Below, one piece after another: positions 1-44,568 of a stretch of 44,568 nt of DNA (position 1 is the stretch's first letter; each line of letters begins with the position of its first letter). Made by a program: the position numbers and the translations under genes. The notes under the pieces were generated by a model. It saw only the letters and a program-made list of their open reading frames with translations. It did not search any database and had not been told where the DNA came from. Source of the DNA: Candidatus Woesearchaeota archaeon (GTDB lineage Archaea; Nanobdellota; Nanobdellia; SCGC-AAA011-G17; UBA489); NCBI GenBank assembly GCA_018658265.1, contig JABHVN010000045.1, positions 1 through 44,568 on the forward strand, in the 5' to 3' direction.

Positions 1-630
1 CCAGATAAAGATAGAAGTTGGAGTGAAAAAGGAATAGATGGAATTCACAAGTTCCTTAACAGAGTAATAGATTATTTTGAAAATGTAAAAGTTGGTAAGT
101 CCAATGAAAGAACAGAACATAGAATCAACAAGGCAATCAAGTTAATCACTGAAGATCTAAACGATTTTAAATATCATAATGCAACTATGAAGATAAGAAG
201 TTTGTTTGATAATTTGGAACAAGAAATATCTAAAGAAGACTTAGAAAATTCCATCAAATTATTGTCTCCTTTCTGTCCCCATTTAGCAGAAGAACTTTGG
301 AGCAATCTAAAAAATGAAGAATTTGTTTCAATAGCTAAATGGCCTAAAGCAAATGATAAAAAAATCAATGAACAATTTGAAAAAGAAGATCAATACACAG
401 ATAAAACCATTGCAGATATCTTAAACATATTGAACTTAATTGACAAAGAAGTAAAGAAAGTTTACATTTACACACTTCCAAACGAATCAGAGTTCTACAA
501 CGTAGACAATATTAGGAGACGTACAGAAAAGGAAGTAGTTGTTTACAAGGTAAATGATAAGGATAAGTTCGATCCTGAAAACAAGTCTAAGAAGGCTAAG
601 CCAGGAAAACCTGCAATCTACTTAGAATGA
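1..630 (+). CDS. leuS: Leucyl-tRNA synthetase, C-terminal part (5' truncated by window edge)
   Basis: Frame is open from base 1 (PDKDRSWSEKGIDGIHKFLNR...), continues through the anticodon-binding motif LLSPFCPHLAEELW and ends in the archaeal LeuRS tail DPENKSKKAKPGKPAIYLE. Confidence 0.9.
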   Translation, partial: PDKDRSWSEKGIDGIHKFLNRVIDYFENVKVGKSNERTEHRINKAIKLITEDLNDFKYHNATMKIRSLFDNLEQEISKEDLENSIKLLSPFCPHLAEELWSNLKNEEFVSIAKWPKANDKKINEQFEKEDQYTDKTIADILNILNLIDKEVKKVYIYTLPNESEFYNVDNIRRRTEKEVVVYKVNDKDKFDPENKSKKAKPGKPAIYLE

Positions 631-3125
631 GCAATTTCATCTAGGAATCTTTTCAATGTTTTAGGAACATGTTCTATCTGAGTTTTCAATGTATGTGCAG
701 CTTTTTCTAATACTTCTTTATCACTTATATCCTCAAGGTCTCCAGAGTAATCTGCTTCAACATCTTTCTTTTTCTTCACAACATCCTTCCAAAGTTTAAA
801 GACTTCTGCAGATTTAATTGCAACGCCTTTTTTATCTACATTAAGAATAGTGGCAGCCTCGTTCAACAAACTATCTTCAACTTTTTCTTCTTTTTCAGCA
901 GCATTACCTGCAGCATATTCAATTCTAACAATTCCATCGCTGATTTTACTACTTCTTAATATCTTAATTTTAATTGCCTCTTGTGTACTATTCAAATGAG
1001 TTCCACCACAAGCCTCAACATCAACTTCAGGGATTTCAACAATTCTTAATATTTTACCAGGTACAACTCCGCCTTGGTAAATTCCTACACCATATCTATT
1101 TTCAGCTTCTCCCCTTTCTACAAAACTTAAATTAATATTAATTCCTTCTTCAACAATCTTATTTGCTTCTGCTTCAATCTTTGCAATTTCAACTTCACTA
1201 AGTGCTGCAAAGTGAGTGATATCCAATCTAGCCCTGTCCAATTGTTTATGTGCACCTGCTTGATTAATGTGATTTCCCAAAACTCTTCTAGCTGCAGCAT
1301 TAAGTATATGTGCCCCAGTATGGTGCTGTGCTAGTTGTAAACGTCTATCTAAATCTAATTCACATTTAACTTCCCCTTTCAATTTAGAATCATTTTTCAT
1401 TACATGAATAACATAAGTTCCTTCTTTGATCACATCAACAACTTCCTCATCTCCAATAGTTCCAACATCATGCAATTGACCGCCACTAGTAGGATAGAAA
1501 TAAGTTTCATCTAAAACAACATAATTTTTATGAACTTTCACAACATTAGCTTCAAATTCATTTACAGAATAATCAAAATAATATTTTACAACTGTAGGTT
1601 TTAGGTCTCCTAAATTCAAACCCAAGTCTTTTTTAACAATCTGTTTAGGTTTAACTTCTTCCTGCATTTCACTTAGTAGTGTGTAAAAATTATCTGGAAC
1701 CTCAATTGTTTTTCCAATCTTCTCAGCTTCATCCCTAATTACTTCAGGATTAATACCATTTTCATTATACAATTTAAGAAGATCTTTAGTACCTGTTTTC
1801 CCTTTTGCAACAATATCTGCAACAATTTGTTTAGATTTTAATCTAGTGGAGTTATATTTACTTACTTCAACATTCAATATTTTCTTAACATCTTCTAAAT
1901 TTTCACTTAATTCTGGAAAAATAACTCTCAAATCTTTTGCATGCCATTCACAAACATCATTCAAATCTAAATCCCATCCGTATTTATCGACAAAACCTAA
2001 TGCCCTTCTCAACATTACTCTAATGTTGTATGCTTGTCCAGAGTTACTAGGAATAGCGCCATCGCCCAATAAGATTAATAATGCCCTTGCATGCTCTGCA
2101 ACAGAATAAGCTCCTGCTAGAGGCAATACTTGACTTCTTAGGGTCTTAACATCTACGCCAACTTTATTTGCTACCTCTTCCCATGCTTTTTTGATATCAT
2201 CCACTTCATCAATGTTCAACATACCTGCATGCGGAACATATTTTTGGATCATCTTTCTATCGACATTTAATCCAGTTTTATTGAATATCTTTTTCAAAAC
2301 TTGAGGGAAAGTTGCATCATAAACTGTATTAACTCCTTGTGAAAACCAAGCATTCCTTTCCATACCCATACCCATATCTAAAACTTTCAAATTAAGATCT
2401 TTAACACCCGTATCAGTTTGTTCATACAACATGTAAACTTGATTACCTAATTCACAACCTCTTGAGAAAAATTCCATACAACAACCCAGGTTTCCTCCGC
2501 CTGCCCAAGAATCTTCATGGAAAGTAAGGTCTTCATTTTTTAATCCCAATCCAACATTCAACCATTGGTGAATATGTCTAAATACTTTATCTTGATTCCA
2601 ATCTTTCTCTTGTACAAACTGATGTTGTCCAATCATATTGAACACAGTGTTGTGCGCACCACTTATTCCTACATTGTCAATGTCTACAGTCCTAAAACAA
2701 AATTGAGGAATAACTAATGGGTTTGCAGGAGGTGTTGCTTCGCCACTAACAACATAAGGTTGAAATGCAGCAATTGAAGCATTGGTAAATTCCATAGTTG
2801 GATTCCATCTAGCAACAGTTGGATATCTTTTAATTGGAGTGTAACCTTCAGACTTGAACATCTTGGAAAACTTAGTCCAAACTTCCTTGTATTCTAATGA
2901 ATTTTTTGCAGGACTTTTTCCAATGAAACTAAATGATTCATCTTTGTTACATGCTGGATCACCACAAACATCTTTGGAAGTAGTGCTCCAAAACATTTTT
3001 TCACAAGAATTACATTTTTTCCTTGTAAATCCTTCTTCTTTTAGAACGTTAACAGGATAGTACTTTTCAGGACTCTTAGAAAATATAGGTAAATATTTCT
3101 TTTTTATTTCCTTATCAGACAACAT
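618..3125 (-). CDS. alaS: Alanyl-tRNA synthetase, archaeal type
   Basis: N-terminal CxxC...CGD, ASIAAFQP, WAGGGNLG, DMGMGMER; editing domain HHTGAH and ACGGTH. Confidence 0.97.
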   Translation of the reverse strand: MLSDKEIKKKYLPIFSKSPEKYYPVNVLKEEGFTRKKCNSCEKMFWSTTSKDVCGDPACNKDESFSFIGKSPAKNSLEYKEVWTKFSKMFKSEGYTPIKRYPTVARWNPTMEFTNASIAAFQPYVVSGEATPPANPLVIPQFCFRTVDIDNVGISGAHNTVFNMIGQHQFVQEKDWNQDKVFRHIHQWLNVGLGLKNEDLTFHEDSWAGGGNLGCCMEFFSRGCELGNQVYMLYEQTDTGVKDLNLKVLDMGMGMERNAWFSQGVNTVYDATFPQVLKKIFNKTGLNVDRKMIQKYVPHAGMLNIDEVDDIKKAWEEVANKVGVDVKTLRSQVLPLAGAYSVAEHARALLILLGDGAIPSNSGQAYNIRVMLRRALGFVDKYGWDLDLNDVCEWHAKDLRVIFPELSENLEDVKKILNVEVSKYNSTRLKSKQIVADIVAKGKTGTKDLLKLYNENGINPEVIRDEAEKIGKTIEVPDNFYTLLSEMQEEVKPKQIVKKDLGLNLGDLKPTVVKYYFDYSVNEFEANVVKVHKNYVVLDETYFYPTSGGQLHDVGTIGDEEVVDVIKEGTYVIHVMKNDSKLKGEVKCELDLDRRLQLAQHHTGAHILNAAARRVLGNHINQAGAHKQLDRARLDITHFAALSEVEIAKIEAEANKIVEEGININLSFVERGEAENRYGVGIYQGGVVPGKILRIVEIPEVDVEACGGTHLNSTQEAIKIKILRSSKISDGIVRIEYAAGNAAEKEEKVEDSLLNEAATILNVDKKGVAIKSAEVFKLWKDVVKKKKDVEADYSGDLEDISDKEVLEKAAHTLKTQIEHVPKTLKRFLDEIAHSK

Positions 3126-3156
3126 ACTAAGGCATTCCCAATAGAATTATTTAAAC

Positions 3157-3618
3157 TTATTCCTCTGGCAGTAACTTGCCCAACTTAGAAATTCTACCCC
3201 TAATACTTTCAAGGTCTCTCCTAAGCCTTTCCCTCTCTTCTAAAGCAATGGCTTTTTTCCTTAGAATCTTAGGTTTTTTACTTTTAATCTTAACAATCTC
3301 TTTTCTTACTTCATCTACATCCTTAACTTCTCCACCAAGATCATTAACTCTCTCGCGATGCAATAACATCCTCATATCATCTCTTTTAGCATGTAAATTG
3401 TCTGTCTTGGGAAGTTTAGGCAAATTCTTTTCTAATGATTTTAATTGCTTGCTTAAATCTGCTAAAGAACGTTTCATTTGAGATCTTAGTTTCTTTTTCT
3501 GTTTACTAAAATCTTTAATATTCTCTCCAGATTGGATAGCATCAGTAGAAATAACGGCACACTCCAAGATATCACTTCTTAGTCCCAATGGTTCTTCTAT
3601 TCTTGCATGTACAGACAT
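3157..3618 (-). CDS. Hypothetical coiled-coil protein
   Basis: 153 aa ORF, 6 bp downstream of the 217 aa gene, with two heptad-rich segments. Confidence 0.75.
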   Translation of the reverse strand: MSVHARIEEPLGLRSDILECAVISTDAIQSGENIKDFSKQKKKLRSQMKRSLADLSKQLKSLEKNLPKLPKTDNLHAKRDDMRMLLHRERVNDLGGEVKDVDEVRKEIVKIKSKKPKILRKKAIALEERERLRRDLESIRGRISKLGKLLPEE

Positions 3619-3624
3619 TTTAGA

Positions 3625-4278
3625 TTAAATCTCAAATAGTTTTTTATCGATCCCTACTAATTTTTCTTTAATCTTATTTAATGAAGTTTCACAATTACTT
3701 ATTTCTAATTGTTCTTGGGATTTCAATTCATTTAATCTATCTAGAATATATTCAACTTCTCTTATTTTTTGTTTTAAGATTTCAATATTATTCATTGCAT
3801 CTTTGTAATCATCAATTTGAACAAAAACAGGTCTATTGCCTACATTTTTAGGCATCTTAAATTGTTTTCTTAAATCTGGTAAAATTGATGGAGTAACGGG
3901 TTCTCTAATTTCTTTTTGTGGACTCTTGAATGTCGGTGCAAGATCTTGCATCTTAAGTGGTTCTTCCTTTCTAAATGGTGTGGAGAATTCTTCATGAACT
4001 TGTTCTTTAGGCATAAGCTCATCTAAATCATTGTTAACTTGTCTTTCAGGATAAGCTTCTTTAGGTCTACTGAATGCAGGTTCCCTCATGGGTAAACTAA
4101 CTTCTTCTTTATGAGAAGGCAAATCGCTCATCACATTAGCATTCCTTTTATCGAATGCAGATTCGTAACTAGGCATACCAGTTTCGGTCTTAATAGGACT
4201 ACTTCCACCAATATCTTCAAACTTCGGTAATTCCGGAAGCTTAGAAATTTCCTCTTTTTTCTTCTTGAACATCCCCAT
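3625..4278 (-). CDS. Hypothetical protein with Pro/Glu-rich disordered N-terminus and C-terminal coiled coil
   Basis: 217 aa ORF with GAGGTG SD upstream; C-terminal PVFVQIDDY...IDKKLFEI helical domain. Confidence 0.8.
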   Translation of the reverse strand: MGMFKKKKEEISKLPELPKFEDIGGSSPIKTETGMPSYESAFDKRNANVMSDLPSHKEEVSLPMREPAFSRPKEAYPERQVNNDLDELMPKEQVHEEFSTPFRKEEPLKMQDLAPTFKSPQKEIREPVTPSILPDLRKQFKMPKNVGNRPVFVQIDDYKDAMNNIEILKQKIREVEYILDRLNELKSQEQLEISNCETSLNKIKEKLVGIDKKLFEI

Positions 4279-4310
4279 TTTTCTACACCTCTTATTTATA
4301 AGGACCTTTA

Positions 4311-5693
4311 TTAACTTTTCTTTTTAGTCCTTGTACTTTTTCTTTTCTTTAACTCCTTCCTTAAAGCAGTCATGTTACTCATAAATCTATAATAATCCTC
4401 TTCTGCAACATTTACAACACCTTTTTTCATAATTTTATCATGTCTCATCTCAATGTTATCCAATACATCTTTTTCACTTCTAGATTTAATTTTTGGAAGA
4501 TTTCTTTCTTCAGAACTTGCATTATAAAATAATCTTTTTGCTTGTGCATAGTTTTTTTCATTAATTAGATTCTTCATTTTTTCAAGTTGACTCATATCAA
4601 TTAATTTAGGCTTAGCCTTGATAGTAACTGCGTCTTCATCAATTAGTTTTTGCGAAATACTTTTCCTACTAGTTCCTTTTATTTTTTCCAATGCACCCAG
4701 ATAATGGCATAGATATTGCATCACACTATCTAACTTCTTTCTATTTCTTTCACTAACAATCTTTGTAAGTTGGGAATACGTTTCAAATAAGTTTAAATAA
4801 TTCTTCCTACTCTCTTTCAACTTACCGGAGATAATTAATTTGTTTATCTTCTCTGACTCACTATTAAATTCGGTAACTAATTCATTCCTTTCAACTGCCT
4901 TTTCTCTTTCTTTTTTCTCTGCTTCTTTTTTAATTTTATTTTTCAAAGCATCTTTAGCTTTTTTGTCCCTAGCAGCCTTCTTTTCATCATAAATAGGTGC
5001 AGGATTAAGGTAGACTACTTTCTCTTTCTTTTCTTTTTGCCTAATCTTTCCATCTTCCAATGCTTTTTTGAATGCCTTTCTTTTTGCATTTCTTCTTTTC
5101 AGATATGCTTCTTCCGCTTTAGATTCTAAGTCAGTTTTAATACTAAGTTCATATTCTCTCCAAGATAGCAATACGACTGTTACTGCAATTAAAAATAATA
5201 TATAAACATAATAATTCTTTCTAGGAACATTTTCCAAGTTCTCTAATTGATCCTTAGACAAACTTACTAATTCCAGATTGATCACTGGTTTCAAACCTTC
5301 AGGACACACCTTTGCAGAAGCTTCATTTTCAATATCCAAAACAACACAGTCACCTTCAATTCTGGCATCAACATTTCTTTTTTCTCCCTTAGGACAATCA
5401 ATATCTCTTAACAAATGCCCAATTACAATCAAATCTTCTTCATTTAAACCACCTTCAATCCAACAAATTAGATTATCATTTAGTTCACTAGAAACCTTTC
5501 CGTCTTCAATACTAACATTCTCTTCATAGCCACTACCTTTGATAACAATCACATTTCCAGTTATACTTTCTCCAGAATCAGAACCTAGTTCCGAAATAAT
5601 TGACACAACGCTAAATGCAATTAGTAAAATTGCAAGAAACACTATTGAAATTGAGACATTCCTTACAGAATCCAATAAACTCTTTTTTTCCAT
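4311..5693 (-). CDS. Hypothetical membrane protein (2 TM, extracellular Cys domain, Lys-rich cytoplasmic tail)
   Basis: 460 aa; hydrophobic stretches near aa 14-35 and 161-179; four Cys between them; SITGNVI motif after TM1. Confidence 0.8.
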   Translation of the reverse strand: MEKKSLLDSVRNVSISIVFLAILLIAFSVVSIISELGSDSGESITGNVIVIKGSGYEENVSIEDGKVSSELNDNLICWIEGGLNEEDLIVIGHLLRDIDCPKGEKRNVDARIEGDCVVLDIENEASAKVCPEGLKPVINLELVSLSKDQLENLENVPRKNYYVYILFLIAVTVVLLSWREYELSIKTDLESKAEEAYLKRRNAKRKAFKKALEDGKIRQKEKKEKVVYLNPAPIYDEKKAARDKKAKDALKNKIKKEAEKKEREKAVERNELVTEFNSESEKINKLIISGKLKESRKNYLNLFETYSQLTKIVSERNRKKLDSVMQYLCHYLGALEKIKGTSRKSISQKLIDEDAVTIKAKPKLIDMSQLEKMKNLINEKNYAQAKRLFYNASSEERNLPKIKSRSEKDVLDNIEMRHDKIMKKGVVNVAEEDYYRFMSNMTALRKELKKRKSTRTKKKS

Positions 5694-5696
5694 TTT

Positions 5697-6599
5697 CTAC
5701 ATATTCAGAGAGACTATCTCAGGTATAGTCTTAGACATATAAGAAGAGATTTTAGACAATTCTAGCTCCATCCTCCCATTACATTCAATATTCTTCAATT
5801 TATTCTTAAGAAGGTAAAACTCCTTTAAATTATTTGAATTATAGTTACAAAATAATTTATACAAACTTTCCAATGTTAAGTTTAATAATTTAACTTCCTT
5901 GAAGAAAGAATTTTCCAGATTTAGTTTACATATCTTTTCCATAGAATCTCCAATTTCTTCAAGTACCGAAATCAAAGAGTAATATTGCGGGATCTTATCA
6001 CTTTCCACAATCCCACCCTTATTTATTATTCTTGAACAGAAATCACACAACCTATTTATTTTCTTATCAGATAGGTTCCCTATTCGTTTCAACACAGTTT
6101 TATTCTTGGATTCAATTGCATCTTTCATATCACTTGAAGTATTCATTAAAGAAATAAATATCCTTTTCAAGGTATTAAGAAACTCTTCATGGTTTACAGA
6201 TGAAATTTCAATTATATTGACACTACTTTCTTTTTGAGAAGAAATTTCAATACCTATTAAATTGCTTACAACTTCATCAATAACATCAAAAATTAATACT
6301 TTTTTACTAATATTTTCATCATATATATTATCTTCATCAAAAGTAATTCTAATTTTATCAAACCCTCCTCGATAAGCAGCATACAAATTGTACCTTACTA
6401 AATTAGCATTCATCCCACAAACATCTATAATCAAAGGTTTAGATTTTTTTAAGTCAGAAGTTTCGATAATTAAATTTCTTCCAGAAGTATCAATATTTAG
6501 CTCATCCCCTTTTTTAACGCCATAAGCCTTAACCCACTTACTTGGCAGACTAATCATTAGAGTAGATGGGCCTATTAGAGATACCTTTCTCTTAGTCAT
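5697..6599 (-). CDS. AbrB/MazE-domain PhoU-family transcriptional regulator
   Basis: N-terminal RKVSLIGPSTLMISLPSKWVKAYGVKKGDEL (AbrB-like), then YRGGFD and helical PhoU-like repeats (LEEIGD). Confidence 0.85.
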   Translation of the reverse strand: MTKRKVSLIGPSTLMISLPSKWVKAYGVKKGDELNIDTSGRNLIIETSDLKKSKPLIIDVCGMNANLVRYNLYAAYRGGFDKIRITFDEDNIYDENISKKVLIFDVIDEVVSNLIGIEISSQKESSVNIIEISSVNHEEFLNTLKRIFISLMNTSSDMKDAIESKNKTVLKRIGNLSDKKINRLCDFCSRIINKGGIVESDKIPQYYSLISVLEEIGDSMEKICKLNLENSFFKEVKLLNLTLESLYKLFCNYNSNNLKEFYLLKNKLKNIECNGRMELELSKISSYMSKTIPEIVSLNM

Positions 6600-6637
6600 A
6601 GGTCATTTGAGGTCTTTTTATTTAAATAGTTTTAGAT

Positions 6638-6665
6638 ATTATAATATTATAATAATTATTATAAT
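6638..6665. promoter_or_regulatory. Three copies of palindrome ATTATAAT between divergent regulators (candidate operator)
   Basis: ATTATAAT at 6638-6645, 6646-6653 and 6658-6665; AT-rich background lowers significance. Confidence 0.35.
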
Positions 6666-6746
6666 TTAAGGATTATTCTTTTATGGTATCACGAATATCT
6701 TCCAATTAATCTGAAAACTTGACAGATTATACGGAGGTGTTTCGAG

Positions 6747-7229
6747 TTGAAAATAACAAAAAAAGACATACAGATTCTTTCCCATCTGAGGAGAGATTCA
6801 AGAGAGATGTTAACCAAGCTCTCAAGAAAAACAAGCATACCTGTTTCAACAATTTTTGACAGGTTAAGATATCACAAAGGAGGACTAATTAAGAAAAATA
6901 CAACCTTAATGGATTTTTCACTTTTAGGATTTAATAGCAGGGCAAAAGTAATTCTAAAAGTAGATAAAATAGATAGAGTAAGTATTAAGAATTTGCTAAA
7001 AATGCACAGAAACATTAATGCGCTTCACAGAATTAACAACGGCTATGACTTTATGTTTGAAGCAATTTTTAGAAATATGAAAGATTTGGAAGATTTCATC
7101 AATACTCTAGAAGAACAATTCAATATTCTAGAAAAACATATTTATTATGTAATTGATGACATCAAGGAAGAAGACTTTCTTTCAAGAGATGATGCACCTG
7201 AGATTGCATTCATAAGGAAACAAATTTAG
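6747..7229 (+). CDS. Lrp/AsnC family transcriptional regulator
   Basis: N-terminal HTH (KKDIQILSHLRRDSR...IPVSTIFDRL), RAM-like C-terminal domain (INNGYDF); GGAGGTG SD before TTG start. Confidence 0.9.
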   Translation: MKITKKDIQILSHLRRDSREMLTKLSRKTSIPVSTIFDRLRYHKGGLIKKNTTLMDFSLLGFNSRAKVILKVDKIDRVSIKNLLKMHRNINALHRINNGYDFMFEAIFRNMKDLEDFINTLEEQFNILEKHIYYVIDDIKEEDFLSRDDAPEIAFIRKQI

Positions 7230-7893
7230 ATGGGCTAAGGACAATGCCTTTTTTGTCAATGTCCATCTTCATTATTTTTTCTGGTATTTGAGTTCCCCTC
7301 ATTTTAACAACTTCCAATGCCCTTTCATGAGAGCCCTTAGTTCTAACATGATGTAGTTGAATAATTCCATCAACTTGATCATCAAAATCAATTTTTCCAT
7401 TTTTAATATTACTAGTAAGTAATGCAGTACAACCCCACCTGTTCATAATTTCAAACAATGCTAATGCTGCACCTCTCCGATTAGAATCTTCATGGAATAA
7501 TAAGGCAAATGAACTCATACAGTCAATTACAATTCTTTTAACACCCATTTGTGTAGCAATAACTTCTAGACTTCCTCCTCCATCAGCAACAACTCTTCTG
7601 ATTTGTTCAGGAGTATTTTCTAAGAATTTCAACATTCCAGTTCTTTCATATCTTTCAAGATCCCATCCGAATCCTGCAAAGTCTTCATATATTTTCTTTT
7701 TTCTTTCTTCAAATGAAATAAAAATACAAGCTTCTCCTTTTCTTAAACCGTCAAGTAAAAATTGCATTGCAAAAACACTCTTACCAGAACCAGTTTTACC
7801 TGCAACAAGATTAACAGATTCCTGTTTAAATCCACCTCCAATGAGATTGTCCAAATTAGGAACTCCTGTGCTAACTCTTTGATCACCTAACAT
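7210..7893 (-). CDS. KaiC/RAD55-like RecA-superfamily ATPase (single domain)
   Basis: RVSTGVPNLDNLIGGG, Walker A GKTGSGKS, SFEE, IVID, EVVKMRG. Confidence 0.92.
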   Translation of the reverse strand: MLGDQRVSTGVPNLDNLIGGGFKQESVNLVAGKTGSGKSVFAMQFLLDGLRKGEACIFISFEERKKKIYEDFAGFGWDLERYERTGMLKFLENTPEQIRRVVADGGGSLEVIATQMGVKRIVIDCMSSFALLFHEDSNRRGAALALFEIMNRWGCTALLTSNIKNGKIDFDDQVDGIIQLHHVRTKGSHERALEVVKMRGTQIPEKIMKMDIDKKGIVLSPSKFVSL

Positions 7894-7931
7894 ACACTAA
7901 ATTACTCTAAGTCATATAAAAGTCTTTTTCC

Positions 7932-8906
7932 TTAAAGGGCAAATAGTCCACCTAACAGGCCACCAATCAAAGCCCGAACTATAAAGAATAAGGAGATCGT
8001 AATTATAATTAAAACTGGTATGTACTTCAGTCCTTCTCTCTTTTTACCTTTAGAAATTAACCCTATGATCATAGATCCCATAACAGATGCAATAATCATC
8101 GATACAATAGTATATCTCACAATAAAACCTGGATCTATAGTTACCTCTGAAAAACTAATGGGCATATCAATACTTCCAGTAGTATCGGGTAAATCTACAT
8201 CTGCAAAAACAGTACTCATAATATCAATTAAAAATGAACTTAAACTAAAAAGAACTGGTGCACCAAAACCAATTGCTGCAAAAATAAAGATAACATAAAC
8301 TAACACATTAGATCTGATTCTTTCATCAATCATCTTCTGTTGTCTCAAATTACTTGCTGACTGAGATAATAAATCTACTAAAGAACCTCCACTTCTAACT
8401 CCTGCAACAATTAATTGCATGGACTTGTTCAACTTATTAGATTTAATTCTGCTACTCATATCTAACAATGCCTGATTAAAATCCTTACCCGTTGCAACAT
8501 CCTTACCTGCACGATTAATTTCTTCTTTGAAATTACCAAATTCAGGTCTAGCCGCGAGTAATAATGCTTTATCCAAAGTATAACCTGCTCTCAAGTTAGA
8601 TGCCATTAATTGTAATAAATCTGGTAACAACTCTTCAATGAATTTACCTCTTGCTTCAGCATTAAGTGTAAGCCATGAATATGAAACAAATTGAGAAATA
8701 ATGAACATTCCTAAAAACATTAGAAAGAAGTTTATTCCCAAAAACAAGGTTAAGAAGAATGATAAAACTAAAGACGTTACAAGAGTAACAATGAACATGG
8801 TAGAAAGATAATTCTCTAGAGGCTTGTCTATGTTAGCATAAACTAGCAACTGCCTATAAGCTAACCTTACTCTCTCAGGATATAGTCTTGAAATAAATCT
8901 TGCCAT
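7932..8906 (-). CDS. Type II secretion/T4P platform protein (TadC/GspF family)
   Basis: LPDLLQLMASNLRAG, SGGSL motif, multiple TM helices; follows the pilus ATPase. Confidence 0.92.
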   Translation of the reverse strand: MARFISRLYPERVRLAYRQLLVYANIDKPLENYLSTMFIVTLVTSLVLSFFLTLFLGINFFLMFLGMFIISQFVSYSWLTLNAEARGKFIEELLPDLLQLMASNLRAGYTLDKALLLAARPEFGNFKEEINRAGKDVATGKDFNQALLDMSSRIKSNKLNKSMQLIVAGVRSGGSLVDLLSQSASNLRQQKMIDERIRSNVLVYVIFIFAAIGFGAPVLFSLSSFLIDIMSTVFADVDLPDTTGSIDMPISFSEVTIDPGFIVRYTIVSMIIASVMGSMIIGLISKGKKREGLKYIPVLIIITISLFFIVRALIGGLLGGLFAL

Positions 8907-8907
8907 T

Positions 8908-9792
8908 TTAATCGTAATTCATCAAAGAAGGTCTCCTAGCCTTAATAATTCCCATAAACATAATCTGCATGAAGAAAGTCATAACCAATATTCCGTAAAA
9001 TATTAACTTAACAACATTTTCATTTAACGAAATAAACGAAGATAATACAATAATAAATGTGGTTCCCAATGAAGGCGCAATAACTGCAATAAGCATATAG
9101 AATAAAGCAAGAGGACTTAACTGTCCACCATATTTCTGAATCTGAGTTAATTGTTCATCTGCAATACCCTTCATAACATCTTTAATCAAACTACCAATAT
9201 CTGCACCCGTTTTCATTCCATTTACAATTTGCCATAAAGATCTTCTAAATAATAATGAAGGGTTTCTTACTGCAAGGTCTTCTAATGCCTCAGATTGATC
9301 TCTTCCAGAATTAATTTCTTTAACTGCCCTACCTATCTCTGCAGAAAACTCCCCATAGTTTGCATTAGAAACATTAACTAAAATATTGAACAGTGGAATC
9401 CCAGCATTTAATTCTACATACATATCTTGCAATGCAGGTAATAAGTTTTGTTCAATTAATCTAATCCTTCTAGATGCAATAAGTTTAGGATAACCTAGCT
9501 GTTGGAAAAACATAAACGCAGTAAAGATAACTGCAATAAATACAGGCAATAATGGCGAAATTCCAAATTTCAAAGCTGGCAATGAAATAAAGAAAAAGAA
9601 TAATAACATTATTCCTGAAGATGCCATACACATACTAATGTAATCAATTGCATCGAGTTTAGATTCGGCTTGTTTCAAATGAACTTCTAAAAATGGAATC
9701 TTTCTCTCAAATCTTTGAGCTACCCCTCTTAATGGCCTTGCTAGCCTGTATAGTTTCTTCTGAGGTAATATTGAAAAAGGTATTTTGGTCAT
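8908..9792 (-). CDS. Type II secretion/T4P platform protein (TadB/TadC family)
   Basis: LNAGIPL, YGEFSAEI, RNPSLLFRRSLWQIVNGMKTG, TM helices; ATGA overlap with the ATPase stop. Confidence 0.92.
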   Translation of the reverse strand: MTKIPFSILPQKKLYRLARPLRGVAQRFERKIPFLEVHLKQAESKLDAIDYISMCMASSGIMLLFFFFISLPALKFGISPLLPVFIAVIFTAFMFFQQLGYPKLIASRRIRLIEQNLLPALQDMYVELNAGIPLFNILVNVSNANYGEFSAEIGRAVKEINSGRDQSEALEDLAVRNPSLLFRRSLWQIVNGMKTGADIGSLIKDVMKGIADEQLTQIQKYGGQLSPLALFYMLIAVIAPSLGTTFIIVLSSFISLNENVVKLIFYGILVMTFFMQIMFMGIIKARRPSLMNYD

Positions 9793-11309
9793 TTTTCATC
9801 ATTTCCACTAGCTCCTGCTCTTTTCAGGACTGCTTCTGGATCAGTATAGTACTCTCTCATAACTGCACCAACATCATTAACATTGCTGATATCTTCTTTA
9901 ACCATCCATCTAAGAATTCTCTGTTTTCTTTGCAAATCTCTATTAATTTCTTCCATAGACATACCAGTAACTCTACTCAATTCTGAAAATAATCTTAATG
10001 GTGCAGAATGTTCAACCATTTTATCTGTTGATGCTTTCCACCTATACAAAATATTTGGTTTAACTGTCGATCCTGATTCATCCATTGAAGGAACAAATTC
10101 ACCAACCTGTAAACATCTTCTAAAACCTAATCTTCTATCTCTAAACATTACAACATTTAGATTTACACCTGTTAACAAATTCTTTGGAACTTCAATAGGA
10201 GGATTAGTCAAACGTTGAATAGTTTCTTCGACAGTATCTGCGTGAACAGTAGCATATACTGAGTGACCAGTATGCATTGCTTCGAATAATACTTCTGCCT
10301 GTGCTTTCTTTCTCATCTCTCCAAGGATAATCCTATCGGGCCTCATACGTAAGGAGTTAATTAACAAGTCAAGCATAGAAACTTCTCCTTTTCCTTCAGG
10401 GTTAGGTTGTCTAACTGTTAGTGGGCACCAATATAGGAATTTTGGTAATTGGAGTTCTCTTGTATCTTCAATACTTACAATTCTTTGATTGGGAGGAATA
10501 AATGGCATACAGATATTCAAAAATGAAGTTTTACCAGAAGCAGTTCCACCACTAATCAATACATTCATTTCATATTGGATTGATAACCAAATCAATGAAA
10601 GAATTTCTGGAGTAACTGTATTATTCCTTACAAAGTCTACCATTGTCCAAGGGTCTCTAGAGAACTTACGGATTGTGATAGTATTTCCCTTTGTAGATAT
10701 AGGGAACAATACTGCATTCGCTCTGTCCCCAGTAACTAAATGTGCATCTAATAATGGCGTCAATGCACTAATTTGCCTTCCAACCCTTCTACCAATAATA
10801 TTAGAATAATTAAGGATCTGCTCTTCATTAGTTGGAACAATATTTGTTTCTAACCAACCATGTGCTTTATGATAAACTCTTACTGGTTCTTTGGATGAAG
10901 TAATAACAATCTCTTCTAAATTTTCATCATTTAGAATATACTCGATTTCGCCAAGGCCTAACATATCTTGCATTAAAACATTTGTTAAGAAATTAACCGT
11001 CTCTTCAGTTAAACTAGAAACTCTATCTTTGAAAAGTTTTTTAGCTTTAGTTTCAAATCTTTTTTTAATAACTGTGATTGCTTTGGGATCAACTATTTCT
11101 TTATTACTAATTGAAACTTCTGTAATTAGTCCATCTTTGATATGGTCCATTAAAGCTCTTGTAGCAACTGTTAATTTAGGTACAGACATATGATAAGTCT
11201 TACTAAGTCCTTGCCCACCTAGAATAGAAACATCAAGAACAAGGTCATCTGTTTTAACCTTATACTCTTCAATTACTCTTCTTCCTTCTTTTCCCTCTTT
11301 TTCTTCCGT
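9789..11309 (-). CDS. Type IV pilus assembly ATPase (CpaF/TadA/VirB11 family)
   Basis: Walker A GGTASGKT, SIEDTRE, LRMRPDRIILGE, TGHSVYATVH. The frame stays open 40 codons upstream of ATG 11189 to an ACG at 11309 preceded by AGGTGA; start uncertain. Confidence 0.93.
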   Translation of the reverse strand, partial: TEEKEGKEGRRVIEEYKVKTDDLVLDVSILGGQGLSKTYHMSVPKLTVATRALMDHIKDGLITEVSISNKEIVDPKAITVIKKRFETKAKKLFKDRVSSLTEETVNFLTNVLMQDMLGLGEIEYILNDENLEEIVITSSKEPVRVYHKAHGWLETNIVPTNEEQILNYSNIIGRRVGRQISALTPLLDAHLVTGDRANAVLFPISTKGNTITIRKFSRDPWTMVDFVRNNTVTPEILSLIWLSIQYEMNVLISGGTASGKTSFLNICMPFIPPNQRIVSIEDTRELQLPKFLYWCPLTVRQPNPEGKGEVSMLDLLINSLRMRPDRIILGEMRKKAQAEVLFEAMHTGHSVYATVHADTVEETIQRLTNPPIEVPKNLLTGVNLNVVMFRDRRLGFRRCLQVGEFVPSMDESGSTVKPNILYRWKASTDKMVEHSAPLRLFSELSRVTGMSMEEINRDLQRKQRILRWMVKEDISNVNDVGAVMREYYTDPEAVLKRAGASGNDEK

Positions 11310-12355
11310 AATTCAACATCACCTACTGTTGGATAATAAAGAGATATCAAACCCTCATCTTTTAATATCTTTCCCCATTCTTCTGATTCCTTTTTGGATA
11401 TGTTAAAGATACCGCTTACTTCCTCAATAGTTAATTTCTCCTTTTCATTAACCAAATCTAGTAATTTATCTATGTCTGTGAGACTATCTCCTGTTGTAAC
11501 CACCACATGTTCTTCAGTCTTCATATTTTCCTTAATCTCTTTTACAGAATCATCTGATTTAATCTTGTATACCTTTTTCTTATGCGCTAGCCTATCTTTA
11601 ACATCGAACATAATAATTCCCATTGAAACAACAACTAATCCCAAAATAACATAATATGCACTACTAGAGATTAATTTCAATGAATCTAACCAATATCCTA
11701 TTAAGAAGTTCCCGCTCAACACAAGCCCAGAGCCCAAACCTAAAACAACAAAAATTAAAAGAATTAATGAGAAAAAACTTTTATGTTTTCCTTTACTATA
11801 GATACTTAATATTACTTTTTCAACTTTATCTATCGGCCACCCAGAAGAAGTACATGCCTTAACTATTTCCTGTTTAGGAACATTATTCTTCTTAGATTCA
11901 AGAATATAACTTTTTAATTGATCTAACTTTTCTTTATCTTGATTTTTGCCAACCTTCTTTGTTTCAGTTTTTACATCTTTGTTAACTGATTTTCCAACCA
12001 TTTTAGGTTTTCTTTTCAAATGAAATAAATGTAACAATTTACTAAAAAATGTAAATTTAGCTTTATGTTTTTCTGGTTCAATTTCTAATTCAGGTTTTTT
12101 CTTAGAATTAACATCATAGTATGTCCAAGAAATATCATTGTCACTCTTCTTTGCTTTTGATGCAATTGGCTTCAACTTTTTTTCTTGAGGATTTATTTTT
12201 TTTAATCTTACAATTTCAAATACAGAGAATGCTACAATCAAAACACCTGTAGTAGAAGTAAAAATTGCAAATATTGCTTCAGTCAATAAAAAATAAATTG
12301 ATGAGATAGATAAAACTATTCCTAATACCAATAGAACCTTGAAAAACCTCTCCAT
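11273..12355 (-). CDS. Membrane protein with C-terminal winged-helix-like domain, pilus-locus associated
   Basis: Four TM segments; C-terminal TDIDKLLDLV...EEWGKILKDEGLISLYYP resembles a wHTH. Confidence 0.75.
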   Translation of the reverse strand: MERFFKVLLVLGIVLSISSIYFLLTEAIFAIFTSTTGVLIVAFSVFEIVRLKKINPQEKKLKPIASKAKKSDNDISWTYYDVNSKKKPELEIEPEKHKAKFTFFSKLLHLFHLKRKPKMVGKSVNKDVKTETKKVGKNQDKEKLDQLKSYILESKKNNVPKQEIVKACTSSGWPIDKVEKVILSIYSKGKHKSFFSLILLIFVVLGLGSGLVLSGNFLIGYWLDSLKLISSSAYYVILGLVVVSMGIIMFDVKDRLAHKKKVYKIKSDDSVKEIKENMKTEEHVVVTTGDSLTDIDKLLDLVNEKEKLTIEEVSGIFNISKKESEEWGKILKDEGLISLYYPTVGDVELRKKKREKKEEE

Positions 12356-12400
12356 CCTGTTATAATCAGTCCTAATTTACTTATAAATTATTTGCCCTCA

Positions 12401-13486
12401 CTAATTAAGATATTTTAATCTCACGCCGCCACCAATTGTATCTAAAAGTGGAGGTCCAACTCCGTAAGAGGGAGGACTAACAAAGTAAATATCATGTTGA
12501 GCAGCTTCACCACTATCCCTTAATTTGATATCTACAGCAATTTCAATATTTCTTTCCAGACAATGTGTTTGAGAACTCCCAAAGTAAAAGGATTTAAAAT
12601 ACCCACTAGAACCGCTACATCCCGTAAATGTGTCTGGTAGAGTTAAAACTAATCCATCGGAAGTTTCTTCCCAATAGTCTTCAGAAATAAATGGTTCACT
12701 TTCTGTGGTATTAACCCAATTTAACTCCAACGTATTATTATTTCCCCCCATTTCCATTTTTAATTCATAAACATTTTCGAAGGAAGTTCCTAATGTCAAA
12801 AGATCTGCCCTTTTAACGCCCATAGTTTTTTCCTCAACAGGGTTGCTTTGATAGTGGTTGTATGTTGTAATATTTAAACAATTCTGGCAAGGGGGAACAA
12901 CATTGCCAGATTCTTCAGCCATGTATAGTTGAAGATCTTGACTCCATATTGTAATATTAATGCTTTCAGTATTAGTCTCATTGAAACCGTTCAGATAAAT
13001 CAGATTTTCTGGCCAAGTTGTAAGGTCAATATACATTTTCAAATTATTGGCTAGGTAAAATCTACTAGAGTTAGTAGAAAATCCTCCAGAACCTATACCT
13101 ATCGGAAAATCATTCTTTCCTAAAAATGGCCTTCTAAGACTAAAGTTTAAACTTTGACTAGACTCTGTTCTATTTTTTAAAATTTCAAATTGATCTAAAA
13201 TATCTGTTTCATAAGATTGAGTTTCGTTAGCAAATTGAGTTTTAATCCTTATCATATTTCCATCTACAGAAATATCATGTGTACCATTCATTCCATTCAT
13301 AACCATTCTGCTCAAAGTTCTAGAAACAGAATTATCTAGGTTGTATAGTCTTTCACTTTCTCCAAATTCCTTAATCCTTTCTTCAGAAGTTTCAGAATGA
13401 CCTACAATAACATTTGCAAAAGCAAGAAGAGTCAAGCTAACAAAAACCAATCCCAATGTCATCAAAATTCCTTTTTTATTGTACAT
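12401..13486 (-). CDS. Large pilin-like protein with class III signal peptide
   Basis: MYNKKG/ILMTLGLVFVSLTLLAF; many N-x-S/T sequons; last gene of the pilin run. Confidence 0.75.
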   Translation of the reverse strand: MYNKKGILMTLGLVFVSLTLLAFANVIVGHSETSEERIKEFGESERLYNLDNSVSRTLSRMVMNGMNGTHDISVDGNMIRIKTQFANETQSYETDILDQFEILKNRTESSQSLNFSLRRPFLGKNDFPIGIGSGGFSTNSSRFYLANNLKMYIDLTTWPENLIYLNGFNETNTESINITIWSQDLQLYMAEESGNVVPPCQNCLNITTYNHYQSNPVEEKTMGVKRADLLTLGTSFENVYELKMEMGGNNNTLELNWVNTTESEPFISEDYWEETSDGLVLTLPDTFTGCSGSSGYFKSFYFGSSQTHCLERNIEIAVDIKLRDSGEAAQHDIYFVSPPSYGVGPPLLDTIGGGVRLKYLN

Positions 13487-13487
13487 T

Positions 13488-14294
13488 TTATTCAGGTATA
13501 TCTCCCTCTATCCATACTCTAAATGAAGCTTTGTGAGTCCCTTCAAAATGACCATTCGCATCAAAAGCTGCAAACCATCTTGACCCCCCACCAATAAATT
13601 GGTTTGTAGGGACATCTCTAGAAGTATTCAATGTGTACGCAGGATCATCTAAGGCTTTCACCCAATTTACAGTAAACGTATCTTCCTGTTGATTATTAGA
13701 AGCAATTCTTATTAGCTCCGTATTGGGAGAAGTTTGCAAATCTTTAACTCTTTCTTTAGTAGTGTAGGTACATTTTTCTCCAACATTACAGACAGAAGTC
13801 ATAGGATAATAAATTCCATTATGCATTACTAAAAGTAATGGTTCTACAGAAGTCAAACCATTAGTAATTACGTTTGCTTGGAGGTATAAGTCTCCACCAT
13901 TAGTCAAAGGTTTAAGACCAATTCTTTGAGTGTAAGGTTCAGAAGGACCCATAGGAATATCACAATTTCCAAAACAAGGAGTTTTAGCAGCATCATGAAG
14001 TAAAATTGTCATGTTGTACCCATTAGGTAAATAATCTGAAACAAGTAAACCATTAACCCCATCTTCAGAGATATAATTGTGAATGGATTCTACGTCTCTA
14101 AATGCACTATCCAATCTTCCCGCTTCATCATACATTGCAATTACATCATAACCCCTTTTGATTACTTGAGATTGAGATAGTGATTCTTGAGAAGTTGTAG
14201 TAAAATAATAGGTCGTGTTAATCAACATAATTAAAACCACTGAGATTGCAATTGCTCCATCTAAAGCAAAAATAATTCCTTTCTTACATCTCAT
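13488..14294 (-). CDS. Pilin-like protein with class III signal peptide
   Basis: MRCKKG/IIFALDGAIAISVVLIML; ATGA overlap with the upstream gene. Confidence 0.8.
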   Translation of the reverse strand: MRCKKGIIFALDGAIAISVVLIMLINTTYYFTTTSQESLSQSQVIKRGYDVIAMYDEAGRLDSAFRDVESIHNYISEDGVNGLLVSDYLPNGYNMTILLHDAAKTPCFGNCDIPMGPSEPYTQRIGLKPLTNGGDLYLQANVITNGLTSVEPLLLVMHNGIYYPMTSVCNVGEKCTYTTKERVKDLQTSPNTELIRIASNNQQEDTFTVNWVKALDDPAYTLNTSRDVPTNQFIGGGSRWFAAFDANGHFEGTHKASFRVWIEGDIPE

Positions 14295-14851
14295 TTACTT
14301 AGGATCACCTCGATAATAGCAGGCCTATATGGTCCATCAGTTTCATTTTGGTACAGGATATCCCTTCCTAAATTAACAGAAAACTTACTTCCGCCGCTAA
14401 CTTTTCCAAATACATACATTTCTTCTGAATCATTATTTCTTATTCTAATTCCCATACGATACTGTCCTGCATGGAATATATCTCTCAAGGCTTCTTCAGG
14501 AGTAACACTGGCATCTCCCAATTCATCTAACGCATTAGTTTTACCTACGGGAATTTTCAATTCTTCCCCCACCAGTCCAACAAATTTAATTTCCTCATAA
14601 GTTATCCCACTTGTCAAAGTTAGATAATCCCAATTATCTGGCTCTCCAGGAGTTTTCAACATTAAGTCTGAAACTTCAAATGATTTAACAACTAAATCAT
14701 CATATTCCATTCTATTCAATAATCTAACGTGGTATAGGTTCCAAAGAACAGAAGTTATAGTAATCAAAATAATAAATATTCCTACGGCTACAAATAAGTC
14801 AGTTATTGCAGCCTGACTTTTTTTATCATTTAGATACTTTAGATTTTTTAT
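14291..14851 (-). CDS. Pilin-like protein with class III signal peptide (start anomalous)
   Basis: Frame extends upstream of the TTG at 14767 as ...NDKKS/QAAITDLFVAVGIFIILITIT; TPGEPDNW motif. No in-frame ATG; candidates are ATA 14851 or out-of-frame ATG 14829. Confidence 0.78.
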   Translation of the reverse strand: MKNLKYLNDKKSQAAITDLFVAVGIFIILITITSVLWNLYHVRLLNRMEYDDLVVKSFEVSDLMLKTPGEPDNWDYLTLTSGITYEEIKFVGLVGEELKIPVGKTNALDELGDASVTPEEALRDIFHAGQYRMGIRIRNNDSEEMYVFGKVSGGSKFSVNLGRDILYQNETDGPYRPAIIEVILSK

Positions 14852-15458
14852 TTAACACACCACCTAATTTAATTTCCATAACTTCTGAGATTAATTCTTT
14901 ATCGCCAACAACTCTCAAAAGCTGCACTTCAAATTTTCCAGATTTACTCATAGAAAATACCATTTCTTTATCACTAATAAAGTTTAAACTCTTTTCTTCC
15001 CCGTTCAATAACAGGGTCATCTCTTCATCAAAGTTTTCTCCAATGATCTTGACATTTGTTCTATCCGTACCATCAATACTACTGATTTCTGGAGAATTAC
15101 CAATAAAAATTCCTTCATCTGTATTAATAATTTCAATTATGCCCCTATTGGCATTATAGTCCTCAATAGAAGGTGTCAAAGGTATACTGGATTCTTCATT
15201 GTAAATCAGCCTATTGTCTACAATGGAATATCCATTAATAGATGCAACTGCAATAGAATTTCCAGGACCTAAACGAGAAACAGTTTCAATAGCATCTCTT
15301 AACACTGCGGCCTCTTGAACTCTAATTCCTTCACTCCATTTATCATTCAACCCATCTACAGTTAAAACACTAATTGGTATTGAAGTTGCAAGAACTATTC
15401 CTACAAGCATTATTGTTTCAATTGATGCCACTTGCCCCTTCTTGTTTAGAAATTTCAT
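14826..15458 (-). CDS. Pilin-like protein with C-terminal IPT/TIG-like domain
   Basis: MKFLNKKG/QVASIETIMLVGIVL; C-terminal SPEISSI...VKIIGENF resembles an IPT/TIG Ig fold. Confidence 0.8.
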   Translation of the reverse strand: MKFLNKKGQVASIETIMLVGIVLATSIPISVLTVDGLNDKWSEGIRVQEAAVLRDAIETVSRLGPGNSIAVASINGYSIVDNRLIYNEESSIPLTPSIEDYNANRGIIEIINTDEGIFIGNSPEISSIDGTDRTNVKIIGENFDEEMTLLLNGEEKSLNFISDKEMVFSMSKSGKFEVQLLRVVGDKELISEVMEIKLGGVLNKKSKVSK

Positions 15459-15866
15459 TCAAATATTTTCCTCTAATCGAAGAACTCCTTTTTCATTTAT
15501 GGCCTTCCATTTACCTGTGCCCAAGAGATAATCTTCAGATAATTCTCCCTCAAAGGTACACACAACTTCTACTTCAGTATTCGAAGTTTCTACATCCCCC
15601 ACAATAATCAATTCAGTTGTGTAAACATCAAACGTATGAGGGGTTCTAAATGTTGCATTATATCCATCTCCTAACGCTAAAACCCTATTAATCGCACTAG
15701 AAATTTGATTACAATCATTTTTTTTATCTATAATATCTCTAGTTCTTTCAACATCTATTTTTTTATTAAATGTCATTACAGTTAGGAGCAAAAAAATAAT
15801 AAGTAAAACTCCCACAGAGTACATAATCTCGATACTTACTTGCCCCTTCTTATTTTTTCTTAACAT
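15459..15866 (-). CDS. Archaeal type IV pilin (class III signal peptide)
   Basis: ATG at 15866 gives MLRKNKKG/QVSIEIMYSVGVLLIIFLLL (G/QxSxE motif). Confidence 0.88.
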   Translation of the reverse strand: MLRKNKKGQVSIEIMYSVGVLLIIFLLLTVMTFNKKIDVERTRDIIDKKNDCNQISSAINRVLALGDGYNATFRTPHTFDVYTTELIIVGDVETSNTEVEVVCTFEGELSEDYLLGTGKWKAINEKGVLRLEENI

Positions 15867-15867
15867 C

Positions 15868-16296
15868 TTAACTAATGCTGATATTAACTCCTGTTTCATT
15901 TATACTAGACACTTTCAAATGATATGTTCCAGCATTAATCGGTAACTCTCCATACAAGAATGGTTTCACAGAGGCATGCACATCCGAGATACCTCCATAG
16001 AATTCAACTTTCAAAACAATTTCATTTGTATCTCCAAAATTTTCCCCATTATGGAATTTAGATTCAATTACACCTTTGGGGAGAGTAACAACAACAATTT
16101 CTTTTGTACCTGGGCCAATGGAATGAACTGCATCTACAGCTTTAGACAATCTACTGATAAAACTATCAAGTTGACTTGCCTTAAGTGCATTATTTGTTTC
16201 TAAAAAAGAATAATGTACGATTGGAATGAAAAAAAACAACAACAGTCCAATAAGAATAACATACTCAATACTAGCTTGACCTCTCTTTTTCCTCAT
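15868..16296 (-). CDS. Archaeal type IV pilin (class III signal peptide)
   Basis: MRKKRG/QASIEYVILIGLLLFFF; TATA-like TTTATA about 25 nt upstream; first gene of the locus. Confidence 0.9.
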   Translation of the reverse strand: MRKKRGQASIEYVILIGLLLFFFIPIVHYSFLETNNALKASQLDSFISRLSKAVDAVHSIGPGTKEIVVVTLPKGVIESKFHNGENFGDTNEIVLKVEFYGGISDVHASVKPFLYGELPINAGTYHLKVSSINETGVNISIS

Positions 16297-16450
16297 ATAT
16301 TACACATCGAGTATTCAAACCTATAAATCTTTTGATACTCATTAGTTAACAAAATTTATCAAATATCTGCATAGATTAGCTAGTTTGGCAAACAGAAAAT
16401 CATTTAAGTATCGGACTCGTCTTAAAACAAAACTACGGAGGTGTTTTGAC

Positions 16451-16606
16451 ATGAAATGCGATTGTCCAGCTTGGTGTAAATGGGTTCTACTTATTGCAGG
16501 TATCCTTTACGTTGCAGGAGATTTAGGTTATGGTCCAGGGTTATGGGGTATAGACGTATGGCACTTATTAGTACTATTATTCGGTATTAAAGCAGTATCA
16601 AACTAA
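16451..16606 (+). CDS. Small 2-TM membrane protein (51 aa)
   Basis: GGAGGTG SD before ATG 16451; MKCDCPAWCKWVLLIAGILYVAGDLG...WHLLVLLFGI. Confidence 0.75.
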   Translation: MKCDCPAWCKWVLLIAGILYVAGDLGYGPGLWGIDVWHLLVLLFGIKAVSN

Positions 16607-16656
16607 ATCTAACGAATAACAAGAAGGGTGTTGTAATACTTCGCCCAATATTTTTT

Positions 16657-17349
16657 TTAATCAGGTAAATCCTTAACTTTTCCAAAATAATAAGTCTTAT
16701 CTTCAACTACATAGATTTCAAAATTCTTTAAACCTTTTTTCAAGTAAGGACTTAAGAACTTTCCATGATGAATATCACTTCCAACAGTTAACATGTTGAA
16801 TGAAGGCATTACAATTAAGGGATGCTTTTCCCAAGTACCTTTCAAAAAGCATTTATATTTCTCTCCAGGTTTTTCTCCAAAGCTAACTGCAGGATGTTCG
16901 TGCCCTATGATTATTATTTTTCCAGTATTTGGTAGAATTTTATCCCCATGAACAATAAACAAATCATCTAACTCAAAGAAATTCGCAAGTTTTATTTTTT
17001 CAAATCTTTTAACAATTGGTCCTATCATAACATCATGATTTCCTTTAACAACAATAACTTCATATTTGCCAACTAAATCTTCAAATAATCTTGTTACAGC
17101 ATCCCATTCCTGAGGAGAAATTATTCCAAAGTGATGCTTAATATCTCCATTGAACACAATCCTTTTTATTTTGTTATTTTCTAAAATATGACGAATTCTT
17201 CCAAGAACATCCTCAGTTTGGAATCTTGGAACCATAACACCTTTTTTATTTAAATAGTCCTCATATCCCAATTGCAAATCCCCCAATATTAAGGTTCCCT
17301 TATACTTAAGAGCTAAATCTACAATTTCTATATCTTTATGTATCTGCAT
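16657..17349 (-). CDS. Calcineurin-like metallophosphoesterase (COG1407/PdeM-like)
   Basis: GDLQLGYE, NGDIKH, GNHD, HGD, GHEHP, MPSFN motifs; start placed at ATG 17349. Confidence 0.9.
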   Translation of the reverse strand: MQIHKDIEIVDLALKYKGTLILGDLQLGYEDYLNKKGVMVPRFQTEDVLGRIRHILENNKIKRIVFNGDIKHHFGIISPQEWDAVTRLFEDLVGKYEVIVVKGNHDVMIGPIVKRFEKIKLANFFELDDLFIVHGDKILPNTGKIIIIGHEHPAVSFGEKPGEKYKCFLKGTWEKHPLIVMPSFNMLTVGSDIHHGKFLSPYLKKGLKNFEIYVVEDKTYYFGKVKDLPD

Positions 17350-17458
17350 TCCAATCATTCTAAAGAATAACAACAATGCTTATTAATTTGACCATTTTTT
17401 TATGAATATAGATTAGAAATTTAGATATCTTCTAAAAATCAATAAAATTGACTGAAAA

Positions 17459-18505
17459 ATGATAATTGGACTTACTGGAAAAAATGCATCTGGCAAAGGG
17501 AAAGTTGTGTCTTATCTTAAGCAGAAAGGATTTTCATCAAGTTCACTTTCTGATGAAATAAGGTTGGAGCTAAAACTTCGAGGAGAAGAAGAATCTAGAG
17601 AAAATCTAATTAGAGTTGGAAATGAACTTAGAACTAAGGAAGGTCCAGCAACACTCGCAGTAAGAGTGGCTAAACGAGTAAAAATGCCTTATGTAATAGA
17701 CAGCATAAGAAATCCATCTGAAGTAGAAGAACTAAGGAAGATTCCAGGATTTAAATTAATGGTTGTAAGTGCACCTCCCAAAGTAAGATTCGACAGGGCC
17801 ATGGCAAGGGGCAGGTCTGAAGGTGCAGAAACTTTTGAAGAGTTTCAAAAAATAGAAGAAATGGAAAACTCGAATAATCCTAACTCGCAACAGTTAAATA
17901 ATACAGAAGGTTTAGCAGACATAGAATTAATAAATGATTCAGGTTTTGAAGAATTACATAAGAAAATCGATGAGTTATTGTTGAATGAAACTTGTAATGG
18001 AAAAATAAATATGGATAAACAAGAAATAGATAATAGGCCTAGTTGGGATGAATATTTCATGGGTATCACAAGGGAAGTTGCCAAAAGAGCTACTTGCGAT
18101 CGTGGAAAATGTGGCTCAGTTATTGTAAAAAGCAAGAGACTTCTTTCTACAGGTTATGTTGGTTCTCCAATAGGTGCACCTCACTGTGACGAGGTAGGTC
18201 ATCAAATGACAGAAGTGTATAATAAAGAAGGTGAAAAAAGTTCACATTGTATTAGAACCACTCATGCAGAACAAAACGCAATAGTTCAAGCTGCAAGGCA
18301 CGGAATTTCAATTGAAGGTGCAACAATATACACTAAAATGGAACCTTGTCATGTTTGTGCAAAGATGATAATCAACTCAGGAATAAAAAGGGTTGTTGCA
18401 GAAAAGAAATATCATGCAGCACAAATATCCAGAGATTTATTCAAACAAGCAGGTGTAGAGTTAGTAGTTTTAGACAAAGAAATCAAAACTTACGATAATC
18501 AGTAA
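17459..18505 (+). CDS. Fused nucleotide kinase (dephospho-CoA kinase/NMP kinase fold) and dCMP deaminase
   Basis: MIIGLTGKNASGKG P-loop, DSIRNPSEV; then RPSWDEYFM, HAEQNA, PCHVC. Confidence 0.9.
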   Translation: MIIGLTGKNASGKGKVVSYLKQKGFSSSSLSDEIRLELKLRGEEESRENLIRVGNELRTKEGPATLAVRVAKRVKMPYVIDSIRNPSEVEELRKIPGFKLMVVSAPPKVRFDRAMARGRSEGAETFEEFQKIEEMENSNNPNSQQLNNTEGLADIELINDSGFEELHKKIDELLLNETCNGKINMDKQEIDNRPSWDEYFMGITREVAKRATCDRGKCGSVIVKSKRLLSTGYVGSPIGAPHCDEVGHQMTEVYNKEGEKSSHCIRTTHAEQNAIVQAARHGISIEGATIYTKMEPCHVCAKMIINSGIKRVVAEKKYHAAQISRDLFKQAGVELVVLDKEIKTYDNQ

Positions 18506-20167
18506 TCACATTTCTTCAGGAGCTTTAACACCTAACAAATTCAAACCATTTTCTAAAACATTTCTAACACAATCAACAATTAATATCCTAGTAGTCTCAT
18601 TTCCATCATCAATTATTTTATGTTTAGCATAGAATGAATTAAACAAAGAACTCAAATCTAATAAATATCTTGCAAGTATTGAAGGTTTGTACTGTCTTGC
18701 AGCTTGGTCCAAAAAGTAATCAAATCTCCCAAGATGTTTAACTAATGAGATTTCATCTTCAATTTTATTCCAGTCAACATTTTTACTAACTTTAACTTCC
18801 GATTTCTTTAAAACCGAACAACATCTTGCATGAGTATATTGTACATATGGTGCAGTTTCACCTTCAAAATTCAAAAATTTATCCCAATCAAATACTGCAT
18901 CCTTAATTCTATCATTGCTCAAGTCTGCAAAAACTACTGCCCCAATGCCTATCATTTCTGCAACTTTATCTTTATTTTTCAGTTTAGGGTTTTTCTTATT
19001 GATTGTTTTTTTAGCTAATTCGATGGCCTTATCCAAAACTTCTTCTAAAAAGACTATATTCCCTTTTCTTGTAGAAAGTCCCTTAAAATGTCCAAAATCT
19101 ACATGTACAAGCTTGTTTGAATGCCCCTTTAACTCTAGAACTTTAAACAATTGATCAAAATGTAATTTTTGCGGAGATCCAACAACATATAGTAATTCAT
19201 CTGCCTTGTATTTTTTCAGCCTATAAAGTGCAGCAGCAAGGTCTCGTGTATGATATGTGGTTGCACCATCAGATTTCCTTAACATGAATGGAGTCATGCC
19301 ATATTCTTCAAGGTTTACGATTAATGCGCCTTCACTTAATTCAGTTTTAACATTTTTTTCTAATTCTTTTATTGCGTCTTCCATTTTATCATTGTAAAAT
19401 GATTCGCCATCCCAAGAATCAAAATCAATATTCATCATACCATAATATTTCTTAAATTCTTCAAGCGATAACTCTTTGAATATCTCCCATTGAGATAAAC
19501 TTTCCTTGTCACCATTTTCCATTTTCTTAAATTCTGCTCTAGCTTCATCTTCCAATTCAGGATTAATTTCTGCTTCAGAATGAAATTTAACATAAACTTC
19601 TAACAAATGTTTAATTGGGTCTTTCTCCAACTTCTTTTCATCTCCCCATTTTTTATAGGAAACCACTAGCTTACCAAACTGGGTTCCCCAGTCGCCCAGA
19701 TGATTAACTCCTACACATTTGTATCCTCTATGCCCTAGTATTTTGTAAATAGAATTCCCTATAACTGTACTTCTCAAATGACCAATTCCAAAAGGTTTAG
19801 CAATGTTAGGAGAAGAATAATCAATAACTACTGTTTTCCCTTTACCTTCATCGGACATACCATATTTATTTTTTTTAATAAATATTTCACTCAAAAATTC
19901 TTTAGCAACCAAATCATTTTTTAAAAATACATTCAAATAAGGTCCTTTAATCTCAACCTTTTCAATAAACTTACAAGTTAATTTTGAAGAGAGTTCTTTA
20001 GCCAATTCTACAGGACTCTTTTTTAATTTAGCTGCAAACTTAAAACATGGAAATGCATAGTCTCCAAGATTACTTTCTGGAGGAACTTCTAGAACTTCAA
20101 TTACTTCTTCTTTCTTACATTTAAGCTCCTTTGAAATTAATGAAGCTATTTCAAACTTAAAATCCAT
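18506..20167 (-). CDS. argS: Arginyl-tRNA synthetase
   Basis: DYSSPNIAKPFGIGHLRS, NHLGDWGTQFG, GETAPYVQYTHAR, C-terminal APEEM; start 20167 or 20176. Confidence 0.97.
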   Translation of the reverse strand: MDFKFEIASLISKELKCKKEEVIEVLEVPPESNLGDYAFPCFKFAAKLKKSPVELAKELSSKLTCKFIEKVEIKGPYLNVFLKNDLVAKEFLSEIFIKKNKYGMSDEGKGKTVVIDYSSPNIAKPFGIGHLRSTVIGNSIYKILGHRGYKCVGVNHLGDWGTQFGKLVVSYKKWGDEKKLEKDPIKHLLEVYVKFHSEAEINPELEDEARAEFKKMENGDKESLSQWEIFKELSLEEFKKYYGMMNIDFDSWDGESFYNDKMEDAIKELEKNVKTELSEGALIVNLEEYGMTPFMLRKSDGATTYHTRDLAAALYRLKKYKADELLYVVGSPQKLHFDQLFKVLELKGHSNKLVHVDFGHFKGLSTRKGNIVFLEEVLDKAIELAKKTINKKNPKLKNKDKVAEMIGIGAVVFADLSNDRIKDAVFDWDKFLNFEGETAPYVQYTHARCCSVLKKSEVKVSKNVDWNKIEDEISLVKHLGRFDYFLDQAARQYKPSILARYLLDLSSLFNSFYAKHKIIDDGNETTRILIVDCVRNVLENGLNLLGVKAPEEM

Positions 20168-20204
20168 AGAAAACATTTAGAATAATGCTCTTATATAATT
20201 TTCT

Positions 20205-21023
20205 CTACTTAAGCATCTTACTAGCTGGGGACATTTTCTCCCATTGATGATCAAACATACCCTGAACAGTAGAGGCAAAATAAGGTGTTTGTACCCATAC
20301 GCCTACATCATATGTTGGATGAACTTCTTCATCATTCATAACCATAAACATTAAATCTTTCTCATCAACAATACAGAATCTTGCACTTAGATCTTCAGCA
20401 TGTCTAACTTCTGCATCCTTACCCATACTTTTAATTGAGTTTTCTGCATCCTTACTAATTGGTGCTGCAATTCTAATGCTAACTCCTTTTTTCTTTAATC
20501 TATTAAATTCAGGTTTCAATGCTTCTATTTTCCTCATAACTCCTTTGGAAGTTGTCATGATTACAACAGATTTTTTAGCCCCTTTGACCATTGATTCCAT
20601 ATGCGTGTAAATATTATGTCTTCCTCTAATTGCTCCAGCAAGATCTGTTGGTTCAATAAAGTCAACACCTTGTTTATGTAATGCAGTAAGTTCTTCTAAT
20701 ACTTCTCCGCCCTTCATTTCATCAAGTTTTTTTATTTTTGTGGCAGTTTGTACGTTAACATATTTCTTAACCTTTTCAACAACTTGTCCAGGGTCAACAG
20801 CTAAATATTTTATGGGTTTACCCAACTTCATAATAATAAATCCTTTTTTTTCAAGAGATTCTAAAACATCGTATGCTCTTGATCTAGGAACATCACCAAT
20901 ATCGGAAAGTTCACCGGCAGTAGAAACTCCTCTTGAAAGAAGTGCAGTCCATATTCTTGCTTCATATAAATTTAGACCAAAAAGTCCTCGAGTTTTATTC
21001 AAAAAGTCTTCTTTAACAATCAT
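20205..21023 (-). CDS. TrmB family transcriptional regulator
   Basis: GLNLYEARIW...VPRSRAYDVLESLEKKG wHTH plus PLD-like effector domain. Confidence 0.9.
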   Translation of the reverse strand: MIVKEDFLNKTRGLFGLNLYEARIWTALLSRGVSTAGELSDIGDVPRSRAYDVLESLEKKGFIIMKLGKPIKYLAVDPGQVVEKVKKYVNVQTATKIKKLDEMKGGEVLEELTALHKQGVDFIEPTDLAGAIRGRHNIYTHMESMVKGAKKSVVIMTTSKGVMRKIEALKPEFNRLKKKGVSIRIAAPISKDAENSIKSMGKDAEVRHAEDLSARFCIVDEKDLMFMVMNDEEVHPTYDVGVWVQTPYFASTVQGMFDHQWEKMSPASKMLK

Positions 21024-21162
21024 ACTTTATTTCTCCAAGTTAAGTGTCGCGTAAATTGGAAAAAGAATACCTATCTTCTCCGCTCTTTTTTTTAACACCC
21101 TGTCTCGATTATAAATGAATATACCTTTTAGCTACTATTTAAACATTACTATCTTTAAGTCG

Positions 21163-22839
21163 TTATTTATTCTGACTTTTGTAAAGTTCTTCAATGCTTT
21201 TAATATCTGCAATTTCATTTAGTGGTTTATCATATCTTATTTGCAGTATTCTTGGAAATCTCAATGCATAACCTGAGTTATAAGTTGGACTTTTTTGTAT
21301 TTCTTCATAAGAAACTTCAACAATTATTTGAGGTTTAACATTTACAATCTTACCTTTATGAGATGTTGTTATTTTTTTAAGTTCTTTAGTCATATTTTCA
21401 AAATTATTCAATTCACCTTCTTCAAACTTTTCTTTTAACCCAGTTGAAACTTTTCCAACTTCTAAAAACTCGCCATCTTTTTGACATGCAACTGTATATG
21501 ATGTTAACCATGAAGCCCGCTTACCTTCTCCCCACTCCGCTTTAACAATTACCAAGTCTAAAGCATCCATAACTTCCTTTAGTTTAGCCATGTAGCCCAC
21601 ATACCTTCCAGGTTTGTAAGGTGCTTCCAATGACTTGAAAATTAAACCTTCATGACCTGCAGTTATAGCTTTCTTGAAAAACTTTTGAACTTCATTAACT
21701 TTATCAGTGATTATTAATTCAGATAAAACTATTTTCTTAGATTCAGATTTAACAATTTTATCAAGTATTTTTCTTCTCTCATCAAAACTAGTATTCAATA
21801 ATTTTTTACCATTGCAATAGATAACATCGAAAGAATTTATTTCAACTGGAAATTGTTTTGCCATCTCTTCAGTATTATATTTTCTTCTAATTCTTTGAGA
21901 TATTTTTTGGAAAGGCAAATACTTTCCAGTTTTGGGATCATAACCTACTGCCTCACAATCAATTATATAATTTTTAGATTTAATGTTATTTTTTGCAATT
22001 TCTACAACGTCTGGAAATTGTTTTGTAACATCTTCCATTCCACGAGTAAATAATTTTATTTCAGTACCATCATTATGGATTTGCATCCTAAATCCGTCAT
22101 ATTTAAACTCCAAAGCTGCAGGACTTCCAACTGCAGTAAAGCCATCTTCAACAGTTTTAGATAAAACTGCCAACATTAATTTTAATGGTCTTCCAGGTTT
22201 AAGTTTAATATCTCCAAGTTTATTTTCTTTAGCTAACAATGCCACTTCTCCATGGTCTGCCAAAATATCGAATGCTTCATCTACATCTTTAGTCTCTTGA
22301 TCAAATGCCTGTGCAATTGCATCTTTGATTATCCCATCAGCAATTCCAACTCTTAGAACCTCTAAAACAGTCCTTGAAATATATCTTGATTCTTCTTTAC
22401 TAGCATTAGTTATTAATTCTGCAACTAGTCCAATTTTTCTATCGACAGATCCACTTCCTTCCATAACAGCTAGTTTTCGAATATTATCAATAACTTTTTT
22501 TACAGTAAGAGTTTCACTGAATAATGTCTTTTGGCTTTTAGTTCCAACTTCTAAAGCAGTAACATCTCCCAAATCTCCAAGTTTATTTAATCCACTTTCA
22601 ATCTTATCCAAACTACTTCCGGTGGCAGAACTAATTGCTTTAATCAATAATCTATCAGAAAATCCAATTTTACGATTATCCCATAATGGAAAAACTCTTC
22701 CATTCAACAAACAAATAACTTCTTCCAAATCTTCTTGTTTAGTCTCTTTTAAGAAATTGGCTATAATCTCGGTCTTCTCAAGCCTTTTAGTAGTCTTTCC
22801 TAGTTGATCATACAGATTAGATAATTCAGCATACCTCAT
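21163..22839 (-). CDS. lig: ATP-dependent DNA ligase
   Basis: Motif I EFKYDGFR, EGLIFK, YKPGR, WGEGKR, LRFPR. Confidence 0.97.
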   Translation of the reverse strand: MRYAELSNLYDQLGKTTKRLEKTEIIANFLKETKQEDLEEVICLLNGRVFPLWDNRKIGFSDRLLIKAISSATGSSLDKIESGLNKLGDLGDVTALEVGTKSQKTLFSETLTVKKVIDNIRKLAVMEGSGSVDRKIGLVAELITNASKEESRYISRTVLEVLRVGIADGIIKDAIAQAFDQETKDVDEAFDILADHGEVALLAKENKLGDIKLKPGRPLKLMLAVLSKTVEDGFTAVGSPAALEFKYDGFRMQIHNDGTEIKLFTRGMEDVTKQFPDVVEIAKNNIKSKNYIIDCEAVGYDPKTGKYLPFQKISQRIRRKYNTEEMAKQFPVEINSFDVIYCNGKKLLNTSFDERRKILDKIVKSESKKIVLSELIITDKVNEVQKFFKKAITAGHEGLIFKSLEAPYKPGRYVGYMAKLKEVMDALDLVIVKAEWGEGKRASWLTSYTVACQKDGEFLEVGKVSTGLKEKFEEGELNNFENMTKELKKITTSHKGKIVNVKPQIIVEVSYEEIQKSPTYNSGYALRFPRILQIRYDKPLNEIADIKSIEELYKSQNK

Positions 22840-22879
22840 GACAAAACTTAAATAAATGTGAGATATAAATCTTTCTTAC

Positions 22880-23539
22880 ATGGAATTTGACAACATTGTA
22901 CATACAAGAAGAACTTGCAGAGATTTTAAGAAAAAGGACATTTCTATGGGCACAATAGGAGAAGTCTTAGATATATCTAGATTTGCACCTTCAGCAGGAA
23001 ATGTACAGAATTGGTATTTCATAGTTGTAAAGGATTCTGAGAAAAAAGAAGCTTTAGTAGACAAATGTAAGGGACAGGCATGGATGAATGATGCGCCCGC
23101 ACTTATTGTAATCTGCAATAAATCTGATGATTGTACAAAAAAGTTCAAAGAAAAAGGAGAGCAATTTTCCATTCAAAATTGTGCAATAATTTCCTCATAC
23201 ATTACATTGAAAGCTACAGATATGGGTCTCGGAACTGCAATTGTTGGAGCATTCAATGATAAAGAAGTAAAAAGAGTTTTAGATATTCCAAATAATATTT
23301 CTCCAGAAGGAATAGTTGCAATCGGATATCCTAATTCCTTAGATGAAGATCAAGAAAGAGAAGATCTTAGATATCACACTTATTTTGAATCTTGGGGCAA
23401 TAAAGAGTTTACTAAAGGTACTTGGCCAATTTCAAAACCTCTTGGAAAAGCAACAAAGAAAGTTTCACAATCAACAAACAGAGCTAAACTAAAAGCATCT
23501 GGACTTCTAAGAAAAGTTAAAAATAAAATAAAAAATTAG
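22880..23539 (+). CDS. Nitroreductase family protein
   Basis: RRTCRDF, APSAGNVQNW, GLGTAIVGAF, IGYP. Confidence 0.92.
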   Translation: MEFDNIVHTRRTCRDFKKKDISMGTIGEVLDISRFAPSAGNVQNWYFIVVKDSEKKEALVDKCKGQAWMNDAPALIVICNKSDDCTKKFKEKGEQFSIQNCAIISSYITLKATDMGLGTAIVGAFNDKEVKRVLDIPNNISPEGIVAIGYPNSLDEDQEREDLRYHTYFESWGNKEFTKGTWPISKPLGKATKKVSQSTNRAKLKASGLLRKVKNKIKN

Positions 23540-23548
23540 TTGTAATGA

Positions 23549-23965
23549 TTAAACATTACAACATAATGCATCAACACTCAAGCCATCATCGCTTCCAGTT
23601 TGACTACATTTCCAACCTTCTGAACGATTAGTGCTATTTCCCCAATGGCCGTAAAAGTTAGGTACATTTTCTGTTAGGTATGCCATATTCCCATCACTAT
23701 TACATCCACCACTAATTATGGAGGGTTTATTTGCAGGGCACTGTCTAGACATTTCCAGAGTATTATTTCCCATTTCGCTTATAATTTGGCCACCTGCACT
23801 ATTCCATGCACATCTTCCCGAAACAGCAGCGTTAACTGCATGACCTGTTAAATCTACTTCAGATGTAAATGCTCCAGTTAAACTTGTAGCTAAAAAAGCT
23901 GCAGCAAGTATTAATAAAACTGGAAGAAGTAACATATGATGATTTTCTGTTTTTCTTATCTTCAT
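23549..23965 (-). CDS. Small secreted Cys-rich protein
   Basis: N-terminal hydrophobic helix, LTGAF/LTGHAV motifs, CP..ISGGC..WKC..ALCC pattern; GAGGTG SD. Confidence 0.8.
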   Translation of the reverse strand: MKIRKTENHHMLLLPVLLILAAAFLATSLTGAFTSEVDLTGHAVNAAVSGRCAWNSAGGQIISEMGNNTLEMSRQCPANKPSIISGGCNSDGNMAYLTENVPNFYGHWGNSTNRSEGWKCSQTGSDDGLSVDALCCNV

Positions 23966-24058
23966 TATCTTAACACCTCATTGTTATTTTAATAAAAATA
24001 AATCCAATTCTAATTATTTAAACCTTGCGAAAACAAAGTACAAACTAAATATTGATTA

Positions 24059-24103
24059 TAAAAAAGAAAAAATGGCTGATGCCTATTAAGAAGCGGCATC
24101 AGC
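24059..24103 (-). terminator. Hairpin plus U-tract terminator candidate downstream of ftsZ
   Basis: Perfect 9-bp stem GCTGATGCC (24075-24083)/GGCATCAGC (24095-24103), followed on the minus strand by CATTTTTTCTTTTTT. Confidence 0.65.
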
Positions 24104-24146
24104 AAAACACAAGACACGAAAAAGGGCGTCTTTGGGGGTTGCCCTT

Positions 24147-25244
24147 TTAGTATGATTTTCTGGTTGGCGTATTTTCGTAGCCAACCATGTCGATGCCCAG
24201 ATCATCTGCGACCTGTACTGCTTGCTTAGTCACCTCTGTATGACTAGATTTTCCAAGGATGTATGGTGAGGTTACACCAGTAATAATGGTCATAATCCTC
24301 AATCTTCCTGCCATGCTTGGGTCAATTCTAGCTCCCCAGATTACGTTTGCGTCAGCATCCAAAGCTTCAGTAATGATCTCTCCGATTCTGTTAACTTCAT
24401 CTAAAGTTAGATCATCTCCACCACTTACATGAATCAAAGCTCCAGTTGAGCCATCATAACTTACATCCAGTAATGGATTTGTTAATGCTCTTCTTGTTGC
24501 TTCTTCAACACGAGACTCTGTATCTGATTCGCCTATACCTATAATTGCAACATCTCCATTAGACATAATTGCTCTTACATCAGCATAATCTAAGTTTACT
24601 AATGAAGGTACAGCAATTGTTTCTACAATTCCTTTAATCATTGTTGAGATTAACTCATTTGCAACAGCGAATGCTTGTTGAATAGGTAAGTTTCCTGCGA
24701 TGTTTACTAATCTATTATTGTCAATAACAATAACAGTATCACATTCTTCTCTTAATTGTTGTAAGCCAAATTCAGCTTTATCAACTCTAGCTCTTTCAAT
24801 TTCGAAAGGCATTGTAACAGTTCCAATAACAATTGCGCCTGTTTCTTTAGCCATTTGTGCAACAACTGGAGCACTTCCAGTTCCTGTTCCTCCACCAAGA
24901 CCAGCACATACAAATACCATGTCTGCATCCTTGATGAATTTTTTAATATCATTACCAGATTCTTTTGCAGCTTCTCTTCCTTTTTCAGGGAATCCGCCAC
25001 ATCCTAATCCTCTAGTTAAATCTGCACCAATTAGAAATCTTCCATCACAGCTGGTCATATCTAAATGTTGCTTATCTGTGTTAACAGCGTAAATTTTTGC
25101 ACCCTTAACTCCTTTTTTATGTAACCAGGAAACCATATTTCCTCCGCCACCACCACATCCGATAACACGAATGTTAGCTTCTCCTATAGGTGTTTGTTCT
25201 ATTGCCGGTGCATTTCTTAATGCGTCTTGTATTAAATTTTCCAT
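24147..25244 (-). CDS. ftsZ: Cell division protein FtsZ
   Basis: GCGGGGGN, tubulin signature GLGGGTGTGSAP, IDNNRL, NLDYADV, IWGAR. Confidence 0.98.
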   Translation of the reverse strand: MENLIQDALRNAPAIEQTPIGEANIRVIGCGGGGGNMVSWLHKKGVKGAKIYAVNTDKQHLDMTSCDGRFLIGADLTRGLGCGGFPEKGREAAKESGNDIKKFIKDADMVFVCAGLGGGTGTGSAPVVAQMAKETGAIVIGTVTMPFEIERARVDKAEFGLQQLREECDTVIVIDNNRLVNIAGNLPIQQAFAVANELISTMIKGIVETIAVPSLVNLDYADVRAIMSNGDVAIIGIGESDTESRVEEATRRALTNPLLDVSYDGSTGALIHVSGGDDLTLDEVNRIGEIITEALDADANVIWGARIDPSMAGRLRIMTIITGVTSPYILGKSSHTEVTKQAVQVADDLGIDMVGYENTPTRKSY

Positions 25245-25351
25245 TTTTTTCTTTTTCCCCCGTTGTTGGTTTTTTTGTTTGATTGCGATGTGTGTATGCT
25301 AGACCACAATAATCTTTATATTATAGTTCTAACTACAACTACTTTACGAGG

Positions 25352-25374
25352 TTTAATGATTTAATGATTTAATC
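25352..25374. repeat. Tandem 8-mer repeat TTTAATGA x2.9
   Basis: TTTAATGA-TTTAATGA-TTTAATC in the ftsZ upstream region. Confidence 0.6.
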
Positions 25375-25408
25375 GCTCCTAGAAATTAGTCAAACTATAA
25401 TATATATA

Positions 25409-25485
25409 CAGATTTTAGCCGATCTGATTGAGGTTAAGTTTTAGCCGAACTTAACGATAGTCAATAATTGTTTTAGCCGAACAAT
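25409..25485. repeat. Three inverted-repeat hairpins sharing the core TTTTAGCCGA
   Basis: CAGAT-TTTAGCCG-ATCTG (25409-25426), GTTAAGTT-TTAGCCG-AACTTAAC (25433-25455), ATTGTT-TTAGCCG-AACAAT (25467-25485). Confidence 0.85.
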
Positions 25486-25629
25486 ATAACTAAGTTTTTA
25501 ATTCTATTAATGTAACGTAAGTTATATATAAATACCTTTACTCTGTAACATATAAAACAAAAAATATAAATGGTTATTTAACCAATTACTAAAATTAATG
25601 CATTCGAACAGTACAATACTAAAAAGAGC

Positions 25630-26931
25630 GTGTTTAACTTGAAAAAAAACATTATTCCTAATACAAATATTAAGATAACAACTAAGGATTCAAGAACATT
25701 TGAAGGCCTTGTTCTTCCAGATACAACATCCCAAAAAGTTGTTCTAAAATTATCTTCAGGATATAATATAGGAATATTGAACAAAAATATTCAAGAAACT
25801 AAATCTCTAAAGAATCAAGTTTCAAAGAAAAACAAATTACCCAAACTAAAAACCAATAAAAAATTACCAACTATTTCTATTTTACATACTGGAGGTACAA
25901 TTGCCTCAAAAGTAGATTATGAAACTGGAGCAGTTTTATCTCAGTTCTCACCTGAAGATATAATCTCTATGTTCCCAGAAATCAAGGGTTTAGCCAATAT
26001 TGACTCTAAATTAGTTAGAAATATGTGGTCCAGCAACATGAATTTCAATCATTTTAACATATTGGCCAAGGCTGTTGAAAAAGAAGTAAAGAAGGGTGTA
26101 GACGGAATTATCGTAACTTTAGGAACAGATGCATTAACTTATGCCTCTGCAGCACTCAGTTTTATTTTAGAAGGAATATCCATTCCAGTTATCTTTACAG
26201 CATCACAAAGATCATCTGACAGAGGTTCTTCAGATGCATTCCTTAATCTATACTGTGCAGTTAAGTTTGCAAAGGAAGCTAATTTTGCAGGAGTTGCAAT
26301 ATGTATGCACGGTTCTTCAAATGATGATTACTGTAACGTTCTTCCTGCATGTAAAACTAAAAAATTGCATTCTTCTAGGAGAAATACTTTCCAACCAGTA
26401 AATACTGCCCCAATAGCAAAGGTAACAACTGAAAATATAGAGTTTTTCCCAGAAACACACCATAAAAAGAGAAATGATTCTAAATTAAAATTAAAATTAT
26501 TAAATCCTAAACTAAAACTAGGAATTTTAAGATTCCATCCTCATTTCCAAAGTTCAATGTTAGAACCAATTAAGAAATTTGATGGATTAATTATTGAGGG
26601 AACTGGATTAGGTAATGGTCCAGTTGAATGTGTTGACGAGTTTACGAAAGAAAATGAAAAAACAATCAAGACAATAACTGCATTAACAAAAAAAATGCCA
26701 GTTACAATGACCACTCAATGTGTATTTGGCAGAGTCAATATGAATGTTTACTCCTATGGGCGTAAAATCCTTGATTCTGGAGTCTGGGGCAACCATACGG
26801 ACATGCTACCAGAAACAGCATTTGTCAAATTAGCATGGTTATTAAGCAATTATAATAAAAAAGAAATAAAAGAACTTTATCACAAAAATTTAAGAGGCGA
26901 AATTTCAGAGAGAACTTTATACAATGACTGA
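25630..26931 (+). CDS. gatD: Glu-tRNA(Gln) amidotransferase subunit D
   Basis: KLSSGYNIG N-domain, TGGTIASKVDY, GTD, SQRSSDRGSSDA, DMLPETAFVKL, NLRGE; start may be 25630 (GTG) or 25639 (TTG). Confidence 0.96.
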   Translation: MFNLKKNIIPNTNIKITTKDSRTFEGLVLPDTTSQKVVLKLSSGYNIGILNKNIQETKSLKNQVSKKNKLPKLKTNKKLPTISILHTGGTIASKVDYETGAVLSQFSPEDIISMFPEIKGLANIDSKLVRNMWSSNMNFNHFNILAKAVEKEVKKGVDGIIVTLGTDALTYASAALSFILEGISIPVIFTASQRSSDRGSSDAFLNLYCAVKFAKEANFAGVAICMHGSSNDDYCNVLPACKTKKLHSSRRNTFQPVNTAPIAKVTTENIEFFPETHHKKRNDSKLKLKLLNPKLKLGILRFHPHFQSSMLEPIKKFDGLIIEGTGLGNGPVECVDEFTKENEKTIKTITALTKKMPVTMTTQCVFGRVNMNVYSYGRKILDSGVWGNHTDMLPETAFVKLAWLLSNYNKKEIKELYHKNLRGEISERTLYND

Positions 26932-28348
26932 TTTAGATTACAAAAAATTAGGTTTCAAATGCGGGTTAGAAATTCATCAGCAATTAGAAACTCACAAATT
27001 ATTCTGCAATTGTCCTTCGATTGTCCATGATAGTAACCCTAATATTAAAATTAAAAGAAAATTAAGAGCTGTTGCAGGAGAAACCGGGAAAGTTGATGCA
27101 GCTGCAGCATATGAGATAAAAAAAGATCTAAAAAATGTTTATGAAGCTTGTTCATCTTCTTCTTGTTTAATTGAGTTAGATGAAGAACCTCCAAAAGAAG
27201 TTAACAAAGATGCTTTAGATATAGTTCTTCAAGTTGCATTATTGCTTAACGCAAAACCTGTTGATGAAATTAGAGTTATGAGAAAAACTGTTGTAGATGG
27301 TTCAAATGTTTCCGGTTTCCAGAGAACAATGTTAGTTGCAACAGATGGGTTCATTGAAACTTCAAAGGGAAAAGTAATTGTTGATTCAATTTGTTTAGAA
27401 GAGGAATCTGCAAAAAAAGTTGAAAAGAAAGATGATTATGTCAAATTTAGATTGGACCGTTTAGGAGTTCCATTAATTGAAATTGCAACAGATGCTTCAA
27501 TTAAAGATCCAGAACATTGTAAAGAAGTAGCGTCCTTGTTAGGGATGATTCTAAGGTCTACAAACCATGTTAAAAGGGGAATAGGGACAATTAGACAAGA
27601 CGTAAACGTTTCTATTAAAGGGCATCCCAGAGTTGAAATCAAAGGTTTTCAAGATCTAAAAAGCATTCCAAAGATTATACTCTACGAAACTAAGAGGGAA
27701 ATATCTGAAATAAAATCTAAGAAAAAAACTGCATCCCATGTAAGAAAAGCAGATCCAGATTTTACAACCTCATACTTAAGACCTATGCCCGGAGCAGCAA
27801 GAATGTATCCCGAAACAGACGTACCTCCAATTCCATTAGAAAAAGAATTATTATTGAAAATAAAACTTCCAGAACTAATAACTGAAAAAGTAATGAAGTT
27901 AGAAAAAAGATACAATTTATCTTCACAATTAGCACAAGAATTAGTTCACAATGAAGATTTTGAAAAGTATGTTAAAACCTTCAAAATATCTCCTGAACTA
28001 ATTGCCAAATCTTTAATCGAAGTTCCTAAAGAAATATCTAAGAGATTTAATTTAACTACTGAAAAAATAAACAATTCCAGTTATGAAGAAGTTTTCAAAG
28101 CAGTTGAAAATAAAACAATTAATGAATCTGCAATCTTGGAAATTTTAACAGACGTTGCTAAAGGAAATAAAATAGATTTAAAGAAATTTAAAAAAGTTTC
28201 AACTTCAGGAATAGAATCTGAAATAAAAACAATGGTCCAAGCTAATAAAAAACTCTCTCCAAATGCTATAATGGGAATGGTTATGGCAAAATACCGTGGA
28301 AAAGTTGATGGAAAGAAAGTAATGGAAATAATTAAGGCAAATCTATAA
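26924..28348 (+). CDS. gatE: Glu-tRNA(Gln) amidotransferase subunit E (insertion domain absent)
   Basis: GFKCGLEIHQQL, RKTVVDGSNVSGFQRT, DRLGVPLIEI, KRGIGTIRQD, RPMPGAARMYPETD; 474 aa. Confidence 0.96.
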   Translation: MTDLDYKKLGFKCGLEIHQQLETHKLFCNCPSIVHDSNPNIKIKRKLRAVAGETGKVDAAAAYEIKKDLKNVYEACSSSSCLIELDEEPPKEVNKDALDIVLQVALLLNAKPVDEIRVMRKTVVDGSNVSGFQRTMLVATDGFIETSKGKVIVDSICLEEESAKKVEKKDDYVKFRLDRLGVPLIEIATDASIKDPEHCKEVASLLGMILRSTNHVKRGIGTIRQDVNVSIKGHPRVEIKGFQDLKSIPKIILYETKREISEIKSKKKTASHVRKADPDFTTSYLRPMPGAARMYPETDVPPIPLEKELLLKIKLPELITEKVMKLEKRYNLSSQLAQELVHNEDFEKYVKTFKISPELIAKSLIEVPKEISKRFNLTTEKINNSSYEEVFKAVENKTINESAILEILTDVAKGNKIDLKKFKKVSTSGIESEIKTMVQANKKLSPNAIMGMVMAKYRGKVDGKKVMEIIKANL

Positions 28349-28388
28349 TATCAACAATTTTAAATACTCTTCAGAATTATTCTAAACC

Positions 28389-29738
28389 ATGTTAAGAACT
28401 CATACTTGCGGAGAATTAAGAAAAGAACACGCAGGAAAAGAGGTAACTCTTTGCGGATGGGTAGAAGCCCACAGAGTACAAGGAAAGCTTTCTTTTATCA
28501 TGATTAGAGATAGATATGGTGTTACTCAAGTATTTGTTAACCCTAAATTAACTGCAGAATTCAATAACATTTCAAAAGAATCTGTGATTAGCATTACTGG
28601 CGAAGTAAAAGAAAGACCAGAAAATCAAATCAAGGCAGATATGGTTACTGGAGAAATTGAACTTTCTGCAAAGGAAATTAAAATTCTAAACAAATCTGAA
28701 GAAATTCCATTAGATCCTGAAACAAGTAGTGAAGAAACAAGATTAAAATATAGATATTTAGATTTAAGATCAGAACGTATGCAAAAAAACCTATTGCTAA
28801 GGCATAAAGTTGTAGAAATAATTAATTCTTTTTTATCTAATGAAAAATTCATAGGAATAGAAACTCCTTTGTTAGCTAAATCAACACCAGAAGGTGCAAG
28901 AGATTATTTAGTTCCTTCAAGAAAATTCCCAGGAAAGTTTTTCGCACTTCCACAATCTCCACAACTATTCAAACAATTATTGATGGTTGCAGGTTATGAT
29001 AAATATTATCAAATTGCAAGATGTTTAAGGGATGAAGATTTAAGATCTGACAGACAACCAGAGTTCACACAGTTAGATATTGAAATGTCATTTGTTGAAG
29101 AAGAAGACATTTACTCTCTTAGTGAAACGTTAATGAAGAAAGTTTTCAAGGAAGCATTAGACATAGATCTTAAAGTTCCATTTCCAAGAATGACTTACAA
29201 AGAAGCAATGGAAAAACACAAATCTGACAAACCTAATTTATCCAAATCAAAAGATGATTTTCAATTCTTATGGGTTCATGAATTCCCAATGTTAGAATTC
29301 TCTGAAGAAGAAGGAAGACATGTAGCAGTGCATCATCCGTTCACAGCTCCAAGAGAAGAAGATTTAAGTTTAATTGAAAAAGATCCTACTAACGTTAGGT
29401 CTCATGGTTATGACTTAGTTTTAAACGGCTTCGAAATAGCAGGAGGATCCATAAGGAATCATAATTCAGAAATTCAACAAAGAATTTTCAAGGCATTAAA
29501 CATAGAAGAAAAAGAAGCTAAGGAGAAGTTTGGATTCTTAATTAATGCATTAAAACAAGGAGCTCCGCCACATGGAGGAATTGCATTTGGTTTAGATAGA
29601 TTAATTGCAGTAATGGCTAAAGAAGATTCAATCAGAGATGTAATTCCCTTTCCAAAAAATAAAGATGCAAAAGATTTAATGTTAGACTCGCCTTCAGAAG
29701 TTTCAGAAGAACAACTAAAGGAATTGAAATTAAAATGA
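28389..29738 (+). CDS. aspS: Aspartyl-tRNA synthetase, bacterial type, lacking GAD domain
   Basis: MLRTHTCGELR, STPEGARDYLVPSR, LPQSPQLFKQLLM, RDEDLRSDRQPEFTQLD, HHPFT, PPHGGIAFGLDR. Confidence 0.96.
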   Translation: MLRTHTCGELRKEHAGKEVTLCGWVEAHRVQGKLSFIMIRDRYGVTQVFVNPKLTAEFNNISKESVISITGEVKERPENQIKADMVTGEIELSAKEIKILNKSEEIPLDPETSSEETRLKYRYLDLRSERMQKNLLLRHKVVEIINSFLSNEKFIGIETPLLAKSTPEGARDYLVPSRKFPGKFFALPQSPQLFKQLLMVAGYDKYYQIARCLRDEDLRSDRQPEFTQLDIEMSFVEEEDIYSLSETLMKKVFKEALDIDLKVPFPRMTYKEAMEKHKSDKPNLSKSKDDFQFLWVHEFPMLEFSEEEGRHVAVHHPFTAPREEDLSLIEKDPTNVRSHGYDLVLNGFEIAGGSIRNHNSEIQQRIFKALNIEEKEAKEKFGFLINALKQGAPPHGGIAFGLDRLIAVMAKEDSIRDVIPFPKNKDAKDLMLDSPSEVSEEQLKELKLK

Positions 29739-31018
29739 AAGAATTTATTTCAATCCAAGAAGCACTTAACAAAGGAAAGGGAGAAGTTTCAGTTAGAGGT
29801 TGGGCTCACAGAGAAAGAGGTTCAAACAAATTAAAGTTTATAGTTCTTAGAGATTCATCAAACATAATCCAATGTGTAATCAAACCTGAAAATAAATTCT
29901 GGGATGAGGCACAAAAAGTAACAGTTGAATCCTCTGTAGAAATTACGGGTACCCTAAAGGCAGACGAACGTGCACCAACAGGTTTCGAATTACAAGTAAC
30001 AGACTTAAAATTAATTGGTTCAAGTGACTCATTTCCAATAAGTAGGGACGTTAGTCCTGAATTTTTGTTGGATGTTAGGCATTTATACTTAAGGAGTAGA
30101 AAATTAACTGCAGTAATGAAGGTAAGACACACAGTTTTACAAGCATTTAGAGACTATTTCTTAAAAGAAGGATATTTTGAGTTTACTCCACCAGTATTAC
30201 AACCTACCCAAAGCGAAGGTGGAAGTACATTATTCGAAGTTAAATATTACAAGGAGAAAATGTATCTTGCCCAAACTTGGCAATTATATGGAGAAGCTTC
30301 AATTTTTTCATTAGAAAAAACATTTTGTTTAAGTCCTACATTTAGAGCAGAAAAAAGCAAAACTTCCAGACATTTGAGTGAATTCATTATGGCTGAAATG
30401 GAAGCAGCTTGGATGGATTTGCCTGGACTTGCAGATCATGCAGAAAATCTACTAAGATTCATAATACAAAGAGTTCTCAAAGAAAGAAAAGAAGATTTGA
30501 AAATTTTAGAAAGGGATGTTGAAACTCTAAAAAAAGCAGATGCACCTTTCAAAAGAATGACTTATTCAGAAGTTTTAGAATTATTAGAAAAAAAAGATGG
30601 TATGAAAGTTAAATGGGGAAAAGATCTCAGAACTGTTGAAGAAGACAATTTATCCAAACATTTCGACACACCAGTAATAGTAACGCATTATCCTGAAGAT
30701 ATTATGGCATTCTACAAACCTCCAAGTGGGGATGGAAAAACATCTCTTTGTATGGACGTAATAGCTCCAGAAGGTTATGGAGAGATAATTGGTGGAAGCC
30801 AAAGAGATTTAGATATTGAAAGAATGTCTGATAAACTAAAAAAAGAGGGAGAGGACCCAAAAGATTACCAATTTTATTGGGATCTAAGAAACTATGGTTC
30901 GGTGCCTCATTCAGGTTTTGGACTTGGTGTAGAAAGAGTAGTTGCATGGATGTGCGGAATTGATAATGTAAAAGATGCAATTGGATTCCCAAGAACCATG
31001 ACTAGGTTTAAACCTTGA
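29735..31018 (+). CDS. asnS: Asparaginyl-tRNA synthetase
   Basis: EGGSTLF, YLAQTWQLY, FRAEKSKTSRHLSEF, GEIIGGSQR, VPHSGFGLGVER; ATGA overlap with aspS. Confidence 0.95.
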   Translation: MKEFISIQEALNKGKGEVSVRGWAHRERGSNKLKFIVLRDSSNIIQCVIKPENKFWDEAQKVTVESSVEITGTLKADERAPTGFELQVTDLKLIGSSDSFPISRDVSPEFLLDVRHLYLRSRKLTAVMKVRHTVLQAFRDYFLKEGYFEFTPPVLQPTQSEGGSTLFEVKYYKEKMYLAQTWQLYGEASIFSLEKTFCLSPTFRAEKSKTSRHLSEFIMAEMEAAWMDLPGLADHAENLLRFIIQRVLKERKEDLKILERDVETLKKADAPFKRMTYSEVLELLEKKDGMKVKWGKDLRTVEEDNLSKHFDTPVIVTHYPEDIMAFYKPPSGDGKTSLCMDVIAPEGYGEIIGGSQRDLDIERMSDKLKKEGEDPKDYQFYWDLRNYGSVPHSGFGLGVERVVAWMCGIDNVKDAIGFPRTMTRFKP

Positions 31019-31106
31019 AAAAAATCCATAAAAACACAGAAAGTTTTATATACAAAATAACTTCTTTATTTTTGAAATAAAATTATATATGTGATACCAC
31101 TTTAAA

Positions 31107-31991
31107 ATGGACATTGACGAATACTTAAAAAAGAAAAAAGAACTTGAACATAAGAAAGACGTTCTAGAGACTAAAAACAAAGAAGATAAGAAAAAGCACG
31201 ACCATTCTAAAAAAGAAGTTGAAATTACTAGAAAAAGAGAAATAACTCATAATCCTCGTAATAATAGCCATTCAAAAGGAAATGGTGGAAATGACAATAT
31301 TCACTGGGTATTTTTAGGTCTAGCATTCTTTGTAGCATTAATAATTTTAGGTATTTTCTTTATTTCTAAATTCATGGGAGTAGATACATCTGCTTCTGAA
31401 AAAGATAGTGATGTAGAAATATTACAAAAACAGTTAGAAGATCTTCAAAAGGCAATTAACAATACTCAAGAAGACATTGTAGTGGAAGTTAATGAAACTG
31501 AAGATGAAGAAACAAATGAAACAGTATCTACTATAGGTCCCGAATTTAAATTATATCTAGTTGATGAACATACTGACGGCATTAGCCTAGGTACATTCGG
31601 ATCAAATGGTAAAATTGCAGGAAATTTAATCCAAATATGGACTGATGATGAGTCCGCAATTTACAATTACAGAATATTTGTAGAAAATTTAGAATTAACA
31701 GAGATACAATGTAAGCTTGATAAAAAAACAGAAATTGATGAAGACCAAGACGGAGAGATTGATGAAACAGATTATCATTTAGACAGATACATCTTAGAGA
31801 TGGCTGTTGGAGATGAAGAAATTCTTAATGATGCAGTGAATGGCATTGGAAAGATTACTGTAGAATATGAAGCAAGATGTTATTTCTGTGAACATTCTAA
31901 TTGTGACAAAGTATTCCTTGGTGGAGAAACCGTAGAAACAGCTAAACTAAAAGTAAACATTCAAACTAATGAAGTAAACGAAACTGCTTAG
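31107..31991 (+). CDS. Single-pass membrane protein with acidic extracellular domain
   Basis: Charged N-terminus, TM near aa 66-90, short coiled coil, DEDQDGEIDE loop, CYFCEHSNC. Confidence 0.8.
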   Translation: MDIDEYLKKKKELEHKKDVLETKNKEDKKKHDHSKKEVEITRKREITHNPRNNSHSKGNGGNDNIHWVFLGLAFFVALIILGIFFISKFMGVDTSASEKDSDVEILQKQLEDLQKAINNTQEDIVVEVNETEDEETNETVSTIGPEFKLYLVDEHTDGISLGTFGSNGKIAGNLIQIWTDDESAIYNYRIFVENLELTEIQCKLDKKTEIDEDQDGEIDETDYHLDRYILEMAVGDEEILNDAVNGIGKITVEYEARCYFCEHSNCDKVFLGGETVETAKLKVNIQTNEVNETA

Positions 31992-32119
31992 TTAACTATA
32001 TTTTTTATTTTGTCTATTACAAATTCACCAGTAATGCTAATTGCTTCTTTGGTAAAATCGGTATAGAAATATAAACCTATAACTGCTATAATCAGTAAAA
32101 TTATCAATAATGTCTTCAT
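31988..32119 (-). CDS. Small membrane protein (43 aa), below the ORF-track cutoff
   Basis: Hand translation MKTLLIILLIIAVIGLYFYTDFTKEAISITGEFVIDKIKNIVN; TTATAA about 23 nt upstream; stop overlaps the convergent gene's stop. Confidence 0.7.
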   Translation of the reverse strand: MKTLLIILLIIAVIGLYFYTDFTKEAISITGEFVIDKIKNIVN

Positions 32120-32197
32120 AAATTATAGAATATGTCTAAAACTTATAACTCTTTTGATAGAATAGCTTAAATAAGTTCTAATTTTTATGAGTTCATT

Positions 32198-32271
32198 GGG
32201 CCCGTAGCATAATCTGGATAGTGCGGCCGGCTTCGGACCGGTTGATCAAGGTTCAAATCCTTGCGGGCTCA
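32198..32271 (+). tRNA. tRNA-Arg (anticodon TCG), intronless, CCA not encoded
   Basis: Acceptor GGGCCCG/CGGGCTC, D arm GCAT/GTGC, anticodon arm GCCGG-CTTCGGA-CCGGT, T arm CAAGG-TTCAAAT-CCTTG. Confidence 0.95.
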
Positions 32272-32313
32272 TCCCAAAACCTATTTAAACTAATCTTTGG
32301 TCTACTCTTTACG

Positions 32314-33375
32314 GTGATACAAGACATTCTTTATGGGAGATTTTTAGAAAATCCTTATTACAGATTCATATTCATAGCATTTGCTTTTTACATTTTATCC
32401 AAAATAGTTCAAGTTTTAATTTTAGGAAATTTAAGAAGACTAGCAAAGAAAACAAAAAATACAATTGATGATACTTTAATTGATTCAACAAGAAAACCTT
32501 TAATTAAATTTTTAGTATTGATGGGTATAAAGATAGCAGTTAATGTTCTACCTTTTTCAGAAACAGTTCTAACAAATTTCCACCACATAATTAATACGTT
32601 AATGATAGTTGTAGTTATAGGATTATTAGTAAAAATAAGTGATGTTCTGTTAAACACTTGGGGAAAACATTGGGCAGAAAAAACTGAAAGTAGTTTAGAC
32701 GATGAATTGTTACCTTTGTTACATAAAGTTGTACACGCAGTAGTTATCATATTAGGAATATTTTTCATCCTAGGTGAATGGAATATAGATGTAACTGGAT
32801 TACTTGCAGGAGTAGGTATAGCAGGGTTAGCAATAGGGTTTGCAGTAAAAGATAGCCTATCTAACATATTTGGAGGCATTAGCATTATCTTAGACAAGGC
32901 AATAAAGGTTGGAGATGTAGTTAAATTAGATGATGGTAAAAGTGGAACAATCCTAGATGTAGGATTAAGAAGTACAAAATTAAGAACATGGAACAATGAA
33001 TTACTAATTATCCCTAATGGAAAACTAGCAAACACTACAATTCAAAATTACAAAAAACCAGATTTAAGCGTTCGTGGAGAAGTTAACTTCGGAGTAGAAT
33101 ATGGTGCAAACACTACTAGTGTAAAGAAAATTGTTAAAGATGCAATAAAAACCATAAAAACCGTTATACCTAATAGTACAAAAAAACCTATTCAAGTTTT
33201 ATTTTTGAACATGGGCGATTCTGCATTAGAATTCAAAGCAAGATTCTGGGTTACAGATTATTCAGATAAGTTTTCAGCAGAATTAGATGCAACAGAAAAG
33301 ATCTACAATGCATTAAACAAAAGCAAGATAGGAATACCTTTCCCAACAAGAACAGTATATCTCAAGAAGGAATAA
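32314..33375 (+). CDS. mscS: Small-conductance mechanosensitive channel
   Basis: LLAGVGIAGLAIGFAVKDSLSNIFGG, VGLRSTKLRT, IPNGKL, IPFPTRT; start moved to GTG 32314 because the longer ORF overlaps the tRNA. Confidence 0.93.
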   Translation: MIQDILYGRFLENPYYRFIFIAFAFYILSKIVQVLILGNLRRLAKKTKNTIDDTLIDSTRKPLIKFLVLMGIKIAVNVLPFSETVLTNFHHIINTLMIVVVIGLLVKISDVLLNTWGKHWAEKTESSLDDELLPLLHKVVHAVVIILGIFFILGEWNIDVTGLLAGVGIAGLAIGFAVKDSLSNIFGGISIILDKAIKVGDVVKLDDGKSGTILDVGLRSTKLRTWNNELLIIPNGKLANTTIQNYKKPDLSVRGEVNFGVEYGANTTSVKKIVKDAIKTIKTVIPNSTKKPIQVLFLNMGDSALEFKARFWVTDYSDKFSAELDATEKIYNALNKSKIGIPFPTRTVYLKKE

Positions 33376-33406
33376 CATTTATATAACTAAATTCGTTCAC
33401 AATCAA

Positions 33407-34864
33407 ATGTCAAAAAAGACCAATGAAGGTATCACAGTAAAAAAGAACGAAGACTTCTCAGAATGGTACTCTCAAGTAGTTCAAAAGGCAGAATTAGCAG
33501 ATATTAGATATGGTGTACAAGGATTTATTGTACATTCTCCATGGGGTTTTAAGATTCTAAGAAGAATATATGAATTACTAGAACAAGATGTAGAAGCAGA
33601 TGACCATGAACCTTTCTTATTTCCTTTAGTAATTAAAAAAGAAAATTTAGACAAGGAAGAAGAACATGCAGGGTTTGCTCCAGAAGTATTTTGGGTAACA
33701 AAATCTGGAAGTAAAAAAATGGAAGAAGAAGTTGCTCTTCGTCCAACGGGAGAAACTCAAATTTATCCTATGTATTCATTATGGATAAGAAGTTATAACG
33801 ACTTACCTTACAAGGGATATCAATCAAGAATTTGTACTTACAGAAGTGAAAAAACAACAAGGCCGTTCTTAAGGGGAAGAGAATTTATGTTCTTTGAAAC
33901 TCATGATGTTTTTGCAACACATGATGATGCATTGGAACAAGTTGAAAAAGATTTAACAACTTCGGATGAAGTAATTTGGAAACAATGTAAAATTCCATTC
34001 TTATCTTTCAAAAGACCCCAATGGGACAAATTTATGGGTGCGTTAAACACTTTTACTCCAGATACCTTAATGCCTGATGGGAAAAGAAACCAAATGGCCT
34101 CAACACATGACCTAGGTCAAAATTTTGCAAAAGCATTCGATATAAATTTCCAAGACAAAGATGGAAAACAAAAACTTCCTTGGCAAACTTGCTACGGTCC
34201 AGGCATATGGAGAATTATGGCTGCCCTAATAGGCATTCACGGCGATGATACTGGCCTAATCCTTCCATTTGATCTAGCGCCAAAAAAGGTAGTTATTGTC
34301 CCAATTTTCAAAGAAGGAAGTAAAGATTCAGTAATAAAATACTGCGAAGACCTAAAGAAAAGTTTAGATTTTTCTTGTATTGTTGATTCTACAGATGCAA
34401 CTCCTGGATTCAAATACAATAAATGGGAAATGAAAGGCGTTCCAATTAGAATAGAAGTTGGACCTAAAGAAGTTTCAGAAAAGACTGCAACAGTTGTACT
34501 AAGAACTGACAAAACAAAAACTTCAGTTAAAATAGAAGATATTAATTCAGAAATAAAAAAACAATCTCTAACACTAGACAAAGAAATAGAAAAAAGGGCA
34601 AAAGTTTATTTCAAAGATAATACTCATGATGCAAAAGATCTAAATGAGTTAAAGAAAATTATGAAATCTCACAGGGGATTTGTAAGAGTTCCTTTCTGTT
34701 CAGTTGAAAAAGACGGGGAGAAATGTGCTGACAAATTGAAAGAATTAACAGATGGAGTTAATGTTTGTGGAACATTATATCCTAAAGAAGAAAAAGCATC
34801 TGGAAACTGTATAATGTGTGATAAAAAAGCAAAGCATATTGTTTATACAGCTAAATCTTATTAG
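33407..34864 (+). CDS. proS: Prolyl-tRNA synthetase, archaeal/eukaryotic type
   Basis: DFSEWYSQV, LRPTGET, TRPFLRGREF, HDLGQNFAKAF, C-terminal Zn domain ending AKSY. Confidence 0.97.
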   Translation: MSKKTNEGITVKKNEDFSEWYSQVVQKAELADIRYGVQGFIVHSPWGFKILRRIYELLEQDVEADDHEPFLFPLVIKKENLDKEEEHAGFAPEVFWVTKSGSKKMEEEVALRPTGETQIYPMYSLWIRSYNDLPYKGYQSRICTYRSEKTTRPFLRGREFMFFETHDVFATHDDALEQVEKDLTTSDEVIWKQCKIPFLSFKRPQWDKFMGALNTFTPDTLMPDGKRNQMASTHDLGQNFAKAFDINFQDKDGKQKLPWQTCYGPGIWRIMAALIGIHGDDTGLILPFDLAPKKVVIVPIFKEGSKDSVIKYCEDLKKSLDFSCIVDSTDATPGFKYNKWEMKGVPIRIEVGPKEVSEKTATVVLRTDKTKTSVKIEDINSEIKKQSLTLDKEIEKRAKVYFKDNTHDAKDLNELKKIMKSHRGFVRVPFCSVEKDGEKCADKLKELTDGVNVCGTLYPKEEKASGNCIMCDKKAKHIVYTAKSY

Positions 34865-36795
34865 AAAATATTTCTCATCCAATTAACAAAAGGACCATAC
34901 CAAGGAATATCCTTAACAATTATATGGAGGGCCTTCTGCTCCCTATATTCCATGCCTAACTCATCTTTATAGCTCATTTCGAACTTGATATCGCTCATAA
35001 GCTCACTTCCTTGAGTGTTAATTGTAATGGTTCTGACCTCTTTATCTTTGAAAACTTCATAAGACATGTCACCAAAGTCAAATTCAATTATTAAATCTGT
35101 AACATCGGTATTTGAACTGATGTCAAAACTAACTTCTGCTGCATCATGATAATTTACTTCTGCAGGATCAGGATTGCTTACACTAATTTCTGGAATAGGA
35201 ATAACATTCAGGTTAACATACTCATATTTAATCTTATCAGAACTTTCTAAAACAATCGGAATACGAATGCCTTCAGTTAATTCAAATGTTTCACTTGCTA
35301 ATACATTTTCGCCAGAAGCAATGTCAAAATTAGTACATTCTTGCTGGAAACAAATATCTATGTCCAATATATTTTCTTGAGAATTTCCAATATCACATTC
35401 AATTAAAGCTTCTTCACCAGCATAATATATTTCTTTATCAGAGTTACATTTCACATTTACATCTTCTAATTTTAGTTTTTCATTTCTTTCTCTTTGACCT
35501 GCAATAAAACTTAATGCATTTTCTTCAGAATGAAATTCAAAATCATTTCCATATTTCATTATAGCCATGCCAGTTTCACCATACATACTATTTACTTCGA
35601 CAGTTGTAGTGTAGATATAGCCTTCATCTGCAGAAGGTATCTCAGCAATCCAATAAACACTTTTTTCTTCTTTTGGTTTCAAAAGAACACTTTTTACATT
35701 ATCTTCAGTTAAACCTGGAGCTTTAGAAACAACTAATTTAGGAATAATATAACTATCTTTAATATTCTTAATTCTAACTTCTACGGGAACATAACTTCCA
35801 AATTTAGAAGTCGAATACATAGGAATAACTTCTATTTCTATTGCACCTGGTTCATCAGGCCCAACTTTCAATGCCTGTGTTTCTATTTCTAATGCACCTA
35901 CATTCAACTCAACGCCCGTCGATTTCCAAGAATACTTAGCAGTAGGACTTCCAGAATCAATATTATCTTTTAATTTCAAATGAGATGGGTCCAACCATCC
36001 ATATTCTCCAAAAGTAACATCGAAGGGAACCCATCCCTCACCAGGAAAATAAACTTCGGCCCATCCATGAGGCCCCCACTCGTAATTGGTATTTGAGTAA
36101 ACCATTCCTGAAACAAACCTTGCAGGAATTCCAACAGATCTCAAAAGAGAAATAAACAGATTAGTCATTTCATCACAAACACCCTGCCTATTCTCCAAAA
36201 CCCAACTGCTTGGAAGAACAGCTTCGGCAGTTAGAGTGTTCAAATCATATTCAATGTTGTTGTTAGTCCAATCTGCAATTTTAAAAACAGATTCATAAAG
36301 GTCATCACTTGTCCCAATTATTTCCTTAGCTTTATTTTCAATTTTAGTATTGATGTCTATAAATTCTGTAGGTTGAGTATATTCCAAAACAGTAGAGTCT
36401 AATTTAGCCAAAGGAAATGCAATTTTTTCATCCAATCTTGTAATTGAATTTTCAACTCTTACAATTGCATCATAACCGTAAGTTAGTCTCAGAGCATCAT
36501 CTTCAGACCAAGTATATTTTATGACTTCACTTCCTTGTTGAATACTAGCATCCGGATTTGCAAATGCATCTAATTGTTTAACATTTTGACTATCGCTGCT
36601 TCTTGGAAAAAAAGAAAGTTCACTTTTAATAAAATCTACAGAATGGGATCCAGAAGTGTATTCAATGTCTACATTTGAAGAAATAGACAATGCTATCTCT
36701 AAATATTGAACTCCGTTGTAGTTCTCAATTGGTTCGGCATTAACATTAGATATTGCTAAAGTTAATATAAACAAAAATAAAATTATTTTCTTCAT
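34861..36795 (-). CDS. Secreted transglutaminase-like domain protein
   Basis: Signal peptide MKKIILFLFIL...; catalytic triad GVCDE, HGWAEVY, WVPFDVT; beta-rich C-terminal domains. Confidence 0.9.
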   Translation of the reverse strand: MKKIILFLFILTLAISNVNAEPIENYNGVQYLEIALSISSNVDIEYTSGSHSVDFIKSELSFFPRSSDSQNVKQLDAFANPDASIQQGSEVIKYTWSEDDALRLTYGYDAIVRVENSITRLDEKIAFPLAKLDSTVLEYTQPTEFIDINTKIENKAKEIIGTSDDLYESVFKIADWTNNNIEYDLNTLTAEAVLPSSWVLENRQGVCDEMTNLFISLLRSVGIPARFVSGMVYSNTNYEWGPHGWAEVYFPGEGWVPFDVTFGEYGWLDPSHLKLKDNIDSGSPTAKYSWKSTGVELNVGALEIETQALKVGPDEPGAIEIEVIPMYSTSKFGSYVPVEVRIKNIKDSYIIPKLVVSKAPGLTEDNVKSVLLKPKEEKSVYWIAEIPSADEGYIYTTTVEVNSMYGETGMAIMKYGNDFEFHSEENALSFIAGQRERNEKLKLEDVNVKCNSDKEIYYAGEEALIECDIGNSQENILDIDICFQQECTNFDIASGENVLASETFELTEGIRIPIVLESSDKIKYEYVNLNVIPIPEISVSNPDPAEVNYHDAAEVSFDISSNTDVTDLIIEFDFGDMSYEVFKDKEVRTITINTQGSELMSDIKFEMSYKDELGMEYREQKALHIIVKDIPWYGPFVNWMRNIF

Positions 36796-36809
36796 AACAA
36801 ACAAACCAC

Positions 36810-37838
36810 TTACTCTTTTTTATATTCTCTCTTTATGATTTCTACGAATTTAGGAAAATCATGCATTTTAACGGAAGCTCCGCATGCCATTGCATGGCCC
36901 CCGCCATACCCTTCAACCTCTTCCAAAGCCTTCTTTAAAATAGGTAAAATTGGTTTACCTTTGCTTCTCAAACTTAATCTTACATCTCCACTAGCTTCTC
37001 TACCAATAATAATTACCTCACTTTTTAATTTATGTAACATTTCATTAGACAGGTTACCTGTAAAACTATTCTTTTGCTCAACATAAGTATAAACATAAAC
37101 TTCCTCTTCATCCTGAGACAAAGAATCTTCTAAAAGAGTTTCATACTCTTTATTCATCTTTTCATATTTTTCATAAACTAATTTACCATTACTAGTTGTT
37201 TGATTAAGAATCTCCATTGGATCTTCTATTTCTTCCAATGCTTCAATACATTTATTCATACTGTCATTATTTCCTTTCAAAATAAAAGAAAAAACTTTGA
37301 TCATTTTACCGTATTCTGTATCAAACATTAATTCTGGAGGAGTTTTCACATTTCCTAAAAGTTCAGGATATTTAAATTTATCAACAATTGACTTTTCTGG
37401 AACGTTCCAATCCCCAATTATTCCAACTAATGCAACCCATTCATTATCCTCAACAACTTTATATGCCCAATGGCTTGTGGGTCTATTGTCAGGACTATCT
37501 CCTGCCATAGAATTATAATAATTTACTCCATCTCTTTCGATAACTTGATGATGGTCTATCCAAACAACTGGAACATTAAATCCATCTAAGATTTCCTGAC
37601 TCACAACAGGTTTATCTAAAATAACTACTAAGTCAGGTTTATGTTTTTTGTATGCTGCAGAGTAAACGACATTAGCCTTAGGAGAAGATTTTATACAAGT
37701 CCCATGGCCCTTTTTGTAATGTTTTTTCAGTAATAAATATGAAGTTAACCCATCTGGATCATCATCAAAGAGAAACAAAGGGTTCTCTGCCTTTTCTAAA
37801 AAGCCTCTTATTTCCTGAATTTGAGCATCTGTTAACAT
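36810..37838 (-). CDS. DHH/DHHA1 family phosphoesterase
   Basis: DDDPDG, ILD, IDHH, SLRS, GGGHAMACG. Confidence 0.92.
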   Translation of the reverse strand: MLTDAQIQEIRGFLEKAENPLFLFDDDPDGLTSYLLLKKHYKKGHGTCIKSSPKANVVYSAAYKKHKPDLVVILDKPVVSQEILDGFNVPVVWIDHHQVIERDGVNYYNSMAGDSPDNRPTSHWAYKVVEDNEWVALVGIIGDWNVPEKSIVDKFKYPELLGNVKTPPELMFDTEYGKMIKVFSFILKGNNDSMNKCIEALEEIEDPMEILNQTTSNGKLVYEKYEKMNKEYETLLEDSLSQDEEEVYVYTYVEQKNSFTGNLSNEMLHKLKSEVIIIGREASGDVRLSLRSKGKPILPILKKALEEVEGYGGGHAMACGASVKMHDFPKFVEIIKREYKKE

Positions 37839-37889
37839 ATCTCCATGTCTCCTATAAATGTTTATAAATCATTCTACATAGAAATTATC

Positions 37890-38207
37890 ATGCTTGAAGA
37901 AATCATCGCTACAATGCCCTTATGGCAAAAAGTATTGGGATATACTTTCTTACTCCTAGGATTGGCCATATATGTCCAAACTGGAAAATTAAAAGTTATG
38001 GGTCGTGCCTTAATTCCTAATAAATGGAGAATTATTTTAGCATTATTTTTCCCAGTAATATTTGCAATAGGAATAGTTTTTGGTGCAGTTATATTTGGAG
38101 CATTAATTGTAATTTTAATAATGGGTACAATAATTAGTTTACTTTCAGGTAAAAAACCCAAGCTTCCAAAGTTGAATAGAATAAAAATAAATATAATAAG
38201 GAAGTAA
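37890..38207 (+). CDS. Hypothetical membrane protein
   Basis: Hydrophobic 105 aa ORF from ATG 37890; TTTATAAA about 22 nt upstream. Confidence 0.7.
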   Translation: MLEEIIATMPLWQKVLGYTFLLLGLAIYVQTGKLKVMGRALIPNKWRIILALFFPVIFAIGIVFGAVIFGALIVILIMGTIISLLSGKKPKLPKLNRIKINIIRK

Positions 38208-38675
38208 TCAAACTAAAGCTTCTAGTCCACTAAGGGAATCCCTAATTTCTTTTAAGTCTCCTGGATTAAACTCTGCAGGATTATTTTCGAAAAAACCTAT
38301 TAAATCTTTAAAAAACTGTGTTCTCATCGCAACATAATCAGATCTTATTTCTTCAGGTACAACCTTAAGTTCAATATCTAGGGCAGTTCTACATCTTCCT
38401 GGAGCATTAATGCCTAATTCTCCAAACTCTATTAGTTCATGGAAAACTGCATATTTCCTAAAATCTGGCCTAACATTTGAAGAAATGCCATAAACTGATC
38501 CATCAGAAGGACTATTGCCCGTTCTTCTTAAAACGAAGTTTGGAAGTTCAGGGTTTAGAGATTGAGGAACAACAAAATATTTGAAATCTCTTCCACCGAC
38601 ACTTATTTCAGGACAACCTTTCTTTTCAAGAAAAGTTCTAGTTTCTGCAATTTCTTCAGGTTTATAATTCCTCAT
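38208..38675 (-). CDS. Hypothetical protein
   Basis: 155 aa ORF 5 bp downstream of rpl15e; contains AVFHELIE. Confidence 0.7.
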   Translation of the reverse strand: MRNYKPEEIAETRTFLEKKGCPEISVGGRDFKYFVVPQSLNPELPNFVLRRTGNSPSDGSVYGISSNVRPDFRKYAVFHELIEFGELGINAPGRCRTALDIELKVVPEEIRSDYVAMRTQFFKDLIGFFENNPAEFNPGDLKEIRDSLSGLEALV

Positions 38676-38680
38676 GGTAG

Positions 38681-39220
38681 TTACTTCCCAACTTTTTCAC
38701 TACCTTTTCCTTTATTTCTAAGTCCTCTTGACTTTCTTGCAGAAGATGTTAACCCTCTTGTGGCTCTTCCTTTATGTTTCCCTTTTGTAATCCAGCTAAG
38801 TTTTTTATCCTTAATTATTGAAGGGCTGTTAATATCAATTAATATTACATCATACCAAATATGTTTACCATCTTTAGCTAACCAATAACTGTTCAAAACT
38901 TCACAGTTAGGATATTTTTTATTTGCCCTGTTTTCACAAACAGTTTGGTAATTCATATCTAGAATCTTCTTCATTCTTCGAGCTTTGGATCTTCTACCTT
39001 TCTTAATCAAAGGTCTTTTTCTTCCGCCTCTAAGAACTCTAACTCTTGTAACTATAATTCCTTCTTTTGCTCTATATCCTAAACTTCTAGCCCTAGTTAA
39101 ATTTGTAGGTCTAGCAACTCTAGAAACAGCTAAAGAACGTCTCCATTCTGCAAGTCTCTCTCTTCTCATTTCAGGAGTAGTGTTTCTTGCAGTTTCTCTA
39201 ATGTGTTTATACATTCCCAT
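38681..39220 (-). CDS. rpl15e: 50S ribosomal protein L15e
   Basis: MGMYKHI, ARSLGYRAKEG, YPNCEVLNSYW, RGLTSSARKSRGL. Confidence 0.97.
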   Translation of the reverse strand: MGMYKHIRETARNTTPEMRRERLAEWRRSLAVSRVARPTNLTRARSLGYRAKEGIIVTRVRVLRGGRKRPLIKKGRRSKARRMKKILDMNYQTVCENRANKKYPNCEVLNSYWLAKDGKHIWYDVILIDINSPSIIKDKKLSWITKGKHKGRATRGLTSSARKSRGLRNKGKGSEKVGK

Positions 39221-39253
39221 TTTATTGCACTTCCATTATTTTATTTTGATAAG

Positions 39254-39285
39254 CAGTTCAGGCGAGTGAAGCCCACATCCCACTG
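39254..39285 (-). ncRNA. Candidate eL15 ribosomal protein leader
   Basis: GC-rich island in the rpl15e 5' UTR: CAGT-GGGATGT-GGGC-TTCACTC-GCCT-GA-ACTG (outer and inner stems around an internal loop); TATA-like box near 39307-39314. Confidence 0.6.
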
Positions 39286-39322
39286 AGAATTAACCTAAAA
39301 CCAGCGTTTTAAAGCCTTTCTA

Positions 39323-40456
39323 TTAGAACAAATATGTCAGATACATTAAAGATGAAGTAAGGAATGCTGCGTTATAATGCATGAATATGGCCAATATGCC
39401 TAATAAAACAATTCTTCCAACACTTTCCAAAATACCTCTAAATACTACAAATTCGGCCAAATATTTCTTTTTAACAAATCTATCGTATTCTAATGTATTG
39501 AAGGGGATTTCAACTAGGTTATGCAAGAATGCACCTACAATAGTTACTGCTGCAAGTACTATTGCTCCAGTAAGGAATACTCTCGATAACCAAATAAATG
39601 AACAAAGAATTCCACCAATTCTAAGAATCTTCAAAAGTTTATTTCTATCTTCAATAGATCCTAACCACATTGCACCCAACAATGAACCAAATTCGGCTAT
39701 TAAGAAAATCAGGCCAAAACTAGTATATGCATTAACTACTGAAAATAAAAACACTGGCCAAAATACTAACTCTACAGTATTTGTTGCACCAAACGCAAAC
39801 ATTTTCAGTGTAAGTCTACCAGGTATTTTTCTTATGTCTTTTAGTCTACATCTAAATGATTCATGATTATATTTTGTAAACATCAAAGGTATAATGCCCA
39901 GTGCTAATAATCCGCTTGCAAGTTTAAACAAAAAACCAAATCCTAACCAGTTAATAACTAAAGCTCCAAAAAAAGGTCCACTCATTGAAGAAACAATCAT
40001 AATTGCACTCAAAAGACCAACTTCTTCACTCCTATGTCTTTTATCTGAAGATCTAACAAAGTGAGTTGTAAATGGAATCCAATACATTGCCTGCGTTATT
40101 CCTAAAAACAGGGCCAAGTAATTTAGACTAAATCCTAAATTTTCTGAACTGAACATACCCAAGTAGAAAATTATGAACATGGGGATTGTCAACATTGCCG
40201 AATTCTTCAATCCAAAACGACTAACAAACTTTCCTGCAAATGGGGCAGTTAAAATATATCCTAATGATGCAAAAAAATAAAATAAAATAATTCCTCCGAG
40301 ATCCATGCCCCTTTCAACAATTAAAAAAATAGGAATAAATATCCCTACCATGCTCATTGCCAATGTTTTCAAAGACAATGCAAGATACATATCTCTTAAC
40401 TCCTTATTTTTAAGGATCATATGGATATAATGATTATGTTGTCTATGGTTATGCAT
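39323..40456 (-). CDS. MFS transporter
   Basis: About 12 hydrophobic segments; GKFVSRFGLK motif A-like loop; GPFFGA. Confidence 0.85.
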   Translation of the reverse strand: MHNHRQHNHYIHMILKNKELRDMYLALSLKTLAMSMVGIFIPIFLIVERGMDLGGIILFYFFASLGYILTAPFAGKFVSRFGLKNSAMLTIPMFIIFYLGMFSSENLGFSLNYLALFLGITQAMYWIPFTTHFVRSSDKRHRSEEVGLLSAIMIVSSMSGPFFGALVINWLGFGFLFKLASGLLALGIIPLMFTKYNHESFRCRLKDIRKIPGRLTLKMFAFGATNTVELVFWPVFLFSVVNAYTSFGLIFLIAEFGSLLGAMWLGSIEDRNKLLKILRIGGILCSFIWLSRVFLTGAIVLAAVTIVGAFLHNLVEIPFNTLEYDRFVKKKYLAEFVVFRGILESVGRIVLLGILAIFMHYNAAFLTSSLMYLTYLF

Positions 40457-40510
40457 ACTTTTAACAGGTTTATTCTATTTTTAAAGACTTGTAAGAACAG
40501 ATAGTTAATT

Positions 40511-41776
40511 TTAAGAGAAATAACTACTTAATTTCATTTGAGTTTTAACTTTTTCCAATAATTTACTTCTAACTAATAATTGATTGATATCAAAGTTAAG
40601 CTCTTCCTTTATTATTTCTCTTCCCCTTTTGAGCATATCATCCCTACTATCAAAAACAAGTTTTCTAGTTTCCATAGTTTTTTTCATTGCCTCTCTAACC
40701 ACCCACACTCCTAGTCCTGCCCAATAATCAGGAGTTTCAAATCTTAAGACTAATGTGGATGCCTGCCTTTTATTCATTTTCAATGACTCTAGTAAGGGTA
40801 ATCTCGCAGCATAATATCCTCCAACACAGTTAGATGCATAGTTCTTACGTCCACTATAACTCTCATAATCGGTTGCAACGGTAATTTCTCCATTAGGATT
40901 TCCAAGAGAAGGATTCCACGAACTTCCAGGTAAGTACATTTCAAATAACTCATAAGAAAAAACATCTGGAAATAAAAATACCAAATAATAATTTCCTAAA
41001 AAATATCCAAAGAATAACGAATGCTCATTTATTGATGAACAATCTTTAATTTCTTTAATCAAATTTTTACCAATGATATCATCAACAGTAGTAATACTCC
41101 ATCTTGTTGGAACTAATCTACGGTTTTTGCCAAGTCCCATTGTACCAAGAGATAACAACTGAGATAATTTTTGATCTTCAGTTTTCTTTTTATACAAATA
41201 ACTTACTGCATCAGCAGCTTTCAAATCAGTATCACTAAACACTTTATCTATTGGTCTTTCAATCTTAGTGTTGTCTGTAATTTTCATATTCTTTAAATCT
41301 GCAGGAGAACTTATTGGTTTAGAAACCCTATCAAACTTCAAACCCAACTTTACTTTCTTCTTCAAATGAAATTCCATGTCTACAGCTTTCTTTGCCATGC
41401 CCACTTCCTGAGAAATATCTAAAAATTTACCTCCAGTTTGGCCTCTTGGAGAATGAACACTACTCAAAAATCTAGAATTAATTAAATTTCCTCGAAAGTC
41501 CAGTATTTCTTGAATTCCCCTATCTTCTTGAACCCATCTTTTATGGGAATCGTATACTTCAACATCTTCAACTCTAACTGGCGGGGCCAAAATCCCTACA
41601 TTTACATTAGGATATTTCAATTTTGAGCCTACAAAAACGGTTGGAGGAGAATTAGAAAAGAATTCACTACTTACGACATCTTTTACTTTTGGCTGAGGTA
41701 CACTTTGATAGGCCCTAGATAAGTCCTTTTTACCATATTTCAACTTATGATTAGGTAAACTAAATTTTCCTTCCAT
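40511..41776 (-). CDS. nreA: Nre family DNA repair protein
   Basis: SPPTVFVG..YPNV, RRLVPTRWSITTVD, GGYYAARL, GVWVVRE; C-terminal PIP box QMKLSSYF. Confidence 0.9.
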   Translation of the reverse strand: MEGKFSLPNHKLKYGKKDLSRAYQSVPQPKVKDVVSSEFFSNSPPTVFVGSKLKYPNVNVGILAPPVRVEDVEVYDSHKRWVQEDRGIQEILDFRGNLINSRFLSSVHSPRGQTGGKFLDISQEVGMAKKAVDMEFHLKKKVKLGLKFDRVSKPISSPADLKNMKITDNTKIERPIDKVFSDTDLKAADAVSYLYKKKTEDQKLSQLLSLGTMGLGKNRRLVPTRWSITTVDDIIGKNLIKEIKDCSSINEHSLFFGYFLGNYYLVFLFPDVFSYELFEMYLPGSSWNPSLGNPNGEITVATDYESYSGRKNYASNCVGGYYAARLPLLESLKMNKRQASTLVLRFETPDYWAGLGVWVVREAMKKTMETRKLVFDSRDDMLKRGREIIKEELNFDINQLLVRSKLLEKVKTQMKLSSYFS

Positions 41777-41878
41777 ATCTTCCAAATAGTCATTTTTACT
41801 TATAATATCTTATTTCCCTCACAATATATATGCGGTAAGTACAGAAACATTTTTAATAGTCTTCAAAAATAATACCTT

Positions 41879-42448
41879 ATGGCAATATTCAGTCTAGCAG
41901 AGTTGATAAGATTAGTAATTATGACTGCTGCATTAGGCTATATTTTTATGAGCTATATCAAAAGCCCATCGACAATTAACGATGTATTATCTTCAAGTAA
42001 ATCTTTCAATTGGCAAGATTTCAGATTTGCAGCACTAGTAACTGCGCCAGGAATTGTTTTACACGAGATGGGACATAAATTTGTAGGTTTGGCTGTTGGA
42101 GTCCAAACAGAATTTTTCACATCATATTTTGGTTTATTCGTTGGAGTTTTCCTTAAGTGGATAAGTAGTCCATTCATTATATTTGCACCGGGGTATGTTA
42201 GTTTATCTGGAGCATTAACAGAAACTCAAGTATTCTTGACAGCATTAGCCGGACCACTAATGAACTTATTACTATTTTTTATTGCATATTTAATCTTAGA
42301 TAGAAAAACAAACTTAACTAGAAGTCAAGCAGTGGCATTACATTTAACAAAACAAATTAATATGTTCTTATTCCTCTTCAACTTAATACCTTTCCCTCCA
42401 TTCGACGGATATAAAGTATTCACAAGTTTATTTGGAATTATTTTTTAA
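41879..42448 (+). CDS. Site-2 protease (peptidase M50 family)
   Basis: HEMGH, ALAGP, FNLIPFPPFDG. Confidence 0.92.
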   Translation: MAIFSLAELIRLVIMTAALGYIFMSYIKSPSTINDVLSSSKSFNWQDFRFAALVTAPGIVLHEMGHKFVGLAVGVQTEFFTSYFGLFVGVFLKWISSPFIIFAPGYVSLSGALTETQVFLTALAGPLMNLLLFFIAYLILDRKTNLTRSQAVALHLTKQINMFLFLFNLIPFPPFDGYKVFTSLFGIIF

Positions 42449-43265
42449 ATACTCTGCCTAGAATTCCTTTCTTTTTATTAGGAGTTTCAACTACAGTTTT
42501 TTTAGCAGTAGTTTTCTTTACAGGCGCTTTCTTAGTTGTCTTCTTTTTAGGAGCAGCCTTTTTCGCTGTAGCTTTCTTAGTTGTTTTTTCAGCAGTAGTT
42601 TTCTTTACACTCTTGCCACTAGCTTCCAATGCAGCCCTCTTAGCATCTGCAGTTGCCTTTCTTGCCGCTGCACGTATTTTATCCTTCTCTGCCTTTTCTT
42701 TTGCCATTAACCTATCTGTTGCTCTTGCAACCAATTTTCTATGGTAATCTAATGCAGCTTTTGCGATTATATGGGATTCTTTATCCTTTTTCAATTTCTT
42801 TGTCAAATCCCTTCTTCTTTTATTTGCATCTTGTAATTCTAAAATTTCGCCACATCCTTCACAAAGGAATTGCAATTCCATTGCTTCTTCTTCACCCAAT
42901 TTAGTTCTACAGTATTTACATAGGTAATATCTAATGTCTTCAATATTATCCAATTCTCTTTGATTTTCTTTAGTCTCTTTAGAAGTAATGTCTACAATTA
43001 ACTCAACAGCCTTTGGCTTTTCAAATGTCCAATAATAAATATACCATCCCTTTACTTTGTCCTTTTTTCTAGTAAAGCTTACAAGATTATGTTCTTGCAA
43101 TCTATAGATCATATTTCTAACTTGATTAACAGAAATTCCTAGCTTTTCAGCTATTTTAAATTCAGAAACATTTTTTCTTTTAGTTAAGATTTCGAAGATT
43201 TTAACAGTGTCATTACCAGCAACTCGTTTAACAAGACTGGCAAGCAATTCATCAGGAACTTTCAT
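42438..43265 (-). CDS. tfe: Transcription factor E (TFE alpha) with Lys/Ala/Thr-rich C-terminal tail
   Basis: wHTH SEFKIAEKL..NQVRNMIYRL, KGWYIYYW, Zn ribbon CKYC/CEGC. Confidence 0.92.
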   Translation of the reverse strand: MKVPDELLASLVKRVAGNDTVKIFEILTKRKNVSEFKIAEKLGISVNQVRNMIYRLQEHNLVSFTRKKDKVKGWYIYYWTFEKPKAVELIVDITSKETKENQRELDNIEDIRYYLCKYCRTKLGEEEAMELQFLCEGCGEILELQDANKRRRDLTKKLKKDKESHIIAKAALDYHRKLVARATDRLMAKEKAEKDKIRAAARKATADAKRAALEASGKSVKKTTAEKTTKKATAKKAAPKKKTTKKAPVKKTTAKKTVVETPNKKKGILGRVFKK

Positions 43266-43301
43266 AGTGAAATCATAAATCGGGAGGCCTATTTAAATAC
43301 T

Positions 43302-44561
43302 TTATGCATTACAATAAATATCTTCTAGGTTCGACCTTAAGCCCCTTAAATCCTCGATTCTAGAAATTCCGAAATCTTCTAATGATACAATGTGATCTAA
43401 ACATCTTTTCATATGATGATTTCTAACTTTTGAAAGATTTTTTCCCTCTGCAAATTTTTTAGCAGATCCGAATAATCTGAGATGTTGAAAAACTCCACTT
43501 AGATGCATTTCTTTTGCAACTTGTTCATCACTAAATATAATTCCGCTATCTGTAACATTGATGCAATAGTCTCCAATCAAACCTTGTTGCTCTTCTTGAG
43601 ATAATTGGCCCGAACAAAGAGAGTTTTCTACAAGTGTCAAGGTATCAACATAAGGGGAGGTAACAATTCCTTTTTCTGGATCAATTACACAAATGTTTCC
43701 GGCATTATCAATTATTAAATTTCCTGGATGAAAATCTCCATGGGCAACTGCTTGCCAATTGGATATCATTTCAGTGTCTAATGCTTCAAGTCCTTTTGAA
43801 ATTCCTCTTGGACAATCTGAATATAATCCTTCTCTTTCTAAAAATCTTCTTCTAAGACATGTCCCATAATCCTCTTCACCCATTAACTTTCTTGCTTCTT
43901 TCAATCTCCCGCTACTTTTCAAATGCAAAAGTAAAATTGTTTCAAGTCCCTTTCTAAAAAATTCTTTCAATTGAGGTTTATCTTCTTCTAACATGTAGTC
44001 TTTCAAACTAAACTTACCTGCCCACCTTGTAGCGCCGTATGGCCTCCCATCCAAAACCATAATGCCTAGAGGGCTTACAAAATCTGGAGAAATATCTGAG
44101 AAAAACTTAGTTTTTTCTTGCTCAGTATAAACTTCCTCATGTTTTTCTTTTGTTTTGAATGCAAACGTTCTTCCCAATAATGTAGATTTATGAACTAACA
44201 CTTCATTCTTAGAACCAGTTAACTCTGAAAATTTTTCTCTATGTTGATTTCCAATACTTTCAAAAATTCTTCCAAATGCTGCACTTGAATCTAACAATCT
44301 TCCTTGAGACTCTAAAAAATAACCATACATCCCAAGACAATTTATTCTTTCTTCCTCAGATTTACTATCTTCTATTGAGAAAAGTAATAATTCTTCTGCA
44401 CGTTCAGGTCTTCCAACACGCATACATTCGCAGACAGTTTGAAACTTATCTGCAATGCTAATCCTATGTCCCTTTTCAATGGATCTATTTGTAATGCTTA
44501 CTGCCCATCTCCAAGATAATTTTTCAACTAAATTTTGTTTCTTCTTCCTTCTTCTTGCCAA
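43302..44561 (-). CDS. Aminoglycoside phosphotransferase/kinase-like protein with helical N-terminus
   Basis: FAFK, HGDFHPGNLI, IDPE motifs; frame is open to the window edge so the start is uncertain. Confidence 0.8.
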   Translation of the reverse strand: MARRRKKKQNLVEKLSWRWAVSITNRSIEKGHRISIADKFQTVCECMRVGRPERAEELLLFSIEDSKSEEERINCLGMYGYFLESQGRLLDSSAAFGRIFESIGNQHREKFSELTGSKNEVLVHKSTLLGRTFAFKTKEKHEEVYTEQEKTKFFSDISPDFVSPLGIMVLDGRPYGATRWAGKFSLKDYMLEEDKPQLKEFFRKGLETILLLHLKSSGRLKEARKLMGEEDYGTCLRRRFLEREGLYSDCPRGISKGLEALDTEMISNWQAVAHGDFHPGNLIIDNAGNICVIDPEKGIVTSPYVDTLTLVENSLCSGQLSQEEQQGLIGDYCINVTDSGIIFSDEQVAKEMHLSGVFQHLRLFGSAKKFAEGKNLSKVRNHHMKRCLDHIVSLEDFGISRIEDLRGLRSNLEDIYCNA

Positions 44562-44568
44562 ATTAAAG

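Follow-up and report, generated by a model that had tools for sequence, protein, structure and literature searches.

The three hairpins that share one loop in the spacer between ftsZ and gatD are real, and they are part of a new, previously undescribed, clade-restricted small RNA gene. The window analyzed here is the whole stretch of 44,568 nucleotides from a Candidatus Woesearchaeota archaeon, the genome of which is denoted G000 below. In our judgement, which is drawn from sequence comparison, the gene is probably an independent one on the + strand and encodes a K-loop small RNA of about 160 nt with repeated docking loops; it is probably not a leader of ftsZ. Such an RNA would begin at about 25341-25349 and end at about 25499-25510 on the + strand, the direction of gatD and opposite to that of ftsZ. 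Its own TATA box (25314-25322) would drive it, the three hairpins would occupy its 3' two-thirds, and a T-run would end the unit. The unit was found in 43 genomes from seven families of one order of archaea with small genomes, as one copy per genome. The features of the locus in the window are as follows.

24147..25244, - strand: ftsZ (FtsZ1-type; Pfam Tubulin and FtsZ_C), the divergent neighbour
25257..25261, - strand: Shine-Dalgarno-like GGGGG of ftsZ (CCCCC on the + strand), with counterparts in the ftsZ 5' regions of 38 genomes
25292..25299, - strand: proximal ftsZ TATA position, degenerate here, reading GCATACAC on the - strand
25314..25322, + strand (orientation inferred): TATA box CTTTATATT, proposed small-RNA promoter, invariant in 8 of 8 genus genomes and kept family-wide
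25341..25349, + strand: predicted transcription start zone, 27-35 nt after the C of the TATA box, by analogy with tRNA genes
25351..25374, + strand: predicted K-loop hairpin, with stem GTTTAA/TTAATC, TGA at 25357-59, loop TTTAAT and GAT at 25366-68
25386..25399, + strand: conserved unpaired block ATTAGTCAAACTAT, kept across the genus
25409-25426, + strand: hairpin 1, CAGAT (25409-13)/ATCTG (25422-26), with the 8-nt loop TTTAGCCG (one extra T)
25433-25455, + strand: hairpin 2, GTTAAGTT (25433-40)/AACTTAAC (25448-55), with the 7-nt loop TTAGCCG
25467-25485, + strand: hairpin 3, ATTGTT (25467-72)/AACAAT (25480-85), with the 7-nt loop TTAGCCG
25495..25508, + strand: T-run TTTTTAATTCTATT, terminator-like, in which TAATTCTAT is invariant in the genus
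25522-35, 25549-59 and 25562-83, strand not assigned: three conserved TATA-like boxes
25630..26931, + strand: gatD (start possibly TTG at 25640), followed by gatE and aspS; Pfam matches

The core TTTTAGCCGA occurs at 25413, 25439 and 25471, and re-reading of the sequence confirmed that each copy lies inside its own hairpin. The spacer of 385 bp is, as the earlier note had held, the widest gap in the window (among ORFs of at least 90 aa). The second-largest ORF gap in the window (360 bp, 16297-16656) lies between two - strand ORFs and contains no Rfam match at the gathering threshold. Apart from the three copies of the element, the window holds no exact TTTTAGCCGA. A scan of the genome for the core, which the note had proposed, located it only in this element: the 616,901 bases contain three forward and no reverse copies, and the reversed control pattern was found once. 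When one mismatch was allowed, the count in the window was 4, a number reached by 26 of 100 shuffles and not unusual. The 7-mer TTAGCCG has four matches in the window, with 1.03 expected, and none of 100 shuffles reached four.

Genome-wide, TTAGCCG is present at 15 sites. At the 12 sites outside the element the flanking complementarity amounts to 0-3 bp; inside it, the copy at 25441 has 8 bp and the copy at 25473 has 6 bp. The copy at 25415 has 1 bp in the 7-nt register and 5 bp in the register of an 8-nt loop. The copies of the element lie in a single orientation, spaced by 26 and 32 nt, and the TTAGCCG loops of hairpins 2 and 3 are closed by a T-A pair. The folding energy is not exceptional relative to shuffled sequences (z = -0.34 on the + strand and +0.69 on the - strand). 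Thus, the case for the element rests on comparative data and not on stability. An extension of the middle stem by ATTGA and TCAAT, which had also been suggested, pairs in the minimum-energy fold of G000 but is lost in relatives, in which the counterparts read TTTGA...CCAGT (G003) and TTCGA...CCAAT (G005).

The spacer is present in seven of the eight other genomes of the same genus, with 72-89% identity. In the eighth, G002 (91% complete), only a paralogous FtsZ was found, so the ftsZ-gatD locus was probably not assembled. In the genus alignment, the loops are invariant apart from a change of G to A in the loop of hairpin 1 (G007 and G001), and the stems compensate. The outer pair of hairpin 2 is G-C in four genus genomes and A-U in four. 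The stems of hairpin 3 appear as ATTGTT/AACAAT, GTTGTT/AACAAC, TTTGTTGT/ACAACAAA and GTTGT/ACAAC. A loop-anchored pairing test over eight flanking positions was applied to the 16 distinct TTAGCC[G/A] sites of the genus. In this set 71.9% of cells were paired, compared with 50.3% in shuffles, and the covariation score was 0.499, compared with 0.177; none of 500 shuffles reached the observed score. From a plain MAFFT alignment of the genus sequences, RNAalifold recovered hairpin 2 only, because hairpins 1 and 3 are both misaligned there.

Among 240 genomes of the order searched, the paired TTAGCCG-loop pattern is confined to this genus. Five other single matches were obtained and are chance-like, as the reversed control gave nine. 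Six contigs from a metagenome contig scan correspond by eye to the G000, G003, G006 or G001 versions over the stretch compared, and no new sequence variation was seen within that stretch. A scan of genome contigs with an 18-base pattern gave, among the matches listed, chance ones in unrelated bacteria and nothing useful.

The family's other nine genera have the same architecture upstream of their orthologous ftsZ, with different loop words. On the + strand the unit consists, in this order, of a TATA box, the K-loop hairpin, short unpaired blocks that are conserved, one to four hairpins with the same loop, and a T-run. The TATA consensus of the family on the + strand is …AAT[C/A]TTTATAT[T/G]GTAG. 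The distance from the CTTTATATT box to the TGA of the K-loop downstream of it is 40-57 nt in 20 of 21 family genomes; in G012 it is 28, with a different TATA pick. An example of the 5' hairpin in relatives is AGTTTAC-TGA-TTG-ATGAT-GTAAACTT. Blocks related to ATTAGTCAAACTAT take the form (T)CTAACTAC or TTTCACTAC in other genera, and T-runs of the AATTCTTTTT type follow the last hairpin in other families too.

Each genome has one loop word, and the stems of its hairpins are unrelated to each other. The word is CGCCAA in most genomes, GTCCAA in G010, G153 and G036, CGCTAA in G015, TTAAGCCC in G012, and TTAGCCG in this genus. The loop core is GCC, and most words contain an NCCAA variant (GCCAA, TCCAA or ACCAA). 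The pairing test for CGCCAA included all 38 distinct sites in homologous regions, with no stem filter. Here 78.6% of cells were paired, compared with 43.6% in shuffles; the score was 0.815, compared with 0.212 (0 of 500 shuffles), and two-sided changes were observed at 8 of 8 pairs. Conservation of loop plus stem in relatives, which the note had set as the check on its idea, is therefore present. Its view that structure is under selection, rather than that the copies arose by simple duplication, is borne out by fixed loops and covarying stems both in the genus and across seven families.

Families f14 and f16 and part of f1 (L082, L086 and L092 among them) have nearly the same final hairpin ahead of the T-run, TTGATTTTAA-CGCCAA-TTAAAATCAA, and their other hairpins vary freely. 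This near-constant 3'-most hairpin may have a role of its own.

K-loops of the C'/D' kind consist of tandem G.A/A.G pairs, a U.U pair, a Watson-Crick pair and a closing loop of 5-6 nt. Read on the + strand, the hairpin at 25351-25374 is, to judge from its sequence, a K-loop of this C'/D' type, of the kind bound by L7Ae; read on the - strand, it contains no recognisable motif. In an alignment of 23 sequences, G18, A19, G26 and A27 of both GA steps are invariant (23/23), and T17 and T28, the U.U pair, are at least 90% conserved. The closing pair is AU in 12, CG in 7 and UA in 2, and is unpaired in none. Tandem sheared G.A pairs and a U.U 3b.3n pair followed by a Watson-Crick pair, the signature of a K-turn, are all found. 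In the stem, 88.7% of cells are paired, compared with 76.4% for shuffled sequences, of which none in 500 attained the observed value. In all 23 aligned sequences the pattern 5'-[U/G]GA-N3-6-R-UGA-[U/C]-3' occurs with a covarying flanking stem. Several genomes show the wording CTGA...TGATG, which we take to be that of boxes D'/C'. L7Ae is encoded in G000 (best family TIGR03677) and would be the probable ligand of the K-loop. The binding of L7Ae would then lead to a stable particle.

A covariance model of the K-loop hairpin, R1, was used to scan 151 genomes of the order. R1 matches once per genome in 37 of the 151 genomes, and 34 of these matches adjoin ftsZ: that of G000 and those in families f1 (11/12), f11 (1/1), f13 (2/2), f14 (12/12), f16 (5/5), f23 (1/1) and f27 (1/1). 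Weak matches in f4, f7 and f28 (n = 3) lie inside ORFs with no ftsZ adjacent and were rejected as false positives. In a class-wide sample of 151 genomes, R1 was not found outside the order; the five matching genomes of that sample all belong to the same order.

Six marine or seawater metatranscriptome runs contain small shares of a 5-kb stretch at this locus; four of them were compared as strandless contigs. Run X2 contains a 1308-nt contig from a strain about 95% identical, with a mean depth of 28, that covers 24221-25525. Most of ftsZ and the entire element are included; towards gatD, this contig ends inside the first of the TATA-like boxes. The five pieces of run X1 (identical strain, depth about 2) all lie on ftsZ, and one of 151 nt reaches 25315, beyond any proximal ftsZ start. 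In runs X1, X3 and X4 the hairpins are not covered, and the short pieces lie only on ftsZ and on the ORF at 23549-23965. In the four runs, no contig lies over gatD. The metatranscriptome cover that the note had asked for thus exists, as a contig spanning the hairpins continuously with ftsZ, but the contigs are strandless. Divergent transcripts that do not overlap would not form one contig, and some transcription on the ftsZ strand therefore very probably crosses the element, unless DNA was carried over. A - strand read-through leader into ftsZ, across the element, probably also exists.

Two further contigs of run X4 fall on neighbouring genes. The ORF at 23549-23965 (- strand, 138 aa), located just downstream of ftsZ, belongs to no Pfam or NCBIfam family; a 320-nt contig (depth 12.8) lies over 23651-23970 and shows no differences from the window. 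A 5473-nt contig (depth 1126) touches gatE at 27472-27489 and 28045-28064. Only 18-20 bases are shared on each of two strands, and the contig probably derives from some other organism that matches here by chance or through a repeat.

The read-through bears on a different explanation of the hairpins, close to the ftsZ-strand leader of the earlier note. An RNA of the - strand starting near 25505-25532 would form a long 5' leader of ftsZ, and loops that bind a factor (CGGCUAA here, UUGGCG in other families) would control ftsZ expression. This explanation is unlikely in our estimate, and yet several observations are in keeping with it. The RNA contig is unbroken from ftsZ to 25525, and the other piece extends to 25315. 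The TATA-like boxes at 25522-35 and 25549-59 are readable on the - strand, at a distance that, in our judgement, fits the end of the contig. Wobble pairs are also compatible with the - strand. In the CGCCAA set, 17 G.U pairs on the + strand compare with 12 A.C pairs (G.U on the - strand), and in the K-loop stem 8 compare with 6, for an unbiased total of 25 against 18; an earlier best-stem count of 22 against 12 included some spurious rows.

The promoter closest to ftsZ adds evidence on both sides. In the 38 genomes compared, the Shine-Dalgarno-like run before the ATG of ftsZ is mostly GGGGG, shortened to GGGG in a few genomes (G037, G165). Most relatives retain a good proximal ftsZ TATA, GGAG(A/T)ATATA, between the element and ftsZ, which argues against a leader. 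In six of eight genus genomes (G000, G003, G005, G008, G004 and G006), however, the proximal TATA is degenerate (CATACA/TACACA). This degeneration fits a greater use of an upstream ftsZ start in those six genomes.

Other observations do not agree with a leader on the ftsZ strand. The invariant TGA...RTGAT is a textbook K-loop on the + strand only, and many relatives have a - strand T-run just past the complement of the K-loop (A-runs on the + strand). A conserved TATA about 30 nt before the K-loop and a T-run after the last hairpin have the spacing of a + strand gene. Moreover, strandless contigs can merge overlapping transcripts. From the RNA model of the note, then, a small RNA with several copies of a binding loop is retained, and its placement in an ftsZ-strand leader is doubtful because the K-loop belongs to the + strand. 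If the independent + strand small RNA is the right reading, - strand transcription in G000-like strains would also cross its gene into ftsZ, and the small RNA would be antisense to a long ftsZ leader.

Promoters of the 33 tRNA genes of G000 consist of a purine-rich stretch, such as TAGAAAG, and then CTT[T/A]TAAA, located 33-35 nt before the 5' end of the mature tRNA. T-rich runs are found after the tRNA genes. The TATA box assigned to the small RNA resembles these promoters, and the CTTTATATT box resembles that of tRNA-Val; the T-run of the unit resembles the runs 3' of tRNA genes. The TATA boxes of this locus are near-palindromic, and their orientation is therefore a matter of judgement. The tRNA promoter consensus will be useful for promoter annotation in this clade.

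A DNA element without any relevant RNA structure is a third explanation, in which the hairpins would be cruciforms, or operators through which a regulator controls the divergent promoters of ftsZ and gatD. The position between two promoters, copies in one orientation at their 26- and 32-nt spacing, and wobble counts without a clear strand bias are all consistent with it. A regulator that binds double-stranded DNA reads the arms of a palindrome, however, and in this element the arms differ and the asymmetric centre is fixed. In addition, the K-loop with its covarying stem, the T-run and the cover in RNA libraries would have no explanation. We consider a DNA element extremely improbable; the cruciform or operator array put forward in the note was set aside for leaving the K-loop unexplained.

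The gene order around the unit is highly conserved. All 43 genomes show an FtsZ signature upstream of the element, in divergent orientation, and 40 of the 43 have a GatD motif on the + strand within 1.1 kb downstream; the three genomes without it are G153 (733 nt available), G156 and G163. The product of aspS is, by Pfam, a class II Asp/Asn-type tRNA synthetase. This arrangement is what would be expected if the hairpins formed a + strand leader of gatD-gatE-aspS, with the T-run as an attenuator and the NCCAA loops as mimics of the tRNA 3' end read by GatDE or the synthetase. Most loops do contain NCCAA, a wording that resembles the N73-CCA of tRNA. This leader is nevertheless very unlikely. 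The interval from the T-run to gatD contains conserved TATA-like boxes; these are probably promoter elements of gatD, and one of them may drive - strand transcription. The RNA contig ends at 25525 and leaves gatD uncovered, and the three genomes mentioned have the element without the GatD motif. Moreover, loops that are not of the CCA kind occur, namely GCCGA in this genus, AGCCC in G012 and GCTAA in G015.

Regulatory leaders of the aminoacyl-tRNA pathway offer a related comparison. The thrS operator imitates tRNA arms, and in T-box leaders the base of Stem I contains a K-turn. The present element likewise has repeated hairpins beside genes of that pathway (gatD, gatE and aspS). It has, however, no specifier loop, T-box sequence or anticodon loops, its NCCA-like wording is lost in this genus, and the T-run and TATA-like boxes separate it from gatD. 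A T-box leader was rejected as an identity, as Rfam gave no T-box match and the loops carry the NCCA-like wording itself, not its complement.

The note had not recognised the hairpins as a described element, and database searches agree with this. With Rfam 15, cmscan found only a tRNA in the window at the gathering threshold. Within the spacer, at E up to 10, the best matches had E = 2 and 6.4, and at the loci of seven relatives only tRNA was matched. In a search of the literature, no description of such an RNA was found among the listed records and their abstracts or in PMC3491384.

Several known RNA classes were considered and rejected. A reduced SRP RNA or RNase P RNA does not apply, as both were found elsewhere in G000 above their cut-offs. 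The element is not a box C/D sRNA: by eye, no terminal box C or D is present outside the K-loop hairpin, and the flanks of the K-loop pair together. Fibrillarin (PF01269) was not found in G000 (92% complete), nor was a 16S rRNA motif in its assembly. An H/ACA sRNA was also rejected, since no internal loop interrupts the short stems and, by eye, no conserved ACA follows.

Among known RNAs, those bound by archaeal L7Ae through K-loops or K-turns (C'/D', apical H/ACA and mRNA-leader motifs) are similar in the 5' module. They share the tandem G.A/A.G pairs, the U.U pair, the Watson-Crick pair and the loop of 5-6 nt, along with CTGA...TGATG in several genomes and an encoded L7Ae. In contrast to box C/D sRNAs, the element has no terminal C/D boxes and no guide regions, and its flanks pair mutually; in contrast to H/ACA sRNAs, it has no pseudouridylation pocket and no ACA box. 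The K-loop of the element is followed by simple hairpins with the same loop, which those L7Ae-bound RNAs are not known to have.

Bacterial sRNAs of the CsrB/RsmZ type are multivalent protein sponges with a GGA loop motif. As in these sRNAs, unrelated stems present the same short loop motif, and the copy number varies between lineages (1-4 here). The loop of the present element is C-rich (GCC core) instead of GGA, it comes from an archaeon, and the K-loop module has no counterpart in those sRNAs. CopA/CopT and RNA I/RNA II are antisense-RNA systems that act by loop-loop kissing. The element resembles them as a short RNA of several hairpins, possibly directed against the longer leader of a neighbour, with G+C-rich loops within an A+U-rich RNA. 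However, cis-antisense pairing needs no shared loop within a genome, and convergent transcription at this locus is putative.

In the preferred reading, the repeated C-rich loops (core GCC, mostly NCCAA) of the small RNA would offer one partner, be it a protein or a complementary RNA, several identical sites for docking, and the small RNA would act as a multivalent decoy or scaffold. The occurrence of one loop per genome, differing between lineages, argues for a single co-evolving partner. A further speculation, which we hold to be distinctly unlikely, is that the RNA corresponds, in archaea, to the decoy sRNAs of bacteria: a particle anchored by L7Ae whose one to four identical C-rich loops titrate one factor and so couple division by ftsZ with Gln-tRNA formation by gatDE. 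Candidates for the titrated factor would include a protein recognising the NCCA end of tRNA or a G-rich site in an RNA. The wiring would lie in the shared promoter region and in the antisense overlap with a long ftsZ leader, in archaea that have small genomes and are probably host-dependent.

Regulatory RNAs of archaea with small genomes, which are represented almost only by metagenomes, are nearly unstudied. This candidate combines a single copy, a fixed place beside the main cell-division gene and a predicted K-loop module for protein binding, and its loop sequence changes in step across all copies in a lineage, a sign of one co-evolving partner. If that partner were found, it would provide a first handle on how division or tRNA charging is tuned in these archaea, and would define a new architecture among RNAs that use L7Ae. 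Even if the RNA were only a stable by-product of a bidirectional promoter, the locus would still be a useful marker of the clade.

RNA partners were looked for by complementarity to the loop. Loop complements are not enriched in G000, which has 12 other 7-mer sites, and its tRNAs, SRP RNA and RNase P RNA contain none; the assembly lacks rRNA. The ftsZ mRNA was rejected as a target in trans: UUGGUG at codons 4-5 is present in some genomes only, as L-V codons, and CGGCUA in the ftsZ coding region is present in G005 and G008 and is not kept in G000, G003 and G004. The mRNA of a tRNA-splicing endonuclease was likewise rejected. Its 9-nt complement at the start codon (C25:5970) is lost in ten relatives, five of the same genus and five others, and about 3-4 9-mer complements of that start-codon kind are expected by chance, as an estimate. 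The gene concerned, named as tRNA-splicing endonuclease-like by eye from its sequence, is located at G000:C25:5450-5980 (- strand). Its TATA lies about 30 nt before the ATG, and it thus looks leaderless.
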